Shown here piece after piece: positions 1 through 64,000 of a stretch of 64,000 nucleotides of DNA. The notes under the pieces were generated by a model that saw nothing but the letters and a program-made list of their open reading frames with translations, had not been told where the DNA came from and searched no databases. The position numbers and the translations under genes were made by a program. The stretch lies in assembly GCA_964393345.1 (NCBI GenBank), contig CAYMTJ010000003.1, positions 23,318 through 87,317 on the forward strand, given 5' to 3'. The stretch comes from an uncultured Anaerolineaceae bacterium (GTDB lineage: Bacteria; Chloroflexota; Limnocylindria; Limnocylindrales; CSP1-4). Within the stretch, counting starts at the first letter, position 1, and every line of letters starts with the position of its first letter.

Positions 1-1407
1 GACGGGCACGACTTCGTCGCGGCGGCGGCGTCGGCCGGCGCCGCGGTCGCCATCGTCGAGCGCGCCCTGCCGGACGTGGCGATCGCGCAGGTCGTCGTCG
101 ACCGGAGCCAGTTCGCGATCGCCGACGCCGCCACCTGGTGGTACGAGGACCCGAGTCACGAGCTGGCCGTGGTGGGGGTCACCGGGACGGACGGCAAGAC
201 CACGACCGGGTTCCTCGCGACGGCCGCGCTCGAAGCCGCCGGGATCCGGACCGGGATGATCGGCACCGCGGCGACGCGCATCGGCGGTCGACAGGAGCCC
301 AACGACGTCCACGCCACGACCCCGGCGGCACCGCTCCTCCAGGCGGCGCTGCGCTCGATGCGGCTCGCCGGCGACCGCGCCGCCGTGGTCGAGACCACGT
401 CGCACGGCCTCGCCCTCGAGCGGGTCGGCGGGATCGCCTATGACATCGCGATCCTGACGAACCTCACGCACGAGCACCTCGACTTCCATCGAACGTGGGA
501 GGCCTATCGGGACGCCAAGCTCTCGCTCTTCGAGCGACTCGGGCCCCGCGGTACCACGCAGGCCGGGCGTCCCTCGAAACCCGCCGACCGGTCCTGGCCG
601 GCCACCGGGATCATCAACGCCGATGACCCCTCGGCGGGTCGCTTCATCGGGGTCACCCAGGAAGCGGGCGCCCGCGTCGTGACCTACGGGACGGACCCGG
701 GTGCCGACGTCCGGGCGACGCGCGTCGAGGAGGCCGCCGCCGGCCTTCGGATCTCGGTCGCGACGCCCTCGGGGACGGCGACGGTGCAGCTTCGCATCGG
801 CGGCCGGTTCAACGTGCACAACGCGCTCGCGGTGATCGCGCTCGGCGAGGCGATCGGACTCGACCCGGGCGCGATCCGCGCCGGTCTCGAGTCCGTCGAG
901 CGCGTGCCGGGGCGCATGGAGCGGATCGACCTCGGCCAGCCCTTCGCGGTGATCGTGGACTACGCCCACAGTCCCGCGTCGCTCGAGGCCGTCCTCGACG
1001 GGCTCGCGCCGACGACCGCGGCACGTGGCGGCGGGATCATCGTGGTCTTCGGGTCCGCCGGGGAGCGGGATACCGCCAAGCGCCCGATCATGGGTCGGAT
1101 CGCCGGGGAGCGCGCGCGTCTCGTGATCGTCACCGAGGAGGATCCGCGCGGCGAGGACCCCCGCGAGATCGACGAGGCCATCGCGCGCGGCGCAGAAGCC
1201 GCCGGTCGCCGGCGGGACCACGATCTCTTCCTGATCGGCGACCGTCGCGCGGCCATCGCGGCCGCCCTGGAGCGCGCCAGACCCGGCGACACGGTCGTGC
1301 TGGCCGGGAAGGGGCACGAGCCCTCGATCATCGGGCCCCAGGGACCGCGACCGTGGGACGAACGGATGGAGGCCATGGCGGCCCTTCGGGCCCTCGGGTT
1401 CGGCTGA
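1..1407 (+). CDS. murE: UDP-N-acetylmuramoyl-tripeptide ligase, MurE-type Mur ligase; 5' partial, frame continues from window start
   Basis: Frame 1 is open from base 1 (DGHDFVAAAASAGAAV...). Mur ligase P-loop VVGVTGTDGKTTT, central motif TNLTHEHLDFH, C-terminal block VDYAHSPASLEAV...VVFGSAGERD...KRPIMG typical of MurE. Stop TGA at 1405-1407. Confidence 0.8.
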   Translation, partial: DGHDFVAAAASAGAAVAIVERALPDVAIAQVVVDRSQFAIADAATWWYEDPSHELAVVGVTGTDGKTTTGFLATAALEAAGIRTGMIGTAATRIGGRQEPNDVHATTPAAPLLQAALRSMRLAGDRAAVVETTSHGLALERVGGIAYDIAILTNLTHEHLDFHRTWEAYRDAKLSLFERLGPRGTTQAGRPSKPADRSWPATGIINADDPSAGRFIGVTQEAGARVVTYGTDPGADVRATRVEEAAAGLRISVATPSGTATVQLRIGGRFNVHNALAVIALGEAIGLDPGAIRAGLESVERVPGRMERIDLGQPFAVIVDYAHSPASLEAVLDGLAPTTAARGGGIIVVFGSAGERDTAKRPIMGRIAGERARLVIVTEEDPRGEDPREIDEAIARGAEAAGRRRDHDLFLIGDRRAAIAAALERARPGDTVVLAGKGHEPSIIGPQGPRPWDERMEAMAALRALGFG

Positions 1408-1430
1408 GCCCCGCTGTATCCTTGCCGCCC

Positions 1431-3689
1431 ATGGCCACGACCACGCCACGCACGAAGACCAGCGCCGAGGACGCCCCGGCCAAGCGCCGCGGGCCGCGTC
1501 GCGCCCCGGCCGTGCCGCGCGGACCCGAAGGCGGCGACCCGGATCTCGAGGCGATGCGCACCGCGCTGGTGACCTCCCTCGCCGGGCATCACGCCTCGGC
1601 GGACCTCGCACCCGTCCACCGGGCGTTCGACTTGGCCGTCGAGGCGCACGCCGGGCAGCGTCGGGCCACCGGTGAGCCCTACGTGACCCACCCGATCGCG
1701 TCGGCGCAGATCCTCGCGGACCTCGGGATCGACCCGATCGCCATCGAGGCGGCCCTGCTCCATGACGTGCCCGAGGACACCGAGTACAGCCTGACCGACG
1801 TCGAGGAGCGTTTCGGGGCCGAAGTCGCGCACCTCGTGGACGGTGTCACCAAGCTGTCCAAGTTCAGCACGCACAGTCACGAGCAGCAGCAGGCCGAGAA
1901 CATCCGCAAGATGCTCCTGGCCATGGCCCAGGACATCCGGGTCGTGCTCATCAAGCTCGCGGACCGGCTCCACAACATGCGCACGCTGCACGGCCTGCCG
2001 CGCGAGAAGCAGCAGCGCATCGCGCACCAGACGATGGAGATCTACGCCCCCCTCGCCGAGCGGCTGGGGATCTGGCAGATCAAGTGGGAACTCGAGGACC
2101 TCGCGTTCAAGGCGCTCGAGCCCGAGCGCTTCCGCGATCTGGCCAAGCTGCTGGACACGCGCCGCAAGGGTCGCGAGACCTACATCGAGCGGGCGATCGC
2201 CGAGCTCGAGCCGAAACTCGAGGCCGCGGGGATCAAGGCCGACATCGAAGGCCGCCCGAAGCACATCTACAGCATCTGGAAGAAGATGCAGCGCAAGAGC
2301 GCGGAGTTCGGCGAGATCTACGACGTCTACGCCATCCGCCTGCTCGTCGACGACGTCCGCGACTGCTACGCGGCGCTCGGCATCGTCCACTCGATCTGGC
2401 GACCCATCCCCGGCCAGTTCGACGACTACATCGCCGTCCCCAAGAACAACCTCTATCAGTCGCTCCACACCGCCGTGATCGCGCTCGACGGCAAGCCCCT
2501 CGAGATCCAGATCCGGACCAAGGGGATGCATCAGGTCTCCGAGGTCGGCATCGCCGCGCACTGGCGCTACAAGGAGGGGACCAAGTCGGACCGCGAGTAT
2601 GACGCCAAGCTCGCCTGGCTCCGCCAGCTGCTCGATTGGCAGCGCGACGTGTCCGACTCCGACGCCACCGAGTTCGTCGAGGGCATCAAGCTCGACATCT
2701 TCCAGGACCAGGTCTTCGTGTTCACGCCCAAGGGTGACATCAAGGACCTGCCCGCCGGCGCCACGCCGCTCGACTTCGCGTACCGGATTCACACCGACGT
2801 CGGCCATCGGACGATCGGCGCCAAGGTCAACAACCGGCTGGTCCCGCTCGACTACCGGCTCAAGAACGGCGACATCGTCGAGATCGTGACGACCAAGGGC
2901 GAGCACGGTCCCTCGCGCGACTGGATGAACGTGGTGCGGACCAGCCACGCTCGCGAGAAGATCCGCCAGTGGTTCAAGCGCAAGGACCGCGACGAGAACA
3001 TCGTCCACGGGAAGGAGTCCCTGGAGCGGGAACTCCGTCGACTCGCGCGGACCTCGATCGCGACGGTGGGCGTGGATCGGATCCTCGACGTGGCCAGGGC
3101 CTACAACCACGACACGGTCGACGACTTCTATGCCGCGATCGGCTATGGCGCCGTGGGCGCCCAGACCGTCGTCATGCGGCTCGGGGTGGTGGACGACGGT
3201 CAGAGCACGCTGCCGACGGTCGCGCCTCCCCAGCAGACGCAGCGATCCGGCGGTGTGCGGGTCAAGGGCGTCGGCGATCTGCTCGTCCGGTTCGCCAAAT
3301 GCTGCAGCCCGATCCCGGGGGACCCGATCGTGGGCTTCATCACGCGCGGCAAGGGCGTGACCGTCCACCTCCGGGCCTGCCCCACGGTCGTCAACGAGCG
3401 CGAGGTCAGCCGGCTCATCGAAGTCGAGTGGGAGGCGGAACCCACCCAGAGCTATCCCATCGCGATCCGCGTGGAGGCGTATGACCGGACGGGCCTGCTG
3501 TCGGACATCACGCAGGTCGTGGCGGAGAACCGTGTGAACATCCTCGCGGCCCAGGTCGGCGTCACGTCCGATCACACCGCGGTGGTCACCGCGACGCTCC
3601 AGGTCCAGTCGGTCTCGCAGCTCGCCCGCGTCATGAGCCGGATCGAGACGCTCAAGGACGTCATCAGCGTCCAGCGCGACCTCGGGTAG
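1431..3689 (+). CDS. rel: Bifunctional (p)ppGpp synthetase/hydrolase Rel (HD + RelA/SpoT synthetase + TGS + ACT domains)
   Basis: ORF 1353..3689. HD hydrolase motifs (HDVPEDT), synthetase region (YQSLHTAVI..., DGKPLEIQIRT), TGS (VFVFTPKGD), C-terminal ACT-like region. Start placed at ATG 1431 (MATTTPRTK), the first in-frame ATG. Confidence 0.85.
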   Translation: MATTTPRTKTSAEDAPAKRRGPRRAPAVPRGPEGGDPDLEAMRTALVTSLAGHHASADLAPVHRAFDLAVEAHAGQRRATGEPYVTHPIASAQILADLGIDPIAIEAALLHDVPEDTEYSLTDVEERFGAEVAHLVDGVTKLSKFSTHSHEQQQAENIRKMLLAMAQDIRVVLIKLADRLHNMRTLHGLPREKQQRIAHQTMEIYAPLAERLGIWQIKWELEDLAFKALEPERFRDLAKLLDTRRKGRETYIERAIAELEPKLEAAGIKADIEGRPKHIYSIWKKMQRKSAEFGEIYDVYAIRLLVDDVRDCYAALGIVHSIWRPIPGQFDDYIAVPKNNLYQSLHTAVIALDGKPLEIQIRTKGMHQVSEVGIAAHWRYKEGTKSDREYDAKLAWLRQLLDWQRDVSDSDATEFVEGIKLDIFQDQVFVFTPKGDIKDLPAGATPLDFAYRIHTDVGHRTIGAKVNNRLVPLDYRLKNGDIVEIVTTKGEHGPSRDWMNVVRTSHAREKIRQWFKRKDRDENIVHGKESLERELRRLARTSIATVGVDRILDVARAYNHDTVDDFYAAIGYGAVGAQTVVMRLGVVDDGQSTLPTVAPPQQTQRSGGVRVKGVGDLLVRFAKCCSPIPGDPIVGFITRGKGVTVHLRACPTVVNEREVSRLIEVEWEAEPTQSYPIAIRVEAYDRTGLLSDITQVVAENRVNILAAQVGVTSDHTAVVTATLQVQSVSQLARVMSRIETLKDVISVQRDLG

Positions 3690-3700
3690 CCGCGGACCGT

Positions 3701-5008
3701 ATGCGGACGATCCGCGCCCCCCGAGGCACCCGGGACCTCCTGCCCGCCGAGACCCCCACCTGGACGCGAGTCGAACGCCTCGCGGCGGACCTGGCCGCGC
3801 GCTATGGCTACCGCCGCATCGAGACCCCGCTGTTCGAGCTTGCCGAAGTCTTCGAGCGGGGCGTCGGCGAGGTCACGGACATCGTCGAGAAGGAGCTGTT
3901 CCGCCTCGCGCCGCGGACCGAGGAATCGGACGCGTGGTCCCTCCGGCCGGAGCCGACGGCCGGGATCATGCGCGCGTATGTCCAGCACGGGATGCAGACG
4001 TGGCCACAGCCCGTGAAGCTGACGCTGATCGGCCCGATGTTCCGCTACGACCGCCCCCAGGCGGGTCGGTATCGGCAGTTCTGGCAGTTCGACGTGGAGG
4101 CGGTCGGTGACCCGGGTCCGGCCGTGGACGCGGAGATCATCGAGCTCGGCACCCGGTTCTACCGCGACGCCGGTCTCGACGGGGTCCAGGTCCTGCTCAA
4201 CTCGATCGGCGATCCGGTGTGTCGCCCCGCGTACCTCGCCGAGCTGACGGCCTACTACGAAGGCCGCCTCGCGGATCTGCCCGCGCTCGAGCAGGAGCGA
4301 CTCGCGCGGAACGTCATGCGCCTGCTCGACTCCAAGGATCCCGCGATGGCCGCCGTCAACGCGGAGGCACCGCGGATCACGAACCGGCTGTGCGAGCCGT
4401 GCGCCGACCACTTCCGCGCGGTCCGCGCCCACCTCGATGCGCTCGGCGTCGAGTACCGGCTCGAACCGGGGCTCGTCCGGGGCCTCGACTACTACACGCG
4501 GACGGCCTTCGAGTACTACCTCACCGGGCGGGAGGGTCAGCAGCAGGCGCTCGGCGGCGGCGGCCGGTACGACGGGCTGGTCGAGCTCCTGGGTGGGCGA
4601 CCGACGCCGGGCATCGGGTTCGGGATCGGGCTGGATCGGCTGGTGATCGCGCTGGCGGCGACGGGTCAGACGCCGGACGCCGATCCCGCCCCGGTCGCGG
4701 TGGTCGTGGGCGCTGATCCCGGCGACACCGCCGGCCGCCTGCGGATCGCGACCGACCTGCGAGCCGCCGGTCTGGCGGCCCGGGCCGAGCTCTCACCGCG
4801 CAAGCTCGGCAAGCAACTCGAATCCGCGTCGCGCGACGGTGCGCACTTCGCGGTGATCCTCGGGGACGAACTCGCCGACGGCGAGGTCCAACTCCGCGAT
4901 CTGCCGGCCGGGACGCAGAAGGCGATCCCGGTCGCCGACCTCGCGCGCGAAGTGACGCGGGCCCATGCCGCGCATCGCCATGGCGCCGCGGGACCGGGCG
5001 GAGCGTGA
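3701..5008 (+). CDS. hisS: Histidine--tRNA ligase
   Basis: MRTIRAPRGTRDLLP N-terminus and class II aaRS motifs (FRYDRPQAGRYRQFWQFDVE, GGGRYDGL) typical of HisRS; 435 aa. Confidence 0.9.
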   Translation: MRTIRAPRGTRDLLPAETPTWTRVERLAADLAARYGYRRIETPLFELAEVFERGVGEVTDIVEKELFRLAPRTEESDAWSLRPEPTAGIMRAYVQHGMQTWPQPVKLTLIGPMFRYDRPQAGRYRQFWQFDVEAVGDPGPAVDAEIIELGTRFYRDAGLDGVQVLLNSIGDPVCRPAYLAELTAYYEGRLADLPALEQERLARNVMRLLDSKDPAMAAVNAEAPRITNRLCEPCADHFRAVRAHLDALGVEYRLEPGLVRGLDYYTRTAFEYYLTGREGQQQALGGGGRYDGLVELLGGRPTPGIGFGIGLDRLVIALAATGQTPDADPAPVAVVVGADPGDTAGRLRIATDLRAAGLAARAELSPRKLGKQLESASRDGAHFAVILGDELADGEVQLRDLPAGTQKAIPVADLAREVTRAHAAHRHGAAGPGGA

Positions 5009-5775
5009 ACCCCGCGCTCGACGGGCTGCGCGATCACGAGCGGCGCAATCAGGCCGAGTGGGACGCCGACGCCGACGACTACCAGGCACGCCATGCCGCG
5101 CAGCTCGACACGCACGCCGGCCTGGCCTGGGGCGTGTACCAGATCCCCGAGGCCGATCTCCGGATCCTCGGCGACGTCGCCGGCCTGGACGTGCTCGAAC
5201 TCGGTTGCGGGGCGGCCCAGTGGTCGATCGCCCTCGCCCGGCTCGGCGCCCGGCCGGTCGGCCTGGATCTCTCCGGCCGCCAGCTGGAGCATGCCCGCCG
5301 CGCGATCGAAGCGGCGGGGCTCGACATCCCGCTCGTCCACGCCAGCGCCGAGGCCGTGCCGCTGCCCGACTCGAGCTTCGACATCGTGTTCTGCGACCAC
5401 GGCGCGATGACCTTCGCCGACCCGTACCGGACCGTGCCGGAGGTCGCTCGGCTGCTGCGACCGGGCGGCCTGTTCGCGTTCAGCCAGGGCTCGACGATCG
5501 CGGACCTGGTCTGGCCGGAGGGTGCCGACGCCCCCGGCGATCGACTGATCCGCGACTACTTCGGGCTGCACCGGATCGAAGAGGATGACGAGGTCATCTT
5601 CAACCTGCCGTACGGCGAATGGATCCGCCTGTTCCGCGCGAACGGCCTGGAGATCCTCGACCTGATCGAGCCCCCGGCGCCGGCGGATGCGACGAGCTCG
5701 TATCGCGACGCCGCGACGATCGCCTGGTCCCAGCGCTGGCCCGGCGAATCGATCTGGCGCCTCCGTCGCACCTGA
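5005..5775 (+). CDS. Class I SAM-dependent methyltransferase (Methyltransf_11-like)
   Basis: Motif I VLELGCGAAQWSIALARLGARPVGLDLS and the acidic post-I motif; GTG start overlaps the hisS stop (GTGA). Confidence 0.65.
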   Translation: MNPALDGLRDHERRNQAEWDADADDYQARHAAQLDTHAGLAWGVYQIPEADLRILGDVAGLDVLELGCGAAQWSIALARLGARPVGLDLSGRQLEHARRAIEAAGLDIPLVHASAEAVPLPDSSFDIVFCDHGAMTFADPYRTVPEVARLLRPGGLFAFSQGSTIADLVWPEGADAPGDRLIRDYFGLHRIEEDDEVIFNLPYGEWIRLFRANGLEILDLIEPPAPADATSSYRDAATIAWSQRWPGESIWRLRRT

Positions 5776-5825
5776 CCGTCCGGCGACCTCGGTCCCCGCG
5801 GCCGTTCGACTACCATACGGCGGCC

Positions 5826-7700
5826 ATGACCCACCCCCAGACCAGCCTGGCCACGCCGTACCGGACGCACACGAACGGGGAGCTGCGCGGCGCCGATGCC
5901 GGGATCGACGCGCGGCTGGCGGGCTGGGTCCATCGACGGCGGGACTACGGTGGCCTGATCTTCATCGACCTGCGCGACCGGCACGGGATCACCCAGGTGG
6001 TCTTCGATGCCGAGGACACGTCGGCCGAGGCCCTGGACGCGGCGGGCCGGCTTCGCTCCGAATTCGTCGTCGCCGTTCGTGGCACCGTGGCGCGACGCCT
6101 GGCGGGGACCGAGAACGCGAAGCTCCCGACCGGCGACATCGAACTTCGGGCGACCGAGCTCGAGATCCTGTCGGAGTCGAAGACACCGCCGTTCTACATC
6201 AACGAGCCCGACGCCCCGGTGGACGAGAGCCTGCGGCTCAAGTACCGCTACCTCGACGTCCGCCGGCAGCCGCTTGCCGACCGCCTGCTGCTCCGTTCGA
6301 GGATGGTCCAGGCGATCCGGGAGGTCCATCACGCGCACGGGTTCGTCGAAGTCGAGACGCCGACGCTCATCAAGAGCACGCCGGAGGGGGCGAGGGACTT
6401 CATCGTCCCGTCGAGGCTTCAGCCGGGGAGCGTCTACGCGCTGCCCCAGAGTCCGCAGCAACTCAAGCAGCTGCTCATGGTCGGCGGGATCGACCGCTAC
6501 TTCCAGATCGCGCGCTGCTATCGCGACGAGGACCTGCGCGGCGACCGCCAGCCCGAGTTCACCCAGCTCGACCTCGAGATGAGCTTCGTCGATGAGGCGA
6601 CGGTCATGGGCTTCGTGGAGACGATGGCGATCGCGGTATCGGCCGCCACCACGCCGGACCGTCCCATCCTTCGGACGCCCTTCCCGGTGTTCACCTACGA
6701 CGAGGCCCTCGCGCGCTACGGCTCGGACAAGCCGGACATCCGCTTCGGGATGGAGCTCGTCGACCTCGCGCCCGCGCTGGTCGATGCGAGCGGCGCGCCG
6801 TCGTCCGGGTTCGGCGTCTTCGATGGCGCGCTCGCGGCGGGTGGTCGCGTCCAGGCGATCGTCGCACCGGGCATGGCCGCCATCACGCGTCGCGAGATCG
6901 ACGAGCTGACCGACCGCGCGAAGCGGTTCGGCGCGAGAGGACTGGCGTATCTCGCCTTGGAGCCCGGCGGCGAGGTCAAGGGTCCCATCGCGAAGTTCCT
7001 CGCCGATGACACGCAGCGGGCGCTGATCGAGCGCAGCGGGGCAGGGGAGGGCGACCTCATCCTGATCGTCGCGGATACGGCGGCGGTGGCCGCGGACGTC
7101 CTCGGTCGGCTGCGCGTGGGACTCGGCGACCAGCTCGGGCTGGCCGACCCGAACGTGCTCGCTTATGTCTGGGTCCACCGCTTCCCGATGTACGGCTGGG
7201 ACGCCGACAACGGGCGCTGGGATGCCACGCACAACCCGTTCTCCGGGGTGGTCCCCGAGGACGAACCGCTCCTTGCGACGGCATCGGGCGATCCGGCCCG
7301 ACCCTCTCCGGAGGACCCGGCGGGGCGCGCCCGCGCGCTCCAGTACGACCTCGCCCTCAACGGCTGGGAGTTGGGCGGCGGATCGATCCGGATCCACCGT
7401 CGGGCCCTGCTCGAGCGCAGCTTCGCCCTCCAGGGCCAGACCGCCGACGGGATGCGCGAGAAGTTCGGTGCGGTGCTCGACGCGTTCGAGTACGGCGCCC
7501 CGCCGCACGGCGGGATCGCGCTCGGCATCGATCGCTGGGCGGCGCTGTTCGCGAAGCAGACGAACATCCGCGAGGTGATGGCGTTCCCGAAGACGCAGTC
7601 CGGCGGCGACCTGATGCTCGAGGCGCCGTCGCCCCCGGAGACCTCGCAGTACGAGGAGCTCGGTCTTCGCTTCGTCGGCGTTCCCGACCGAACGGCGTGA
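5826..7700 (+). CDS. aspS: Aspartate--tRNA ligase
   Basis: ORF 5619..7700; start placed at ATG 5826 (MTHPQTS). OB-fold N-domain (GWVHRRRDYGGLIFIDLRDRHG), class II motifs (FQIARCYRDEDLRGDRQPEFTQLD; GGGSIRIHR; PPHGGIALGIDR). Confidence 0.9.
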   Translation: MTHPQTSLATPYRTHTNGELRGADAGIDARLAGWVHRRRDYGGLIFIDLRDRHGITQVVFDAEDTSAEALDAAGRLRSEFVVAVRGTVARRLAGTENAKLPTGDIELRATELEILSESKTPPFYINEPDAPVDESLRLKYRYLDVRRQPLADRLLLRSRMVQAIREVHHAHGFVEVETPTLIKSTPEGARDFIVPSRLQPGSVYALPQSPQQLKQLLMVGGIDRYFQIARCYRDEDLRGDRQPEFTQLDLEMSFVDEATVMGFVETMAIAVSAATTPDRPILRTPFPVFTYDEALARYGSDKPDIRFGMELVDLAPALVDASGAPSSGFGVFDGALAAGGRVQAIVAPGMAAITRREIDELTDRAKRFGARGLAYLALEPGGEVKGPIAKFLADDTQRALIERSGAGEGDLILIVADTAAVAADVLGRLRVGLGDQLGLADPNVLAYVWVHRFPMYGWDADNGRWDATHNPFSGVVPEDEPLLATASGDPARPSPEDPAGRARALQYDLALNGWELGGGSIRIHRRALLERSFALQGQTADGMREKFGAVLDAFEYGAPPHGGIALGIDRWAALFAKQTNIREVMAFPKTQSGGDLMLEAPSPPETSQYEELGLRFVGVPDRTA

Positions 7701-7779
7701 CCCTCCGGGCCGCTCACGAGGCCTCCGCCTGAACGCGATCCTCGCGGTCATCGACCGGCTGTCCGCCAGGCCCCGGCTG

Positions 7780-8664
7780 GTGGCGCTCGTCGGCGCGGCG
7801 TTCATCGCGTTCTCCGGGATCTTCTACCGGTTCGCCGAGGTCTCGCCGTCGACCGGGACGGTGTTCCGCGCGGCGTTCGGGCTCCCGCTCCTCGGGCTGG
7901 TGGCCTACGCCGAGCACCGCCGGCACGGTCCGCTGCCGGCCGCCACGGTCCGGCTGGCGGCGATCGCCGGGGTCTTCTTCGCTGCGGACCTGCTGTTCTG
8001 GCACCACGCCATCGAGGCGGTGGGAGCCGGTCTCGCGACGGTCCTGGGCAACCTCCAGGTGATCATCGTCGGCGTCTTCGCGTGGCTGATCTACGGGGAG
8101 CGTCCGTCCCGCGCCATCCTGGTCGCGCTGCCGGTCGTCCTGACTGGGGTCGTGCTGATCTCCGGGGTCGTGGGCGCGGGGGCGTATGGTGCGGCACCGG
8201 CGCTCGGGGTCGTCCTGGGCGTCGCGACGGCGATCTGCTACTCGGCCTACCTGATCCTCATGCGCTTCGGGGGACGGGACGCCGTCCGGCCGGCGGGACC
8301 GGTCACGATCGCGACGATCTCCCTGGTCCTGACCGCGGCCGTGGTCGGCGGGATCATGGGCGACCTCGACCTGACGCCGGAACCGGCGAGTCTCGGGTGG
8401 CTGGCCCTGCTGGGGACCACGTCCCAGTTCGCGGGGTACCTGCTGATCTCGATCTCGCTCCCGCGCCTGCCCGCGGTGGTGACCTCGATCATCCTGCTGG
8501 CGCAGCCGGTGATGTCGGTGATCCTCTCGATGCTGCTGCTGGGTGAGAGCCCGTCGATCACGCAGCTCATCGGGGTCGTCCTGATCGTGGGGGGGATCGC
8601 CGCGGCGACGGTCCCGCTGGCACGTCTGCGCGACGGTCTGCGCCGGTCGCCCGCTCCAGGCTGA
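7780..8664 (+). CDS. EamA/DMT-family transporter
   Basis: Hydrophobic 10-TM-like pattern with duplicated EamA halves; 294 aa from GTG 7780. The frame is open upstream back to aspS, so the true start (possibly non-ATG) is uncertain. Confidence 0.6.
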   Translation: MALVGAAFIAFSGIFYRFAEVSPSTGTVFRAAFGLPLLGLVAYAEHRRHGPLPAATVRLAAIAGVFFAADLLFWHHAIEAVGAGLATVLGNLQVIIVGVFAWLIYGERPSRAILVALPVVLTGVVLISGVVGAGAYGAAPALGVVLGVATAICYSAYLILMRFGGRDAVRPAGPVTIATISLVLTAAVVGGIMGDLDLTPEPASLGWLALLGTTSQFAGYLLISISLPRLPAVVTSIILLAQPVMSVILSMLLLGESPSITQLIGVVLIVGGIAAATVPLARLRDGLRRSPAPG

Positions 8665-8670
8665 CGGGCG

Positions 8671-9327
8671 TCAGGGTCCGGCGAGCCCGGCTTCGGATTC
8701 GACGTCCTCGCCCCATTCGTGGCGATGCCCGCCCGGCGGGTCCGGTGGTCCCTCGTAGGCCGGCAGGGTATCGAGCGCGGTCGCCGCGTCGTGGACGACG
8801 CCGGGGTCGCCGACCTCCACGAGCCTCGTCGGCAGACCCGCGGCCAGCGCCGCCAGGACACCGTCGAGCGTCCCGCCCGGCGTCATCCCTCCGAGCGCGC
8901 GCGCCCCGGCCGATGGCACCAGCACCGGCCAGCCGGGATCACCGTGCCACGCCGGCCGGAGCAGCGTGCCCGGGTCCGTGCCATGGGTCTCGATCATCGA
9001 GGTGATGGTCTCGGGTCCCACCCACGCCATCCGGGCCGGCCACACCAGGGCGCCGCTCAGGTCGTGCACTTCAGCCATCGCGAGATCCAGGCCGGCACGC
9101 AGGGCGTCGAGGATATCGGGCGTGCCGCCGGGCGGGGCGGCGTGGCTGGCCTCACTGCCGGTCAGCGCCGTCGCCACCGCGCCGTCCGGGTCGGCCGACA
9201 CGACGACGATCGGGAGCGCCCCGCCGGCCCACGCCAGATCCGCCAGTCGCCGGATGCGTGGCTGACCGAACGTCGGGGCGAGCGCCTCGTCGACGCTCTC
9301 GGGCAGGATGACGGCGGCCACGGTCAC
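8671..9327 (-). CDS. MobA-like NTP-transferase domain protein (molybdenum cofactor cytidylyl/guanylyltransferase family)
   Basis: Minus-strand ORF 8671..9597, trimmed to GTG 9327 (VTVAAVILPES...). N-terminal AAVIL...GQPRIRRLADLAWAGGALPIVVVSAD pattern resembles NTP_transf_3 / MobA / MocA. The + strand alternative (8719..9540) is an Arg-rich low-complexity frame. Divergent from typA. Confidence 0.5.
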   Translation of the reverse strand: MTVAAVILPESVDEALAPTFGQPRIRRLADLAWAGGALPIVVVSADPDGAVATALTGSEASHAAPPGGTPDILDALRAGLDLAMAEVHDLSGALVWPARMAWVGPETITSMIETHGTDPGTLLRPAWHGDPGWPVLVPSAGARALGGMTPGGTLDGVLAALAAGLPTRLVEVGDPGVVHDAATALDTLPAYEGPPDPPGGHRHEWGEDVESEAGLAGP

Positions 9328-9379
9328 GAGGGGAGGGTACGGCACCGGAACGGACGATGTGCGACACTGCGCCCCGCCC

Positions 9380-11314
9380 ATGACCGACACCGCCCGCTCC
9401 ACCGTGCCCGCCGGCGCCGCGATCCGCGAGGACCTGCGCAACGTCGCGATCGTCGCGCACGTGGACCACGGCAAGACCACCCTCGTCGACGCGATGCTCC
9501 GCCAGACCGGGACGTTCCGGGCCAACCAGGCGGTGGTTGACCGCGTCCTCGACTCGGGCGACCTCGAGCGCGAGAAGGGCATCACGATCCTCGCCAAGCA
9601 GACGACCGTCGATCACGGCGGCTTCCGGCTCAACATCGTCGATACGCCCGGCCACGCCGACTTCGGTGGCGAAGTGGAGCGTTCGCTCCTGATGGTCGAC
9701 TCGGTGCTGCTGCTCGTGGACGCCGCCGAAGGGCCCTTGCCGCAGACCCGCTACGTGCTGCAGAAGGCGATGGCCCGGCACCTCCCGGTCGTGGTGGCGA
9801 TCAACAAGATCGATCGCGGCGACGCCCGCCCGGCGACCGTCCTTGACGCTGTCTACGAGCTGTTCCTGGACCTCGGTGCGGACGACCACCAGATCGAGTT
9901 CCCGATCGTCTACACGAACGCCAAGATCGGCACGGCGACGCGGGATCTGGCCGTGCCGGGCACGGATCTGCGGCCGCTCCTGGACCTGCTGGTGGAGGTC
10001 ACCCCGCCGCCGACCTACACGCCGGACCATCCCCTCCAGCTGCTCGTGACCAACCTCTCGTCCAACGAGTACGTCGGCCGGATGGCGGTCGGACGGATCT
10101 GGAACGGGCGCATCCGGACGGGGCAGCGCATCACGGTGGTCCGCGAGGAGGCGGACGACACCGCCGGGACGGTGGAACCGGGTCGGACGGTCACGCTGAG
10201 CGGCACGGTCACGAGCCTCCAGACGGCGCATGGGATCGAGCGCGTCGATATCGAGGAGGCGGGACCGGGCGACATCGTCAGCGTGGCCGGCCTGCCGGAG
10301 GTCACGATCGGCGACACCATCACCGACCCCGCCGACCCGCGACCGATGCCCCGGCTGGACGTCGACGCGCCGACGCTGCGGATGACCTTCGGGGTGAACA
10401 CCTCACCCCTCGCCGGGCGGGAAGGCAAGTATGTCACCAGCCGGCAGATCAAGACCCGCCTCGAGAAGGAAGTCCTCGGCAACGTCTCGATCGAGGTTCG
10501 CCCGGGAACGTCGTCCGAGGCCTTCGAGGTCCGCGGTCGTGGCGAGCTCCAGCTCGCGGTGCTGATCGAGCAGATGCGCCGCGAGGGGTTCGAGCTGACG
10601 GCCTCGCGACCCGAGGTCCTCCTGCGCGAGGTGGACGGGGATGTCCAGGAGCCCTACGAGCGGATCACGATCGACATCCCGCCCGAGTACATCGGCGAGA
10701 TCCAGAGCGCGATGGCCGGCCGCAAGGGCCGCCTCGACCAGATGTCCACCGACACGGACGGTCGCGTCCGGATGGAGTTCGTGTTGCCCGTCCGCGGGCT
10801 CATCGGGTACCGCGGGCAGCTCCTGACGGAGACCCGAGGCACGGCGCTTCTGCACCAGATCGGCGAGGGCTACGGGCTGTGGGCGGGCGAGGTGACGCAC
10901 CGCACGAACGGGGTCCTCGTGAGCGACCGTGCCGGGACCTCGAACGCCTATGGGCTGTTCAACCTCGAGCAGCGGGCCGAGCTGTTCATCGGGGCCGGCG
11001 TCGAGGTCTACGAGGGCATGATCGTGGGCGAGAACAGCCGGTCGGGGGACATGGACGTCAACCCGACGAAGGAGAAGAAGCTCACCAATATCCGGACTCA
11101 CAGTCATGACGAGTCGCTGCGGCTGACGCCACCCCGCCCGCTGACGCTCGAGACGGCCCTGGAGTTCATCGCCGCCGACGAGCTCGTCGAGGTGACGCCC
11201 GCCTCGATCCGGCTTCGCAAGCGGGCCCTCGCCCAGCATGAACGACGCCGGGAGATGGGTCGTGCGGACGATCTGCGGCGCGCCGCCGAGCGCGAGGCGG
11301 ACGGCTCCGGCTGA
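9380..11314 (+). CDS. typA: Translational GTPase TypA/BipA
   Basis: ORF 9308..11314; start at ATG 9380 (MTDTARS). G1 [16 protein letters not shown]3 [13 protein letters not shown]; EF-G-like domains II-V. Confidence 0.9.
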
Positions 11315-11382
11315 CCACCGTCCCGTCGAGCGAGCCCGCGCGAGGAGCCCATTGCGTCGGACGCCGGCAGGCCTGTACCGTC

Positions 11383-12668
11383 CGATGGTGCCTCGCCGCC
11401 CCCGGACCCTGACCGGTTCGCGTCTGCTGGTCGCGCTCGTCGTCGCGCTCACCGCGCTCGCGACCGAGCCCCCGATGCCGGCCGACGCGGCCTCCGAACG
11501 CCTCCCGGACCTGCGAGCGGCGCGCATCCGGGACCTGCGCATCGAGCGCCTCGGTGACCGACGGGTCCTGCGGTTCACCGGGATCATGTGGAACAAGGGC
11601 AAGGGACCGTTCGAGATCCGGGCGAAGCGCGCGACGCGGAAGGCTCCATGGGACGTGGATCAGATCGTCTACGACTCGGCCGGCCGCACCCGCCGGGTCC
11701 AGACCGACGCGAGGATGCGCTACGCGGACGACGGCCACGACCACTGGCACGTCCGCCGCATGCTCACGTATCACCTGTGGGGCGCGAACGGGACGACGAG
11801 CGACGGCAAGATCGGGTTCTGCTTCTTCGATACGAACCTGGTGGACGGATCGCTGCCGCGGTCTCCGTCCCGCAAGGTCTACACGGAGTCGATGTGTGGC
11901 CGACGGGACTCCCTGCGAACTCGCAACGGGATCTCGGTCGGGTGGGGAGACCGATACGCCTGGGACTTCGCGTACCAGTGGATCGACATCACCGGGCTCG
12001 AGGGCGGGACGTACATGCTCCGCGCCGCCGTCGACCTCTACGGCTCCTTCGTCGAGCGTTCCGACTCGAACAACTGCGCCTGGTCGCGGATCCGGTTCGG
12101 CGACAGCGGGACGAAGGTGAAGGTCCTCGCGAGCGGGTTCGGGTGCATCGATGACCACTCCGCCTCGCCATATGCCGACGACGTGGCCTGGGCGATGGAA
12201 CAGGGGGTCAGCGCCGGCTGCGATGCCGATATGTTCTGCACGAACGAGCCGCTGACGAGGGCACGCCTCGCGGCTTTCCTGGCCCGCGCCTACGACCTGC
12301 CGCCCGCCACCGAGGACTGGTTCCGCGACGACGAGGGCACCGCGAACGAGGCGAGCATCGACCGCGTCGCCGAAGCGGGCCTGATGACCGGGTGCGGCAC
12401 CACGACGTTCTGTCCCAAGAAGCGCGCCACCCGGGAGCAGGTGGCGAGGGCGATCGCGGTCGCGATGTCACTGCCGCCCGCCACGACCGACCACTTCGAT
12501 GACGACGATGGTCGTCCGCTCGAAGCCGACATCGATCGGGTCGCCGAGGCCGGGGTCATGGCGGCGTGCGGCGAGCGGCGCTTCTGTCCCACGGGCTCGG
12601 TGTCGCGCGGGCAACTGGTCCGGTACCTTCGGCTGTCGCTCGAACCGCCCGATGTGCCGGACCCATAA
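11383..12668 (+). CDS. Secreted lysyl-oxidase-like catalytic domain protein with three C-terminal SLH-like repeats
   Basis: Start at ATG 11383 (MVPRRPRTLTGSRLLVALVVALTALA, signal peptide). Blocks align to the LOX catalytic core: HDHWHV (Cu His triad), KIGFCFFDT (LTQ Lys region), WGDRYAWDFAYQWIDITGLEGGTYML (LTQ Tyr region), ERSDSNNCAW. Then three ~50-aa repeats (F-DD-G...IDRVAEAG-M--CG---FCP---TR-Q) resembling S-layer homology domains. Confidence 0.75.
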
Positions 12669-12696
12669 GGTTCGTCGGTCATGTAGGGTGGAGACC

Positions 12697-13869
12697 ATGC
12701 ACGAACAACATCGCCGCCCCCGTCGACTTCGATCGCTCGTCGCGGTCCTGGCCGCCCTGGTCGTCGCCGCGCTCACGCCGCTCGCGTCGGCCGGCGCGGA
12801 ACCCTGGGTCATCACGACCCCCAAGGTCCTCGGCGGCCTGTCTGCGCCGACCCAGGTCACGAACGCCGGCGACGGGACGAACCGGCTGTTCGTCGTCGAG
12901 GCACGCGGCACGATCCGGGTCGTCGAGAACGGGGCCCTCAAGGCCGGGTACTTCATGGACATCCGCTCCAAGGTCCAGGACGGCGGCGAACAGGGCCTCC
13001 TCGGCGTGGCGTTCGATCCGGACTTCCGATCCAACCGACGGCTGTTCGTCTACTACACGCGCAACGGCGGCGACATCGTGATCGCCCGCTACAAGACCAA
13101 CGCGTCGCGGACGAACGTCGATGAGAGCACCGGTAAGCCCCTGATGCTGATCGAGCACAGCGCGGCGAGCAACCACAACGGCGGCGGCATCGCGTTCGGG
13201 CCGGACGGGCTCCTGTACCTCGCGACTGGGGATGGCGGCGGCTCGGGCGACCCGGGCAACGACGCGCAGCGGAAGGATTCGCTCCTCGGCAAGATCCTGC
13301 GGATCAACACCGATGGCACGGGCAAGGGGCCGTGGGACCGCTACTCGGTCCCGAAGTCGAACCCCTACGCGGGTCCGACGAAGGGTCGCGCCGAGATCTG
13401 GGCGCGCGGTCTGCGGAACCCGTGGCGCATCTCGTTCGACCGTGACACCGGCGCCCTGTTCATCGCGGACGTCGGGCAGGAGCGGTACGAGGAGATCAAC
13501 CGGCAGCCCGCCGGCGCGGGCGGCCGCAACTACGGCTGGAACGCGATGGAAGGCAAGCACTGCTACAAGCCGTCCAAGTGTCCCAAGTCCGGCGATACGC
13601 TGCCGGTGGCGGAGTACACGCACAGCGGCGGGAATTGCTCCATCACCGGTGGCTACGTGTACCGCGGGTCCACGCAGGCCGATCTCGTCGGGCAATACGT
13701 CTTCGCCGACTTCTGCAGTGGCCGGATCTGGACCATGCCACACAACGGCTCGGCGATCACGCTGCGCCGGGACACGTCCGAGAACATCTCCTCGTTCGGC
13801 GAGAGCGAGAACGGCGAGCTGTACATGGTCACGTTCGGAGGCAGTCTCCACCGCATCCTGGCGTCCTGA
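12697..13869 (+). CDS. PQQ-dependent sugar (glucose/sorbosone) dehydrogenase family protein (GSDH beta-propeller), secreted
   Basis: Start ATG 12697 (MHEQHRRPRRLRSLVAVLAALVVAALTPLASA, signal peptide). Blocks GLLGVAFDPDF, HNGGGIAFGPDGLLYLATGDGG, EIWARGLRNPWRISFD, GRNYGWN typical of the PF07995 family. Confidence 0.75.
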   Translation: MHEQHRRPRRLRSLVAVLAALVVAALTPLASAGAEPWVITTPKVLGGLSAPTQVTNAGDGTNRLFVVEARGTIRVVENGALKAGYFMDIRSKVQDGGEQGLLGVAFDPDFRSNRRLFVYYTRNGGDIVIARYKTNASRTNVDESTGKPLMLIEHSAASNHNGGGIAFGPDGLLYLATGDGGGSGDPGNDAQRKDSLLGKILRINTDGTGKGPWDRYSVPKSNPYAGPTKGRAEIWARGLRNPWRISFDRDTGALFIADVGQERYEEINRQPAGAGGRNYGWNAMEGKHCYKPSKCPKSGDTLPVAEYTHSGGNCSITGGYVYRGSTQADLVGQYVFADFCSGRIWTMPHNGSAITLRRDTSENISSFGESENGELYMVTFGGSLHRILAS

Positions 13870-13888
13870 CCGACCCTCTTGCGCCCGG

Positions 13889-13911
13889 CCCGGACGGGTG
13901 TACCGTCCGGG
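13889..13911 (+). terminator. GC-rich hairpin (9-bp stem CCCGGACGG / CCGTCCGGG, 5-nt loop) 20 bp after the GSDH stop
   Basis: Perfect inverted repeat read from the sequence; no U-tract, which is common in high-GC genomes. Confidence 0.35.
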
Positions 13912-13963
13912 GTGCCGGGATCCGGCCGTCGCTGCCGCCTCCCGTGATGGACGGAGGTCGGAC

Positions 13964-14677
13964 ATGCGTCGGATCGTCTTCGCCCCGGTCCTGCTGGCCG
14001 GATCGGCTGTGCTGGCGCTCGCCGCGCCGGTGGCCGCGTTCCCCCTGACGACGTGCACGCTGGCCCTCGCGTCAACGGACGCATCCGGCGCGCCACTCGA
14101 CACGGCCACGTCAGGCGCGGCCGACGCGACCCGGGCGGATCCATTCCAGGTGGACTGGGAGGGCATGGTCTCCTACCAGGGCACCACCGGCGTCGTCATC
14201 AAGGACTACACGTACCAGATCAGCGTCTTCGGGGTCCCCACCCCGCTCCAGGGCGGTGGGACCAACGATGACGAGAACACGGACGGCGAGGGGAGCGTCG
14301 GGGTCGCCGCCAACTCGCCGTTCCGGGCGGCCGGCCTGTATCACGTCACCGGAACGTACAGCGGCGCGGGTGGCACCTGTTCCGGGAGCGGCTGGTTCCT
14401 GCTGACCGGGTCACCGATCGGCACGGTCCCGTGGATCGCCGGCGTCGCGCTCACCGTCATCGGCGCGCTCGGCCTGGCGCGCGGCCTCGGCGGCCATCTG
14501 CTGTCGTCGATCGCCGGCGGGTTCGTCGGTGGCCTCGGCCTGGACTTGCTGCTGATCAGCCACGCGGTCCTGCCGCTCGGTGAGATCACGCCGCTGGTCG
14601 TGCTGCTCGCCGTCCTCACGCTCGGGGTGATCGTGGGGGCGGCACGCCGGGGGGGTGCCGGACCCGCGGGCGCCTGA
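13964..14677 (+). CDS. Hypothetical secreted/membrane protein (signal peptide, ~150-aa extracytoplasmic domain with 2 Cys, C-terminal Gly-rich TM helices)
   Basis: ATG 13964 preceded by GGAGG RBS. MRRIVFAPVLLAGSAVLALAAPVAA signal peptide; C-terminal hydrophobic helices; no recognisable family. Confidence 0.55.
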   Translation: MRRIVFAPVLLAGSAVLALAAPVAAFPLTTCTLALASTDASGAPLDTATSGAADATRADPFQVDWEGMVSYQGTTGVVIKDYTYQISVFGVPTPLQGGGTNDDENTDGEGSVGVAANSPFRAAGLYHVTGTYSGAGGTCSGSGWFLLTGSPIGTVPWIAGVALTVIGALGLARGLGGHLLSSIAGGFVGGLGLDLLLISHAVLPLGEITPLVVLLAVLTLGVIVGAARRGGAGPAGA

Positions 14678-14717
14678 TCCGGGGTCGCCCGTTCGTGGCC
14701 GGTGTACGATCGGTCAC

Positions 14718-15902
14718 ATGCCGATCTACCTGGACCACGCGGCGACGACCCCGCTTCGCCCCGAGGTCCTCGAGGCGATGCTGCCGTACCTGGCGGAGGC
14801 GTTCGGGAACCCGAGCTCCGCGCACTCGTTCGGGCGGGCCGCCCGGGCGGCCCTCGACGAGGCGCACGAGCGGGTCGCCCGACGCCTGAACGCGCAGGCG
14901 AGGGAGGTCGTCTTCACCTCGGGCGGCACCGAGGCCAGCAACCTCGCGATCAAGGGGGCCGCGTGGGCGGGCAAGGCTCGCGGCCATCGGATCGTGACGT
15001 CCGCCGTCGAGCATCACGCGGTCGGGCACACGCTGCGCTACCTGGAGAAGTTCGGGTTCGAGATCGTCGAGGTGCCGGTCGACCGGTATGGGCGGGTCGA
15101 CCCGGACCAGCTGGACGCGGCGATCACGGACCGGACGATCCTCGTCTCGATCATGCTCGCCAACAACGAGGTCGGGACGATCCAGCCGATCACGGAGATC
15201 GCCGCCCGGGTCCGGACCCATCGCGACGTGCTGTTCCACGTGGACGCCGTCCAGGCCGCGCCGTACATCGACATCGATGCCGAGGCGCTGGGCGCGCATC
15301 TCATCTCGTTCGGTGCCCACAAGTTCGAGGGGCCCAAGGGGGTCGGGGCGCTGTACATGCGCCACGGGACGCACATCCTCGCCCAGCAGCACGGCGGGTC
15401 GCAGGAGCGCTACCGGCGGGCCGGGACCGAGAACGTGGCGGGCGCGGTCGGTCTCGCGACGGCGTACGACCTCGCCTGCGCGGAGCGGTCCGCCACCGTG
15501 GCGCGTCTCAAGCGGCTCCGTGAGCGCCTGGCGAAGGCCGTCCTGGCCGTGCCGGGCACGGAGCTGACCGGCCACCCGCGCGAGCGGCTGCCGGGCCTGT
15601 TCTCGATGATCGCCCGCGAGACGGACGGCGCTGCCGTCGCGCTGTCCCTCGACCTCGAGGGGATCGCCTGTTCGGTGGGGAGCGCCTGTACCACAGGCTC
15701 GACCGAGGTCAGCCACGTCCTGACGGCGATGGGGTATCCCGAGGAGGAGGCACGCGGGGCGCTCCGGCTGTCGCTCGGGCGGACGACCACGGAGGCCGAG
15801 GTCGCGACGGCGGTCGAGATCGTGCCGCGGGTCGTCGCCTCGATGCGGGTGGGGGCGGCGGCGGTCTCGGCCGATCCGCTCGGCCAGGGCGTGCCGGCAT
15901 GA
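14718..15902 (+). CDS. iscS: Cysteine desulfurase (IscS/NifS family, PLP-dependent)
   Basis: [17 protein letters not shown]; the PLP lysine region [17 protein letters not shown]; catalytic Cys loop [10 protein letters not shown]. Confidence 0.85.
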
Positions 15903-16996
15903 GCCGGGTCCTCGTCGCGATGTCCGGTGGCGTCGACAGTTCCGTGGCTGCGGCGCTCATGCGCGATGCCGGTCACGAGGTCGTGGGGGTCTGGATGCGG
16001 CTCCACGATGTGGCGGACACCTACTCGGAGGTCAAGAAGAGCTGCTGCTCGCTCGACGCCGCCGACGACGCCCGCCGGGTCGCCGCGCAGCTCGGGATCC
16101 CGTTCTACGTCATGAACCTCGAGCGGGAGTTCGACGCCGGGGTCCTGCAGCCATTCCTCGACGCCTACCTGGACGGCCGCACGCCCAGTCCGTGCGTGGA
16201 CTGCAACACGTACGTGAAGTTCGGGGCGCTCCTGGGCCGCGCGCGGCACCTCTACGAGTGTGACGCGGTCGCGACCGGGCACTACGCCCGGCGCGACGTG
16301 GGGCCCGACGGGCGTGCCCGGCTTCGGCGCGCCGTCGACGAGGGCAAGGATCAGACCTACTTCCTGTATGGCCTGCGCCAGGACCAGCTCGAGCACGCGC
16401 GCTTCCCGCTGGGCGAGCTGACGAAGCCGGAGGTGCGAGCCGTGGCCCGGGACCTGGGCCTCGTCACCGCCGACAAGCCCGAAAGCCAGGAGATCTGCTT
16501 CGTGCCGGGTGGTGACTACCGGACCGCGCTCCAGGACCGGGCGGGCTGGCAGCCGGAGCCGGGGCCGCTGCTGGACCGCGACGGCGAGCAGGTCGGCGAG
16601 CACCGCGGTTCGGCTGGCTACACCGTCGGGCAGCGTCAGGGGCTCGGCGTCGCGCTCGGTGCTCCCCGCTACGTCTCGCGCATCGACCCGCTGACCAACA
16701 CGATCCAGCTGGGTCGTCGCGAGGACCTCGAGACGCGGATCGTGGAGATCGAGCGTGGGACGTTCGTGGCCGGCGATGCTCCGGGCGGCTCGTTCCGTGC
16801 CGAGGTCCGCATCCGCCACCGCGGCGCGCCGATCCCCGCGACGGTCGAGGCGCTCGGGGACCGCTGCTGGACCATCACCACGGACACGCCCGTGTGGGCA
16901 GCGGCGCCCGGGCAGGCGGCCGTGCTCTACGAGGGGGACCGCGTGCTCGGGGGCGGTCGGATCCGCCGGCCGGTGGCCCTCGCGGCCTCGGCATGA
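15899..16996 (+). CDS. mnmA: tRNA-specific 2-thiouridylase MnmA
   Basis: PP-loop [13 protein letters not shown]; CxxC; ATGA overlap with the iscS stop. 365 aa. Confidence 0.9.
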
Positions 16997-17271
16997 GCGT
17001 CGATCCGGGCATCGTTTTGGGCGTCCTCACCGGGGTCTTCAACGCCGCCCTGTTCGTCGTGATCCGCGGCTCCGCGGGTGGCCGGCTCCCGCTGCTGCTC
17101 GGCGCATCGATCGTCGGTGCGTGGGCGGGGGATACGCTCGGTGATCGGCTGGGGTTCCACGCGTTCTCGATCGGCGACTTCCGCCTGGTCGCGGCGACCG
17201 TCGGAGCGTGGATCGGCATCGCCTTCATGAGCGTCCTCGCGGTCCTCGGGCCGACCCGGCCGCGCGTCTGA
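16993..17271 (+). CDS. Small hypothetical membrane protein (about 3 TM)
   Basis: ATG 16993 overlaps the mnmA stop (ATGA); hydrophobic 92-aa product. Supported only by translational coupling and hydropathy. Confidence 0.4.
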
Positions 17272-17471
17272 TGCGTCCCTCCAGGCGTGACGAGGACACC
17301 GCGAAGTTCCTGCGCGGGATGACGATCGGCGCCCTCATCGGCGCGGTCATCGCGGGTTCCTCGCTGTGGTCGCGACGCCGAGCTCGGCCCGCCGGCGACG
17401 GACCGGATCCGATCGACCCTCGGCCCTCCGGCCGGCCGGGCCGCGACACCGAGCCGCCGATCGACCGCTGA
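17271..17471 (+). CDS. Small hypothetical protein with one TM helix
   Basis: ATG 17271 overlaps the preceding stop by 1 nt; FLRGMTIGALIGAVIAGSSLW helix then Pro/Arg-rich tail. Weak support. Confidence 0.3.
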   Translation: MRPSRRDEDTAKFLRGMTIGALIGAVIAGSSLWSRRRARPAGDGPDPIDPRPSGRPGRDTEPPIDR

Positions 17472-17580
17472 CCCGACCCAGACCGGCCGCCGCGGTCGTG
17501 CCTGGCCACGCCCCTCCATCTGGCGATGCCCGTGCCACCCGCTCGTGTGGGCAAGGCGGCGTTCGGTACCATTGCGGCCG

Positions 17581-20325
17581 ATGTCGAACCCCAGTCCCCT
17601 GGACCCACCGATCGCGGCGCTGCCCGCTGCGGAGATCCGCCGACGCTTCGTCGCCTTCTTCGAAGCGCGCGGTCACACCGCGGTCCCGAGTGCGAGCCTC
17701 GTCCCCGCGGGCGACCAGACGCTGCTGTTCACGAACTCCGGCATGGTCCAGTTCAAGGAGGTCTTCACCGGCGCGGAGACGCGGTCGTACACGCGCGCCG
17801 TCGACTACCAGCGCTGCCTCCGTGTCGCCGGCAAGCACAACGACTTCGAGGAGGTCGGGCGGACGCCGCGGCATCACACGCTGTTCGAGATGCTCGGCAA
17901 CTGGAGCTTCGGCGACTACTTCAAGCGCGAGGCGATCCACTGGGCGTGGGAGTTCCTGACCGTCGATCTCGGCATCCCGGCGGATCGGCTGGCGGCGACC
18001 ACCTACCGCGACGACGAGGTCTCCCGCGCGGTCTGGCGCGACGAGATCGGTCTTCCGCCGGAGCGGATGGCCGCCTGGGGCGACGTGGACGCGGGCGATG
18101 ACAAGAACTTCTGGCGGATGGCGGACACCGGTCCGTGCGGGCCGTGCAGCGAGATCCACGTCGACCGCGGCGCGCACCTGTCCGAGGGACCCGAGTGCAT
18201 CCCGGACCACTCCGAGACCTGCCCGCGCTGGCTCGAGATCTGGAACCTGGTCTTCATGGAGTTCGACCAGCGGCCGGACGGACGCGTGCCGCTCCCGTTC
18301 CCGAGCGTCGACACCGGCCTCGGGCTCGAGCGCCTGGCCAGCGTCCTCCAGGACGTGCCGACGAACTACGACACGGACCTCTTCACGCCGATCCACGCCC
18401 GCATGCGCGAGCTCCTCGGGCACGACCCCGACGCGTTCGAGACGGAGCGCTTCAGCTACCAGGTGATCGCGGATCACTCGCGGGCCGTGACGTTCCTCAT
18501 CGCGGACGAGGTGCTGCCGTCCAACGAGGGTCGCGGCTACGTGCTCCGGCGGATCCTGCGCCGGGCCGTCCGCCACGGGCGGCTCCTGGGTCGGACGGCG
18601 CCGTTCATGGCCGAGACGGCCGCCGTCGTGATCGATTCGATGGGGACGGCCTACCCGCACCTGGTCGAGCGACGGGACGAGATCCTGGGCACGATCGAGC
18701 GCGAGGAGGCCCAGTTCGCCCGGACGCTCGACGCGGGCTCGCGACTGCTCGACGCGGCGATCGCCCCGATCGCAACGGAGAGGCGCGTCGTCGGCCGCCG
18801 ACCGGAGGACCTACCGGACGGTGCGCCACTGCTCGACGGGGAGACCGCGTTCAAGCTGCACGACACATTCGGGTTCCCGATCGACCTGACCATCGAGCTG
18901 GCGGCCGAATCCGGTGTCGGGGTCGACCGTCCCGGGTTCGACGCGGCGCTCGATCGACAGCGACAGCGATCGCGCTCGGGTCGCAAGGCCGAACTGGCGA
19001 GGCACGCGGAGTCCTCGACGCTCTACCAGGACATCCAGGCCCGTGGCGGCGACACGGCCTTCCTCGGCTACGAGACGACGACGGTCGAGGCGCGCGCCCT
19101 CGCGATCCTCCGCGACGGCACCTCGTTCGACGAGCTGACCGGTCACGGCGAAGCGGAGATCGTCCTGGATCGGACGCCGTTCTACGCCGAGGGGGGCGGC
19201 CAGATCGGCGACCGCGGCACGATCCGGGAGCCGGGTGGCGGCAGCGAGCTGTTCGACGTGGCCGATACGCAGCGCCCCGTCGGGGGCCTGATCGTCCATC
19301 GCGGGACGCTGCGTGGCCGTCTCAGCGTCGGTGCGACCGTAGAGGCGGTCGTCGACGCGGGTCGCCGCGCCGACACCATGCGCAACCACACGGGGACCCA
19401 TCTGCTGCATCGGGCCCTCCGCAACGTCGTCGGCGAGCGCGCCCGTCAGGCGGGATCCCTGGTGACCCCGGACGGTCTCCGCTTCGACTTCCCGTTCGAC
19501 CGCGGCCTGACCGCGTCCGAGATCGAGGCGATCGAGGACGAGGTGCGCGCCGTGGTCCGTGACGACCGCCCGGTCACGATCGCCTTCATGCCGATGGCCG
19601 AGGCCATCGAGCGCGGCGCGGACGCGTTCTTCGACGAGAAGTACGGCGAGACCGTCCGCACGATCCGGGTGGCGGACTACAGCTTCGAGCTGTGCGGCGG
19701 GACCCATTGCCGTGCGAGCGGCCAGATCGGCGGGTTCGCGATCACGAGCGAGCGGAGCATCGGCTCGGGGACGCGCCGCATCGAGGCGGTGACCGGCGTC
19801 GCGGCGGACCGCCTCGCCCGTGAGCGCGCCCAGGCCCTCGACCGGGTCGCCGCGGCGGTCGGAGCCCCGAACGTGGAGGCGATCGAGGACCGCATCGTCG
19901 CGATCCAGGAGGAACTGCGCGAAACGCGGCGCCGACTCAGGGCGGGCGCCGGCGCCTCGGTCCCGAAGCCGGCCGACCTCGCCGCTCGCGCCGAGGAGGT
20001 GGCGCCCGGCGTCCACGTCCTGGTCGCCAGTGCCCCGTTCGACTCGCTGGACGCGCTCAAGGCGTCAGCCAAGGCGGTTCGAGGGGAGCTGCCATCGGGG
20101 GTGATCGCCATGATCCTCGAGGCCGACGCGCCGCACCTGTTCGTGACCGTGTCCGACGACCTCGTCGAGCGGGGGGTCTCGGCCGGGGACCTCGTACGGG
20201 TCGCGGCCGGACCGCTCGGGGCGAAGGGCGGCGGCCGCCCGGAGATGGCTCAGGCATCGGGCACGAACCGGGCCGGGATCGGCGAGGCGCTCGCGGCGAT
20301 CCGGGCGGCCGTCGGGCCGGCCTGA
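17581..20325 (+). CDS. alaS: Alanine--tRNA ligase
   Basis: ORF 17545..20325; ATG 17581 (MSNPSPLD). FTNSGMVQFK, catalytic and editing domains (HTGTHLLH, C-terminal DHHA1-like). About 915 aa. Confidence 0.9.
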   Translation: MSNPSPLDPPIAALPAAEIRRRFVAFFEARGHTAVPSASLVPAGDQTLLFTNSGMVQFKEVFTGAETRSYTRAVDYQRCLRVAGKHNDFEEVGRTPRHHTLFEMLGNWSFGDYFKREAIHWAWEFLTVDLGIPADRLAATTYRDDEVSRAVWRDEIGLPPERMAAWGDVDAGDDKNFWRMADTGPCGPCSEIHVDRGAHLSEGPECIPDHSETCPRWLEIWNLVFMEFDQRPDGRVPLPFPSVDTGLGLERLASVLQDVPTNYDTDLFTPIHARMRELLGHDPDAFETERFSYQVIADHSRAVTFLIADEVLPSNEGRGYVLRRILRRAVRHGRLLGRTAPFMAETAAVVIDSMGTAYPHLVERRDEILGTIEREEAQFARTLDAGSRLLDAAIAPIATERRVVGRRPEDLPDGAPLLDGETAFKLHDTFGFPIDLTIELAAESGVGVDRPGFDAALDRQRQRSRSGRKAELARHAESSTLYQDIQARGGDTAFLGYETTTVEARALAILRDGTSFDELTGHGEAEIVLDRTPFYAEGGGQIGDRGTIREPGGGSELFDVADTQRPVGGLIVHRGTLRGRLSVGATVEAVVDAGRRADTMRNHTGTHLLHRALRNVVGERARQAGSLVTPDGLRFDFPFDRGLTASEIEAIEDEVRAVVRDDRPVTIAFMPMAEAIERGADAFFDEKYGETVRTIRVADYSFELCGGTHCRASGQIGGFAITSERSIGSGTRRIEAVTGVAADRLARERAQALDRVAAAVGAPNVEAIEDRIVAIQEELRETRRRLRAGAGASVPKPADLAARAEEVAPGVHVLVASAPFDSLDALKASAKAVRGELPSGVIAMILEADAPHLFVTVSDDLVERGVSAGDLVRVAAGPLGAKGGGRPEMAQASGTNRAGIGEALAAIRAAVGPA

Positions 20326-20341
20326 TGTCGAACGGCTGACG

Positions 20342-21604
20342 ATGGCCTTCTGGCGCCGGATCTGGCAGCGCGACGAGGGGCAGGGTCTGGCGGCGTGCAC
20401 GGCGCTTGACGTCGGCACGGAATTCGCGAAGGCGCTCGTCTTCGACATCGACAGCGCGGGTCACGGGACGGTCCGCGGGGTCGGACGGAAGCGCCAGGGC
20501 CTGTCGCACATGCAGTCGGGGACGGTCGCCGACATCGCCGCCGTCGTCGACAACTGCGCGGTCGCCCTCCAGGAAGCCGAGGAGATGGCGGGCTTTCGCC
20601 CGTCGCAGGTGGTCATCGGGATCGCGGGCGAACTGGTCAAGGGGTTCACCACGACGCATTCGCAGGAGCGCCGCAAGCCGGACCAGCCCATCACCGAGGC
20701 CGAACTCCAGAAGCTCATCGACAACGTGCAGCGCGAGGCGCTGCGCGAGGCGGAGCGCGCCATCACCTGGGAGACGGGCCTGCCCCAGGTGGACGTCCGC
20801 CTGGTCCACGCCGCCGTCACCGGCGCGGCCATCGACGGCTACGCCCTGACCAACCCGGTCGGGTTCCAGGGACGCCACGTCAAGATCGGGATCTTCAATG
20901 CCTTCGCGCCTCTCGTCCACCTCGGCGCGCTCCAGAGCGTGGCGAGCCAGCTGGATCTCGAGCTGCTCGAGATCGTCGCGGAGCCGTACGCGGTCGCGCG
21001 GGTCCTCGGCAGCGAGCACATCCGCCAGACCGGGGCGCTGTTCGTGGATGTGGGCGGCGGGACGACCGACGTCGCGCTGGTCCGCCATGGCGGGATCGAG
21101 GGCACCCGCATGTTCGCCCTCGGCGGTCGCGCGTTCACCAAGAGCCTCGCGGACCGGCTGGACCTGCCGTTCCCGCGGGCCGAAGCGCTCAAGGTGGATT
21201 ACGCCCGCGGCATCGACGTGGAGGGCCGCCCGGAGGTGGCCGCGATCGTCGGCGACGACGTCCGGGTGTGGGCGGCCGGGGTAGAACTGGTCATGGAGGA
21301 ACTGTCCGGCGGCGACCTGCTGCCGGGCCGGATCTTCCTGTGCGGTGGTGGCTCACGGTTGCCCGAGATCGGCGCCGCGCTCCGATCTGAGGCATTCTGG
21401 AAGGGCCTGCCGTTCGCCCGACCACCAGAGGTCACGGTGATGGCGCCCGACCAGATCGAGACGATCTCCGATGCCACGGCGCTGCTGGTCGACCAGCAGG
21501 ACGTGACGCCGCTGGGCCTCGCGTTCCAGGCCATCGAGCTTCAGACCACCGAGGACGCGCTCGATGCGGCGCTCCGGCGTGTCCTCAGGGCGATGAAGGT
21601 CTGA
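20342..21604 (+). CDS. Actin/Hsp70-fold ATPase, FtsA-like (FtsA/PilM family)
   Basis: Phosphate-1 ALDVGTEFAKALVF; SHS2/1C-like insert; adenosine/phosphate-2 LFVDVGGGTTDVALV; IVAEPYAVARVLG; C-terminal amphipathic LDAALRRVLRAMKV. Only 16 bp after the alaS stop. Confidence 0.65.
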   Translation: MAFWRRIWQRDEGQGLAACTALDVGTEFAKALVFDIDSAGHGTVRGVGRKRQGLSHMQSGTVADIAAVVDNCAVALQEAEEMAGFRPSQVVIGIAGELVKGFTTTHSQERRKPDQPITEAELQKLIDNVQREALREAERAITWETGLPQVDVRLVHAAVTGAAIDGYALTNPVGFQGRHVKIGIFNAFAPLVHLGALQSVASQLDLELLEIVAEPYAVARVLGSEHIRQTGALFVDVGGGTTDVALVRHGGIEGTRMFALGGRAFTKSLADRLDLPFPRAEALKVDYARGIDVEGRPEVAAIVGDDVRVWAAGVELVMEELSGGDLLPGRIFLCGGGSRLPEIGAALRSEAFWKGLPFARPPEVTVMAPDQIETISDATALLVDQQDVTPLGLAFQAIELQTTEDALDAALRRVLRAMKV

Positions 21605-21606
21605 CC

Positions 21607-23430
21607 GTGGGGACCGGCGTCATCTACCTCGATATCGACGACGAGATCACGTCGGCGGCGGCGCGCATCCGGGACGTGCCGGGCGGCCGCGTCGCGGTGG
21701 TCCTGCCGCAGGGGTCGCGGGTGGCGACGTCACGGATCAACTTCCGGCTCCTCGCCCGCGACGCCGGGATCCATGGCAAGCGGCTGTCGATCGTCGCCGG
21801 TGATGCGGCGACGCGGTCCCTCGCCGCATCGGCCGGCTTGGCCACGTTCAGCTCGGTCATGGAATACGAGGGCAGCCTCGAGCCCGGTGCGACCGACACG
21901 CCGGACGCCGAAGCCGGGGAGACCGCGCGCGTCCCGACCGCTCCCCGCCGGCGCCGGGGCGCGAAGGCCACCGACGTGTCGCCGCAGCAGGCGACGCTCG
22001 ACGAGATGGAGGCGGCCGAGTTGGCGGCCGCCGCGGCGGCGCTCGAACGCGAACGCGGCTGGGTCACCTCGGCGGCCGACCTGACCGCCCCGGCCGCCGC
22101 CGATCCCGCGGTCGCCCGCGAGACGCCGCGCGCCCGTCCCGCAGGGCCTGCGGCGACGCCGCCGTTCCCCGGCGCCCCGATCCGCGAGCCGGCCCGGAGC
22201 GGCGGCAACCGCGCGGCGTCGGCGGTGCGCGAGACGCCGACGCGCGCCCGCGGTGGCGCGCGCCTCGCGATCGCCCTCGTGACGGCGCTGGTCGTGCTGG
22301 TCGCCGGCGTCGGGACCTATCTGTTCCTGCCGGCAGCGACCATCGTCGTGACGCCGCGGGCCGACGCGGTCACGCCGGTCGCCCTGACGATCGCGGCGGA
22401 CCCCGCCGCGAGCGAACCGGACCCGGAGCGGGCGGTCGTGCCCGCGGAGATCGTGACCGTGGACGTCAGCGTCAGCGAGACGTTCCAGGCGACGGGCAAG
22501 CGGGTCGAGGCGACGAAGGCCACCGCGATCGTCCGGTTCCGCAACAAGGACTTCACGCGCTCGAACACCATCCCGGCCGGCAGCGTCGTGTCCACGAACA
22601 ACGGCATCCGATTCACCACGGACGCCACGATCGTCGTGCCCCGCGCGAACATCGTCGGCCTCCAGGTGTTCCCCAAGACCGCGACGGTCGCGGTCACCGC
22701 GGTCAAAGCCGGGCCGGAAGGCAACGTCGAGCCGAACACCATCGTCGTGATCCCCAAGGGTGAGGAGCCGATCTCGCTCGACGTCAACAACCCGGATGAA
22801 GGGAGCGGCGGGACACGCACCGAGTTCCCGAAGATCGCGCAGGAGGACATCGATGCGGCGCTGGCCGCCCTCCAGCCGGCATTGGAGACCGCCTTCCGGA
22901 CGCGTCTCGGCGACCCGACGATCGCGTCGCCGGGCGCCACGGTCTTCGCCGCCACCGCGGTCCTTGGCCTCGCGACGCCGTCCGTCGACACCGCGACGCT
23001 GCTGGACCAGGAGGTCCCCACCTTCGAACTCGGACTCAGCGCCACCGGGACCGCCACCGCCGTCGACGAGGGCCCGGTGGCCGAGGTCGCGGGCGCGCGC
23101 CTCGCGGGGACCATCGACGATGGTCACCGGCTCGTGGAGGGCTCGGTCAAGGTGGACGTCGACCCCGCGATCGTGTCGGGCGGTCGCGTGACGTTCCCGG
23201 TGACCGCGACGGCGAGCCAGGTCCCGATCCTGGACGCGGCGGCGCTCAAGGCCTCGATCCTGGGTCTCAGCCTCGCCGACGCGCGCGCGGCGCTCGAACC
23301 GTACGGCCGCGTCGAGCTCAGCGCCTGGCCCGACTGGGTCGGCTCCATCCCGACCATCGACGGCCGCGTCGACCTGCGGGTCTCGGGCGAAGTCCTCATC
23401 GACACGGCCGATCCGTCGGCACCGCCGTGA
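21607..23430 (+). CDS. Single-pass membrane protein: cytoplasmic N-domain, Pro/Ala-rich linker, 1 TM, extracytoplasmic beta-rich domain with a Baseplate_J-like block
   Basis: GTG 21607 is 2 bp after the FtsA-like stop. TM LAIALVTALVVLVAGVGTYLFL at about aa 215-237. Block TIPAGSVVSTNNGIRFTTDATIVV...VTAVKAGPEGNVEPNTIVVIP recalls the PF04865 signature (IPAGT-V-T--G--F-T...V-A---G--GNV). Stop overlaps the ruvX GTG start. Confidence 0.55.
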   Translation: MGTGVIYLDIDDEITSAAARIRDVPGGRVAVVLPQGSRVATSRINFRLLARDAGIHGKRLSIVAGDAATRSLAASAGLATFSSVMEYEGSLEPGATDTPDAEAGETARVPTAPRRRRGAKATDVSPQQATLDEMEAAELAAAAAALERERGWVTSAADLTAPAAADPAVARETPRARPAGPAATPPFPGAPIREPARSGGNRAASAVRETPTRARGGARLAIALVTALVVLVAGVGTYLFLPAATIVVTPRADAVTPVALTIAADPAASEPDPERAVVPAEIVTVDVSVSETFQATGKRVEATKATAIVRFRNKDFTRSNTIPAGSVVSTNNGIRFTTDATIVVPRANIVGLQVFPKTATVAVTAVKAGPEGNVEPNTIVVIPKGEEPISLDVNNPDEGSGGTRTEFPKIAQEDIDAALAALQPALETAFRTRLGDPTIASPGATVFAATAVLGLATPSVDTATLLDQEVPTFELGLSATGTATAVDEGPVAEVAGARLAGTIDDGHRLVEGSVKVDVDPAIVSGGRVTFPVTATASQVPILDAAALKASILGLSLADARAALEPYGRVELSAWPDWVGSIPTIDGRVDLRVSGEVLIDTADPSAPP

Positions 23431-23924
23431 GCACGATCCTCGGCCTGGACCTCGGGGAGCGGCGGGTCGGCGTCGCGATCGCCGACGACGAGGCGGGCGG
23501 CGCCCGACCCCTGACCACGCTGCGTCGGCGCCGGGCCGTCGGCGACGACGCCGCGGACCTCGCGATGCTCGTGGCGTCACATGATGTCGCGGCACTCGTC
23601 GTCGGCCTGCCGCTGGAGGCCTCCGGCGACGAGGGGACGCAGGCGGTCGTGACGAGGGCCTGGGGCGAAGCGGTAGCCGCGGTCCTGCGATTGCCGGTAA
23701 CCTTTTGTGACGAACGCCTGACCAGTCACCTCGCCGAGGAACGGCTGGGCCCGATGCCGCGTGGGCGTTCGGGCGGGCCGCCGTCGCGAACCCAGCGTGA
23801 TGCCTACCGCGCCCGTGTCGATCGCGAAGCGGCCGCGATCATCCTCCAGGACGCCTTGGACGCCCGTGCGGACGCCCGGTCGGCGGCGGCCGACGAACCC
23901 GACTCGATGGAGACGCACCGATGA
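23427..23924 (+). CDS. ruvX: Putative pre-16S rRNA nuclease / Holliday-junction resolvase-like YqgF (RuvX)
   Basis: ILGLDLGERRVGVAIADD N-terminus typical of YqgF/RuvC-like RNase H fold; conserved position upstream of mltG. Confidence 0.8.
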   Translation: MSTILGLDLGERRVGVAIADDEAGGARPLTTLRRRRAVGDDAADLAMLVASHDVAALVVGLPLEASGDEGTQAVVTRAWGEAVAAVLRLPVTFCDERLTSHLAEERLGPMPRGRSGGPPSRTQRDAYRARVDREAAAIILQDALDARADARSAAADEPDSMETHR

Positions 23925-25294
23925 GCCTCCGCTCCGGCGGACGACCCCGCGACGGCCGCGCGCCGCAGGCGCGCCCCTTCGATCCCGACGCGTACGCGAC
24001 GGCCGACCAGCCGCTGCTCGTCCCCGTGCGCCAGGGCGGTCGCGGGGGTCGCGGCGGAGGCAGCGGGATCGCCGGACTGCTGCGCTTCCTGATCTTCGCG
24101 CTGATCCTCGGGGGGATCGTCCTCGGCGTCCTCCTGACCGCCCTCCGCCCGCTGGTGGACAGCGCGATCCTCGGGTGGGCCCACGACAACCCCGCGGCGG
24201 CGATGAACATCGCGTTCGTGAAGGAGTTGGTGCGCGAGGATCTCGGGACCGCGCTGACCGACCCGGTCTCCGAGGACGACGCGCAGGCGGAGTTCGTCGT
24301 GGCCGCCGGCGACACCGCGTCGGCCATCGGGGCCCGGCTGGAGAACGAGGGGCTCATCCGCGACCAGCGCGCGTTCCTGTTCATCGCGCTCGACCGCGGA
24401 TTGACCGGCGACCTCCAGCAGGGGACGTTCCTGCTGCGCAAGAACATGACCCCCGACGAGGTCGTCACCGCGCTGCTTGACCCGCCCGCCATCCCGTACG
24501 TCGAGGTGGCCCTGCGCACCGGGCTCCGCCTGGAGCAGGTCACGGCGAAGCTCCAGACCCTGCCGCTCCAGCTGGATCCGCGCGAGTTCTACGACATCGC
24601 GATCGATCCGCCCAAGTCGCTGATCGACGACTACCCGTGGCTGCGCAAGATCCGCGCGGAGGGCGGCGCCGAAGGGGCGTCGCTGGAGGGGTTCCTGTGG
24701 CCCGCGGCCTACAAGGTCCTGCCGGACACGACGGCCGACGAGCTCATCCGGCTGATGCTCGACAACTTCATCGAGAACGTGGGGGAGGAGCGCCTCACGG
24801 TCCCCAAGGAGCGCGGTCTGACGTTCTACCAGGTGATCACCCTGGCCTCGATCGTCGAGCGCGAGGCCGTCCTCGACGAGGAACGGGCGCTCATCGCGGG
24901 GGTCTACCAGAACCGGCTCGACGGGCTGCCGGGGATCAAGAACAAGATCCTCAACGCCGACCCGACCGTCATCTGGCTTGACGACACGATGGAGCTCGCC
25001 AAGCTCGACTTCGAGACGTGGCAGCAGTACTCGTTCTGGTCGCCGCCGGACGTCCCGATGAAGGAGGTCGTGCCGACCGAGGGCCTCGAGGGCTACCAGA
25101 CGTACCTGTACCCGGGCCTGATCCCGGGGCCGATCGCGACGCCGACGCTGCCGTCCATCGACGCGGCACTCGAGCCCGACACCGCCGACAAGTTCCTGTA
25201 CTTCGTCGCGATCCCCGACGGCGACGGAAAGCACTCGTTCGCCAAGAACGCCAAGGAATTCGACGCGCTGCTCCGCGAGTACGGGTACCGGTGA
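23921..25294 (+). CDS. mltG: Endolytic murein transglycosylase MltG (YceG family)
   Basis: N-terminal TM after a Gly/Arg-rich tail; LysM-like and YceG catalytic blocks (LASIVEREA, GLPGIKNKILNADPTVIW, LYPGLIPGPIATP). Confidence 0.85.
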   Translation: MSLRSGGRPRDGRAPQARPFDPDAYATADQPLLVPVRQGGRGGRGGGSGIAGLLRFLIFALILGGIVLGVLLTALRPLVDSAILGWAHDNPAAAMNIAFVKELVREDLGTALTDPVSEDDAQAEFVVAAGDTASAIGARLENEGLIRDQRAFLFIALDRGLTGDLQQGTFLLRKNMTPDEVVTALLDPPAIPYVEVALRTGLRLEQVTAKLQTLPLQLDPREFYDIAIDPPKSLIDDYPWLRKIRAEGGAEGASLEGFLWPAAYKVLPDTTADELIRLMLDNFIENVGEERLTVPKERGLTFYQVITLASIVEREAVLDEERALIAGVYQNRLDGLPGIKNKILNADPTVIWLDDTMELAKLDFETWQQYSFWSPPDVPMKEVVPTEGLEGYQTYLYPGLIPGPIATPTLPSIDAALEPDTADKFLYFVAIPDGDGKHSFAKNAKEFDALLREYGYR

Positions 25295-26508
25295 GCGAGG
25301 CCTGGCCGGCGCCGGCGTCGTTCGCCGAGCCGCCATCCGGGGCGACCCGCGCTCGGTGGGCCGCCGCCGACCGGGCCGCCCGTCCCGACCGGATCGCACG
25401 ACTGCGGGCGCGATTCGAGGCCGCCGGCGTCGACGCCTACTTCGGCGTTCGCCCGGAGCACATGCGCTATCTGACCGGGTTCACCCTCGCGGCCGGGGAG
25501 GAGAAGGTGGCCGGCTCGTCCGGCCAGTTCCTGGTAGCCGGTGACGAGGTCGTGGTCCTGGCCGATTCGCGGTATACGATCCAGGTGCGCCGGGAAGCCC
25601 CAGATGCCCGGCTGTTCGAGTCCTATCACGACCTCCCGACGCGCTGGCCCTCCCTCCTGGCGTCGGCCGGGGTGCGGCGGGTCGCGATCGAGGCAGGGTT
25701 CGTCGCCCAGGCGATGTGGACCAGGCTCGCGGCGGCCGCACCCGAGGTCGAACTCATCCCCGTCGAGGGCTGGGTGGAGTCCGATCGGGCGACGAAGGAG
25801 CCGGCCGAGCTCGAGCGGATCGCGGCCGCATGCGCCGTCGCGGACCGCGCCCTCGCGAACCTCCTGCCCGAGATCCGCCCCGGCGTGACCGAGGCGGCGT
25901 TGGCGATGCGGCTCGAATGGTTGATGCGGACCTCCGGCGCGGAAGCGCTGGCCTTCGACGTGGCCTGCCTCGCGGGACCCGAGGCCGCACTCCCGCACGG
26001 CGCGCCCGGCGAGCGGCCGATCCTCGATCGCGCGGTGCTCCTGTTCGACTTCGGCGCGCAGGTCGACGGCTATCGAAGCGACATGACCCGCACGCTGTTC
26101 GTCGGCGAGCCGACGGAGCGAGATCTCGCGATCTACGATCTGGTGGCTCGGGCGCAGGCAGCCGCGATCGAGGCCGTCACCGCCGCCGTGTCGGACGGCC
26201 GATCCCCGGCCGGTCGGGCGATGGATGCGGTCGCACGTGACGTCATCGCGGCGGCTGGCCACGGCGACCACTTCGGCCATGGGCTGGGCCATGGGATCGG
26301 GCTGGCCACGCACGAGGCGCCCAGCCTGAGCCGGACCGCGTCCGACGACCCGATGCCGAGCCCGACCGTGTTCAGCGTGGAGCCGGGGATCTATCTCGAC
26401 GGCGAGACCGGCGTCCGGATCGAGGACCTGGTGTCGATCGACGTGGCGGGTCGGTCGGTGGCCACCCTGACGCACTTCCCACGCTCCGTGACGGTCGTCG
26501 GTGGCTGA
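25291..26508 (+). CDS. Xaa-Pro aminopeptidase / M24 family metallopeptidase
   Basis: GTG 25291 overlaps the mltG stop. Creatinase_N-like N-domain; M24 metal ligands (DFGAQVDGYRSDMTRT; HGLGHGIGL; EPGIY; IEDLV). Confidence 0.8.
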   Translation: MSEAWPAPASFAEPPSGATRARWAAADRAARPDRIARLRARFEAAGVDAYFGVRPEHMRYLTGFTLAAGEEKVAGSSGQFLVAGDEVVVLADSRYTIQVRREAPDARLFESYHDLPTRWPSLLASAGVRRVAIEAGFVAQAMWTRLAAAAPEVELIPVEGWVESDRATKEPAELERIAAACAVADRALANLLPEIRPGVTEAALAMRLEWLMRTSGAEALAFDVACLAGPEAALPHGAPGERPILDRAVLLFDFGAQVDGYRSDMTRTLFVGEPTERDLAIYDLVARAQAAAIEAVTAAVSDGRSPAGRAMDAVARDVIAAAGHGDHFGHGLGHGIGLATHEAPSLSRTASDDPMPSPTVFSVEPGIYLDGETGVRIEDLVSIDVAGRSVATLTHFPRSVTVVGG

Positions 26509-26541
26509 CGAACCGTTCCTGGGCGCGTAGGCTGCGCGACG

Positions 26542-26769
26542 ATGGATCTCGACCTGTTCGCGTTCCTCGGACCGCTCATGGTCCTCGGGTTCGCGGTCCC
26601 GCTCGTGACCACCGGCCTGATCGTCGGGGTCATCATCTGGGCGATCCGGCGCACGGTCCCGCGCGGCGAGGACCCCGCGATCGCGGAACTCAAGCGCCGT
26701 CTGGCGACGGGCGAGATCGACCCGACCGAGTACCAGGTCAGGCTCCGCGCGCTCCAGCGCCGCGACTGA
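26542..26769 (+). CDS. SHOCT-domain small membrane protein
   Basis: N-terminal TM helix; C-terminal LKRRLATGEIDPTEYQVRLRAL matches the SHOCT motif. Confidence 0.55.
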   Translation: MDLDLFAFLGPLMVLGFAVPLVTTGLIVGVIIWAIRRTVPRGEDPAIAELKRRLATGEIDPTEYQVRLRALQRRD

Positions 26770-26887
26770 CCAGTCCTCCGGCATGCCGGCCCCACCGGAA
26801 CCGTCTGGTACGATCGCGCCGGCATCACCCTGACCGATCGATCGGCGTCGCCATGTCCGGCGATCGCCCCCCAGGAGCCTCCCCGAC

Positions 26888-27445
26888 ATGATCAGCACCG
26901 GCGAACTCAAGAAGGGCGTCGCCATCGAACTCGATGGCGAGCTCTGGCAGATCCTCGACTACCACCACATCAAGATGGGTCGTGGCTCCGCTCAGGTCCG
27001 GATCACCCTGCGCAACATCAAGCGCGGCCAGACCGTGGACCGGTCGTTCCAGGCCGGGACGAAGTGGCCGCGCGCCTCGATGGAGAAGCGTCCGGTCCAG
27101 TTCCTCTATCGCGACGACGCCGACTTCCACTTCATGGACACGGACAACTACGACCAGTTCGTGATGACGGCCGAGCAACTCGGCGAGACCGCCCGCTACC
27201 TCAAGGACGGGATGATGCTCGATCGCACGAGCTACCAGGGCGAGACGATCGGCGTGGAGTTGCCGATCACCGTGGACCTCGTGGTCGCCGACACCGAACC
27301 CGGGTTCGCCGGGGACACGCAGACCGGCGCCCGCAAGAACGCGACGACCGAGACCGGGCTCGTCGTGGTCGTCCCGATCTTCGTCGAGACCGGTGACACG
27401 ATCCGCGTCGACACCCGAACCGGCGAATACCAGACCCGCGTCTGA
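26888..27445 (+). CDS. efp: Elongation factor P
   Basis: MISTGELKKGVAIELDGELWQILDYHHIKMGRGSAQVR... canonical EF-P, 185 aa. Confidence 0.9.
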   Translation: MISTGELKKGVAIELDGELWQILDYHHIKMGRGSAQVRITLRNIKRGQTVDRSFQAGTKWPRASMEKRPVQFLYRDDADFHFMDTDNYDQFVMTAEQLGETARYLKDGMMLDRTSYQGETIGVELPITVDLVVADTEPGFAGDTQTGARKNATTETGLVVVVPIFVETGDTIRVDTRTGEYQTRV

Positions 27446-27446
27446 G

Positions 27447-28775
27447 ATGACGAACCCGGCGCCCGGCGCGTTCGGGGTCCGGATCCTCGGGGTCTCGGAG
27501 GTCGCGCGCACGATCCGCGCCGCCGTTCGCGAGGACCCTCGCCTCGGGGACCTGTGGGTCGAGGGGGAGATCGGGCGCGTGACGGTGTCCTCGGCCGGAC
27601 ACGCCTACTTCACCCTCAAGGACGAGCGCAGCCAGCTCCAGTGCGTCTGGTTCCGCGACGACCGGCTGCGCTCCGCGTTCGAGGCCCGTGCTGGGATCCA
27701 GGTGGTCGCCCACGGCCGGGTGGACCTGTTCGAGCCACAGGGTGCGCTCCAGCTCTACGTGGAGTCCCTCCAGCCGGCCGGAGTGGGGGACCTCGCCCTG
27801 CGCTTCGAGGAGCTCAAGGCGCGCCTGGCGGCCGAGGGCCTGTTCGATGCGGCGCGCAAGCGGCCGCTGCCGACGCGACCGACGACGATCGCCGTCGTCA
27901 CGAGTCCCACCGGCGCCGTCTGGAAGGACATCGCCACCGTCCTCGCCCGCCGCTGGCCGTTGGCGCGCGTCGTCCTCGTCGGGGCGCAGGTCCAGGGCGC
28001 GGACGCTCCCGCGAGCATCGTGAGCGCGTTCCGCCGCCTCGAGCGCTATCGCGACGAGGTGGTCCGGGACGGCCGGGCTGGGGATGCCCCGCAGGTGACC
28101 ATCCTCGCCCGGGGCGGCGGTTCGCTCGAGGACCTCTGGTCGTTCAATGACGAGAAGGTCGTGCGCGCCGTCGTGGCGCACCCGCTGCCCGTGGTGTGCG
28201 GCGTGGGTCACGAGGTGGACGTCACGCTCGCGGACTTCGCCGCCGATGTCCGTGCGGCGACCCCGTCGGCGGCCGCGGAGCTCGTCGTCCCCGATCGCGC
28301 GGAGATGGCCGGTGCCCTGCGCCGTGCCGGGAACCGCCTGACGACCGCGACCACCGGGCGGCTCGCGGCCGCCTCCAGGGACCTGGCCGTGGAGCGACGG
28401 GCGCTCGATCGACTGGCACCGGCGGCGCAGCTGGCCGCGGCCCGCGAACGCGCCGGGTTGCTCCTCGACCGGGCGACGCGCGCGATCGTCGCTCGCCTGA
28501 CCGATGCCCGGACACGGGCGACGCGCGGGGCCGTCCTGCCCGGTCTGGCCGCCCGCCGGCTGGCCGTGGCTCGGTCGTCGCTCGACGCCGCCTCGTCGGC
28601 CCTGGGCGTTCTCGGGCCACAGGCCACGCTCGATCGTGGGTACGCGATCGTCCGACGCGCCGAGGACGACGTCGTCGTGCGCGACCCGCTGGCCGCCGTG
28701 CCGGGGACCCGCCTGCGGCTACGCGTCGCGCGCGGCGAGATCCCGGCGACCGCGGACCCGCGACCGGATGCCTGA
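27447..28775 (+). CDS. xseA: Exodeoxyribonuclease VII large subunit
   Basis: ATG 27447 is 2 bp after the efp stop. OB-fold N-domain (GDLWVEGEIGRVTVSSAGHAYFTLKDE), catalytic domain (VTSPTGAVWKDI, ARGGGSLEDLW), coiled-coil C-terminus. Confidence 0.85.
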   Translation: MTNPAPGAFGVRILGVSEVARTIRAAVREDPRLGDLWVEGEIGRVTVSSAGHAYFTLKDERSQLQCVWFRDDRLRSAFEARAGIQVVAHGRVDLFEPQGALQLYVESLQPAGVGDLALRFEELKARLAAEGLFDAARKRPLPTRPTTIAVVTSPTGAVWKDIATVLARRWPLARVVLVGAQVQGADAPASIVSAFRRLERYRDEVVRDGRAGDAPQVTILARGGGSLEDLWSFNDEKVVRAVVAHPLPVVCGVGHEVDVTLADFAADVRAATPSAAAELVVPDRAEMAGALRRAGNRLTTATTGRLAAASRDLAVERRALDRLAPAAQLAAARERAGLLLDRATRAIVARLTDARTRATRGAVLPGLAARRLAVARSSLDAASSALGVLGPQATLDRGYAIVRRAEDDVVVRDPLAAVPGTRLRLRVARGEIPATADPRPDA

Positions 28776-28944
28776 CGTGCTCGTCTACGCGCTGCTCGTC
28801 GCGGTCATCGGCGTGGCCGGGATCCGGCTGGGTATGCTGATGGCGCCGCGGGTCGGCCGGGTCGCCGACCGGATCGATGCGGATCCCGTCGAACCCGATG
28901 ACCCCGTCGCCGAGCGGGCGACCAGCGAGGACCAAGCGCCGTGA
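28768..28944 (+). CDS. Small hypothetical membrane protein between xseA and xseB
   Basis: ATG 28768 overlaps the xseA stop and its stop overlaps the xseB GTG start. MPDVLVYALLVAVIGVAGIRLGMLMAP TM helix then acidic tail; 58 aa. Confidence 0.4.
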   Translation: MPDVLVYALLVAVIGVAGIRLGMLMAPRVGRVADRIDADPVEPDDPVAERATSEDQAP

Positions 28945-29210
28945 CGAACCCCGAGCCCGCCATCGATACGCTCTCGTTCGACGCCGCGCTCGCCGAACTC
29001 CAGCGCACGGTTGCTGAGCTGGAGGCCGGCGGCCAGCCGCTCGAGGCGTCCATCGCCCTGTACGAGCGCGGGGTCGCCCTCCAGGCGCGCTGCGATCGGC
29101 TGCTCAGCGAGGCGCAGTTGCGCGTCGAGCAACTCGTCCAGAAGGCCGGTGGCGCGCTCGAGGCTCGGCTCGTGCGTCCGGAGGATGCCGTCGACGAGCC
29201 CGGCGGCTGA
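28941..29210 (+). CDS. xseB: Exodeoxyribonuclease VII small subunit
   Basis: DTLSFDAALAELQRTVAELEAGGQPLEASIALYERGVAL typical of XseB; 89 aa. Confidence 0.85.
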   Translation: MTNPEPAIDTLSFDAALAELQRTVAELEAGGQPLEASIALYERGVALQARCDRLLSEAQLRVEQLVQKAGGALEARLVRPEDAVDEPGG

Positions 29211-29256
29211 CGGGTGGGGACCTGACGGGAAACGCCCGCTGGCTTCGACGCCGACG

Positions 29257-30624
29257 TCATGGCGATGGCGATCCGGGCAGGATGTTGAGGTTCGAACGGA
29301 ACCGGTTGTCGGGATCGTAGCGGCGCTTGACGTCCTGCAATCGAGCATAGACCGACGCCGGGTAGGCGGCCCGCGCTCGATCGTCCGCCCGGGCCACGAC
29401 CGGCTCGTCAGGCATCGAGTAGTTGACGTACAGGCCGCCGGTGGACCATTCGCGGACGCGCGCGGTCACGCTCTTCGACCACGCCGTCCCCACCGCATCG
29501 AAAGCAGGGTCCCGCCACATGCCGATCGCGGTCACGTGGAAGCGGGCGATACGGTGGCTGAAGGCCGAGTGGCCGGGATCGCGGCGTCGCGCGTCTCCGT
29601 GGATCGGTTCGATGAGGATCCCCGACAGCGGATCCGGGATGGACGACGCCACGTCCACGATGAGATCGACGAGCCCGTCCTCGAGGTCGGTCACGAACGT
29701 GGACGTCCAGTAGTTCCGCGCGCCGAACGCCTCGATCGGGTTCATCGACTGGATATCCAGATAGGTGCCCGACCGGAGGCCCGGATGTCGTCGGGCGTCG
29801 TGGCCAAGGATCGTCGCCGCCCATCGAGCGCCGTCATCGGACGACCCGACGAAGCTGAACTGGAGCTGGAGCATCGGCGTCCCATCGTCGGCCCGATACA
29901 CGAAGACCATGGGCAGGAGGGCGTCCGGAGCGGTCGGCATCACCGCCGCCCAGCGGCGGAGTGCTGCCCCGTCGCCAAGCGCGATATCGGCCTTGCCGCC
30001 GAACGTCGGGCCGACCGGATGGGCCGCCAGGTCGAACCGCGTCACCACGCCGAAGTTCCCGCCGCCGCCACGCAACGCCCAGAGGAGCTCCGGATCGCCG
30101 GCGGCCTCGACCAGCGAACCGTCGGCGGTCACCACCTGGGCGCCGACGAGGTTGTCACACGTGAACCCGCCGATGCCCATGAGGAATCCGATCCCGCCAC
30201 CGAGGGTCAGGCCGCCGACGCCCGTGTCGCCGAAGACGCCACCCGGCGTCCCGAGGCCATGCGCATGGAGCGCCGCGTCGACGTCCAGCCACTGGGCCCC
30301 GCCGGCCACGGAGGCGACGCGAGCCTCGGCATCGACCGTGACGGTGCGCATCCCGGACAGGTCGATGACCGCGCCGCCTTCGACGATCGCCAGACCGGCG
30401 ACGCTGTGTCCACCGCCACGGACGCCAAGGGGAAGGCCGGCGTCGTTGGCCCAGGCGATCGCGGTGACGACATCGCGAGGATCCGTCGTGCGCACGATGA
30501 GCCTGGGGCGATGATCCACCATCGCATTGAAGGTCCGCCGTGCGTCATCGAAGTCGGGATCGCCATCCACGATCACCGGACCGGTCACCGATCGACGAAG
30601 GCGTTCGAGTTCCGCCGTAGCCAT
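29257..30624 (-). CDS. FAD-linked oxidase (FAD_binding_4 / BBE-like oxidoreductase)
   Basis: Minus ORF 29257..30972 trimmed to ATG 30624 (MATAELERL). RGGGHSVAG, FAD-binding PCMH blocks, C-terminal BBE-like GGLYVNY...RLQDVKRRYDPDNRF. Confidence 0.8.
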   Translation of the reverse strand: MATAELERLRRSVTGPVIVDGDPDFDDARRTFNAMVDHRPRLIVRTTDPRDVVTAIAWANDAGLPLGVRGGGHSVAGLAIVEGGAVIDLSGMRTVTVDAEARVASVAGGAQWLDVDAALHAHGLGTPGGVFGDTGVGGLTLGGGIGFLMGIGGFTCDNLVGAQVVTADGSLVEAAGDPELLWALRGGGGNFGVVTRFDLAAHPVGPTFGGKADIALGDGAALRRWAAVMPTAPDALLPMVFVYRADDGTPMLQLQFSFVGSSDDGARWAATILGHDARRHPGLRSGTYLDIQSMNPIEAFGARNYWTSTFVTDLEDGLVDLIVDVASSIPDPLSGILIEPIHGDARRRDPGHSAFSHRIARFHVTAIGMWRDPAFDAVGTAWSKSVTARVREWSTGGLYVNYSMPDEPVVARADDRARAAYPASVYARLQDVKRRYDPDNRFRSNLNILPGSPSP

Positions 30625-30736
30625 CCGATACCCTCTCGTGGATCGCGCTGACGGTAGGATCAGGCCGATCATCGAAAACAAGCGACCTGCAAGGAACAGG
30701 TTTACACTGACCGAGGCCCGCCAGCGGACCCCGATC

Positions 30737-32734
30737 ATGCAGCATAGGAGTCCCGCCACCGTGCCGATCCTCCCGAACCTCCAGGGTCCAGCCGACCTGC
30801 GCGGTCTGTCCGAGACCGAGCTCGACCAGCTGGCGCTGGAGATCCGCGAGGCGATCATCGACACGGTCGCGACCACGGGAGGCCATCTCGGGTCGTCGTT
30901 GGGCGTCGTGGAGCTGACGATCGCGCTCCACCGGCTGCTGGAGTCGCCGCGCGACCGGATCGTGTGGGACACGGGGCATCAGGCCTATCCGCACAAGCTG
31001 CTGACCGGTCGGCTCGGGCGCTTCAAGACGCTGCGCCAGCTCGATGGGATCGGCGGGTTCCCGCGACGCTCGGAATCCCCGCATGACGTGTTCGATGGGG
31101 GTCACGCCGGCACGGGCCTCTCGATCGCCGAGGGCCTGGCCGAGGCGCGCGACGTCCGCCACGGCCTCGAGCGGATCGCGGTCGTCGTCGGCGACGCGGC
31201 CCTCATGAGCGGGCTGTCACTGGAGGCCCTCAACGACATCGGGCAGCGCCAGACGCAGCTGCTGATCGTCGTCAACGACAACGAGATGTCGATCAGCCCG
31301 ACGGTCGGGGCGTTCTCGAAGTACCTGAGCCAGATCAAGCTGTCGAACGCGTGGCGGCAGAGCAAGAGCGCCTACGACTCGACGGTCGAGCGGATCCCGG
31401 TCATCGGCGGGACGGTCCTGGAGCTCAGCCGGCGCCTGCGCAAGTCGGTGGTCAACTTCGCCCAGCCGGGCCAGCTCTTCGAGGACCTCGGGATCACCTA
31501 CATCGGCGCTGTCCCCGGGCACGATCTCCATGCCCTGCTCGAGACGCTGGGGGCCGCGCTGACGCAGCCGGGTCCGACGATCGTCCACGTCCGCACGAGC
31601 AAGGGGCGCGGGTTCCGTCCCGCCGAGACGGACCAGATCGGGTTCCACGGGGCGGCCCTGCCGCCCATGGCACCGCCGCTGCCCACCGAGACGATGGCCG
31701 ACGACGCCGCGCCACCGACCGCGGCCGTCGCGGCCCCGAAGAAGCACCCGAACTACACGGCGGTCTTCGCATCCGAGCTGATCGAGATCGCGCGCGACGA
31801 CCGGCGGGTCGTGGGGATCACGGCCGGGATGCCGACCGGGACCGGGCTGTCGCGGTTCCAGGCCGACTATCCGGATCGCTTCTTCGACGTCGGGATCGCC
31901 GAGCAGCACGCGGTGACGTTCGCGACGGGTCTGGCCATGGGCGGCATGCGGCCCGTCGTCGCGCTGTACTCGACCTTCCTCCAGCGGGCCTTCGACCAGA
32001 CCGTCCACGACGTCTGCCAGAACGACCAGCCGGTGCTCCTCGCGGTGGACCGGGCGGGGCTCGTCGGGGAGGATGGGACCAGCCATCAGGGCATGTTCAC
32101 CCTGCCCGCGCAGCGCCAGCTCCCCAACCTCGTGATCGCGTCGCCGCGGGACGAGCAGGAGCTGCGGTCCATGGTCCGGACCGCGTTCAGCCAGGACCAC
32201 CCGTTCGCGCTGCACTACCCGCGCGACGCCGGGTTCGGCCTCGATCCGGTGGAGCCGCAGGTCCTGCCGATCGGGCGCGGCGAGGTCCTGCGCGAGGGTC
32301 GAGACCTGTTGTTCGTCGGCTTCGGGCCGATCGTGGCACGAGCCGTGGCGGCCGCGGATGAGCTGGCGGGGGAGGGGTGGTCCATCGGGATCATCAACGC
32401 CCGGTTCGCCAAGCCGCTCGACGTGCAGCTGATCCTCGACGGCGCGCGCGGCAAGCGGCTCGTCGTCACGTTCGAGGAGAGCGTCGTCACCGGTGGGTTC
32501 GGCAGCGGCGTCCTCGAGGCGATCGAGGACGCGCGGATGACCGATCCCGCGCTTCGCGACGTCGCCGTCCGGGTGGTGGGCATCCCCGGGGAGCGGTTCG
32601 TGGATCACGGATCCGTGGCCGATCTCCGGCGCGTGCTGCGCCTTGATGCGACGGGTCTCGCCGCGCAGGTCCGCGAGACGCTCACGGTCCTCGACGCGGC
32701 GCCCTCCAAGCCGAAGGCCCGCTCCGGCCGCTAG
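30737..32734 (+). CDS. dxs: 1-deoxy-D-xylulose-5-phosphate synthase
   Basis: TPP-binding GGHLGSSLGVVELTIALH; GDAALMSG...NDN; transketolase pyrimidine-binding and C-terminal domains. Start ATG 30737; GTG 30761 is an alternative. Confidence 0.85.
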   Translation: MQHRSPATVPILPNLQGPADLRGLSETELDQLALEIREAIIDTVATTGGHLGSSLGVVELTIALHRLLESPRDRIVWDTGHQAYPHKLLTGRLGRFKTLRQLDGIGGFPRRSESPHDVFDGGHAGTGLSIAEGLAEARDVRHGLERIAVVVGDAALMSGLSLEALNDIGQRQTQLLIVVNDNEMSISPTVGAFSKYLSQIKLSNAWRQSKSAYDSTVERIPVIGGTVLELSRRLRKSVVNFAQPGQLFEDLGITYIGAVPGHDLHALLETLGAALTQPGPTIVHVRTSKGRGFRPAETDQIGFHGAALPPMAPPLPTETMADDAAPPTAAVAAPKKHPNYTAVFASELIEIARDDRRVVGITAGMPTGTGLSRFQADYPDRFFDVGIAEQHAVTFATGLAMGGMRPVVALYSTFLQRAFDQTVHDVCQNDQPVLLAVDRAGLVGEDGTSHQGMFTLPAQRQLPNLVIASPRDEQELRSMVRTAFSQDHPFALHYPRDAGFGLDPVEPQVLPIGRGEVLREGRDLLFVGFGPIVARAVAAADELAGEGWSIGIINARFAKPLDVQLILDGARGKRLVVTFEESVVTGGFGSGVLEAIEDARMTDPALRDVAVRVVGIPGERFVDHGSVADLRRVLRLDATGLAAQVRETLTVLDAAPSKPKARSGR

Positions 32735-32803
32735 CGGCCCCTCGCGGCGACGACACGCGGCGCGGATACGTCCCGGTAGAGCGGGCTGTGCGACGATGCG
32801 CGC

Positions 32804-33646
32804 GTGAGTCCGGCAACCACGACGCGAGAATCGGGCGGAAAGAACGCGAGCGTGCCGCGCGTGCGCCTCGATCAGCTGCTGGTCGAGCGTGGGCTGGCGG
32901 AGACCCGCTCGCGAGCCCAGGCGCTCGTGCTCGCGGGCAAGGTGCGGGTTGGCGCCGGGGACGGCGCGCGGCGCGACCTCAAGGCCGGCGACCTCATCGA
33001 CGCGACGGCGGACGTGCGCGTGGACGGGCCCGACCCCTACGTGAGCCGCGGCGGACACAAGCTGGCTGCCGCCCTCGACGCGTTCGGGATCGATCCGACC
33101 GGCCTGGTCGTCCTCGACGTCGGGGCCTCGACCGGCGGGTTCACCGACGCCCTGCTCCAGCGTGGCGCCGCACGCGTGTATGCGCTCGACGTCGGGCGCG
33201 GCCAGCTCGCCGAGTCGCTCCGGCAGGACCCACGCGTGGTCTCGATGGAGCGCACGAACGCCCGCACGCTCTCGGCGACGATGCTCCCCGAGGCCATCGA
33301 CCTCGCGACGGTCGACGTGAGCTTCATCTCCCTGGCGAAGGTCCTCGCCCCGATTGACAGCACGTTGTCACAGCAAGGTGCCATCGTCGCGCTCGTGAAA
33401 CCGCAATTCGAGGCCGGGAAGGGCCGGACCGACCATGGCGTGGTCCGCGATCCCGCCGTCCATCGCGAGGTCCTGGAACGGACCGTCGCCGAGGCCCAGG
33501 GCCTCGGCCTCGGCACGCGCGACGTGATCGCCTCACCCCTGCTTGGTCCGGACGGGAACCGCGAGTTCCTGGTGCACCTCGCGCACGGCCCGGGCTGTGC
33601 CGACATCCCGGCGAAGGTCGCCGCGCTGACCGGGGACCGCGCATGA
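32804..33646 (+). CDS. tlyA: TlyA-family 2'-O-ribose rRNA methyltransferase (hemolysin A-like)
   Basis: S4 domain (RLDQLLVERGLAETRSRAQALV) plus FtsJ-like MTase (VLDVGASTGGFTD); conserved position upstream of nadK-recN. Confidence 0.8.
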   Translation: MSPATTTRESGGKNASVPRVRLDQLLVERGLAETRSRAQALVLAGKVRVGAGDGARRDLKAGDLIDATADVRVDGPDPYVSRGGHKLAAALDAFGIDPTGLVVLDVGASTGGFTDALLQRGAARVYALDVGRGQLAESLRQDPRVVSMERTNARTLSATMLPEAIDLATVDVSFISLAKVLAPIDSTLSQQGAIVALVKPQFEAGKGRTDHGVVRDPAVHREVLERTVAEAQGLGLGTRDVIASPLLGPDGNREFLVHLAHGPGCADIPAKVAALTGDRA

Positions 33647-34488
33647 CCGTCCGTCGGATCGGGTTCGCCTACAACCCCACGATCGAGGCGGCCGTGGAGC
33701 TCAGTGCCCGCGCCGCCGGCTGGTGCCAGATGCGCTCGATCGATCACTGGCAGGCGCAGGCCGGCGACCTGCCATCGCTCCTCCGGGAGCTCCCCAGCAC
33801 GGACGCGCTGGTCGTCCTGGGTGGCGACGGGACGTTCCTCCGGGCGATCCGCGGCGTGGCTGAGGTGGACGTGCCGATCCTCGGCATCAACCTCGGGAAG
33901 GTCGGGTTCCTGTCCAAGGCCGAGGCGGGCGAGCTGGACCTGGTCCTCGGGCGGATCAGCGCCGGCGAGTACTCGATCGATGAGCGGATGGCCCTCGAGG
34001 GCCTGATCCTGCGCGACGGCCGCCCCATCGACGACATCCGGCACGTGGCCCTCAACGACATCGTCGTCGCCCGCGGCTCGCTCGCGCGGGTCTGCCGGCT
34101 GGACGTGGCCATCGACGACTCCCACCTCGCCACGTTCATCGCCGACGGCCTCGTCGTCTCGAGCCCGACCGGCTCCACGGGCTACTCCTTCTCCGCGGGC
34201 GGCCCGATCATCGATCCGATCAGTCGGAACCTCATCGTGACGCCGATCGCCGCGTACCTGTCGGCGATCCGCTCCGTCGTCGTGAGCCCCAGCCAGACCG
34301 TGCGCTGCCGGGTCGTCGACGCGCACGAGGCCCTCGTGTCCGTGGACGGGCGCGAGGACATCGCGATCCAGGTCGGCGACGTCGTCGAGGTTCGCGCGGT
34401 CGCGCGGCCGATCCGACTCATCGAACCCACCGGCGCGCAGCCCTTCTGGGACCTGCTCCGCCACAAGGTCGCCCTGCTGCCGTCGTGA
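33643..34488 (+). CDS. nadK: NAD kinase
   Basis: GGDGTFLRA, NLGKVGFL, SSPTGSTGYSFSAGGPI; ATGA overlap with tlyA. Confidence 0.9.
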   Translation: MTVRRIGFAYNPTIEAAVELSARAAGWCQMRSIDHWQAQAGDLPSLLRELPSTDALVVLGGDGTFLRAIRGVAEVDVPILGINLGKVGFLSKAEAGELDLVLGRISAGEYSIDERMALEGLILRDGRPIDDIRHVALNDIVVARGSLARVCRLDVAIDDSHLATFIADGLVVSSPTGSTGYSFSAGGPIIDPISRNLIVTPIAAYLSAIRSVVVSPSQTVRCRVVDAHEALVSVDGREDIAIQVGDVVEVRAVARPIRLIEPTGAQPFWDLLRHKVALLPS

Positions 34489-36182
34489 GCGGGCGTCTCC
34501 TCGAACTGACCGTCACCGATCTCGCGCTGCTGGAGCGCCTGCGGCTCACGCTCGAACCTGGCTTCAACGTCATCACCGGCGAGACCGGAGCAGGGAAGAG
34601 CCTGCTGATCGATGCGCTCGGACTGGCGCTCGGGGCGCGCGCGGACACGTCCCTGGTGCGGCACGGGGCCGAGACCGCGCGCGTCGAGGCGCTCTTCGAC
34701 CGGGTGCCGGAGCCGCTGATCGCCGTCCGCGAGGTCACGGCGGGGGGCCGCTCCACCGCCCGCATCGACGATGAGACCGTGACCGCCGCCCGGCTCGCCG
34801 AGGAGGTCGGCCCGCTCGTCGAGATCCACGGGCAGCACGACCAGCAGCACCTGCTCGATGAGCGCTGGCAGCGCGACCTGCTCGACGGCCTCGGTGGACA
34901 CGGGCCGCTGCGTGACGAGACGGCCCGTGCCGTCGCGGCCTGGCGGGCGAATCGGACCGCGCTGGCGGAGCTCATCGCCGAACCGCGCGAGCTCGCCCGC
35001 CGCCTCGACCTGCTCCGCTACGAGGCCGACGAGATCGCCGCGGCCCGGATCCGGCCCGGCGAGGCGGACGAGATCCGTGGCCGGCTCACCGCCGCTCAGC
35101 ACGGCGAGGCGATCGCCCGGGGCGCCACGACGCTCCACGACGCGCTCGTGGCCGATGACGGCGGGGCCCGCGAGGACGTCGCAGTCGCCCTGCGCGAGGC
35201 GCGCGCGCTCGCCAGGCTGGATCCACGGTTCGAATCGATCGCCGAGCGCCTGGCCGGGCTCGAGGCCGAACTGGCCGATGCCGCCGCCGAGGCGCGCTCG
35301 CTGGCGGACGGCATCGATCACGACCCGACCGCCCTCGCGGCGATGGAGGAGCGTCTCGGGCTGATCTACGCGCTCGAGCGCCGCTACGGCGACGACGAGA
35401 CCGCGGTGCTCGCGCACGGCGAACGCGTGACGGCCGAGATCGAGCGGCTCTCCGGTCTCGATGAGGAACGCGCCCGACGGGACGCCGATGACATCCGGCT
35501 CCTGGCGGAGGTCGAAGCCGCGGCGAGCGCCTTGTCGGAGGCCCGTCGGGCCGCGGCGGTCACGATGGCGGGCGCGGTCGAGGCGGCGCTCATCGACCTC
35601 GGGTTCCCGCCGGGCGTCTTCGAGGTGCTGGTCGGGCGTCGCCCGGCCGCGCCGGATGAGCCCGCGGTCGAGATCGATGGTGACGCCGTCGCCTTCGATG
35701 CGGCCGGCGTGGACCAGGTCGTCTACCGCCTCGCCCCCAACCCCGGCGAGCCGGCCCGGCCGCTGGCGCGCATCGCGTCGGGCGGGGAGCTGTCGCGCGT
35801 CGCGCTGGCGATCAAGCAGGTCGTCGCCGAGGCCGATGCCACGCCCACGCTCGTCTTCGATGAGGTCGACACAGGGATCGGCGGCCGCAGCGCGGACCCG
35901 GTCGGGCGCAGCCTGTGGGCCCTGGCGCGCCGCCATCAGGTCCTGTGCGTCACGCACCTCCCCCAGATCGCGGCCCACGCGGACGCCCAGTTCCGCATCG
36001 TCAAGCGGGAACGGGATGGCCGCACGATCACCGAGGTGGAGCGCCTGGACCACGAGGGACGCATCGTGGAGCTGGCCCAGATGCTGGGGAGCGGCGGCGA
36101 GGCCGCGGCCGGGCTCGCCGCGGCACGTGAGCTGCTCGATCGGGCCGCGGCCTGGCGCGGCGAGGTGGCGACGGCCGGCTGA
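34485..36182 (+). CDS. recN: DNA repair protein RecN
   Basis: Walker A GETGAGKS, coiled-coil middle, C-terminal signature and Walker B (LVFDEVDTGIGG); overlaps the nadK stop. Confidence 0.9.
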   Translation: MSGRLLELTVTDLALLERLRLTLEPGFNVITGETGAGKSLLIDALGLALGARADTSLVRHGAETARVEALFDRVPEPLIAVREVTAGGRSTARIDDETVTAARLAEEVGPLVEIHGQHDQQHLLDERWQRDLLDGLGGHGPLRDETARAVAAWRANRTALAELIAEPRELARRLDLLRYEADEIAAARIRPGEADEIRGRLTAAQHGEAIARGATTLHDALVADDGGAREDVAVALREARALARLDPRFESIAERLAGLEAELADAAAEARSLADGIDHDPTALAAMEERLGLIYALERRYGDDETAVLAHGERVTAEIERLSGLDEERARRDADDIRLLAEVEAAASALSEARRAAAVTMAGAVEAALIDLGFPPGVFEVLVGRRPAAPDEPAVEIDGDAVAFDAAGVDQVVYRLAPNPGEPARPLARIASGGELSRVALAIKQVVAEADATPTLVFDEVDTGIGGRSADPVGRSLWALARRHQVLCVTHLPQIAAHADAQFRIVKRERDGRTITEVERLDHEGRIVELAQMLGSGGEAAAGLAAARELLDRAAAWRGEVATAG

Positions 36183-36206
36183 GGCCGGCACCGTCGGAGG
36201 AGCCCC

Positions 36207-37154
36207 ATGGCCAGCGTCCCATCACTCGAGGCCGTGATCGAGGACTACCTCGGGTACCTGCGGGTCGAGCGCGGGCTCGCGGCAGCCACGATCCGTGCGT
36301 ACCGCGGCGATCTCGCGGACTTCGCCCGCGCCCAGCGGACCGACGCATCGTGGGGACGGTCCCCGGAACCGGTGGTCGACTACCTCTCCACGCGGGCCAG
36401 GCGCGGTCAGCCGGGCGACCCGGGTCTCGCGCCGACGAGCCTGCGCCGCCGTGCCGCGGCCCTGAAGGGCTTCTACCGGTTCGCGTTCGGCGAGGGGTTG
36501 ATCCCGACCGACGTCGCCGCGCACCTCGATCTCCCGCGCCAGTCGCGCCTGCTGCCCGAGACCCTCACGATCGAGGAGACCGAACGCCTGCTCGACGCCG
36601 CCGGGGGCGACGACCCCGATGCCCCGGAGCCCGACCGCCGACTCCGCGAGCGTGCGCTCCTCGAGCTCCTCTATGCCGCGGGCCTCCGGATCAGCGAGGC
36701 GCTTCGTCTCGACGCCGAGGACCTCTCCGACGACGGGGGCTACGTGCGGGTCATCGGCAAGGGTGACAAGGAACGTCTCGTTCCCGTCGGCGAGATCGCG
36801 CTCGACTGGCTGCGCCGCTGGATGGACGGGCCGCGCCCGAGGCTGCTCGCGCTCAGCCACGTTCGCCCGACCCGCGGCGGGCCGGTCTTCGTCTCGGACC
36901 GCGGTCGACGGCTGGCCAGGCAGCAGGCGTGGGCGGCCGTGAAAGCCGCGGCGGGCCGGGCCGGGCTCGGGGAGCGGGTCAGTCCCCACACGCTGCGCCA
37001 CTCGTTCGCGACCCACCTGCTCGACGGTGGCGCCGACCTGCGCATCGTCCAGGAGTTGCTGGGACATGCGAGTATCTCCACCACGCAGCTCTACACGCAC
37101 GTGACCGGCGAGCGGATCCGGGACGTCTACAGCCGGGCCCACCCGCGGGCCTGA
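36207..37154 (+). CDS. xerD: Tyrosine recombinase XerD/XerC (chromosome dimer resolution)
   Basis: SAM-like N-domain; catalytic R..HxxR..Y (ARQQ..., HTLRHSFATHLL, LGHASISTTQLYTHV). Sits in the conserved recN-xerD core neighbourhood, so it is chromosomal rather than a mobile-element integrase. Confidence 0.8.
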   Translation: MASVPSLEAVIEDYLGYLRVERGLAAATIRAYRGDLADFARAQRTDASWGRSPEPVVDYLSTRARRGQPGDPGLAPTSLRRRAAALKGFYRFAFGEGLIPTDVAAHLDLPRQSRLLPETLTIEETERLLDAAGGDDPDAPEPDRRLRERALLELLYAAGLRISEALRLDAEDLSDDGGYVRVIGKGDKERLVPVGEIALDWLRRWMDGPRPRLLALSHVRPTRGGPVFVSDRGRRLARQQAWAAVKAAAGRAGLGERVSPHTLRHSFATHLLDGGADLRIVQELLGHASISTTQLYTHVTGERIRDVYSRAHPRA

Positions 37155-37173
37155 ACGAGGAGGTACGGAGCAG

Positions 37174-37959
37174 ATGGGATTCGCGGATTCGCTGCTGTCG
37201 ACCGGCGAGCGGGTCATCCACCGCGAGAAGCAGCACTGGTTCGTCTTCCTGTGGGGCGCGCGACTGACCCTCGCCGCGGCCGTGGTGGCGATCGTGGTCA
37301 TGATCGTGGTCAGCGGGATGGCCCAGCAGGGCTTGAGCGGGACGGTGCGCGACGTCCTCGGCTGGGTCACCGTCGTCCTGCTCGTGGGGGCGCTCCTGAA
37401 CCTGGGCTGGACGATCCTGCGCTACATCAACCAGGAGTACCTGATCACCAACCGGCGGGTCCTCCAGGTGTCCGGTGTCCTGAACAAGTCGTCCACGGAC
37501 AGTTCGCTCGAGAAGATCAACGATGCGGTGCTGACCCAGTCCATCTTCGGCCGCATCTTCGGCTTCGGTGACCTCGACGTGCTCACGGCGGCCGACGTCG
37601 GCATCGACCGCTTCAAGATGATCGTGGACCCGATCGGGTTCAAGAAGGCGATGCTTGACGCCAAGCACGAGTTCGAGGTGGACCTGGAGCGCCAGGGCTG
37701 GGCCCCCGGCCCGCCGGTCCGCGCGGCGGCGTCGAGTGGGTCGTCGGACGACGGCAGCGACGCGAACACCGCGACGACCTTCGCGCCGCCGGGGCCGTCG
37801 GCCATGCCCGCGGCACCCACCGCGGCCACGTCGCCACGCGACCTGTCGCCCGATGAGTTGACGCGGACGCTGTCCAATCTCGCGGACCTGCGCGACCGAG
37901 GCGCGATCACGCTCGAGGAGTACGAGGCCAAGAAGGACGAACTCCTCGGTCGGCTGTAG
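37174..37959 (+). CDS. Bacterial PH-domain (bPH_2/YdbT-like) membrane protein with C-terminal SHOCT domain
   Basis: Two TM helices then YLITNRRVLQVSG...DLDV pattern of bPH_2; Ser/Ala/Pro-rich linker; C-terminal LADLRDRGAITLEEYEAKKDELLGRL matches SHOCT. Confidence 0.6.
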   Translation: MGFADSLLSTGERVIHREKQHWFVFLWGARLTLAAAVVAIVVMIVVSGMAQQGLSGTVRDVLGWVTVVLLVGALLNLGWTILRYINQEYLITNRRVLQVSGVLNKSSTDSSLEKINDAVLTQSIFGRIFGFGDLDVLTAADVGIDRFKMIVDPIGFKKAMLDAKHEFEVDLERQGWAPGPPVRAAASSGSSDDGSDANTATTFAPPGPSAMPAAPTAATSPRDLSPDELTRTLSNLADLRDRGAITLEEYEAKKDELLGRL

Positions 37960-38006
37960 ACGATGGCCGCGGCTACCATACGCAGGTCCCGCTGCCTGAG
38001 GTCCTC

Positions 38007-38639
38007 GTGTTCGAACTGACGTCCGACAAGATCATCCTGATCGCGTTCTTCCTGCTGGTCGGGTTCCCGGTCCACGAGTTCGCGCACGCGTTCGTCGCCT
38101 ATCGCCTGGGCGACGGCACGGCCAAGATGTTCGGGCGGCTGACGCTCAACCCGGCCGTCCACTTCGACCCGCTCGGCGGCCTGATGCTGGCGGCTTCGGT
38201 CCTGGCCGGCGGGTTCGCGTTCGGCTGGGCCAAGCCCACCCCGGTGAACCCGAGCAACCTGCGCGACCGTCGCAACGGAGAGGTGCTGGTCGCGCTCGCG
38301 GGGCCGGCGTCGAACCTGATCATGGCCGCCGTCATGGCCGTTGTCTTCCGGATCCTGCTGGAGACCGATTTCTTCATCTCGGCGCCGGACATCGTGTTCC
38401 AGGTGATCTTCTACTTCGTCGCCTACAACGTGGTCCTGGCCGTCTTCAACCTGCTGCCGATCCCGCCACTGGATGGTTCGAGCCTCCTGTTCCGTCTCCT
38501 GCCGCTGCAGTACGCGTGGCAGGTCCGGCCGTTCCTCCAGCAGTACGGGATCTTCATCCTGATCGCCTTCATCTTCCTGGGGGGTCCCATCATCGGGCCG
38601 ATCATCAGTGGCATCACCGGCTTCCTTCTGGGGATCTAA
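38007..38639 (+). CDS. Site-2 protease family (M50) membrane metalloprotease, short form
   Basis: HEFAHAF (HExxH) in the first TM; conserved LNPAVHFDPLGG and NLLPIPPLDG (LDG motif). Confidence 0.75.
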   Translation: MFELTSDKIILIAFFLLVGFPVHEFAHAFVAYRLGDGTAKMFGRLTLNPAVHFDPLGGLMLAASVLAGGFAFGWAKPTPVNPSNLRDRRNGEVLVALAGPASNLIMAAVMAVVFRILLETDFFISAPDIVFQVIFYFVAYNVVLAVFNLLPIPPLDGSSLLFRLLPLQYAWQVRPFLQQYGIFILIAFIFLGGPIIGPIISGITGFLLGI

Positions 38640-39108
38640 GGTCCGCCAGTTCCGGGCACACGTCCTGGCTCGCGTCGAGCCGGGCGAGCGAGCCGGACTG
38701 GTGGCCTGGACGACCCCGGCCCAGCTGGCGCTCTTCGACTCCATGCACGTGGCGGATCGTCGTCATGGTCTCGACGTCGTCCGGGCGCTCCGGGCGGAGG
38801 GACTCAGCGACCCCGATCTGCTGCTTGCCGGGCTCCTCCACGATGCGGGCAAGGGACGGACCGGCGTCTGGCCGCGAGTGGCGTACGCGCTGGGTCAGCA
38901 GTACGGCGCATGGATCTGGCGGGTCGCCGGACGCGTGCCGCGGTTCGGTGCCGCGCTCGAGACGCTCCATCGACATGCCGAGACGTCGGCCCGGATGGCG
39001 GGCGACGCCGGATGCTCACCCCGGACCGTGGAGCTGATCCGCTGGCAGGACGCGCCGCGCGACGCCGAGTTCGGCGAACGACTACGCGTCGCGGACGACG
39101 CGAACTGA
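38608..39108 (+). CDS. HD-domain-like hypothetical protein
   Basis: H...HVADRRHG...LLHDAGK pattern suggests an HD phosphohydrolase fold. ATG 38608 overlaps the M50 gene by 32 nt; an in-frame GTG near 38701 is an alternative start. Confidence 0.45.
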   Translation: MASPASFWGSKVRQFRAHVLARVEPGERAGLVAWTTPAQLALFDSMHVADRRHGLDVVRALRAEGLSDPDLLLAGLLHDAGKGRTGVWPRVAYALGQQYGAWIWRVAGRVPRFGAALETLHRHAETSARMAGDAGCSPRTVELIRWQDAPRDAEFGERLRVADDAN

Positions 39109-40016
39109 TGGCCGGGATCCCCGTCATGGTGGGCGGTGTCGTGGCCGGCGACGAGCGACCGCTCGAAGGCCCCGCGATCCGGTTCGCCGACGCCCGATCG
39201 TCGGCTTCGGCGACGACGCATGTCGCGCTCCCGGCGTTCGATGGTCCGCTCGCCCTGCTGCTGTCGCTCATCGAGGCCCGCCGCTACGACGTGCTGACGG
39301 TGCCGCTCGGGGCGCTCGCCGAGGCGTACCTGGACGCGCTCGCCGGCCTCGAAGCCGACCGCCTCGGCAACGTGAGCAGCTTCGTCGCCGTCGCAAGCCA
39401 GCTCATCCTCATCAAGAGCCGGGCCCTGTTGCCACGGCCACCGGCCGCGGACGTGATCGCCGACGACGATACCCCCGATCCCGAGGCGGAGCTGCGGACG
39501 CGCCTCCTCCTGTACCGGGCCCACCGCGACGCCGGCATCCGGCTCGCCGAGGTGGCACGCGATCGGATCGGGCTGTTCCGGCGCGAACCGACCGTGGCCC
39601 GGGCGGCTGCCGTCGCGGGTGCGCGTCCGATGGGCGGGCCGCGACTCGACCCGGACCGGCTGGTCAAGGCCCTCGGCCGGCTCGTCGTGCTCGTCCCGCC
39701 GGTCGAGCTGCCGCCCGAGGTCATGGCGCGGACGATCACGCTCACCGAGCGCGCGGACATCATCCGTGCGGCCCTCCGTGACGCGCCGTCGGTCGTGCTC
39801 CAGGACCTACTCGCCGGCGTCCGCGACCGGGTCGTCGTCGCGATCACGTTCCTTGCCATGCTCGAGCTGATGAAGCGCCGCGAGATCGTCGTGTCGCAGG
39901 CCACCCCGTGGGGACCGATCGTCGCGCGGGCCACCACGACCGACGAACGCGCGGCGGCCGGACTGGCCGACGTCGAGGATGCGCCGATCGACGAGACCCT
40001 GGAGTCCTTCGCGTGA
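39108..40016 (+). CDS. scpA: Segregation and condensation protein A
   Basis: FDGPLALLLSLIEARRYDVLTVPLGALAEAYL... typical ScpA; ATG overlaps the upstream stop. Confidence 0.85.
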   Translation: MAGIPVMVGGVVAGDERPLEGPAIRFADARSSASATTHVALPAFDGPLALLLSLIEARRYDVLTVPLGALAEAYLDALAGLEADRLGNVSSFVAVASQLILIKSRALLPRPPAADVIADDDTPDPEAELRTRLLLYRAHRDAGIRLAEVARDRIGLFRREPTVARAAAVAGARPMGGPRLDPDRLVKALGRLVVLVPPVELPPEVMARTITLTERADIIRAALRDAPSVVLQDLLAGVRDRVVVAITFLAMLELMKRREIVVSQATPWGPIVARATTTDERAAAGLADVEDAPIDETLESFA

Positions 40017-40786
40017 CCGACGAGACGGTGCGCGTGGAGGACGACGCGACCATCCGCATCGACGATCGCATCGCCCCCGATCGCGACGCCACCGGCGAGA
40101 CGGGGACCACCGACGACTCGACGCCGCCTGACGATGCGCTGCCACCGATCGACCTGACCGAGGCCGCGCTCGAGGCCCTCCTGTTCGTGGCCGAGCGCCC
40201 GCTGTCGCGCCGGGAGATCGCCGGGCTGGCCGGCACGGACCGTGAGACCGTCGATGCCCGGCTCGGTGACCTCGAGGTCTCGCTCCGGGGGCGGGGGATC
40301 CAGCTGGTCCTCGATGGCGACCGCGTGGAGCTCACCACCACGCCCGCCGGTGGCGCGCTGGTGGCCCGCTACGTGGGCGCGGACGCCGTCCGGCTCTCGC
40401 CCGCGTCGCTCGAGACCCTCGCGATCGTCGCCTACCGCCAGCCGATCTCGAAAGGCGCGGTCGAGCGGATCCGTGGCGTCGACTCGGACTACACGATCCG
40501 CTCCCTTCTGCACCGGCGGCTCATCGTCGAACTGGGCCGGGCCGACGCTCCGGGTCGGCCCTACCTGTACGGCACCGCGTTCGAGTTCCTCGAGCGCTTC
40601 GGGCTCACGAGCGTCGAGGACCTGCCACCGCTCGATGTCGACGTGGCCGCGCGTCTGGCCGAGGAAGGGGAGGCGAACGTCCTGGCGGTCCCCGAGCCCA
40701 CGGCGGCGGACGCGCCCGACGCGACGGCAGCCGCGGCAGATGAAGGCATCGAAGGCGTGGGCGACGCAACGCCGGATCCGGCCTGA
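40013..40786 (+). CDS. scpB: Segregation and condensation protein B
   Basis: GTG 40013 overlaps the scpA stop; winged-helix repeats (EALLFVAERPLSRREIA; RGIQLVLDGDRVELTT; SPASLETLAIVAYRQPISKGAVERIRGV). Confidence 0.85.
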   Translation: MTDETVRVEDDATIRIDDRIAPDRDATGETGTTDDSTPPDDALPPIDLTEAALEALLFVAERPLSRREIAGLAGTDRETVDARLGDLEVSLRGRGIQLVLDGDRVELTTTPAGGALVARYVGADAVRLSPASLETLAIVAYRQPISKGAVERIRGVDSDYTIRSLLHRRLIVELGRADAPGRPYLYGTAFEFLERFGLTSVEDLPPLDVDVAARLAEEGEANVLAVPEPTAADAPDATAAAADEGIEGVGDATPDPA

Positions 40787-41592
40787 TGGCGACGGAACGG
40801 CTCCAGAAGGTCCTCGCGGCGGCCGGCGTGGCGTCACGGCGGCAGAGCGAGGTCCTGATCGCGAACGGGCGCGTCACGGTCGACGGCCGGGTCGCGACGC
40901 TGGGATCGCAGGTGGATCCGGATCGCGCGGTGATCACCGTCGACGGCCGGGTCATCGGCGAGAAAGCCGCGCCCACGTATCTGCTGCTGCACAAGCCCGG
41001 CGGCGTCACCTCCACGGCGCGGGACCGCCACGCGCCCAGGACCGTCATGGATCTGCTGCCGACCGCACTCGTGCCGCACGGCGCGCGCCTCTACCCGGTC
41101 GGCCGGCTGGACCAGGACTCCGAGGGCCTCCTGATCCTGACCAACGACGGCGACTGGGCCGAGCGCGTGCTGCATCCACGGTTCGGCGTCGAGCGGGAGT
41201 ACGCGCTGGGCCTGCGTGAACCGCTCGAGAAGGCGCAGGTGGAAACCCTCCGTGCCGGCGTCGCCCTCGACGAGGGGCCGGCGGAACTCTCCGGGCTGCG
41301 GGCCATGAGCACGTTCGAGACGGACAAGCTCATCGCGCTCATCGCCCCGCCACCACCGCCGCTGCACTGGTATCGCGCCACGCTCGGGCAGGGGATGAAG
41401 CGCCAGCTGCGCCGGATGTTCGGGTCGGTCGGCGCCCCCATCGAGCGGCTGGCCCGCGTCCGGATCGGGCCGGTCCGCATCGACGGCCTGCGCTCGGGCG
41501 CCGTCCGGCCCCTCAAAGCCCCGGAGGTCCGCGGTCTCGCGGGCGGCGGCGGGCGCAGCCAGCGACCGAACCGCGTGGAGGGGCGGTCGTGA
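40786..41592 (+). CDS. rluB: Pseudouridine synthase, RluB/RsuA family
   Basis: S4 domain (RLQKVLAAAGVASRRQSEVLI) and catalytic VGRLDQDSEGLLILTNDG. Confidence 0.85.
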   Translation: MATERLQKVLAAAGVASRRQSEVLIANGRVTVDGRVATLGSQVDPDRAVITVDGRVIGEKAAPTYLLLHKPGGVTSTARDRHAPRTVMDLLPTALVPHGARLYPVGRLDQDSEGLLILTNDGDWAERVLHPRFGVEREYALGLREPLEKAQVETLRAGVALDEGPAELSGLRAMSTFETDKLIALIAPPPPPLHWYRATLGQGMKRQLRRMFGSVGAPIERLARVRIGPVRIDGLRSGAVRPLKAPEVRGLAGGGGRSQRPNRVEGRS

Positions 41593-42260
41593 TCGTCGCG
41601 CTCGATGGGCCCGGGTCGTCGGGCAAGAGCAGCGTCGGGGCCGCCGCGGCCGCCCTGCTCGGGTACCGCTTCTGCGACACGGGGCTCCTCTACCGCGCGG
41701 TGACGTGGCTGGCGGAGCATCGTGGCGTGGCCGTGGACGATCCCGTCGCGCTCAGCGCGCTCGTCGCCGAGGTGGAGCTGGTCCCCGACGAGCTCGGGCG
41801 GCTGTCCCGCGTCCTCGTCGACGGGACGGAACACACCGACGACGTCCGGAGTCCGGCGGTCGATGCCGCCGTGTCGGCGGTCGCCGCGGTACCGATGCTT
41901 CGTGACGCGCTGCTCGCCCGCCAGCGGGACCTGGCCGCGGATGGCTCGATCATCATGGCCGGCCGTGACATCGGCACCGTCGTGCTGCCCGACGCGGATC
42001 TCAAGATCTTCCTCGATGCGTCGGTCGAGGAGCGCGCCCGACGACGGGCCGAGGAGCGCGGCCTGGCGATCGACGGCCCGGAAGCCGAGGAGATCCTCGA
42101 GGCCCTGCGGCGACGCGACGACCTCGACCGGAACCGGCCCGTGGCACCGCTCCGTCCGGCGACGGACGCCCGGATCATCTCGACCGATGGCAACGCGTTC
42201 GAGGACACGGTGGAGGCAGTCGTGAGCACCATCCGCGACGCTGCCGCGAGACTCGCGTGA
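41589..42260 (+). CDS. cmk: Cytidylate kinase
   Basis: P-loop VALDGPGSSGKSS, LLYRAVT, lid region; GTG start overlaps the rluB stop. Confidence 0.85.
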   Translation: MIVALDGPGSSGKSSVGAAAAALLGYRFCDTGLLYRAVTWLAEHRGVAVDDPVALSALVAEVELVPDELGRLSRVLVDGTEHTDDVRSPAVDAAVSAVAAVPMLRDALLARQRDLAADGSIIMAGRDIGTVVLPDADLKIFLDASVEERARRRAEERGLAIDGPEAEEILEALRRRDDLDRNRPVAPLRPATDARIISTDGNAFEDTVEAVVSTIRDAAARLA

Positions 42261-43009
42261 CCGACGCCGGCGCAACGACGCCGACCCCCGCGCCCGCGCC
42301 CGTCGACGCCCCGGAACCCATCGACGGCTCGGTCACTCCGCTCATCCTGGCCGTCGCCTTCGTGTCGCGGTTCTTCGCCCGCGCGATCAGCCGCATCCGC
42401 TTCGAGGGCGACCCCGACGCGATCCCCAAGACCGGGCCGCTCATCATCGCGGCGAACCACGCGTCGAACTTCGATCCCGTCGTGCTCGGTGCCTGGCTCG
42501 CGCCCCGGCTCGGGCGCCGGATGCACTGGCTCGGCAAGAAGGAGCTGTTCGACTGGCCGATCCTCGGCTGGCTGGCGCGCAACGGCGGGGTCCATCCGGT
42601 GGACCGCGATGCCGCCGACGTCGACGCCTTTCGGCTCGCCAAGCGCATCCTCGACGAGGGGCACGCGCTGTTCGTCTTCCCGGAGGGGACCCGCAGCCGG
42701 GACGGCGCCCTCCAGGTCGCGAGGGACGGGGTCGCGGTGCTGGCCCTGCGTACGGACGCCACGATCCTGCCCATCGGGATCAGCGGCTCGCAGCGTGTCT
42801 GGCCGCGCGGTCAGAAGCTGCCGCACCCGGGCGGTCGCGTCTCGGTGCGGATCGGGCGCCCGTTCCGTCTCGCCGACGAACTGCCCGCCGACGTGGATCG
42901 CAAGGCCGCGAAACGCCTCGCCACGGACCACATCATGCGGCGCATCGCCGAGCTGCTCCCCGTCGACCAGCGAGGTGCCTACGGAGGGTCCGACGAACGT
43001 CCCGTGTGA
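42257..43009 (+). CDS. plsC: 1-acyl-sn-glycerol-3-phosphate acyltransferase family (PlsC-like)
   Basis: NHASNFD (HX4D) and FPEGTRS motifs. Confidence 0.75.
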   Translation: MTDAGATTPTPAPAPVDAPEPIDGSVTPLILAVAFVSRFFARAISRIRFEGDPDAIPKTGPLIIAANHASNFDPVVLGAWLAPRLGRRMHWLGKKELFDWPILGWLARNGGVHPVDRDAADVDAFRLAKRILDEGHALFVFPEGTRSRDGALQVARDGVAVLALRTDATILPIGISGSQRVWPRGQKLPHPGGRVSVRIGRPFRLADELPADVDRKAAKRLATDHIMRRIAELLPVDQRGAYGGSDERPV

Positions 43010-43019
43010 TAATCGACGC

Positions 43020-43997
43020 ATGGGAACCGTCCAGGAGGTCCGCATCGCCAAGCGCACCGGCTTCTGCTATGGCGTGCGCGAAGCGATCGACAAGGCCAAG
43101 GAATCGGCGGCCGCCGGGAAGACGACGCACACCCTCGGTCAGGTCGTCCACAACGACGGGGTCGTGCGCGACCTCAAGGATCTCGGGATCCGGACCGTCG
43201 ACACCCTCGACGACGTCGACCACGGGGCGGCGGTCGTCATCCGGGCGCATGGCGTACGGCCGGACGTCCTGGAGCGCGCCGACGCGCGCGGCCTCGAGGT
43301 GATCGACGGGACCTGCACGTGGGTGATCGCCGAGCAGCGCGAACTGCGCAAGCTCGTCGACGAGGGCTACACGATCGTCCTGCTCGGCACCCCGAACCAT
43401 CCCGAGGTGGTCGGCCTGCTCGGCTTCGCGCCCGACGCGATCGTCGTCGACGAGGAGGAGGAGTGGGAGGCGGCCGTCCCGCGCCGCAAGAAGCTCGCGC
43501 TGATCAGCCAGTCCACGCAGCCGCCCTGGAAGTTCGAGCGACTCGCCGCGCTGATGGTCTCGCGCTCGCACGAGCTCAAGATCATCAACACGGTCTGCCC
43601 GGTCACGATCCGCCGCCAGGAGGACACGATCGAGCTGGCACGGGACGTGGAACTGATGGTGGTCGTGGGCGGCAAGTCCAGTGCGAACACCAAGGAACTC
43701 ACGCGCCTGTGCGAGATCAACGGGACGCACGCCGTCCAGATCCAGGGCGTGAAGGACCTGACCGATCCGGCCGTCTTCGACGGCAGGACCGTCATCGGGG
43801 TGACCGGTGGCACGTCCACGCCGATCGAGGACCTGCGCGAGGTCGCGCACTGGATCCTCGCGAACGCCGGGACGCCCGAGGTCCAGCGCGACGCCTCCGC
43901 GCTCGCTGACGCCGCACTCGCCGATGCGGCCACACCGGCCGGACGGACCACCTCCCTCCCGAACCCGCCGCGCGTCATCGCCTCCGGCGCCGCCTGA
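43020..43997 (+). CDS. ispH: 4-hydroxy-3-methylbut-2-enyl diphosphate reductase (IspH/LytB)
   Basis: ATG 43020. Conserved Cys in FCYGV, CTWV and VCPVT contexts; [16 protein letters not shown]. Confidence 0.85.
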
Positions 43998-43999
43998 CC

Positions 44000-45640
44000 G
44001 TGGCGGGGCACCAGAGCGGCCTGCCGGTCGTCGCGATCGTCGGGCGCCCGAACGTGGGCAAGAGCACGCTCTTCAACCGGATCGTCGGGGGACGGACGGC
44101 GATCGTGGAGGACCGCGCCCACACCACGCGGGACCGCCTGTACGGCGACACCGAGTGGAACGGCCGCCGGTTCGTGCTCGTCGATACGGGTGGGTTGGAG
44201 CTCGATCCGGACGACCTGATCGAAGCCGCGGTCCAGGACCAGGCGCGCCTCGCGATCGCCGAGGCGGACGTGATCGTATTCGTCGTCGACGCCGTGGCCG
44301 GGCTGATGCCGCCCGATCAGGAGGCGGCCGACATCCTGCGCCGGGCGAAGGCGCCGGTCATCGTGGCCGTCAACAAGGCCGACAACGAGAAGCGCGAGCT
44401 CGAGGGCGCGGAATTCCATGCGCTGGGTTGGGACGAAACGTACGCGATCTCCGCGACGCACGGGCGGGGCACGGGCGACCTGCTCGATGCCATCGTGTGG
44501 GCGCTGCCACCGGAAAGCGAACGCGAGATCGCGCGCAAGGCGCGCGAGGCCGAAGCCGAGGCGTGGGCCGACGAGGTCGCCGCCGGACGCCTCGAACCGC
44601 TGATCGTGGGCGATGCCGATGACGACGCGGACGCCAACGCTGACGGTCTCGACGCCGAACCCGACATCGACCTCACCGCGCTCGACCCCGAGGCCGCGAA
44701 GTGGGACGCGGCCATGGCGGCCGACGAGGCGGCAGGACCCGCGGCCATCGCGTTCGTCGGGCGCCCGAACGTCGGCAAGTCGAGCCTGGTCAACGCCCTG
44801 CTGGGCGAGGAGCGGGCGATCGTCTCGGACGTGCCCGGGACGACCCGTGACGCGATCGACACGCGTCTCGCGTGGGGGCGCAGCGAGGTCGTCCTGATCG
44901 ACACGGCCGGGATCCGGCGACGCGGCAAGGTCGCCGGCGGTGCGGCCGCCGAGAAGTACTCGACGATCCGCGCGCTCCACGCGCTGAGCCGGGCGGACGT
45001 CGCCGTGCTCGTCGTCGATGCGGTCGAAGGCCTGACATCGCAGGACGCCCACGTCGCGGGTTACGTCGTCGAGGAGGGCAAGGGGCTCGTCATCGCGGTG
45101 AACAAGTGGGATCTCGTGGCCGATAAGACCGATCGGACCTTCGACCAGTACGTGGAGTGGATCCGCAACGAGGTGCCGTTCCTGGACTTCGCGCCGATCC
45201 TGTCGATCAGCGCCAAGACCGGACAGCGCGTGGGTCGCGTCCTGGAGGCCGCGATCGACATCTGGGGAGAGCGCCGCAAGCGCATCGCCACCGGCGCCCT
45301 GAACCGGATGCTGATGGCCGCCACGGAGCGGACGCCACCGCCGCCGGTCCGCGGCCGACGACCGCGACTCTTCTACGCGACCCAGGCCGCGGTCGCGCCA
45401 CCCACGTTCGTCTTCTTCGCCTCGGACGCGTCCGCGGTCCACTTCAGCTATCGCCGGTACCTCGAGAACCGCCTGCGCGAGACGTTCGGGTTCGACGGGA
45501 CGCCGATCAAACTCGTGTTCCGGGACCGCGCGTCGGTCAAGTTGCCGCGGAAGAAGCGGGCCCGGTCCGGGGCGGCGGCGACACCCAGCAGGAAGGCGCC
45601 GCGGCGCACAAGCGCGAGCCAGGCTCGTCGACCCGGCTGA
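44000..45640 (+). CDS. der: Ribosome-biogenesis GTPase Der (EngA) with Asp/Ala-rich inter-domain insert
   Basis: Two G domains ([13 protein letters not shown]... and [14 protein letters not shown]), KH-like C-terminus. An unusual ~60-aa acidic insert ([26 protein letters not shown]) lies between the GTPase domains. Confidence 0.85.
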
Positions 45641-46683
45641 TGGACGGACCACGCGTCGCCGTCGTCGGTGCCGGAGCGTGGGGGACGACGCTCGCCCGCC
45701 TGATCGGGCGGCAGGAGCCGGTCACGCTGCTCGCGCACACCCGGGCGACCGCGACGGCGATCAACGAGACGCATCGGAATCAGGCCCGGCTCCCGGATGT
45801 CGAGCTGCCCGCGTCGGTCGTCGCGAGCGCGGATGCGGCGTCCCTCGCGAGTGCCGCCGATCTCGTCCTGTTCGCCACGCCGTCCGCCCACCTGCGCGCG
45901 ATGGCCGGCCGCGTGGCCCCGTACGTGGCGCCCAGCGCCGACATCGTCTCCGTCGTGAAGGGCCTGGAGCAGGGGACCCTGCTGCGGATGAGCGAGGTGA
46001 TCGCGGACGCTGCGGGGATCGCGCCGAGCCGGATCGCGGCGCTATCCGGTCCGAACCTCGCGGCCGAGGTCGCCCGCAACCTGCCCGCATCGGCGGTCGT
46101 GGCCGCGGCGGACCTCGCGCTCGCCGAGCGTGTCGCCGCCAGGCTCGGGCGCCGTCGATTCCGGTTGTACGTCAATCAGGACATCCTGGGCGTGGAGCTC
46201 GCGGGGGCCCTCAAGAACGTCGTCGCGATCGCCGCAGGTGCGGTGGATGAGCTCGGCTTCGGCGATAACGGCAAGGCCGGGCTCCTGACGCGTGGGCTCG
46301 CCGAGATGACCCGCCTCGGGATCGCCGCCGGCGCGAACCCGCTGACCTTCGCCGGGCTGGCCGGGATGGGCGACCTCATCGCCACCTGCGGCTCGACCCT
46401 GTCACGGAACCACCGGCTGGGCGTGGAACTGGCCAGGGGCCGGACGTGGGCGGAGATCGAGCGTGACCTGCCGGGCACCGCGGAGGGCGCCTACACCGTC
46501 CGGGCCGCGCTGGCCCTGGCGGACCGACTCGGCGTCGAGATGCCGATCGCCCGCGAGGTGGAGCGGGCGCTCTTCGAGGGCAAGAGCGTCCAGCGCTGCC
46601 TCGTCGATCTGCTCGCGCGAGAGTCGAAGGACGAGCTCTCGGACGCGACCGCCTGGCTCGAGCGGCAGCGCGGCGACGCCTAG
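45640..46683 (+). CDS. gpsA: NAD(P)H-dependent glycerol-3-phosphate dehydrogenase
   Basis: Rossmann VAVVGAGAWGTTLA, LSGPNLAAEV, GALKNVVAIAAG; ATG overlaps the der stop by 1 nt. Confidence 0.85.
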   Translation: MDGPRVAVVGAGAWGTTLARLIGRQEPVTLLAHTRATATAINETHRNQARLPDVELPASVVASADAASLASAADLVLFATPSAHLRAMAGRVAPYVAPSADIVSVVKGLEQGTLLRMSEVIADAAGIAPSRIAALSGPNLAAEVARNLPASAVVAAADLALAERVAARLGRRRFRLYVNQDILGVELAGALKNVVAIAAGAVDELGFGDNGKAGLLTRGLAEMTRLGIAAGANPLTFAGLAGMGDLIATCGSTLSRNHRLGVELARGRTWAEIERDLPGTAEGAYTVRAALALADRLGVEMPIAREVERALFEGKSVQRCLVDLLARESKDELSDATAWLERQRGDA

Positions 46684-46733
46684 GGTCGTGCGGGCCGGCT
46701 CCGACGGGGCAGGGTGCTAGACTCCTCGCCTGT

Positions 46734-46810
46734 CGGGGCGTGGCGCAGTCTGGTAGCGCACCAGTCTGGGGGACTGGTGGTCGTGGGTTCGAATCCCGCC
46801 GCCCCGACCA
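46734..46810 (+). tRNA. tRNA-Pro (anticodon GGG)
   Basis: Manual fold: acceptor CGGGGCG/CGCCCCG (7 bp), D-arm GCGC/GCGC, anticodon stem CCAGT/ACTGG with loop CTGGGGG (anticodon GGG), T-arm GTGGG TTCGAAT CCCGC, encoded CCA. Confidence 0.85.
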
Positions 46811-46852
46811 TTTCCTGAGTGCGAATCGGCCCGGTGGCAGTTGGCGGTCGCC

Positions 46853-46875
46853 CCGGGCCGGATGAACCGGCCCGG
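46853..46875 (+). terminator. Hairpin (CCGGGCCGG atgaa CCGGCCCGG) 42 bp downstream of tRNA-Pro
   Basis: Perfect 9-bp inverted repeat with a 5-nt loop; plausible tRNA transcript terminator. Confidence 0.35.
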
Positions 46876-46931
46876 TCCCGACGGGAACGGTCCGTCTGGC
46901 CCTTCCTGGACCCCGGGATCGACCATCGAGA

Positions 46932-48341
46932 ATGGGGGCGATGGAGCCAGACCTGCCGATGACTCCGGCCGCCCCTGCGGTGGCGCCCGATGTGGACGCG
47001 TCAAGCGACCCGGGGCGTCGCCGCTGGAAGGTCATCGTTGGTGCCCTGATCGTCCAGGTCGTCCTCGGCACCGTCTACGGGTTCAGCGTCTTCGTCACGC
47101 CGCTCCAGGAGGAGTTCGGCTGGGACCGGGCGACCACTCAATGGGCGTTCTCGCTCGCGCTGGCCACGTTCGCGGCGGTCATGATCCCGGCCGGCCGCCT
47201 CCAGGATCGCATCGGCCCGCGACGTGTCGCGTCGCTCGGGGGCGTCCTGCTCGGCGCGTCCTTCCTGCTGGGCGCCCTCCTCATTTCCGGCGATCGACCA
47301 TGGGCGCTGTTCCTGACGTACGGGCTCATCGGCGGGGCCGGGATCGGGTTCGCCTATGTCTGCCCCATCGCGGCCGCGACGAAGTGGTACCCGGAGCGCA
47401 AGGGACTGATCACCGGCCTCGCGGTCGCGGGGTTCGGCGCGGGTGCGCTGTTCTTCGCGGGGCCCGCGTCGACGCTGCTCCTTCCGCCCTCCGGCGATGG
47501 GGAGGCCCTCGGGATCTCGCAGATCCTCCTGGTCGGCCTGGGCGTGTCCCCGGGCGAGGGCTTCGGCATCGGCTGGCAGGCGTTCTTCATCCTCCACGGC
47601 ATGGTCAGCCTCGGCGCAGTCCTCGTGGGAGCGACGCTCCTTTCGAATCCTCCGGAGGGCTGGCGACCCGCCGGATGGCGACCGCCGGCACTCGCGGGAC
47701 GCCGCGTGGACCTCGATTGGCGCGAGATGCTCGACACGCCGCTGTCCTCGATGCTCTGGCTGTCGTTCATCTTCGGTGCGACGTCGGGCCTGATGGCGAT
47801 CGGCCAATGGACGCCGATGATGGCCGAGGTCCTCGACGGAAGGACCTTCGCGCCCGAGTGGATGGGCAGCTTCGGCCGGTTCGTCGAGCCTGTCGGTGTC
47901 CTGGCGATCTTCAACGCCCTCGGCCGGATCTTCTGGGGCCGCGTCAGCGATGCCATCGATCGACCACGCGCGATGATGATCATGTTCCTCTTCCAGGGCA
48001 TGGCCTTCATGCTGCTGGTCAGCGCCCAGACGCCGCTGACGGTCTTCCTCGCGTCGGCCTGGGTGGGGCTGAACTTCGGGGGCAACTTCGCGCTCTTCCC
48101 GGCGGCCACGTCGGACTACTTCGGGGCACGCCATCTTGGGGTGAACTACGGCTGGATCTTCACCGCCTATGGCGTCGCCGGGATCATGGGGCCTGCCGTG
48201 GGTGGGGTGCTGTTCGACGCGACGGGCGGGTATGTCCTCGCGTTCGTGTTCGCGGGCACGCTCTGCTTCCTCGCGGCCGGCTGCTCGGTCGTGGTCTGGG
48301 GGCTGGCTCGTGCGGAGGACATGCGCACCGCCGGGACCTGA
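46932..48341 (+). CDS. MFS transporter, oxalate/formate antiporter (OFA) family-like
   Basis: 12-TM MFS pattern; N-terminal KVIVGALIVQVVLGTVYGFSVF and loop motifs typical of the OFA subfamily. Confidence 0.7.
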   Translation: MGAMEPDLPMTPAAPAVAPDVDASSDPGRRRWKVIVGALIVQVVLGTVYGFSVFVTPLQEEFGWDRATTQWAFSLALATFAAVMIPAGRLQDRIGPRRVASLGGVLLGASFLLGALLISGDRPWALFLTYGLIGGAGIGFAYVCPIAAATKWYPERKGLITGLAVAGFGAGALFFAGPASTLLLPPSGDGEALGISQILLVGLGVSPGEGFGIGWQAFFILHGMVSLGAVLVGATLLSNPPEGWRPAGWRPPALAGRRVDLDWREMLDTPLSSMLWLSFIFGATSGLMAIGQWTPMMAEVLDGRTFAPEWMGSFGRFVEPVGVLAIFNALGRIFWGRVSDAIDRPRAMMIMFLFQGMAFMLLVSAQTPLTVFLASAWVGLNFGGNFALFPAATSDYFGARHLGVNYGWIFTAYGVAGIMGPAVGGVLFDATGGYVLAFVFAGTLCFLAAGCSVVVWGLARAEDMRTAGT

Positions 48342-48443
48342 GCGAGATGGTTCCGGCGCCGAGGATCGCGCCACTGACGCGATCGAGCATCCGCCGCTGG
48401 ACGACCGCGGTAGGGTGAGTCTCGGCGATCGTTAGGCCCCCCG

Positions 48444-48905
48444 TTGAGCCTGTCGCTCACGCCAACGAGTTACAAGGAGGCTCGCTCCGTGACCGGCGAC
48501 TCGACCGCGCCGATCCTGGCCTTCGCGGGATCCCTGTACGTGGCGCTCGATGCCGATGACATCGAAGCGTTCGTCGAGCTCTGCGCGGACGATGTGGTCA
48601 TCGCGTACCCCGCCGCCGCGCTGCTGCCCTACGGCGGCACCTGGCAGGGACACGACGGGGTGCGGCGGTTCCTCGACGCGCACGACGACGCAGAGGAGAT
48701 CCTGAGGTTTGAGCCGGGCAGGATGGCCGCCGATGGCGACACGGTCTTCGTCCTCGGATCCTTCGAGGGCAGGGCGAGACCGGGTGGCGTCGTCTGGACC
48801 ACCGACTTCGTCCACGTGCTCACGATCAGGGCCGATCGACTCGTTCGGTGGGCGGCCTACTTCGACACGGCCGCCGCCGTCCAGGCGCACGGATCCCGAC
48901 GGTGA
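48444..48905 (+). CDS. SnoaL-like / NTF2-like fold protein
   Basis: FVELCADDVVIAYP...GTWQGHDGVRRFL...FVHVLTIRADRLVRWAAYFD pattern of SnoaL_2/ketosteroid-isomerase-like proteins. An internal GTG near 48489 is an alternative start. Confidence 0.55.
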   Translation: MSLSLTPTSYKEARSVTGDSTAPILAFAGSLYVALDADDIEAFVELCADDVVIAYPAAALLPYGGTWQGHDGVRRFLDAHDDAEEILRFEPGRMAADGDTVFVLGSFEGRARPGGVVWTTDFVHVLTIRADRLVRWAAYFDTAAAVQAHGSRR

Positions 48906-48973
48906 GGCGCCGCGACTGATCGCGCGGATCAGGAACGTCCGCCGCTCGGCGGCGAGCGGCGCCGGATGTCGCC

Positions 48974-49183
48974 TCAGTCCGCGAGGGGGTCCTCGGCCGG
49001 CGGGCGCCACTCAGGGTGCGCGGCCGCCGCGGCCGCAAAGGCTTCGTGATACGCGATCCGCGCCTGCTCTTCGACGGCCGCGGCGGCGTGCCACTCCGGG
49101 CTCGCGGGATCGGCGGCGGCGAGGCGTTGCGTCGCCTCGCGCCAGGCGGCGAGGGCTTGGGCGGCGGCGGCACGCTCGGGCAT
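48974..49183 (-). CDS. Small hypothetical Ala-rich protein
   Basis: Minus ORF 48974..49225, start uncertain (MPERAAAA... at 49183); contains the duplicated HPEW/PEWH motif. No family recognised. Confidence 0.25.
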   Translation of the reverse strand: MPERAAAAQALAAWREATQRLAAADPASPEWHAAAAVEEQARIAYHEAFAAAAAAHPEWRPPAEDPLAD

Positions 49184-49642
49184 GGGCGACGGGCCTCGGT
49201 GACGGGGTTCGAGGGTCCCGATCACGCTCGGGTGCCCGAGCCTAGCACGACGCCCGGGGTGTCGACCAGCGGAGATGGGACTGAAAGGCCATCATCGGCG
49301 GCACGACTGCGACCGCGATGGCGGTGTCCCTACGGTCGTGTCGGCCGCCGCGAAGGTCCTGGACCTCGTCAGCGGACCTCTCGAGCCCGGTCCCCTCAGC
49401 CGTCGGGGCCGGGCTCAAACGATCGTGGCGTCCCCGCCATCGCCGCGCGAGGACCGATGCGCGCGAGCCCCCGACCCACCTGCTTCCTGATCGCCGATGT
49501 CCTCGTGGCGCCCTGCCGCGATGGCCCGCTGGCCGGGTTCGCCCCGCGGGTGCTGATCGACTGACGGCGGCGCCGACGCCGGTCGCGGCGGCGCAGGACC
49601 GGTGGTGGCCGACGGCCGGCCGGAGGACTATCGTGGTCGACG

Positions 49643-50830
49643 ATGGACGGACATCCGGAGCAGCCTGCGGCGCCCGAGTCCACGCCGCTGTTCACGCCCG
49701 CGTTCATCACCCTGTCGCTGGCCGAACTCGCCTATTTCACGGCGGCGGGGCTCGAGGTCCCGCTGGCGCCGCTGTTCGCAGCCGGCCCGCTCGGCGCGGA
49801 TCCGGCCGGGGTCGGCCTTGCGGTGGGTGCCCTCAGCCTGACGGCGCTCTTCCTGCGCCCGCTCGCGGGGCGAACCGCCGACCGCCGCGGTCGCCGACGA
49901 CTGCTCATCGGCGGAGCGCTCCTCTACGCGCTCGCGACGGCGGGGCACATCGTCGCCCCCAACCTCGCGGTCATGATCGGACTGCGGCTGGTCCTGGGCG
50001 TGGCTGAGGCGTTCTTCTTCGTGGCGGGGTTCGCGATGCTCGCGGATCTCGCGCCGCCCGGCCGGACGGGCGAGGCCCTCAGCATCAACTCGCTGTCGCT
50101 CTACCTGGGCGTCGCGCTCGGACCGCTCATCGGACAGGCGCTCCTCGACAACGGGGGGTTCACGGCCGGGTGGCTCGGAGGTGCCGTACTCGCTCTCGTC
50201 GCCGCGATCCTCGCGACGAGGATCCCGGAGACCGGGATGCGCACCGCCAGCGACACGACGCCCGGTCCCCTCATCCATCGGGGCGCGATCGGGCCAGGCC
50301 TCGCGCTGTTCACCGGGATCGGGGCCATGGCCGGGTTCTTCACATTCGCCGCCCTCCACACGGCGTCCGTCGGGTTCGCTGACTGGGGCCTGGTGCTCTT
50401 CACGTTCGGTCTCGTGGTCTTGGGCACGCGGATCGTGTTCGCCAAGCTGCCGGACCGCGTCCCGCCCTATCGCCTCGGGGCCGGTGCGCTCGCGCTCACG
50501 GCCGCGGGACTCGCCGTCGTCGCGCTGGCGTCGTCGGCAGCCGGGTTGTTCGCCGGGGTCGTGGTCATGGCCGTCGGGGTCGCCTTCACGACGCCCGCGT
50601 TCTTCTCGGCGGTCCTGGCCCGCACGGCCGTCACCGAACGCGGCTCCGCCCTCGCCACCATGACCGTGGCGATCGATCACGCGTTCGGGGCCTCGCCGAT
50701 GGTCCTCGGGTTCGCCGCGGCCGCGGCCGGGATCCCGTTGGCCTTCCTGCTCGCCGCGGTGATCGCATCGTTCGGCGCGATCGGGACCGCGGTCGCGGGT
50801 CGGCCTCGCCGGCGGGCCTTCGGGACATGA
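49643..50830 (+). CDS. MFS transporter
   Basis: 12 predicted TM helices; conserved loop 2-3 motif (RPLAGRTADRRGRRRLLIGG). Confidence 0.7.
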   Translation: MDGHPEQPAAPESTPLFTPAFITLSLAELAYFTAAGLEVPLAPLFAAGPLGADPAGVGLAVGALSLTALFLRPLAGRTADRRGRRRLLIGGALLYALATAGHIVAPNLAVMIGLRLVLGVAEAFFFVAGFAMLADLAPPGRTGEALSINSLSLYLGVALGPLIGQALLDNGGFTAGWLGGAVLALVAAILATRIPETGMRTASDTTPGPLIHRGAIGPGLALFTGIGAMAGFFTFAALHTASVGFADWGLVLFTFGLVVLGTRIVFAKLPDRVPPYRLGAGALALTAAGLAVVALASSAAGLFAGVVVMAVGVAFTTPAFFSAVLARTAVTERGSALATMTVAIDHAFGASPMVLGFAAAAAGIPLAFLLAAVIASFGAIGTAVAGRPRRRAFGT

Positions 50831-50867
50831 GGGCGGGCAGTCGACGCCCAGCCGGGCCGCGGAGGGG

Positions 50868-51353
50868 CTAGCGCGCCCCGATCGGCTCGCCGGGGCGTCG
50901 CGCCCCGAGGGTGTCGTGGATCTCGCGGTGGTACGCCCGCCCCATCGAGGTCCGATCGAGCCAGAGCAGGTAGTCGGGGTCGTGGGCGGCGAGCTGCCCG
51001 ATCGTCCAGCCCTGGTACCGGCCGAACTCGAGCACCGTGCCCGACGGGCGCCCGACCGGTGTCGGGATGACGGGCTCGGTCCGTGCTGGCGCCGCGTACG
51101 GCTGGTCCGGGTCGTCGAGGGCCAGTTCCGGATGCGCGAGCGAGCGGTCGTAGTTGCGGCGCCGCGCGGGGTCGCGGAGCACGGTCCAGGCCTTGTTGAG
51201 CGCCCGCATGACGTCTTCGTCACCGCCGACATCGGGATGATTGATCCGGGCCAGCCGACGATAGGCGGCGCGGACCGTCGCCGAGTCGGCGTCGGGTGGC
51301 ACGCGCAGGACGTCGTAGAGGATCCCGGACCTGGTCGTCATCTCACTGGCCAT
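50868..51353 (-). CDS. J-domain protein with C-terminal DUF3820-like domain
   Basis: Minus ORF trimmed to ATG 51353 (MASEMTT). J domain ILYDVLRVPPDADSATVRAAYRRLARINHPDVGGDEDVMRALNKAW with the HPD tripeptide. C-terminal EFGRYQGWTIGQLAAHDPDYLLWL resembles the PF12843/DUF3820 motif (FGKYKG...YL.WL), recalled from memory. Confidence 0.6.
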   Translation of the reverse strand: MASEMTTRSGILYDVLRVPPDADSATVRAAYRRLARINHPDVGGDEDVMRALNKAWTVLRDPARRRNYDRSLAHPELALDDPDQPYAAPARTEPVIPTPVGRPSGTVLEFGRYQGWTIGQLAAHDPDYLLWLDRTSMGRAYHREIHDTLGARRPGEPIGAR

Positions 51354-51410
51354 GGTGGTGCCTCGATGCGCCTTGCGACCCGATCCGATGGTCCCCGGCA
51401 TCGAGCGACT

Positions 51411-51495
51411 TTGGTCACACGCCCGACCGGCCCCCGATGCCCCGGACCATCGGGCCATGGCTGTGGCGTCGCCGGGTCGTGATATTGGTCACACG
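51411..51495 (+). repeat. Direct repeat TTGGTCACACG x2 (74-bp spacing) in the divergent intergenic region
   Basis: Exact 11-mer at 51411-51421 and 51485-51495, upstream of the J-domain gene (minus) and the small ORF 51585 (+). Confidence 0.5.
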
Positions 51496-51535
51496 ACCTC
51501 GGGCACAGGGGGTCTCGATCAGGTGCCCGAGGTCG
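51494..51535 (+). promoter_or_regulatory. Perfect 13-bp inverted repeat CGACCTCGGGCAC-N16-GTGCCCGAGGTCG (candidate operator or RNA hairpin)
   Basis: Read directly from the sequence; 50 bp upstream of ATG 51585 and 140 bp upstream of the divergent J-domain gene start. Confidence 0.45.
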
Positions 51536-51584
51536 AACCAATCCCCCTACCGAGCGCGCGACCGATAGGGAAGGATCTCGACCG

Positions 51585-51791
51585 ATGAGCGACTGGATCC
51601 GCCAAGACCGGCCCGAGCCCGGCGCGTGGCACCAGCCCGCACGCCGATCACCCGATCAGCCGCGGAACGTGGTCCTGACTCGCTGCGGCGGGCAGTGGGG
51701 GAGTGACGAGCCCTGGGAGACCTCGGGCGTGACCGAACCGGGCGTCGATCAGCGTTGCCCGGAGTGCGCTAGCCTGGTCATCGCGTCCTGA
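51585..51791 (+). CDS. Small hypothetical Cys-containing protein (possible zinc-ribbon-like C...CxxC)
   Basis: ATG preceded by GGAAGGA RBS 7 nt upstream. 68 aa with TRCGG...RCPEC; followed by hairpins. Confidence 0.4.
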   Translation: MSDWIRQDRPEPGAWHQPARRSPDQPRNVVLTRCGGQWGSDEPWETSGVTEPGVDQRCPECASLVIAS

Positions 51792-51826
51792 GGCGGCTGC
51801 GCCGCCATCGCCGATCCGGTCGATCT

Positions 51827-51857
51827 CGAGGCCCCGCCGAACGTACGGACGGGGCCT
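51827..51857 (+). terminator. Hairpin GAGGCCCCG-N13-CGGGGCCTC between convergent genes
   Basis: Perfect 9-bp inverted repeat between the stop of 51585..51791 (+) and the stop of 51883..52341 (-). A smaller GGCGGC tgc GCCGCC hairpin lies at 51791-51805. Confidence 0.4.
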
Positions 51858-51882
51858 CGTGCATGGTCGCGAGCGCCTGAGG

Positions 51883-52341
51883 TCAGCCGACCCCGCCGCC
51901 CCCGCCGCCACCACCACCGTCGTCGCACGTGACCTTGAACACCTTGGACTTGGCCTTGACGTCGGTGAGATCGGCCTTGCCGTAGAGCGTCGCCTTGTAG
52001 TGACCGGCCTCGAGATCGAACGGCCCGGCGATCGCATACCCGTCGGCGTCGGCCGGACCGAAGCCGAAGGGTCCCGCATCGGTGCCTTGCGGTGCGTCGC
52101 CGCCCTGGACCGTGAACACCAGGTAGCCGCTCTGTCCGGCATCGAGGCCGAAGGCCTCCACGTCGAACGCGCAGACCTTGGGGTCGTTGTTCATCGTGCC
52201 GGTCGGCGTACCGACCTCGTGGATCTTGAGCGTCCCGTTGTTCCCGGCCATCGCCGAGCCCGTGAGTGCCAGGACGATCAGCCCGGCAGCGAGGGTCGCG
52301 GCGACCCCGCTCCGGATCCGTCGCGCGAGCGGCTGGTCCAT
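51883..52341 (-). CDS. Small secreted protein with C-terminal polyglycine tail
   Basis: Minus ORF trimmed to ATG 52341 (MDQPLARRIRSGVAATLAAGLIVLALTGSAMA, signal peptide). Mature ~120 aa with 2 Cys; ends DDGGGGGGGGGVG-stop. Confidence 0.55.
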   Translation of the reverse strand: MDQPLARRIRSGVAATLAAGLIVLALTGSAMAGNNGTLKIHEVGTPTGTMNNDPKVCAFDVEAFGLDAGQSGYLVFTVQGGDAPQGTDAGPFGFGPADADGYAIAGPFDLEAGHYKATLYGKADLTDVKAKSKVFKVTCDDGGGGGGGGGVG

Positions 52342-52625
52342 CGATGTCTCCTGATCAGTGCGATGCGCGGGACCCGATGAAGGTGGGTCCACGTCACGAC
52401 GTCGACGATGCGGCGAGACGCGATCGGTGTCGAGGGATCTCGGGGCCTAACGGTGCGACCGGACACCACGATCCGTCGGGCGAACTCGACCAGCGGGCAC
52501 CGGACCCTACCGCTGTACACCGTCCCGACCGGGGAGCCGGGCTCGGGCGGCAGGCCGAGCATCGCCGGAGGCGGTGACGCCGTGAGCGGCCGGCGGCGCT
52601 GATTCGGGCGGCGTAGGATGCACCC

Positions 52626-53666
52626 ATGAGTGACGGATCGCCGAACGACCCGAGCCGGAAGCCCATGCCGTGGGAGCCGGGCGGCCGACCGACGCCGGAC
52701 CCGAGTGATCCGACGATCGCCTGGACGGGACCCGGGACCACCGAGCCGACGGGCTCGCCGCCGGATCCTGCGGTGCCGGCGTCGCCTCCCGGACCGCCTC
52801 CCGAGGCGCCGCCACCGGCCGGAGCCCCGCCCGTCGCGCCCGGGTTGATCTCGGCCGCGCCGGTCGGGTGGACGGGTCAGGACATCGGGGGACCGCCGCC
52901 GCCGCAGTCCCCGTGGATGCCGGCCCCGGATCCGGCGTCCGCCGCCGGCGGGGCGCCACCACCCACCGTCGGCTGGGCCTCGCCGGCCGCCACCGACGGG
53001 GCGCGGCCCGTCCCGGGAGCCCCCGGACTCGTGTTCGCCGGCACCGGGGCGCGGTTCGTGGCCTACATCATCGATTCACTCCTGCTGGCGATCGTCGCCT
53101 CCATCGTGGCGGGGGCCTTCGGGTACGGCACGGGTACGGTCGTCGAGCGCGGAGCGGGAGAGTTCTCGTTCGATTACACCGCCAGCAGCGCCGTCTTCTC
53201 GATCCCATACGTGCTGCTGAGCCTCGTCTACGCGGTGTACTTCTGGACCGGCGGGCGGCGGGCGACCCCGGGGCAGCGGATCTTCAACTTCCAGGTCGCC
53301 AACGCCTTCGACGGGCGTGACCTGACCGTCTCGCAGGCGGTCCGCCGCTGGTTCTTCCTCGGGTCCGCCCTGGGTCTCCTGGCGCTCACGCCGCAGCTGG
53401 AGGCCGCGTCGAGCTCCATCGGACTCCTCTGGGGCATCGTCCTGCTCGTCACCACCGCGACGAGCCCAACCAAGCAGGGGCTCCACGACCGGCTGGCGAA
53501 CTCCGCCGTGGTCCGCCCGGCCGGCCCGACGTCATCCGGGCTCGTCACGGCGTGCCTCGTCGTGATCATCATGCTGATCGCGCTCGCGGTCATCTCGATC
53601 ATCGCGCTGGTCTTCCTGGGTGGTCAGATGAGCGACATCCTCGAGGACATCGGTCGGTCCATCTGA
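52626..53666 (+). CDS. RDD-family membrane protein with Pro-rich N-terminal region
   Basis: About 150 aa of Pro/Ala/Gly-rich low complexity, then an RDD domain (RFVAYIIDSLLL...GRRATPGQRIFNFQV...KQGLHDRLANSAVV) with 3-4 TM helices. Confidence 0.65.
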   Translation: MSDGSPNDPSRKPMPWEPGGRPTPDPSDPTIAWTGPGTTEPTGSPPDPAVPASPPGPPPEAPPPAGAPPVAPGLISAAPVGWTGQDIGGPPPPQSPWMPAPDPASAAGGAPPPTVGWASPAATDGARPVPGAPGLVFAGTGARFVAYIIDSLLLAIVASIVAGAFGYGTGTVVERGAGEFSFDYTASSAVFSIPYVLLSLVYAVYFWTGGRRATPGQRIFNFQVANAFDGRDLTVSQAVRRWFFLGSALGLLALTPQLEAASSSIGLLWGIVLLVTTATSPTKQGLHDRLANSAVVRPAGPTSSGLVTACLVVIIMLIALAVISIIALVFLGGQMSDILEDIGRSI

Positions 53667-53697
53667 TCGCCGGTGTCAGGCGGCTACACTCGGGCTG

Positions 53698-55176
53698 ATG
53701 CCCGAACCGCCGATCCCGAGCGCCCAGCCGCCGGACTTCGGCGACATGACCGCGGCCGACTTTCGAGCGGCCGCCCATGTCGTCGCCGACCTCATGGCCG
53801 ACTATCTCGAGTCCGTCGAGTCGCGCGCCGTCTTCCCGGCGATCGAGCCCGGATCGCTCCGCACGCGATTCGCGCCGAGCGCGCCCGAGGATCCCGAACC
53901 ACTGGCCGAGATCCTTGCCGACTACCAGCGGTGGATCGAGCCCAACGCCACGCACTGGCAGCACCCGGCCTTCATGGCGTACTTCGCCACCAGCGCGTCC
54001 GGGATCGGGATCCTCGGGGAGATGCTGACCGCGACCCTGGGCCAGAACCCCATGCTGTGGCGCACGTCGCCCATCGGGACCGAGCTCGAGCAGGTGGTCG
54101 TCGGCTGGCTGCGCGACGCCTTCGGGCTGCCCGCCTCATTCGACGGACTGATCACCGATACCGCCTCCACCTCGACGCTGATCGCGCTCGCCGCGGCGCG
54201 CGAGGCGGTCGGGATCGACGCGGTGCGGCTCGGTCTGGCCGGCCGTGCGGACCTGCCGCCGCTGCGTGTCTATGCCTCGGCGGAGGCGCACAGCTCCATC
54301 GAGAAGGCGTGCATGACCCTGGGGCTCGGCCGAGATTCGCTGGTCCGGATCCCGACGAACGAGCGCTACGAGATGCGGGCCGATGGGCTCAGCGCGGCGA
54401 TCGCCGCGGATCGCGTCGCCGGCCATCGACCGCTGGCGATCGTCGCGACCGTCGGCACGACGTCATCGACGTCGGTGGATCCCGTGGCCGCGATCGCCGC
54501 GATCGCCGAACGTGAGGGCCTGTGGCTCCATGTCGATGCCGCGTACGCCGGGGTCGTCGCGCTCCTGCCCGAGCGTCGCGCGCCGTTCGACGGTTGGGAA
54601 CGCGCGGATTCGATCGTGATCAACCCCCACAAGTGGCTGTTCACCCCCCTCGATGCCTCGCTCCTGCTGACCCGGCGGATGGAGGTCCTGCGGGCCGCGT
54701 TCAGCCTCGTCCCCGAGTACCTTCGAACGCTCGACCGCGCCACACCCGTGCTCGACTACAACGAGTACACGCCACAGCTCGGTCGGCGGTTCCGGGCGCT
54801 CAAGCTCTGGATGCAGCTTCGCTGGTTCGGGCTTGAAGGGCTGCGTCGGCGGATCGATCAGCATCTGGGGTTCGCGGCGTGGTTCGCGGAGCAGGTGGAT
54901 GGCGATCCCGACTGGGAGCGACTCGCGCCGGTCCCGTTCTCGACGGTCTGCTTCCGCTGGCGACCCGCCGGGTGGGACGGCACGGACGAGGCGCTGGACG
55001 CGGCCAACGCGGAGATCATGGACGCCGTGAACCGGACCGGCGAGACGTTCCTGTCGCACACGCGCCTTGACGGTCGCTTTGCGATCCGGGTCGCCATCGG
55101 GAACCTGCGGACGGAAGCGCGCCACGTGGAGCGGGTCTGGGACCTGCTGCGGGAGGCGTCGCGCCATGGGGCTTGA
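53698..55176 (+). CDS. PLP-dependent group II decarboxylase (aromatic-L-amino-acid decarboxylase family)
   Basis: Pyridoxal_deC blocks: HWQHPAFMAYFATSAS, ITDTASTSTL, WLHVDAAYAG, and the PLP lysine region SIVINPHKWLFTPLDAS; 492 aa. Confidence 0.8.
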   Translation: MPEPPIPSAQPPDFGDMTAADFRAAAHVVADLMADYLESVESRAVFPAIEPGSLRTRFAPSAPEDPEPLAEILADYQRWIEPNATHWQHPAFMAYFATSASGIGILGEMLTATLGQNPMLWRTSPIGTELEQVVVGWLRDAFGLPASFDGLITDTASTSTLIALAAAREAVGIDAVRLGLAGRADLPPLRVYASAEAHSSIEKACMTLGLGRDSLVRIPTNERYEMRADGLSAAIAADRVAGHRPLAIVATVGTTSSTSVDPVAAIAAIAEREGLWLHVDAAYAGVVALLPERRAPFDGWERADSIVINPHKWLFTPLDASLLLTRRMEVLRAAFSLVPEYLRTLDRATPVLDYNEYTPQLGRRFRALKLWMQLRWFGLEGLRRRIDQHLGFAAWFAEQVDGDPDWERLAPVPFSTVCFRWRPAGWDGTDEALDAANAEIMDAVNRTGETFLSHTRLDGRFAIRVAIGNLRTEARHVERVWDLLREASRHGA

Positions 55177-55576
55177 GCCGCATGACGTGCGGTTCTTCGC
55201 CACGCCGGCCGAGCTCCGCGACTGGTTCGATGCGAACCACGCGACCGCGACGGAACTGTGGGTCGGGTACTACAAGAAGGCCACCGGTCGGCCGAGTGTC
55301 ACGTGGTCGCAGGTGGTCGATGAGGCGCTGTGCGTCGGCTGGATCGACGGCATCGTGCGCCGGATCGATGAAGTCAGCCACGTCCAGCGCCTGACGCCCC
55401 GGCGAAAGGGCAGCAACTGGAGCGCGATCAACGTCGCCAAGGTGGCGCAGCTCAGCGCAGAGGGCCGGATGCGACCGGCGGGGCTTGCCGCATTCGCCCG
55501 TCGAACGGAGGCGAAGACCGCGGTCTATGCCTACGAGCGAAAGCCCCCCGACGAGGCCCCGGCAGCGGACGGCTGA
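55166..55576 (+). CDS. YdeI/OmpD-associated family protein (DUF1801-like)
   Basis: ATG 55166 overlaps the decarboxylase stop. WFDANHATATELWVGYYKKATGRPSVTWSQVVDEALCVGWIDGI typical of the YdeI family. Confidence 0.6.
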   Translation: MGLEPHDVRFFATPAELRDWFDANHATATELWVGYYKKATGRPSVTWSQVVDEALCVGWIDGIVRRIDEVSHVQRLTPRRKGSNWSAINVAKVAQLSAEGRMRPAGLAAFARRTEAKTAVYAYERKPPDEAPAADG

Positions 55577-55604
55577 GGCCGCCTACGGACGCCCCAGAAC
55601 GCGA

Positions 55605-55624
55605 GGACGATCGAAGAATCGTCC
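55605..55624 (+). terminator. Hairpin GGACGAT cgaaga ATCGTCC, 29 bp after the YdeI stop
   Basis: 7-bp perfect inverted repeat; no U-tract. Confidence 0.3.
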
Positions 55625-55870
55625 GCACGGTAGACCGTCGCGCCGAGCACGTCCGTATACCGGGCACGGGATCGAGCCGGGTCGGTCCCGACCAGGACGT
55701 GGGTCTGGGTGGTCTCGGGGGTCGGGAACATCGGGACTGATGGCATGCGTCGTCCGGGCGATGTGGTCTGCGCGGTAGTGCGACAATCTCGGCGGTCCCG
55801 TCGAATCCCCCCTCGACGGGGCCGCTCCCTTGTCGCCCGGGAAGGGCGTGCGGCATGGCATCATCCACCC

Positions 55871-56260
55871 ATGCCACCGATCGACGAACTGACCCGGATC
55901 GAACCCGTCCACCTCGAGCGTCTTGGTCACCAGGGGATCTTCACCACGGGCCTGCTGCTCGAGGTGTCCGAGACGCCGACGCGCCGCCAGACCCTCGCGG
56001 ACCAGGTCCACGCCGACCTCAACGACGTCCTGATGTGGCGCGACGAGGCCCTAATGCTCAACCTCGCGAGTTTCGGGCCGAACGAGCACCAGCTGATGAT
56101 CCAGTCCGACATCGATGGCCTGCGGGACATCCTGGACCTGTCACTCGACGACTTCCGGACCCGGATCCAGGCCGCCGCCGCGGACCTGGACTGGGAACCG
56201 CCGACGGATCTCACCATCGAGGGTTGGTGGGACCAGGCGAGGACGCTCGAGGACGAGTAG
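55871..56260 (+). CDS. Hypothetical protein, DUF4332-like (helix-hairpin-helix-type)
   Basis: ATG 55871. LERLGHQGIFTTGLLLEVSETPTRRQTLADQV pattern resembles DUF4332; 129 aa. Family assignment from memory. Confidence 0.45.
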   Translation: MPPIDELTRIEPVHLERLGHQGIFTTGLLLEVSETPTRRQTLADQVHADLNDVLMWRDEALMLNLASFGPNEHQLMIQSDIDGLRDILDLSLDDFRTRIQAAAADLDWEPPTDLTIEGWWDQARTLEDE

Positions 56261-56298
56261 CCGCAGGCAAGTAGCCGCAGGCGAGTAGCCGCGGACGA
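56257..56298 (+). repeat. Three 14-bp tandem repeats GTAGCCGCAGGC(A/G)A overlapping the stop codon, giving TAG in all three frames
   Basis: Units at 56257, 56271 and 56285 (third unit has two mismatches). TAG at 56258, 56272 and 56286 fall in three different frames. Confidence 0.6.
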
Positions 56299-56329
56299 CC
56301 CGCCGCGACGGACGGACTACGATGACGCG

Positions 56330-57049
56330 ATGACGAGCATCGCGCGGGGGATGGGCCGGGTCGGGGTCGGCCTGGCCACCGCCATCGTGATCGTGACCTT
56401 GGCGATCATCCCGTTCCTGACCCCCGCGTGGGTCGCCTTCGAGCAGGACCGGGCGCAGGCCGCGGCGTGGACCGGGTTCAGCGAGCCGGACCTTCGTGCC
56501 GCGACGGAGGCGATCCTGGCGGACCTGGTCCTTGGCCCCCCGGCATTTGACGTGGCGGTCGCCGGCGTGCCGGTCCTCAACGACCGCGAGCGAGGCCACA
56601 TGCGCGATGTCCGCGCGGTCTTCTCCGGGCTGGTGGTCGCGACCGTCGCCGCCGTCGTCGTGCTGACGCTGGGCGGTCTGCGGAGTCGAGGCACGGCCGA
56701 CGGGCGGTCGACGGCTCGCCGCGACCTGTGGCGCGCGATCGGACGGGGTGCGGCCTGGCTCGCCGTCGCGACCGTCGGGCTCGGCGTCCTCGCGCTCGTG
56801 GCGTTCGACACCCTCTTCGAGGTCTTCCACCGGATCCTCTTCCCGGCGGGTTCGTACGCCTTCGACCCTGGGACGGAGCGACTGGTCCAGCTCTTCCCGT
56901 TCCAGTTCTGGCAGGAGACCGCGATCGCCGTCGGCGTAGTCATCGTCGTGCTGGCGACCGCGACCGCCGGCATCGCTCGCCGGCGCGGTCGAGCGGCCTC
57001 GACCGCGACCGATCACGCGCCGGTCCCCGCGTGGACGACCTCGCGGTGA
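56330..57049 (+). CDS. TIGR01906/DUF1461-family integral membrane protein (Lit-like lipoprotein intramolecular transacylase family)
   Basis: Two flanking TM segments and a conserved core (DRERGHMRDVR; ERLVQLFPFQFWQE) typical of DUF1461. Confidence 0.6.
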   Translation: MTSIARGMGRVGVGLATAIVIVTLAIIPFLTPAWVAFEQDRAQAAAWTGFSEPDLRAATEAILADLVLGPPAFDVAVAGVPVLNDRERGHMRDVRAVFSGLVVATVAAVVVLTLGGLRSRGTADGRSTARRDLWRAIGRGAAWLAVATVGLGVLALVAFDTLFEVFHRILFPAGSYAFDPGTERLVQLFPFQFWQETAIAVGVVIVVLATATAGIARRRGRAASTATDHAPVPAWTTSR

Positions 57050-58173
57050 ACAGCCTGCCGATCGGCCGCGTCGCCGGGATCACGGTCCGGCTCCACGTGT
57101 CCTGGGCGATCATCCTGATGCTGCTCATGGTCACCGCCGTCACGCAGGTCGGCGAGATGGACCCGAGCTCGACGTCGGTGACGCGCTGGGCGATCGCCGT
57201 GGCCGTCAGCGTCGCCTTCGTCCTGTCGGCCACGATCCACGAGCTGGCGCACGCGCTGATGGCGCGGCGACGCGGCGTGCCCGTCGACGAGGTGACGGTC
57301 TACTTCCTGGGTTCCGCGGCGACGACCGACCTCACCGGCACGCGACCGCGCGACGAGGTCGCGATCGCGGCGGCCGGGCCCGTCGCGAGCATCGCGCTCG
57401 GGGTCGCGCTCGTGGTGGCGTCCCAGGTCGCGCTCGCGGCCGGCGCCGACGGACCCGCGCGCCTCCTCATCGTCATCGGCCTGCTCGACCTCGTGCTCGG
57501 CGGGGTCAACCTCCTGCCCGCGTATCCACTCGACGGCGGCCGGATCGCGCGCGCGGTCGGCTGGGCCCGGACCGGCGACGCGAACAGGGGCCTGCGGCTC
57601 GCGGCCGCGAGCGGTCGGTCGGTCGGTCTGATCCTCGCCGCCGGCAGCGTGCTGGCCATCGTGCTACTGCAGGTGATCGACGGGCTGATGATCGCCCTGT
57701 GCGGCTGGTTCCTGATCTCGACCGCCCGCCAGGTCGAGCGCGGGGCCGGCATCGACCGGCTGCTGGACGGCCTGCTGGTCGGGGACGTGATGGAGCACGA
57801 CGTCGCAACGCTCGCCCCCACGCTCACGATCGACACGTTCGGGGGCCAGATGCTCGACGGGACGGCGACCATGGCCCTCCCCGTGGCACGGGGCGGGGAG
57901 CTGCTCGGGGTCATCGGCGCCCGCCAGATCCGCGCGCTTCGCCGCGACCGATGGGCCACGACCCGCGCCGAGGACGTCATGGTCGCGACCGACCGGCTCC
58001 CCGTGGTCGCGCCCGAAACCACGGTGCGCAGCGTCCTCGACGGCTTCCGGCGGACCCGGCTCGACGGGCTGCCGGTGCTCGTGGAAGGCGCCCTCACCGG
58101 TGTGGTGACGCGCCGTGGCGTGTCGGATGCCGTGCGCGATCGCGCGGCCAGGGCCGGGACCCCGACGGCATGA
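57046..58173 (+). CDS. Site-2 protease family (M50) metalloprotease with tandem CBS domains
   Basis: GTG 57046 overlaps the upstream stop. HELAHAL (HExxH), NLLPAYPLDGGR (LDG motif), then CBS pair (GDVMEHDVATL...; TTVRSVLDGF...LPVLVEG). Confidence 0.75.
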   Translation: MNSLPIGRVAGITVRLHVSWAIILMLLMVTAVTQVGEMDPSSTSVTRWAIAVAVSVAFVLSATIHELAHALMARRRGVPVDEVTVYFLGSAATTDLTGTRPRDEVAIAAAGPVASIALGVALVVASQVALAAGADGPARLLIVIGLLDLVLGGVNLLPAYPLDGGRIARAVGWARTGDANRGLRLAAASGRSVGLILAAGSVLAIVLLQVIDGLMIALCGWFLISTARQVERGAGIDRLLDGLLVGDVMEHDVATLAPTLTIDTFGGQMLDGTATMALPVARGGELLGVIGARQIRALRRDRWATTRAEDVMVATDRLPVVAPETTVRSVLDGFRRTRLDGLPVLVEGALTGVVTRRGVSDAVRDRAARAGTPTA

Positions 58174-59525
58174 CGGTGACGCGCGATCCGAGCGGACCGG
58201 CCGGCCTCCTGAGCGTGGAGGCCGCGCGCGATGCCGTGCTCGCGGCGGCGGAGCCCACTCCGGTCGAGTCCGTCGGTGTCGCCGACGCCCTGGGGCGTGT
58301 GGCGGCCGAGGGCATCGCCGCACGCATCTCTCTGCCGCCCTGGCCGAATGCCGCCATGGACGGGTATGCGATCGTCGCGTCCGATACCACCGGGGCCTCT
58401 GACGATCGACCGGCGAGGGTCCGCGTCGTCGGCGAGGTTCGGGCAGGTGTCGCCCCCGACACGTCGGTCCGGGCCGGTTCGGCGCTCCGGATCGCGACGG
58501 GTGCCCGGATGCCCGACGGCGCGGACGCCGTGATCCCGGTCGAGGCCACCACCCCGCTGGATGCCGCCGGCACGCGCGGCCCGCGCGGTCGGGACGCGGC
58601 GGGCCCACGTCCCGATTCGATCCTCATCCACGAATCGGTCGGGCCGGGGAACGCGGTCCGCGCGGCGGGGAGCGACCTCCTGGCGGGGGCGCGACTGATC
58701 GAGGCGGGGACGGCGATCGGGCCGTCGCTCGTCGCGCTGCTGGCCGGTGCCGGCGTCGCGGCCGTGCCGGTGCATCGGCGCCCGATGGTCGCGGTCCTCG
58801 CGACCGGCGACGAGGTGCGGCCGGCCGGTGCACCGCTCGGCGACGCGGGCATCCCCGATGCGAATGGCCCGGGTCTGCGCGCCCTGGCGGTGGTGGCCGG
58901 CGCGGAGGTCGTCGATCTCGGGATCGCGACCGACGACCTCGACGACGTCCTGACGCGGCTTCGGCGGGGTCTCGCCGCGGGCGCGGACATGCTCATCGTG
59001 GCCGGCGGCGTGTCCGTGGGCCCGTTCGACGTCGTGAAGACGGCCATCGAGACGATCGGGTCGATCGATCTCTGGCGTGTGGCCGTCCAGCCCGGCAAGC
59101 CGTTCGCGTTCGGCACGGCGCCGCGGCCCGGCGGTGGGCCCCCGGTCATCGTCGTGGGGCTGCCGGGGAACCCGGTCTCGGGCGCCGTCACCTTCGAATT
59201 GTTCGTGCGTCCCGCGATCCGCGCCCTCGCCGGTCGCACCGACGTCCTGCGGGCGACCGATCGAGCCGTCATCCTCGACGATGTGATGAAGAGTCAAGGT
59301 CGGCGGGCATTCGTACGTGTCGTCGCCGATCGCGATGCCGCCGGGGCGCCCGATCGCGACGGCCAGGGCCGCGTGCGGGTCCGGCTGGCCGGTGGCGCGG
59401 CGGGGCAGGGGAGCCACGTGATCTCCGCGCTCGCGGTCGCCGATGCGTTGGCGGTCATCCCGGAGCCGATCGGCACGTTGCCCGCGGGCGCCGAGGTGGA
59501 CATCCTGTGGCTGGACCGGGCATGA
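58170..59525 (+). CDS. moeA: Molybdopterin molybdenumtransferase MoeA
   Basis: ATG overlaps the upstream stop. MoeA N-terminal domain, MoCF biosynthesis domain ([19 protein letters not shown]), MoeA C-terminal domain. Confidence 0.8.
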
Positions 59526-59541
59526 CCCCCGTGCTGCGTCC

Positions 59542-60171
59542 ATGAGCGGAGGACCGATGGATCCACGATCAGGTCGACATCCGGCGCCGCGCTCCGAGCG
59601 GCGGCGCCTCACCCATGTCGACCGCGGCGGCCGGCCTCGGATGGTGGACGTCTCGGCCAAGCCGGCCACCGCCCGACGCGCGGTCGCGGAAGCCCAGGTG
59701 GCGGTCTCACCCGAGACGATGAGCCTCGTCATCGATGGCGGCGGCTCGAAGGGTGACGTGCTGGGCGTCGCCGAACTGGCCGGGGTCATGGGCGCCAAGC
59801 GGACGAGCGACCTGATCCCGCTCTGCCATCCGCTGGCGCTGACCGATCTCCTCGTCGCGATCACGCCTGACCGGGCGGCCGGCGTGCTCCGGATCCGGGC
59901 CGAGGCGGCCACGACCGGCCAGACCGGGGTGGAGATGGAGGCGATGACCGCGGCGTCCGTCGCCGCGCTGACCGTCTACGACATGGTCAAGGGGGTCGAA
60001 CGCGGGGTCGAGATCCGGGGCGTCCGGCTCCTGTCCAAGACCGGGGGCAAGAGCGGGACCTGGGAGCGTGGACCGGACCCCGATGAGGGGGGCGCACCGC
60101 GCCAGGGTCCCCGGCCCGGCGACCGCGTGGCGGGCCGGATCGGCGGGGGCAAGCCCCGGCGGGGGGCCTGA
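59542..60171 (+). CDS. moaC: Cyclic pyranopterin monophosphate synthase accessory protein MoaC (with Arg-rich N- and C-terminal extensions)
   Basis: [27 protein letters not shown] matches MoaC (LTH...MVDVS.K..T.R.A.A); [28 protein letters not shown]. Start is 59542 or 59557. Confidence 0.8.
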
Positions 60172-60680
60172 TGGCTCGGAGCCGGACGGCGGTCGTACTG
60201 ACGGTGAGCGATGGCGTGGCGGCGAGCACCCGGACCGACGATTCCGGGGACGCCCTGGCGGGCCGTTCGCGGGAGCTGGGGTTCGTCGTGGAGCGCGCGC
60301 TCGTGCCCGACGAGCGAGCACGGATCGAAGCGGTGATCCGGGAGGCCGCGGCCCGGGGGGTGGCACTGCTGGTGAGTACTGGCGGGACCGGTCTGACGCC
60401 GCGTGATGTCACGCCCCAGGCGACGGCGGCCGTCGTGGATTACGAGGTCCCGGGGCTGGCCGAGGCCATGCGTGCCAGCGGTCGGGCGATCACGCCGTTC
60501 GCGGACCTGTCGCGCGGCGTCGTCGGTGTGCTGGGGCCCACCCTGGTCGTCAACGTGCCCGGCAGCCCGAAGGCGGCGCTGGAATCCTTCGAGGCCGTCG
60601 TCCCGGTCCTCGAGCATGCCCTCGAGACCATCGCCGGTCCGTTCGATCACGGCGAACGATCCCCCGCGGAGCCGCGCTGA
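60171..60680 (+). CDS. mogA: Molybdenum cofactor biosynthesis protein MogA/MoaB (MoCF_biosynth domain)
   Basis: AVVLTVSDG, LLVSTGGTGLTPRDVTPQA, VVNVPGSPKA; start overlaps the moaC stop by 1 nt. Confidence 0.75.
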   Translation: MARSRTAVVLTVSDGVAASTRTDDSGDALAGRSRELGFVVERALVPDERARIEAVIREAAARGVALLVSTGGTGLTPRDVTPQATAAVVDYEVPGLAEAMRASGRAITPFADLSRGVVGVLGPTLVVNVPGSPKAALESFEAVVPVLEHALETIAGPFDHGERSPAEPR

Positions 60681-62812
60681 TGCCCGAGCTGTTCGAGCCA
60701 TTCCGGCATGTCCCTGCCTACCCGGTCGTCTTTCTCGTGTTCTGGGGCGCGGCCGCGTTCTTCGTGCTCGTGATGGCGCGGCACCTGCGGGTGTTCGCCG
60801 CGGTCCGTGCGACGGGCCCCAGCCCGTTCAGTGACATCCCGGCGCGCTTCACCGGGCTGATCCAGTACGCCTTCCTCCAGACCAAGATGTTCAAGGACCT
60901 GCGCGCCGGGCTGATGCACGCGGGCATCTTCTGGGGCTTCGTCCTCCTCACGGTGGGGACGGCGAACATCGTCACCGGCGGGCTGGTCCAGACGGTCATC
61001 TCGTTCCCGCTCGACGGTCTCCTGTGGGCCGCCGTCAACGCCATGCAGAACGTCGTCGCGCTGGTCGTGCTCGCGGCCGTGGGCTGGGCCCTGCTCCGGC
61101 GGCTGGTCACGAAGCCCAAGCGGCTGACGCTCAATACCGACGCGCTGCTCATCCTGGCCATGATCGGCGGCGTCGTGGCGACCGAGTTCCTGGCGCAGGT
61201 GTTCGAGGTCGCGGCGTTCGGTGATATCGACGGCGCCTTCATCTCGAATGCGCTCGACGAACCCTTGCGGGCGCTGTTCGGCGGCGTGCTGGAGGCTGGC
61301 TACGCGGTCCTGTGGTGGGCGCACATGCTGCTGGTGGCGGCGTTCCTCGCGTACCTCCCGTTCAGCAAGCACCTCCACATCGCCACGAGCTTCCCGAACG
61401 TCTGGTTCCGCAAGCTCGCCCCTCGCGGGGAACTGCCGAAGCTGGACCTCGAGGCGGAGGACGCGACGTTCGGTCTGCGGACCCTCCAGGATCTCGGGTG
61501 GAAGGACCTGCTCGATGGGTTCACGTGCACCGAGTGCGGGCGCTGCCAGGAAGCCTGCCCCGCCTGGAACACCGGCAAGCCGCTCAATCCCAAGCACTTC
61601 ATCATGGGCATCCGGGACATGTCGGTCGAGGCCGAGCACGGCATCGACATCATCCCGAACTCCCCGATCGTGCGCGACACGTACGGGCTCGACGACACGA
61701 CGCCCGCTGCCGCCGCGATGTCGACCGCGATCGTCGACACCGCGATCCCCTATGACGCGGTCTGGGACTGCGTCACCTGTGGGGCATGCGTCGAGGCCTG
61801 CCCGGTGCTCATCGAGCACGTCGACAAGATCGTGGGCCTGCGCCGGAACCTGGTATTGGAGGATTCGCGCTTCCCGCAGGAGCTGACGGGCGCGTTCCGC
61901 GCGATGGAGAACCAGGCGAATCCCTGGGGCCAGCCCGCGACGGCGCGGCTCGACTGGGCGAAGCCCCTCCCGTTCGAGGTCGAGACGGTCGCGGCGGTGT
62001 CGGCGGCCGGTCGCCTCGATGCGCTCGAGGTCCTCTACTGGGTGGGCTGCGCGGCCGCGTTCGATCCGCGCAACCAGAAGGTGGCTCGGGCGGTCGCGAC
62101 GTGCCTCCATGCCGCGGGCGTCTCGTTCGCGGTCCTCGGCCAGGAGGAGTCCTGCACGGGTGATCCGGCACGGCGGATGGGCAACGACTACGTGTACCAG
62201 ATCCTCGCCGCCGGGAACGTGGAGACGCTCGATCGCTACGGGATGGGGGAACGGACGATCGTGACGGCCTGTCCGCACTGCTTCAACACGATCTCGAACG
62301 AATACGGCCAGCTGGGTGGCACGTACCGGGTGGTCCATCACTCGACGTTCCTCGCCGAACTCGTGTCGTCCGGCCGGCTGCAGACCCTCCCGGAGGATGC
62401 GGAGGCATCGACCGGTGACCATCGCCCGGGGAGCGTCACGGTCCACGACTCGTGCTACCTCGCCCGATACAACGGCGTCGTGTCGGCTCCCCGGGACGTG
62501 CTGGGGGCCGCGGGCGTCACGATCACGGAGATGGAGAAGTCCGGCAAGAAGACGTTCTGCTGCGGCGCCGGTGGTGGGCGGATGTGGATGGAGGAGGATC
62601 GCGGGACGCGCATCAACGCCGAGCGGACCCGCCAGGTCCTCGAGACCGGGGCGTCGACGGTGGCCACCGCCTGCCCGTTCTGCATGGTGATGCTCAGTGA
62701 CGGTATCGCGTCCTCGTCCAGCGCCGGGACCGTCACCGCGATGGACATCAGCGAGGTCCTGGCGGCCCGGATCGCGTCGGTGCCGGAGGACCGTCGACTA
62801 CCGGTCGTCTGA
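60680..62812 (+). CDS. Membrane-bound (Fe-S)-binding oxidoreductase, HdrD/GlpC/LutA-like CCG-domain protein with N-terminal polytopic membrane domain
   Basis: N-terminal ~330 aa with 5-6 TM helices; two 4Fe-4S ferredoxin motifs (CTECGRCQEACP; CVTCGACVEACPV); two CCG-type Cys-rich regions (WVGCAAAFD...CPHCF; KTFCCGAGGG...ACPFCMVM). Resembles COG0247-type membrane Fe-S reductases. ATG overlaps the mogA stop. Confidence 0.75.
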   Translation: MPELFEPFRHVPAYPVVFLVFWGAAAFFVLVMARHLRVFAAVRATGPSPFSDIPARFTGLIQYAFLQTKMFKDLRAGLMHAGIFWGFVLLTVGTANIVTGGLVQTVISFPLDGLLWAAVNAMQNVVALVVLAAVGWALLRRLVTKPKRLTLNTDALLILAMIGGVVATEFLAQVFEVAAFGDIDGAFISNALDEPLRALFGGVLEAGYAVLWWAHMLLVAAFLAYLPFSKHLHIATSFPNVWFRKLAPRGELPKLDLEAEDATFGLRTLQDLGWKDLLDGFTCTECGRCQEACPAWNTGKPLNPKHFIMGIRDMSVEAEHGIDIIPNSPIVRDTYGLDDTTPAAAAMSTAIVDTAIPYDAVWDCVTCGACVEACPVLIEHVDKIVGLRRNLVLEDSRFPQELTGAFRAMENQANPWGQPATARLDWAKPLPFEVETVAAVSAAGRLDALEVLYWVGCAAAFDPRNQKVARAVATCLHAAGVSFAVLGQEESCTGDPARRMGNDYVYQILAAGNVETLDRYGMGERTIVTACPHCFNTISNEYGQLGGTYRVVHHSTFLAELVSSGRLQTLPEDAEASTGDHRPGSVTVHDSCYLARYNGVVSAPRDVLGAAGVTITEMEKSGKKTFCCGAGGGRMWMEEDRGTRINAERTRQVLETGASTVATACPFCMVMLSDGIASSSSAGTVTAMDISEVLAARIASVPEDRRLPVV

Positions 62813-62839
62813 CATGCGTCGGGTCGCCGTGCGCCCCGG

Positions 62840-63064
62840 CTAGTGCGGCAGGTCTCGCCCGCAGCTGGCGCACGTGACGTCGCCGACGAGATTGCCCATC
62901 GCGCAGTGCGGACAACGGATCATGCCCTCGGTGCTGATCGCGAAAGGACGTTCCGGCGTGCCGGTGTCCTGGCTGAGACGCTGCTTGCGCAGGATGCCCA
63001 GCGTCCCGACGATCCCCAGGGCGGCGAACGAGATCAGGACCAGCAGGCCCGTCGATGGATCCAT
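62840..63064 (-). CDS. Small membrane-anchored zinc-ribbon protein
   Basis: Minus-strand ATG preceded by GGAGGAG RBS. MDPSTGLLVLISFAALGIVGTLGIL TM helix, then CPHC...CASC (CxxC-N13-CxxC); 74 aa. Confidence 0.6.
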   Translation of the reverse strand: MDPSTGLLVLISFAALGIVGTLGILRKQRLSQDTGTPERPFAISTEGMIRCPHCAMGNLVGDVTCASCGRDLPH

Positions 63065-63223
63065 GACTCCTCCGGGTCTCGGGCGAGCCGGCCCCCGCGC
63101 CTGCCCGCCCCGCGACGAGCCTACGCGGCTCCGGTCTGACCGCCAATCGGCCAAATCCGCACCGGACCGCCCCTCCGGCCCGCCCGAAGGCACTCCCGCA
63201 CCGCTACGATGCTCGCGGTGACG

Positions 63224-64000
63224 ATGTCCAGTGAGTCCGGGGCCACCTACCGCCTCACCGACGCCCAGCGCGACCTGCGCGACGCTGTCCGGGTGCTGGC
63301 CGACGAACAGGTCGCGCCGCGCGCCGCCGAGATCGACCGCACCGCGACGTTTCCCCAGGACATCCGTGGGCTCCTCGCCCGCCAGGACATCCTGGCCCTG
63401 CCATTCCCGGAGGAGCACGGCGGGCTGGGTGCGGACCTGCTCACCGTCTGCCTCGCCGTCGAGCAGCTGAGCCGCGCCTGCGCCACCACCGGGTTGATCC
63501 TCGCCGTCCAGGCCCTCGGCGCCCTCCCGCTGATGATCGCCGGGACGCCCGCACAGCAGGCCCGCTGGATCCCGAAGCTGGCGACCGGGGAGCACCTCAT
63601 CGCCTTCGCCCTGACCGAGGCCGAAGCGGGGTCGGACGCGGGGGCGGCCCGCACCCGGGCGGTCCTCGACGGCGACGAGTACGTACTCACCGGGACCAAG
63701 CGGTTCATCAGCCAGGGATCGGTGGCCGACCTCCTCACGGTCTTCGCGGTCACGAGCCCGGATGGTCCGAAGGCCCGTCGACTCAGCTGCTTCATCGTGG
63801 AGGTGCCGACCCCCGGGTTCGAGATCGCGCGCGTCGAGCACAAGATGGGGCTGCGCGGCAGCCCGACGGCGGAACTGACCTTCGATGGCGTCAGGATCCC
63901 GAACGCCAACCTGATCGGGGCCGAAGGCGATGGGTTCAGCCTGGCGATGGCGACCTTCGATCGGAGCCGGCCCGGGATCGCGGCCCAGGCCGTCGGGATC
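63224..64000 (+). CDS. Acyl-CoA dehydrogenase family protein, 3' partial (runs off the window)
   Basis: Frame open to the window end. N-terminal ACAD helices and middle beta-domain (FALTEAEAGSDAGAARTRAV...YVLTGTKRFISQG; KMGLRGSPTAELTFDGVRIP). Start ATG 63224; upstream ATG 63209 and GTG 63218 are alternatives. Confidence 0.8.
   Translation, partial: MSSESGATYRLTDAQRDLRDAVRVLADEQVAPRAAEIDRTATFPQDIRGLLARQDILALPFPEEHGGLGADLLTVCLAVEQLSRACATTGLILAVQALGALPLMIAGTPAQQARWIPKLATGEHLIAFALTEAEAGSDAGAARTRAVLDGDEYVLTGTKRFISQGSVADLLTVFAVTSPDGPKARRLSCFIVEVPTPGFEIARVEHKMGLRGSPTAELTFDGVRIPNANLIGAEGDGFSLAMATFDRSRPGIAAQAVGI

Follow-up and report, generated by a model that had tools for sequence, protein, structure and literature searches.

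Two adjacent genes in a member of the Limnocylindria, lying between alaS and ruvX-mltG, raise the question of why an FtsA-like ATPase should be encoded next to a membrane protein with an outer domain of phage-tail type, and whether the two proteins act together. We addressed it for a 64-kb stretch of DNA, referred to as the window, and for related loci, starting from an original prediction that had been made from the window alone.

Organization and conservation of the locus

The block of co-oriented genes opens with alaS (17545..20325, + strand), encoding alanyl-tRNA synthetase (Pfam tRNA-synt_2c, 622 bits; tRNA_SAD and DHHA1), which adjoins the pair on its upstream side. After a gap of 16 nt from the alaS end at 20325, gene 1 (20342..21604, +; 420 aa) starts with the ATG at 20342; its TGA stop codon (21602-21604) is followed 2 nt later by the GTG start codon of gene 2 (21607..23430, +; 607 aa) at 21607, with GAAGG located approximately 9 nt upstream of this GTG. 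The stop of gene 2 and the start of ruvX (yqgF; 23427..23924, +; Pfam RuvX, 105.6 bits) overlap in GTGA (23427-23430), and the end of ruvX overlaps (23921-23924) the start of mltG, which encodes a lytic transglycosylase of the YceG family (23921..25294, +; Pfam YceG, 199.6 bits). The open reading frames and the tight coupling that had been claimed for the pair are therefore confirmed at all three junctions, and GC3 values of 0.91-0.93 support both reading frames. Neither a terminator nor a sigma-70-like promoter was found on the + strand between 17000 and 27500, and the same operon also contains pepP and efp. All neighbors of the pair are housekeeping genes, and its GC content is like that of its surroundings.

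Gene 1 is directly followed by gene 2 in all of the compared loci (83/83) and in the additional loci L084-L086, down to gene 2 identities of 31-38%, and the spacing between the two genes is 2-3 nt in the window and its close relatives. Around the pair, alaS is found upstream in 73 of the 83 loci, ruvX downstream in 79, and mltG downstream in 76; this context is also kept in L084-L086. The chromosomal position of the pair is constant across at least 80 species, and relatives are encoded in at least 503 GTDB species genomes; one of the divergent representatives belongs to a soil bin, "CHL6". The concern attached to the original prediction, that no relative might keep the pair, is set aside by these counts. 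The pair is present in every examined genome of the Limnocylindria, a class of Chloroflexota from soil and freshwater, and it seems to be universal in this class.

Mean identity is highest for gene 1 (88.2% over the 83 loci), followed by the translation factor EF-P (87.0%), AlaRS (74.6%), the cytoplasmic head of gene 2 (73.6%), and its ectodomain (52.5%). The head is thus conserved far above the remainder of gene 2, the ectodomain being the fastest-evolving part. Gene 1 and the gene 2 head show correlated divergence (r=0.82), and a partial correlation of 0.51 persists after removal of the housekeeping signal (permutation p ~5e-4), compared with 0.17-0.26 for alaS, ruvX, and efp. Two candidate fusions of the pair were discarded. 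In P0047 (980 aa, FtsA plus Baseplate_J), considered as a Rosetta-stone fusion, the C-terminus of gene 1 is replaced by out-of-frame sequence, and P0145 (671 aa) carries near the gene 1 C-terminus an Arg/Pro-rich run-off that is unlike gene 2 and was read as an artefact.

Gene 1, an actin-fold ATPase of the FtsA/PilM branch

Among the actin-fold ATPases, gene 1 falls into the FtsA/PilM branch, as a divergent and paralog-like member. The protein matches the Pfam FtsA family above the cutoff (50.6 vs. 31.8 bits), and in a profile search of the PDB it matches FtsA (7q6f, E=1.8e-15 over residues 18-292) far better than MreB (E=3e-6). Scores against more specific families are below threshold, both for FtsA (the equivalog TIGR01174, 102.5 bits at a cutoff of 175.85, E=2.6e-29; NF007009, 52.3 at a cutoff of 409) and for PilM (TIGR01175, 28.8 at a cutoff of 133; PilM_2, 15.1 at a cutoff of 27). 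The 29 top Foldseek matches of the AF2 model are all PilM, FtsA, or EutJ, with PilM (including 3jc8 and 2ych) and FtsA tied, a ranking that is qualitative since the model is poor (pLDDT 56), the homologs behind it all being 87-92% identical. The complexes of FtsA with the FtsN peptide and of PilM with PilN (7q6i, 2ych, 5eou) are among the best structural matches. The FtsA/PilM-type fold originally proposed for gene 1 is borne out by these results, and its placement in this branch disposes of a generic Hsp70 or sugar kinase fold.

All three nucleotide-binding motifs of the actin/ASKHA fold are present. The phosphate-1 motif DVGTEFAK (residues 23-30; 20408..20431, +) aligns to D-I-G-T of FtsA, with D23, G25, T26, and K30 invariant in alignment A3; the phosphate-2 motif DVGGGTTDVALV (residues 236-247; 21047..21082, +) aligns with high posterior probability to DIGGGTMD of FtsA, with D236-D243 invariant; and the adenosine motif CGGGSRLPEI (residues 334-343; 21341..21370, +) aligns to LTGGGAQI of FtsA, with C334-P341 invariant. 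Every motif quoted in the original prediction was found in the translations. The alignment with FtsA is unbroken across the 1C region, including RLVHAAVTGAAIDGY.ALTNPVGFQG, where the AF2 pLDDT is below 50 and Pfam SHS2_FTSA gives no match at E<=1. In the 2B region, the FtsA-aligned anchors are separated by 36 residues, as opposed to 63 in FtsA.

Both termini of the protein are amphipathic. The N-terminal cationic peptide AFWRRIWQR (residues 2-10; 20345..20371, +), which precedes the first beta-strand, has a hydrophobic moment of 0.70 and a charge of +3 (96th percentile among the 9-mers of gene 1) and is near-invariant across the loci. The C-terminal amphipathic helix ALDAALRRVLRAMKV (residues 406-420; 21557..21601, +), claimed originally and likewise predicted here from sequence, is a candidate membrane-targeting sequence; it is near-invariant as well, with a charge of +3 and a hydrophobic moment of 0.68-0.79 (0.57 for the membrane-targeting sequence of E. 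coli FtsA by the same measure). No transmembrane helix is predicted in gene 1. The protein probably binds ATP and probably sits at the inner face of the membrane by means of its amphipathic terminal peptides.

Gene 2, a bitopic protein with a baseplate-wedge ectodomain

Gene 2 begins with an alpha/beta domain that appears STAS-like (residues 1-90; 21607..21876, +) with the motifs YLDxDDEIT and GSRxATSRINFRLL, followed by a disordered Ala/Pro/Arg-rich linker (residues 91-217; 21877..22257, +), in which pLDDT is below 50 except for one predicted helix at approximately residues 131-150 (TLDEMEAAELAAAAAA). In relatives, the linker is 87-200 aa long, with a column identity of 0.30. For the cytoplasmic alpha/beta-like N-domain of approximately 215 aa described in the original prediction, this is a correction: its globular part is confined to residues 1-90, the remainder being linker. 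A single transmembrane helix (residues 219-243; 22261..22335, +; Kyte-Doolittle maximum of 2.39; 218-239 in the model), with an Arg-rich flank on its N-terminal side and the N-terminus inside, agrees with the single-pass topology proposed earlier. No sequence-level STAS match was obtained for gene 2 in the Pfam scan, nor any HTH, RodZ_C, or PilN match in the Pfam and NCBIfam scans, and a sequence search of the PDB gave no meaningful match.

The ectodomain (residues 244-607; 22336..23427, +) was found to have the fold of contractile-tail baseplate wedge proteins (gpJ/gp6/gp47 class). Within it, residues 298-406 (22498..22824, +), including the motif GPxGNV, match Baseplate_J (PF04865) with 36.5 bits at a cutoff of 21.1 and phrog_6, "baseplate wedge subunit", with E=1.4e-13. 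The noted resemblance of the outer domain to baseplate J is thereby upheld, and the doubt whether it has any phage-like fold is removed: the outer part of gene 2 goes back to a baseplate protein of phage tails, most likely by exaptation of a contractile-tail wedge. Sheath and tube genes, as well as gp25-like and gpI-like ones, are absent from the window and from the related loci examined; no match was detected by tblastn in 50,697 phage genomes, none in IMG/VR, and none among the defense systems of PADLOC. Since these searches were negative and the neighbors are housekeeping genes only, the pair is not considered mobile.

The known wedge proteins gpJ (P2), gp47 (Mu), gp6 (T4), TssF, Afp11, and Pvc11 are soluble parts of contractile tails and are encoded together with sheath, tube, gp25-like, and gpI/gp7-like genes. 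Unlike them, gene 2 carries its wedge domain outside the membrane on a transmembrane anchor, fused to a cytoplasmic head, and is found alone in a housekeeping operon, with no BLAST-level similarity to sequenced phage. In the searched literature, baseplate wedge proteins are reported only within contractile machines (phage tails, tailocins, eCIS, and T6SS), and the pair is hitherto undescribed.

Role of the pair and alternative explanations

Each half of the pair has counterparts in known systems. Gene 1 is closest in sequence to FtsA, shares with it the ATP motifs and the C-terminal amphipathic helix, and can be aligned to it through a putative 1C-type insert, but it differs in its sub-equivalog score, apparently shorter 2B region, additional N-terminal amphipathic peptide, and lack of dcw context. 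FtsA binds the cytoplasmic N-terminus of FtsN (PDB 7q6i), and gene 1 likewise adjoins a gene for a bitopic protein, which, however, combines a globular STAS-like head with a baseplate-wedge ectodomain in place of POTRA or SPOR domains. RodZ consists of a globular cytoplasmic domain that binds MreB, a disordered linker, one transmembrane helix, and a beta-rich outer domain, and very high conservation is typical of MreB; gene 2 has the layout of RodZ (a likeness of architecture only), and gene 1 is highly conserved like MreB. Nonetheless, gene 1 is of the FtsA/PilM type and not of the MreB type, and RodZ has a helix-turn-helix rather than a STAS-like head and an outer domain that bears no relationship to Baseplate_J. 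All that PilN supplies is a short peptide at its N-terminus, and its periplasmic domain is small and ferredoxin-like. The gene 2 head also differs from STAS proteins of the SpoIIAA type in that it belongs to a membrane protein, has no STAS match at the sequence level, and has no kinase or phosphatase gene nearby.

We favor, with a probability only somewhat above one-half (approximately 0.55), the explanation that Limnocylindria possess in this pair a two-protein module, vertically inherited and apparently found throughout the lineage, that couples the ATPase to the wedge-like domain and is not a mobile element. Alternatively, gene 1 could be the one true FtsA of the lineage, the membrane tether of the Z-ring, moved beside alaS, with gene 2 as a new FtsQ/FtsN-like component of the divisome. 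FtsA proteins are its best sequence matches (TIGR01174 and the PDB), its length is the same as that of E. coli FtsA, its orthologs are labeled "cell division protein FtsA" by JGI and NCBI, its C-terminal helix and EF-P-like conservation fit, the latter suggesting an essential role, and no second ftsA was seen within the window. This explanation is weakened by a TIGR01174 score well under the equivalog cutoff, by the apparent shortening of the 2B region, where the FtsZ tail binds in FtsA, and by the non-dcw context, neither ftsZ nor ftsQ having been found in the window or the examined loci; Pfam SHS2_FTSA gives no match, and ftsA still adjoins ftsZ in other Chloroflexota (PMC10608941). On balance, a relocated FtsA appears doubtful. 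It is scarcely credible that the pair is what remains of, or the core of, a pilus, competence, or secretion platform of the PilM-PilN type: PilM is level with FtsA in the fold search, and an ATPase gene precedes that of a bitopic partner as in pilM-pilN, but gene 1 is far under the PilM family cutoffs, no PilN match was obtained for gene 2, and no pilO, pilP, pilQ, pilin, or secretion ATPase genes are located close by.

That the two genes are functionally unrelated neighbors, merely co-transcribed, is unlikely. Mixtures of housekeeping genes are common in bacterial operons, as with alaS, ruvX, mltG, pepP, and efp here, and neither candidate fusion survived inspection. Yet the pair stays adjacent in all loci, even at 31% identity of gene 2, the spacing is a mere 2-3 nt in the window and its close relatives, the head is by far the better conserved part of gene 2 and its distances follow gene 1 more closely than alaS, ruvX, or efp, and bitopic partners are typical for FtsA/PilM proteins. 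An even poorer case can be made for gene 2, alone or together with gene 1, as a prophage or tailocin remnant or as a factor of phage defense or superinfection exclusion. The homology to Baseplate_J and PHROG 6 is in its favor, as is the rapid evolution of the ectodomain, expected of a surface protein under phage pressure; it is opposed by the absence of other tail genes, the fixed chromosomal position, the negative phage and defense searches, and the unremarkable GC content, which together make it highly improbable.

As regards the two-protein module, its probable function is to connect the inside of the cell with the envelope. Docking of gene 1 on gene 2 is proposed from their translational coupling, invariable adjacency, and modest co-evolution signal. 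The ATPase, as a monomer or a polymer, would hold the cytoplasmic head or the linker of gene 2, and gene 2 would serve as a bitopic adaptor composed of the STAS-like head, a long flexible tether, one transmembrane helix, and the wedge-derived ectodomain. A nucleotide-dependent assembly in the cytoplasm could in this way be coupled to where the wedge-like domain is located in the cell wall space or to how it oligomerizes there. The pair would likely participate in envelope growth, in division, or in shape, perhaps in concert with MltG, which is co-transcribed. A bolder version, which we consider rather improbable, is that the wedge-like ectodomains form a baseplate-like ring or lattice outside the membrane, whose position or assembly is steered by FtsA-like polymers through the STAS-like heads. 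If true, cell division or wall growth in this class would have at its core such a ring or lattice, an extracellular structural element of phage origin that had been domesticated, and the system might take the place of functions that otherwise depend on canonical FtsA.

In bacteria, growth, division, and surface machines are organized by pairs in which an actin-like protein is combined with a bitopic adaptor (MreB-RodZ, FtsA-FtsN, and PilM-PilN). The genes described here would provide a further such pair made from unexpected parts, namely an FtsA paralog conserved to the degree of a translation factor, a cytoplasmic head of STAS-like type, and a wedge protein standing alone outside the cell. 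For the Limnocylindria, which are abundant in soils and lakes but essentially uncultured, and whose cell biology is nearly blank, the pair offers a concrete, testable way into how these bacteria build or divide their envelope.

Genomic context and conservation of the pair

On the forward strand, a 16-nt gap separates alaS (17545–20325) from gene 1 (20342–21604; 420 aa), and gene 2 (21607–23430; 607 aa) begins with a GTG codon 2 nt past the gene 1 stop, with a GAAGG sequence approximately 9 nt 5' of this codon. The gene 2 stop and the ruvX start share the sequence GTGA (23427–23430), and ruvX in turn overlaps mltG at 23921–23924. Both the list of ORFs and the sequences at the junctions agree with the original prediction of two extra, tightly coupled genes between alaS and ruvX-mltG, and GC3 values of 0.91–0.93 support both reading frames. 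Neither a terminator-like nor a sigma-70-like site was found on this strand between 17000 and 27500, and the base composition of the window is even. The remaining part of the 64-kb window is occupied by housekeeping genes (those for a Mur ligase, relA/spoT, hisS, aspS, typA, iscS, mnmA, pepP, efp, scpA/B, ispH, and others). The window was also free of FtsZ signatures and of phage, pilus, and other cytoskeletal genes, in line with the proposed location of gene 1 outside a dcw/ftsQ-ftsZ context.

An ORF at 11238–12668 encodes both a lysyl-oxidase domain and an S-layer homology (SLH) domain and occupies an equivalent relative position in two related loci (L001 and L002). Wall anchoring is unusual for a bacterial lysyl oxidase, and the SLH domain points to an SLH-binding polymer in the cell wall of this lineage. 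A second conserved pair lies on the 3' side of xerD, in distant relatives too: a membrane protein with bPH_2 and SHOCT domains and, invariably next to it on the 3' side, an M50-type peptidase (37174–37959 and 38007–38639 in the window; 20213–21530 in L084; 20229–21527 in L086). The longest ispH ORF (42489–43997) overlaps the preceding gene (42257–43009) by about 500 nt and carries its LytB domain at residues 184–455, so the real ispH start probably lies well downstream of 42489.

An exhaustive profile search yielded 8,745 clusters at 50% identity with E ≤ 1e-3 and 1,274 with E ≤ 1e-30; the 150 matches listed were overwhelmingly full-length or covered both profile ends. The relatives named by source are 'Candidatus Limnocylindrales' or Chloroflexota MAGs, and carry generic labels such as 'cell division FtsA domain-containing protein' and 'baseplate J/gp47 family protein'. 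When one genome was scanned for each GTDB species, a relative was detected in at least 503 genomes; nearly all of the 80 kept are titled Chloroflexota or Limnocylindria, and a single short contig bears the title Ca. Eisenbacteria. The place of the pair beside alaS is kept in relatives: by tblastn, gene 1 lies immediately 5' of gene 2 in all 83 compared loci, with alaS found in 73, ruvX in 79, and mltG in 76, the loci lacking one of these being mostly short contigs. Gene order is unchanged even in three loci of the most divergent branch (gene 2 31–38% identical). Mean identity to the window across the 83 loci decreases from gene 1 (88.2%) through EF-P (87.0%), MnmA (78.7%), AlaRS (74.6%), the gene 2 head (73.6%), RuvX (64.0%), and MltG (59.6%) to the gene 2 ectodomain (52.5%), and pairwise distances in 48 complete loci gave the identical ranking. 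Such a combination of a gene 1 under EF-P-like constraint, a conserved head, and a drifting tether and outer domain is as expected for cytoplasmic parts that cooperate.

Family and termini of gene 1

Gene 1 belongs to the FtsA/PilM branch but does not qualify as an FtsA equivalog. Its Pfam FtsA score (50.6 bits) exceeds the threshold of 31.8, with weaker matches to MreB, EutA, Hsp70, and PilM_2. The top NCBIfam model is ftsA TIGR01174 (E = 2.6e-29), followed by EutJ, PilM, and MreB, and its score of 102.5 bits is far under the equivalog cutoff of 175.85. Among solved structures, FtsA 7q6f was the best match for both the single sequence (E = 3e-13) and a 28-ortholog profile (E = 1.8e-15; residues 18–292). 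This alignment extends across the 1C region peculiar to FtsA, where RLVHAAVTGAAIDGY.ALTNPVGFQG is placed with good posterior probability. The following pair of aligned anchors is separated by 36 residues in gene 1 vs. 63 in FtsA, which suggests a shortened 2B region, the part of FtsA that holds the FtsZ tail. No variation occurs in the three nucleotide-binding motifs. Because the only accepted homologs were 87–92% identical, the AF2 model is of low quality (pLDDT 56); its 29 best Foldseek matches are nevertheless all PilM, FtsA, or EutJ, with Hsp70 and MreB ranking lower, as anticipated for an FtsA/PilM-type rather than a generic Hsp70 protein.

No TM segment was found in gene 1. The C-terminal peptide ALDAALRRVLRAMK, originally described as an amphipathic helix, is cationic, and its predicted moment is 0.73, higher than the 0.57 that this measure gives for the membrane-targeting sequence of E. 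coli FtsA. Unlike canonical FtsA, gene 1 also has an N-terminal cationic amphipathic extension, AFWRRIWQR (residues 2–10; 20345–20371; moment 0.70), ahead of the first beta-strand, which is reminiscent of the membrane-binding helix at the N-terminus of Gram-negative MreB. Both terminal peptides are nearly invariant between species.

Gene 2 and its proposed coupling to gene 1

PilM and FtsA each bind an N-terminal peptide of a partner, PilN and FtsN, respectively; both complexes are among the top Foldseek matches of gene 1. By this precedent, gene 1 may bind gene 2. Between the distance matrices of gene 1 and of the gene 2 head, r is 0.82 in 48 complete loci, and the partial r remains 0.51 once the mean housekeeping distance is regressed out (permutation p about 5e-4), compared with 0.18 for alaS, 0.17 for ruvX, 0.26 for efp, and 0.42 for mltG. 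This co-evolution signal supports coupling, but weakly, since adjacent genes have a common history. In the same 48 loci, MltG (23921–25294) has partial r values of 0.42 with gene 1 and 0.39 with the gene 2 head, whereas those of alaS, ruvX, and efp are lower (0.13–0.26), which is perhaps a sign that the pair is functionally linked to the lytic transglycosylase or merely of similar rate variation.

The otherwise disordered linker of gene 2 is predicted to contain a helix motif, (Q)TLDEMEAAELAAAAAA (residues ~130–150; 21994–22056; pLDDT about 80). This motif is kept, as judged by eye, in roughly one-third of 36 aligned relatives, namely the subclade nearest the window, and is missing from the others; it might serve as a short linear motif that binds a partner, e.g., gene 1. 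In the head, an invariant loop, GSRxATSR (residues 36–45; 21712–21741), follows a beta-strand and opens a helix; T41 never varies in either alignment, and S42 hardly does. In STAS proteins such as SpoIIAA, a regulatory phosphoserine lies at roughly this position, and the conservation of T41/S42 points to possible phosphorylation control of gene 2.

Fusions of the two genes were considered and rejected. P0047 (L087 4001–6943; FtsA + Baseplate_J) has a clear frameshift at the junction, and the tail of P0145 looks like a similar artefact. Other over-long calls near this locus in public protein sets are P0156 (FtsA + alaS DHHA1 domain), P0177, and P0504 (Baseplate_J + RuvX); together, these five could mislead domain-architecture surveys.

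Alternative readings and known systems

The outer domain of gene 2 has a true Baseplate_J fold, as originally suggested, but differs from baseplate proteins in both context and assembly features. It is unlikely that a prophage, tailocin, or defence origin accounts for the present-day function: no further tail genes occur in the window or related loci, the chromosomal position is fixed, and neither tblastn against 50,697 phage genomes nor searches with IMG/VR and PADLOC produced a match. That gene 1 is the true FtsA of the lineage, relocated next to alaS, is doubtful, roughly a one-in-four prospect, given the sub-threshold TIGR01174 score, the short 2B region, the non-dcw context, and the adjacency of ftsA and ftsZ in other Chloroflexota (PMC10608941). 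As for a PilM-PilN-type machine, which the gene order resembles, every other component is missing nearby.

The closest functional analogues differ by aspect: MreB-RodZ for the layout of the partner, FtsA-FtsN/FtsQ for the family of gene 1, and PilM-PilN for gene order. In the literature searched, Baseplate_J appears solely in the settings of phage, eCIS, and T6SS, and nothing was found on this pair, which is built from an unprecedented combination of parts.
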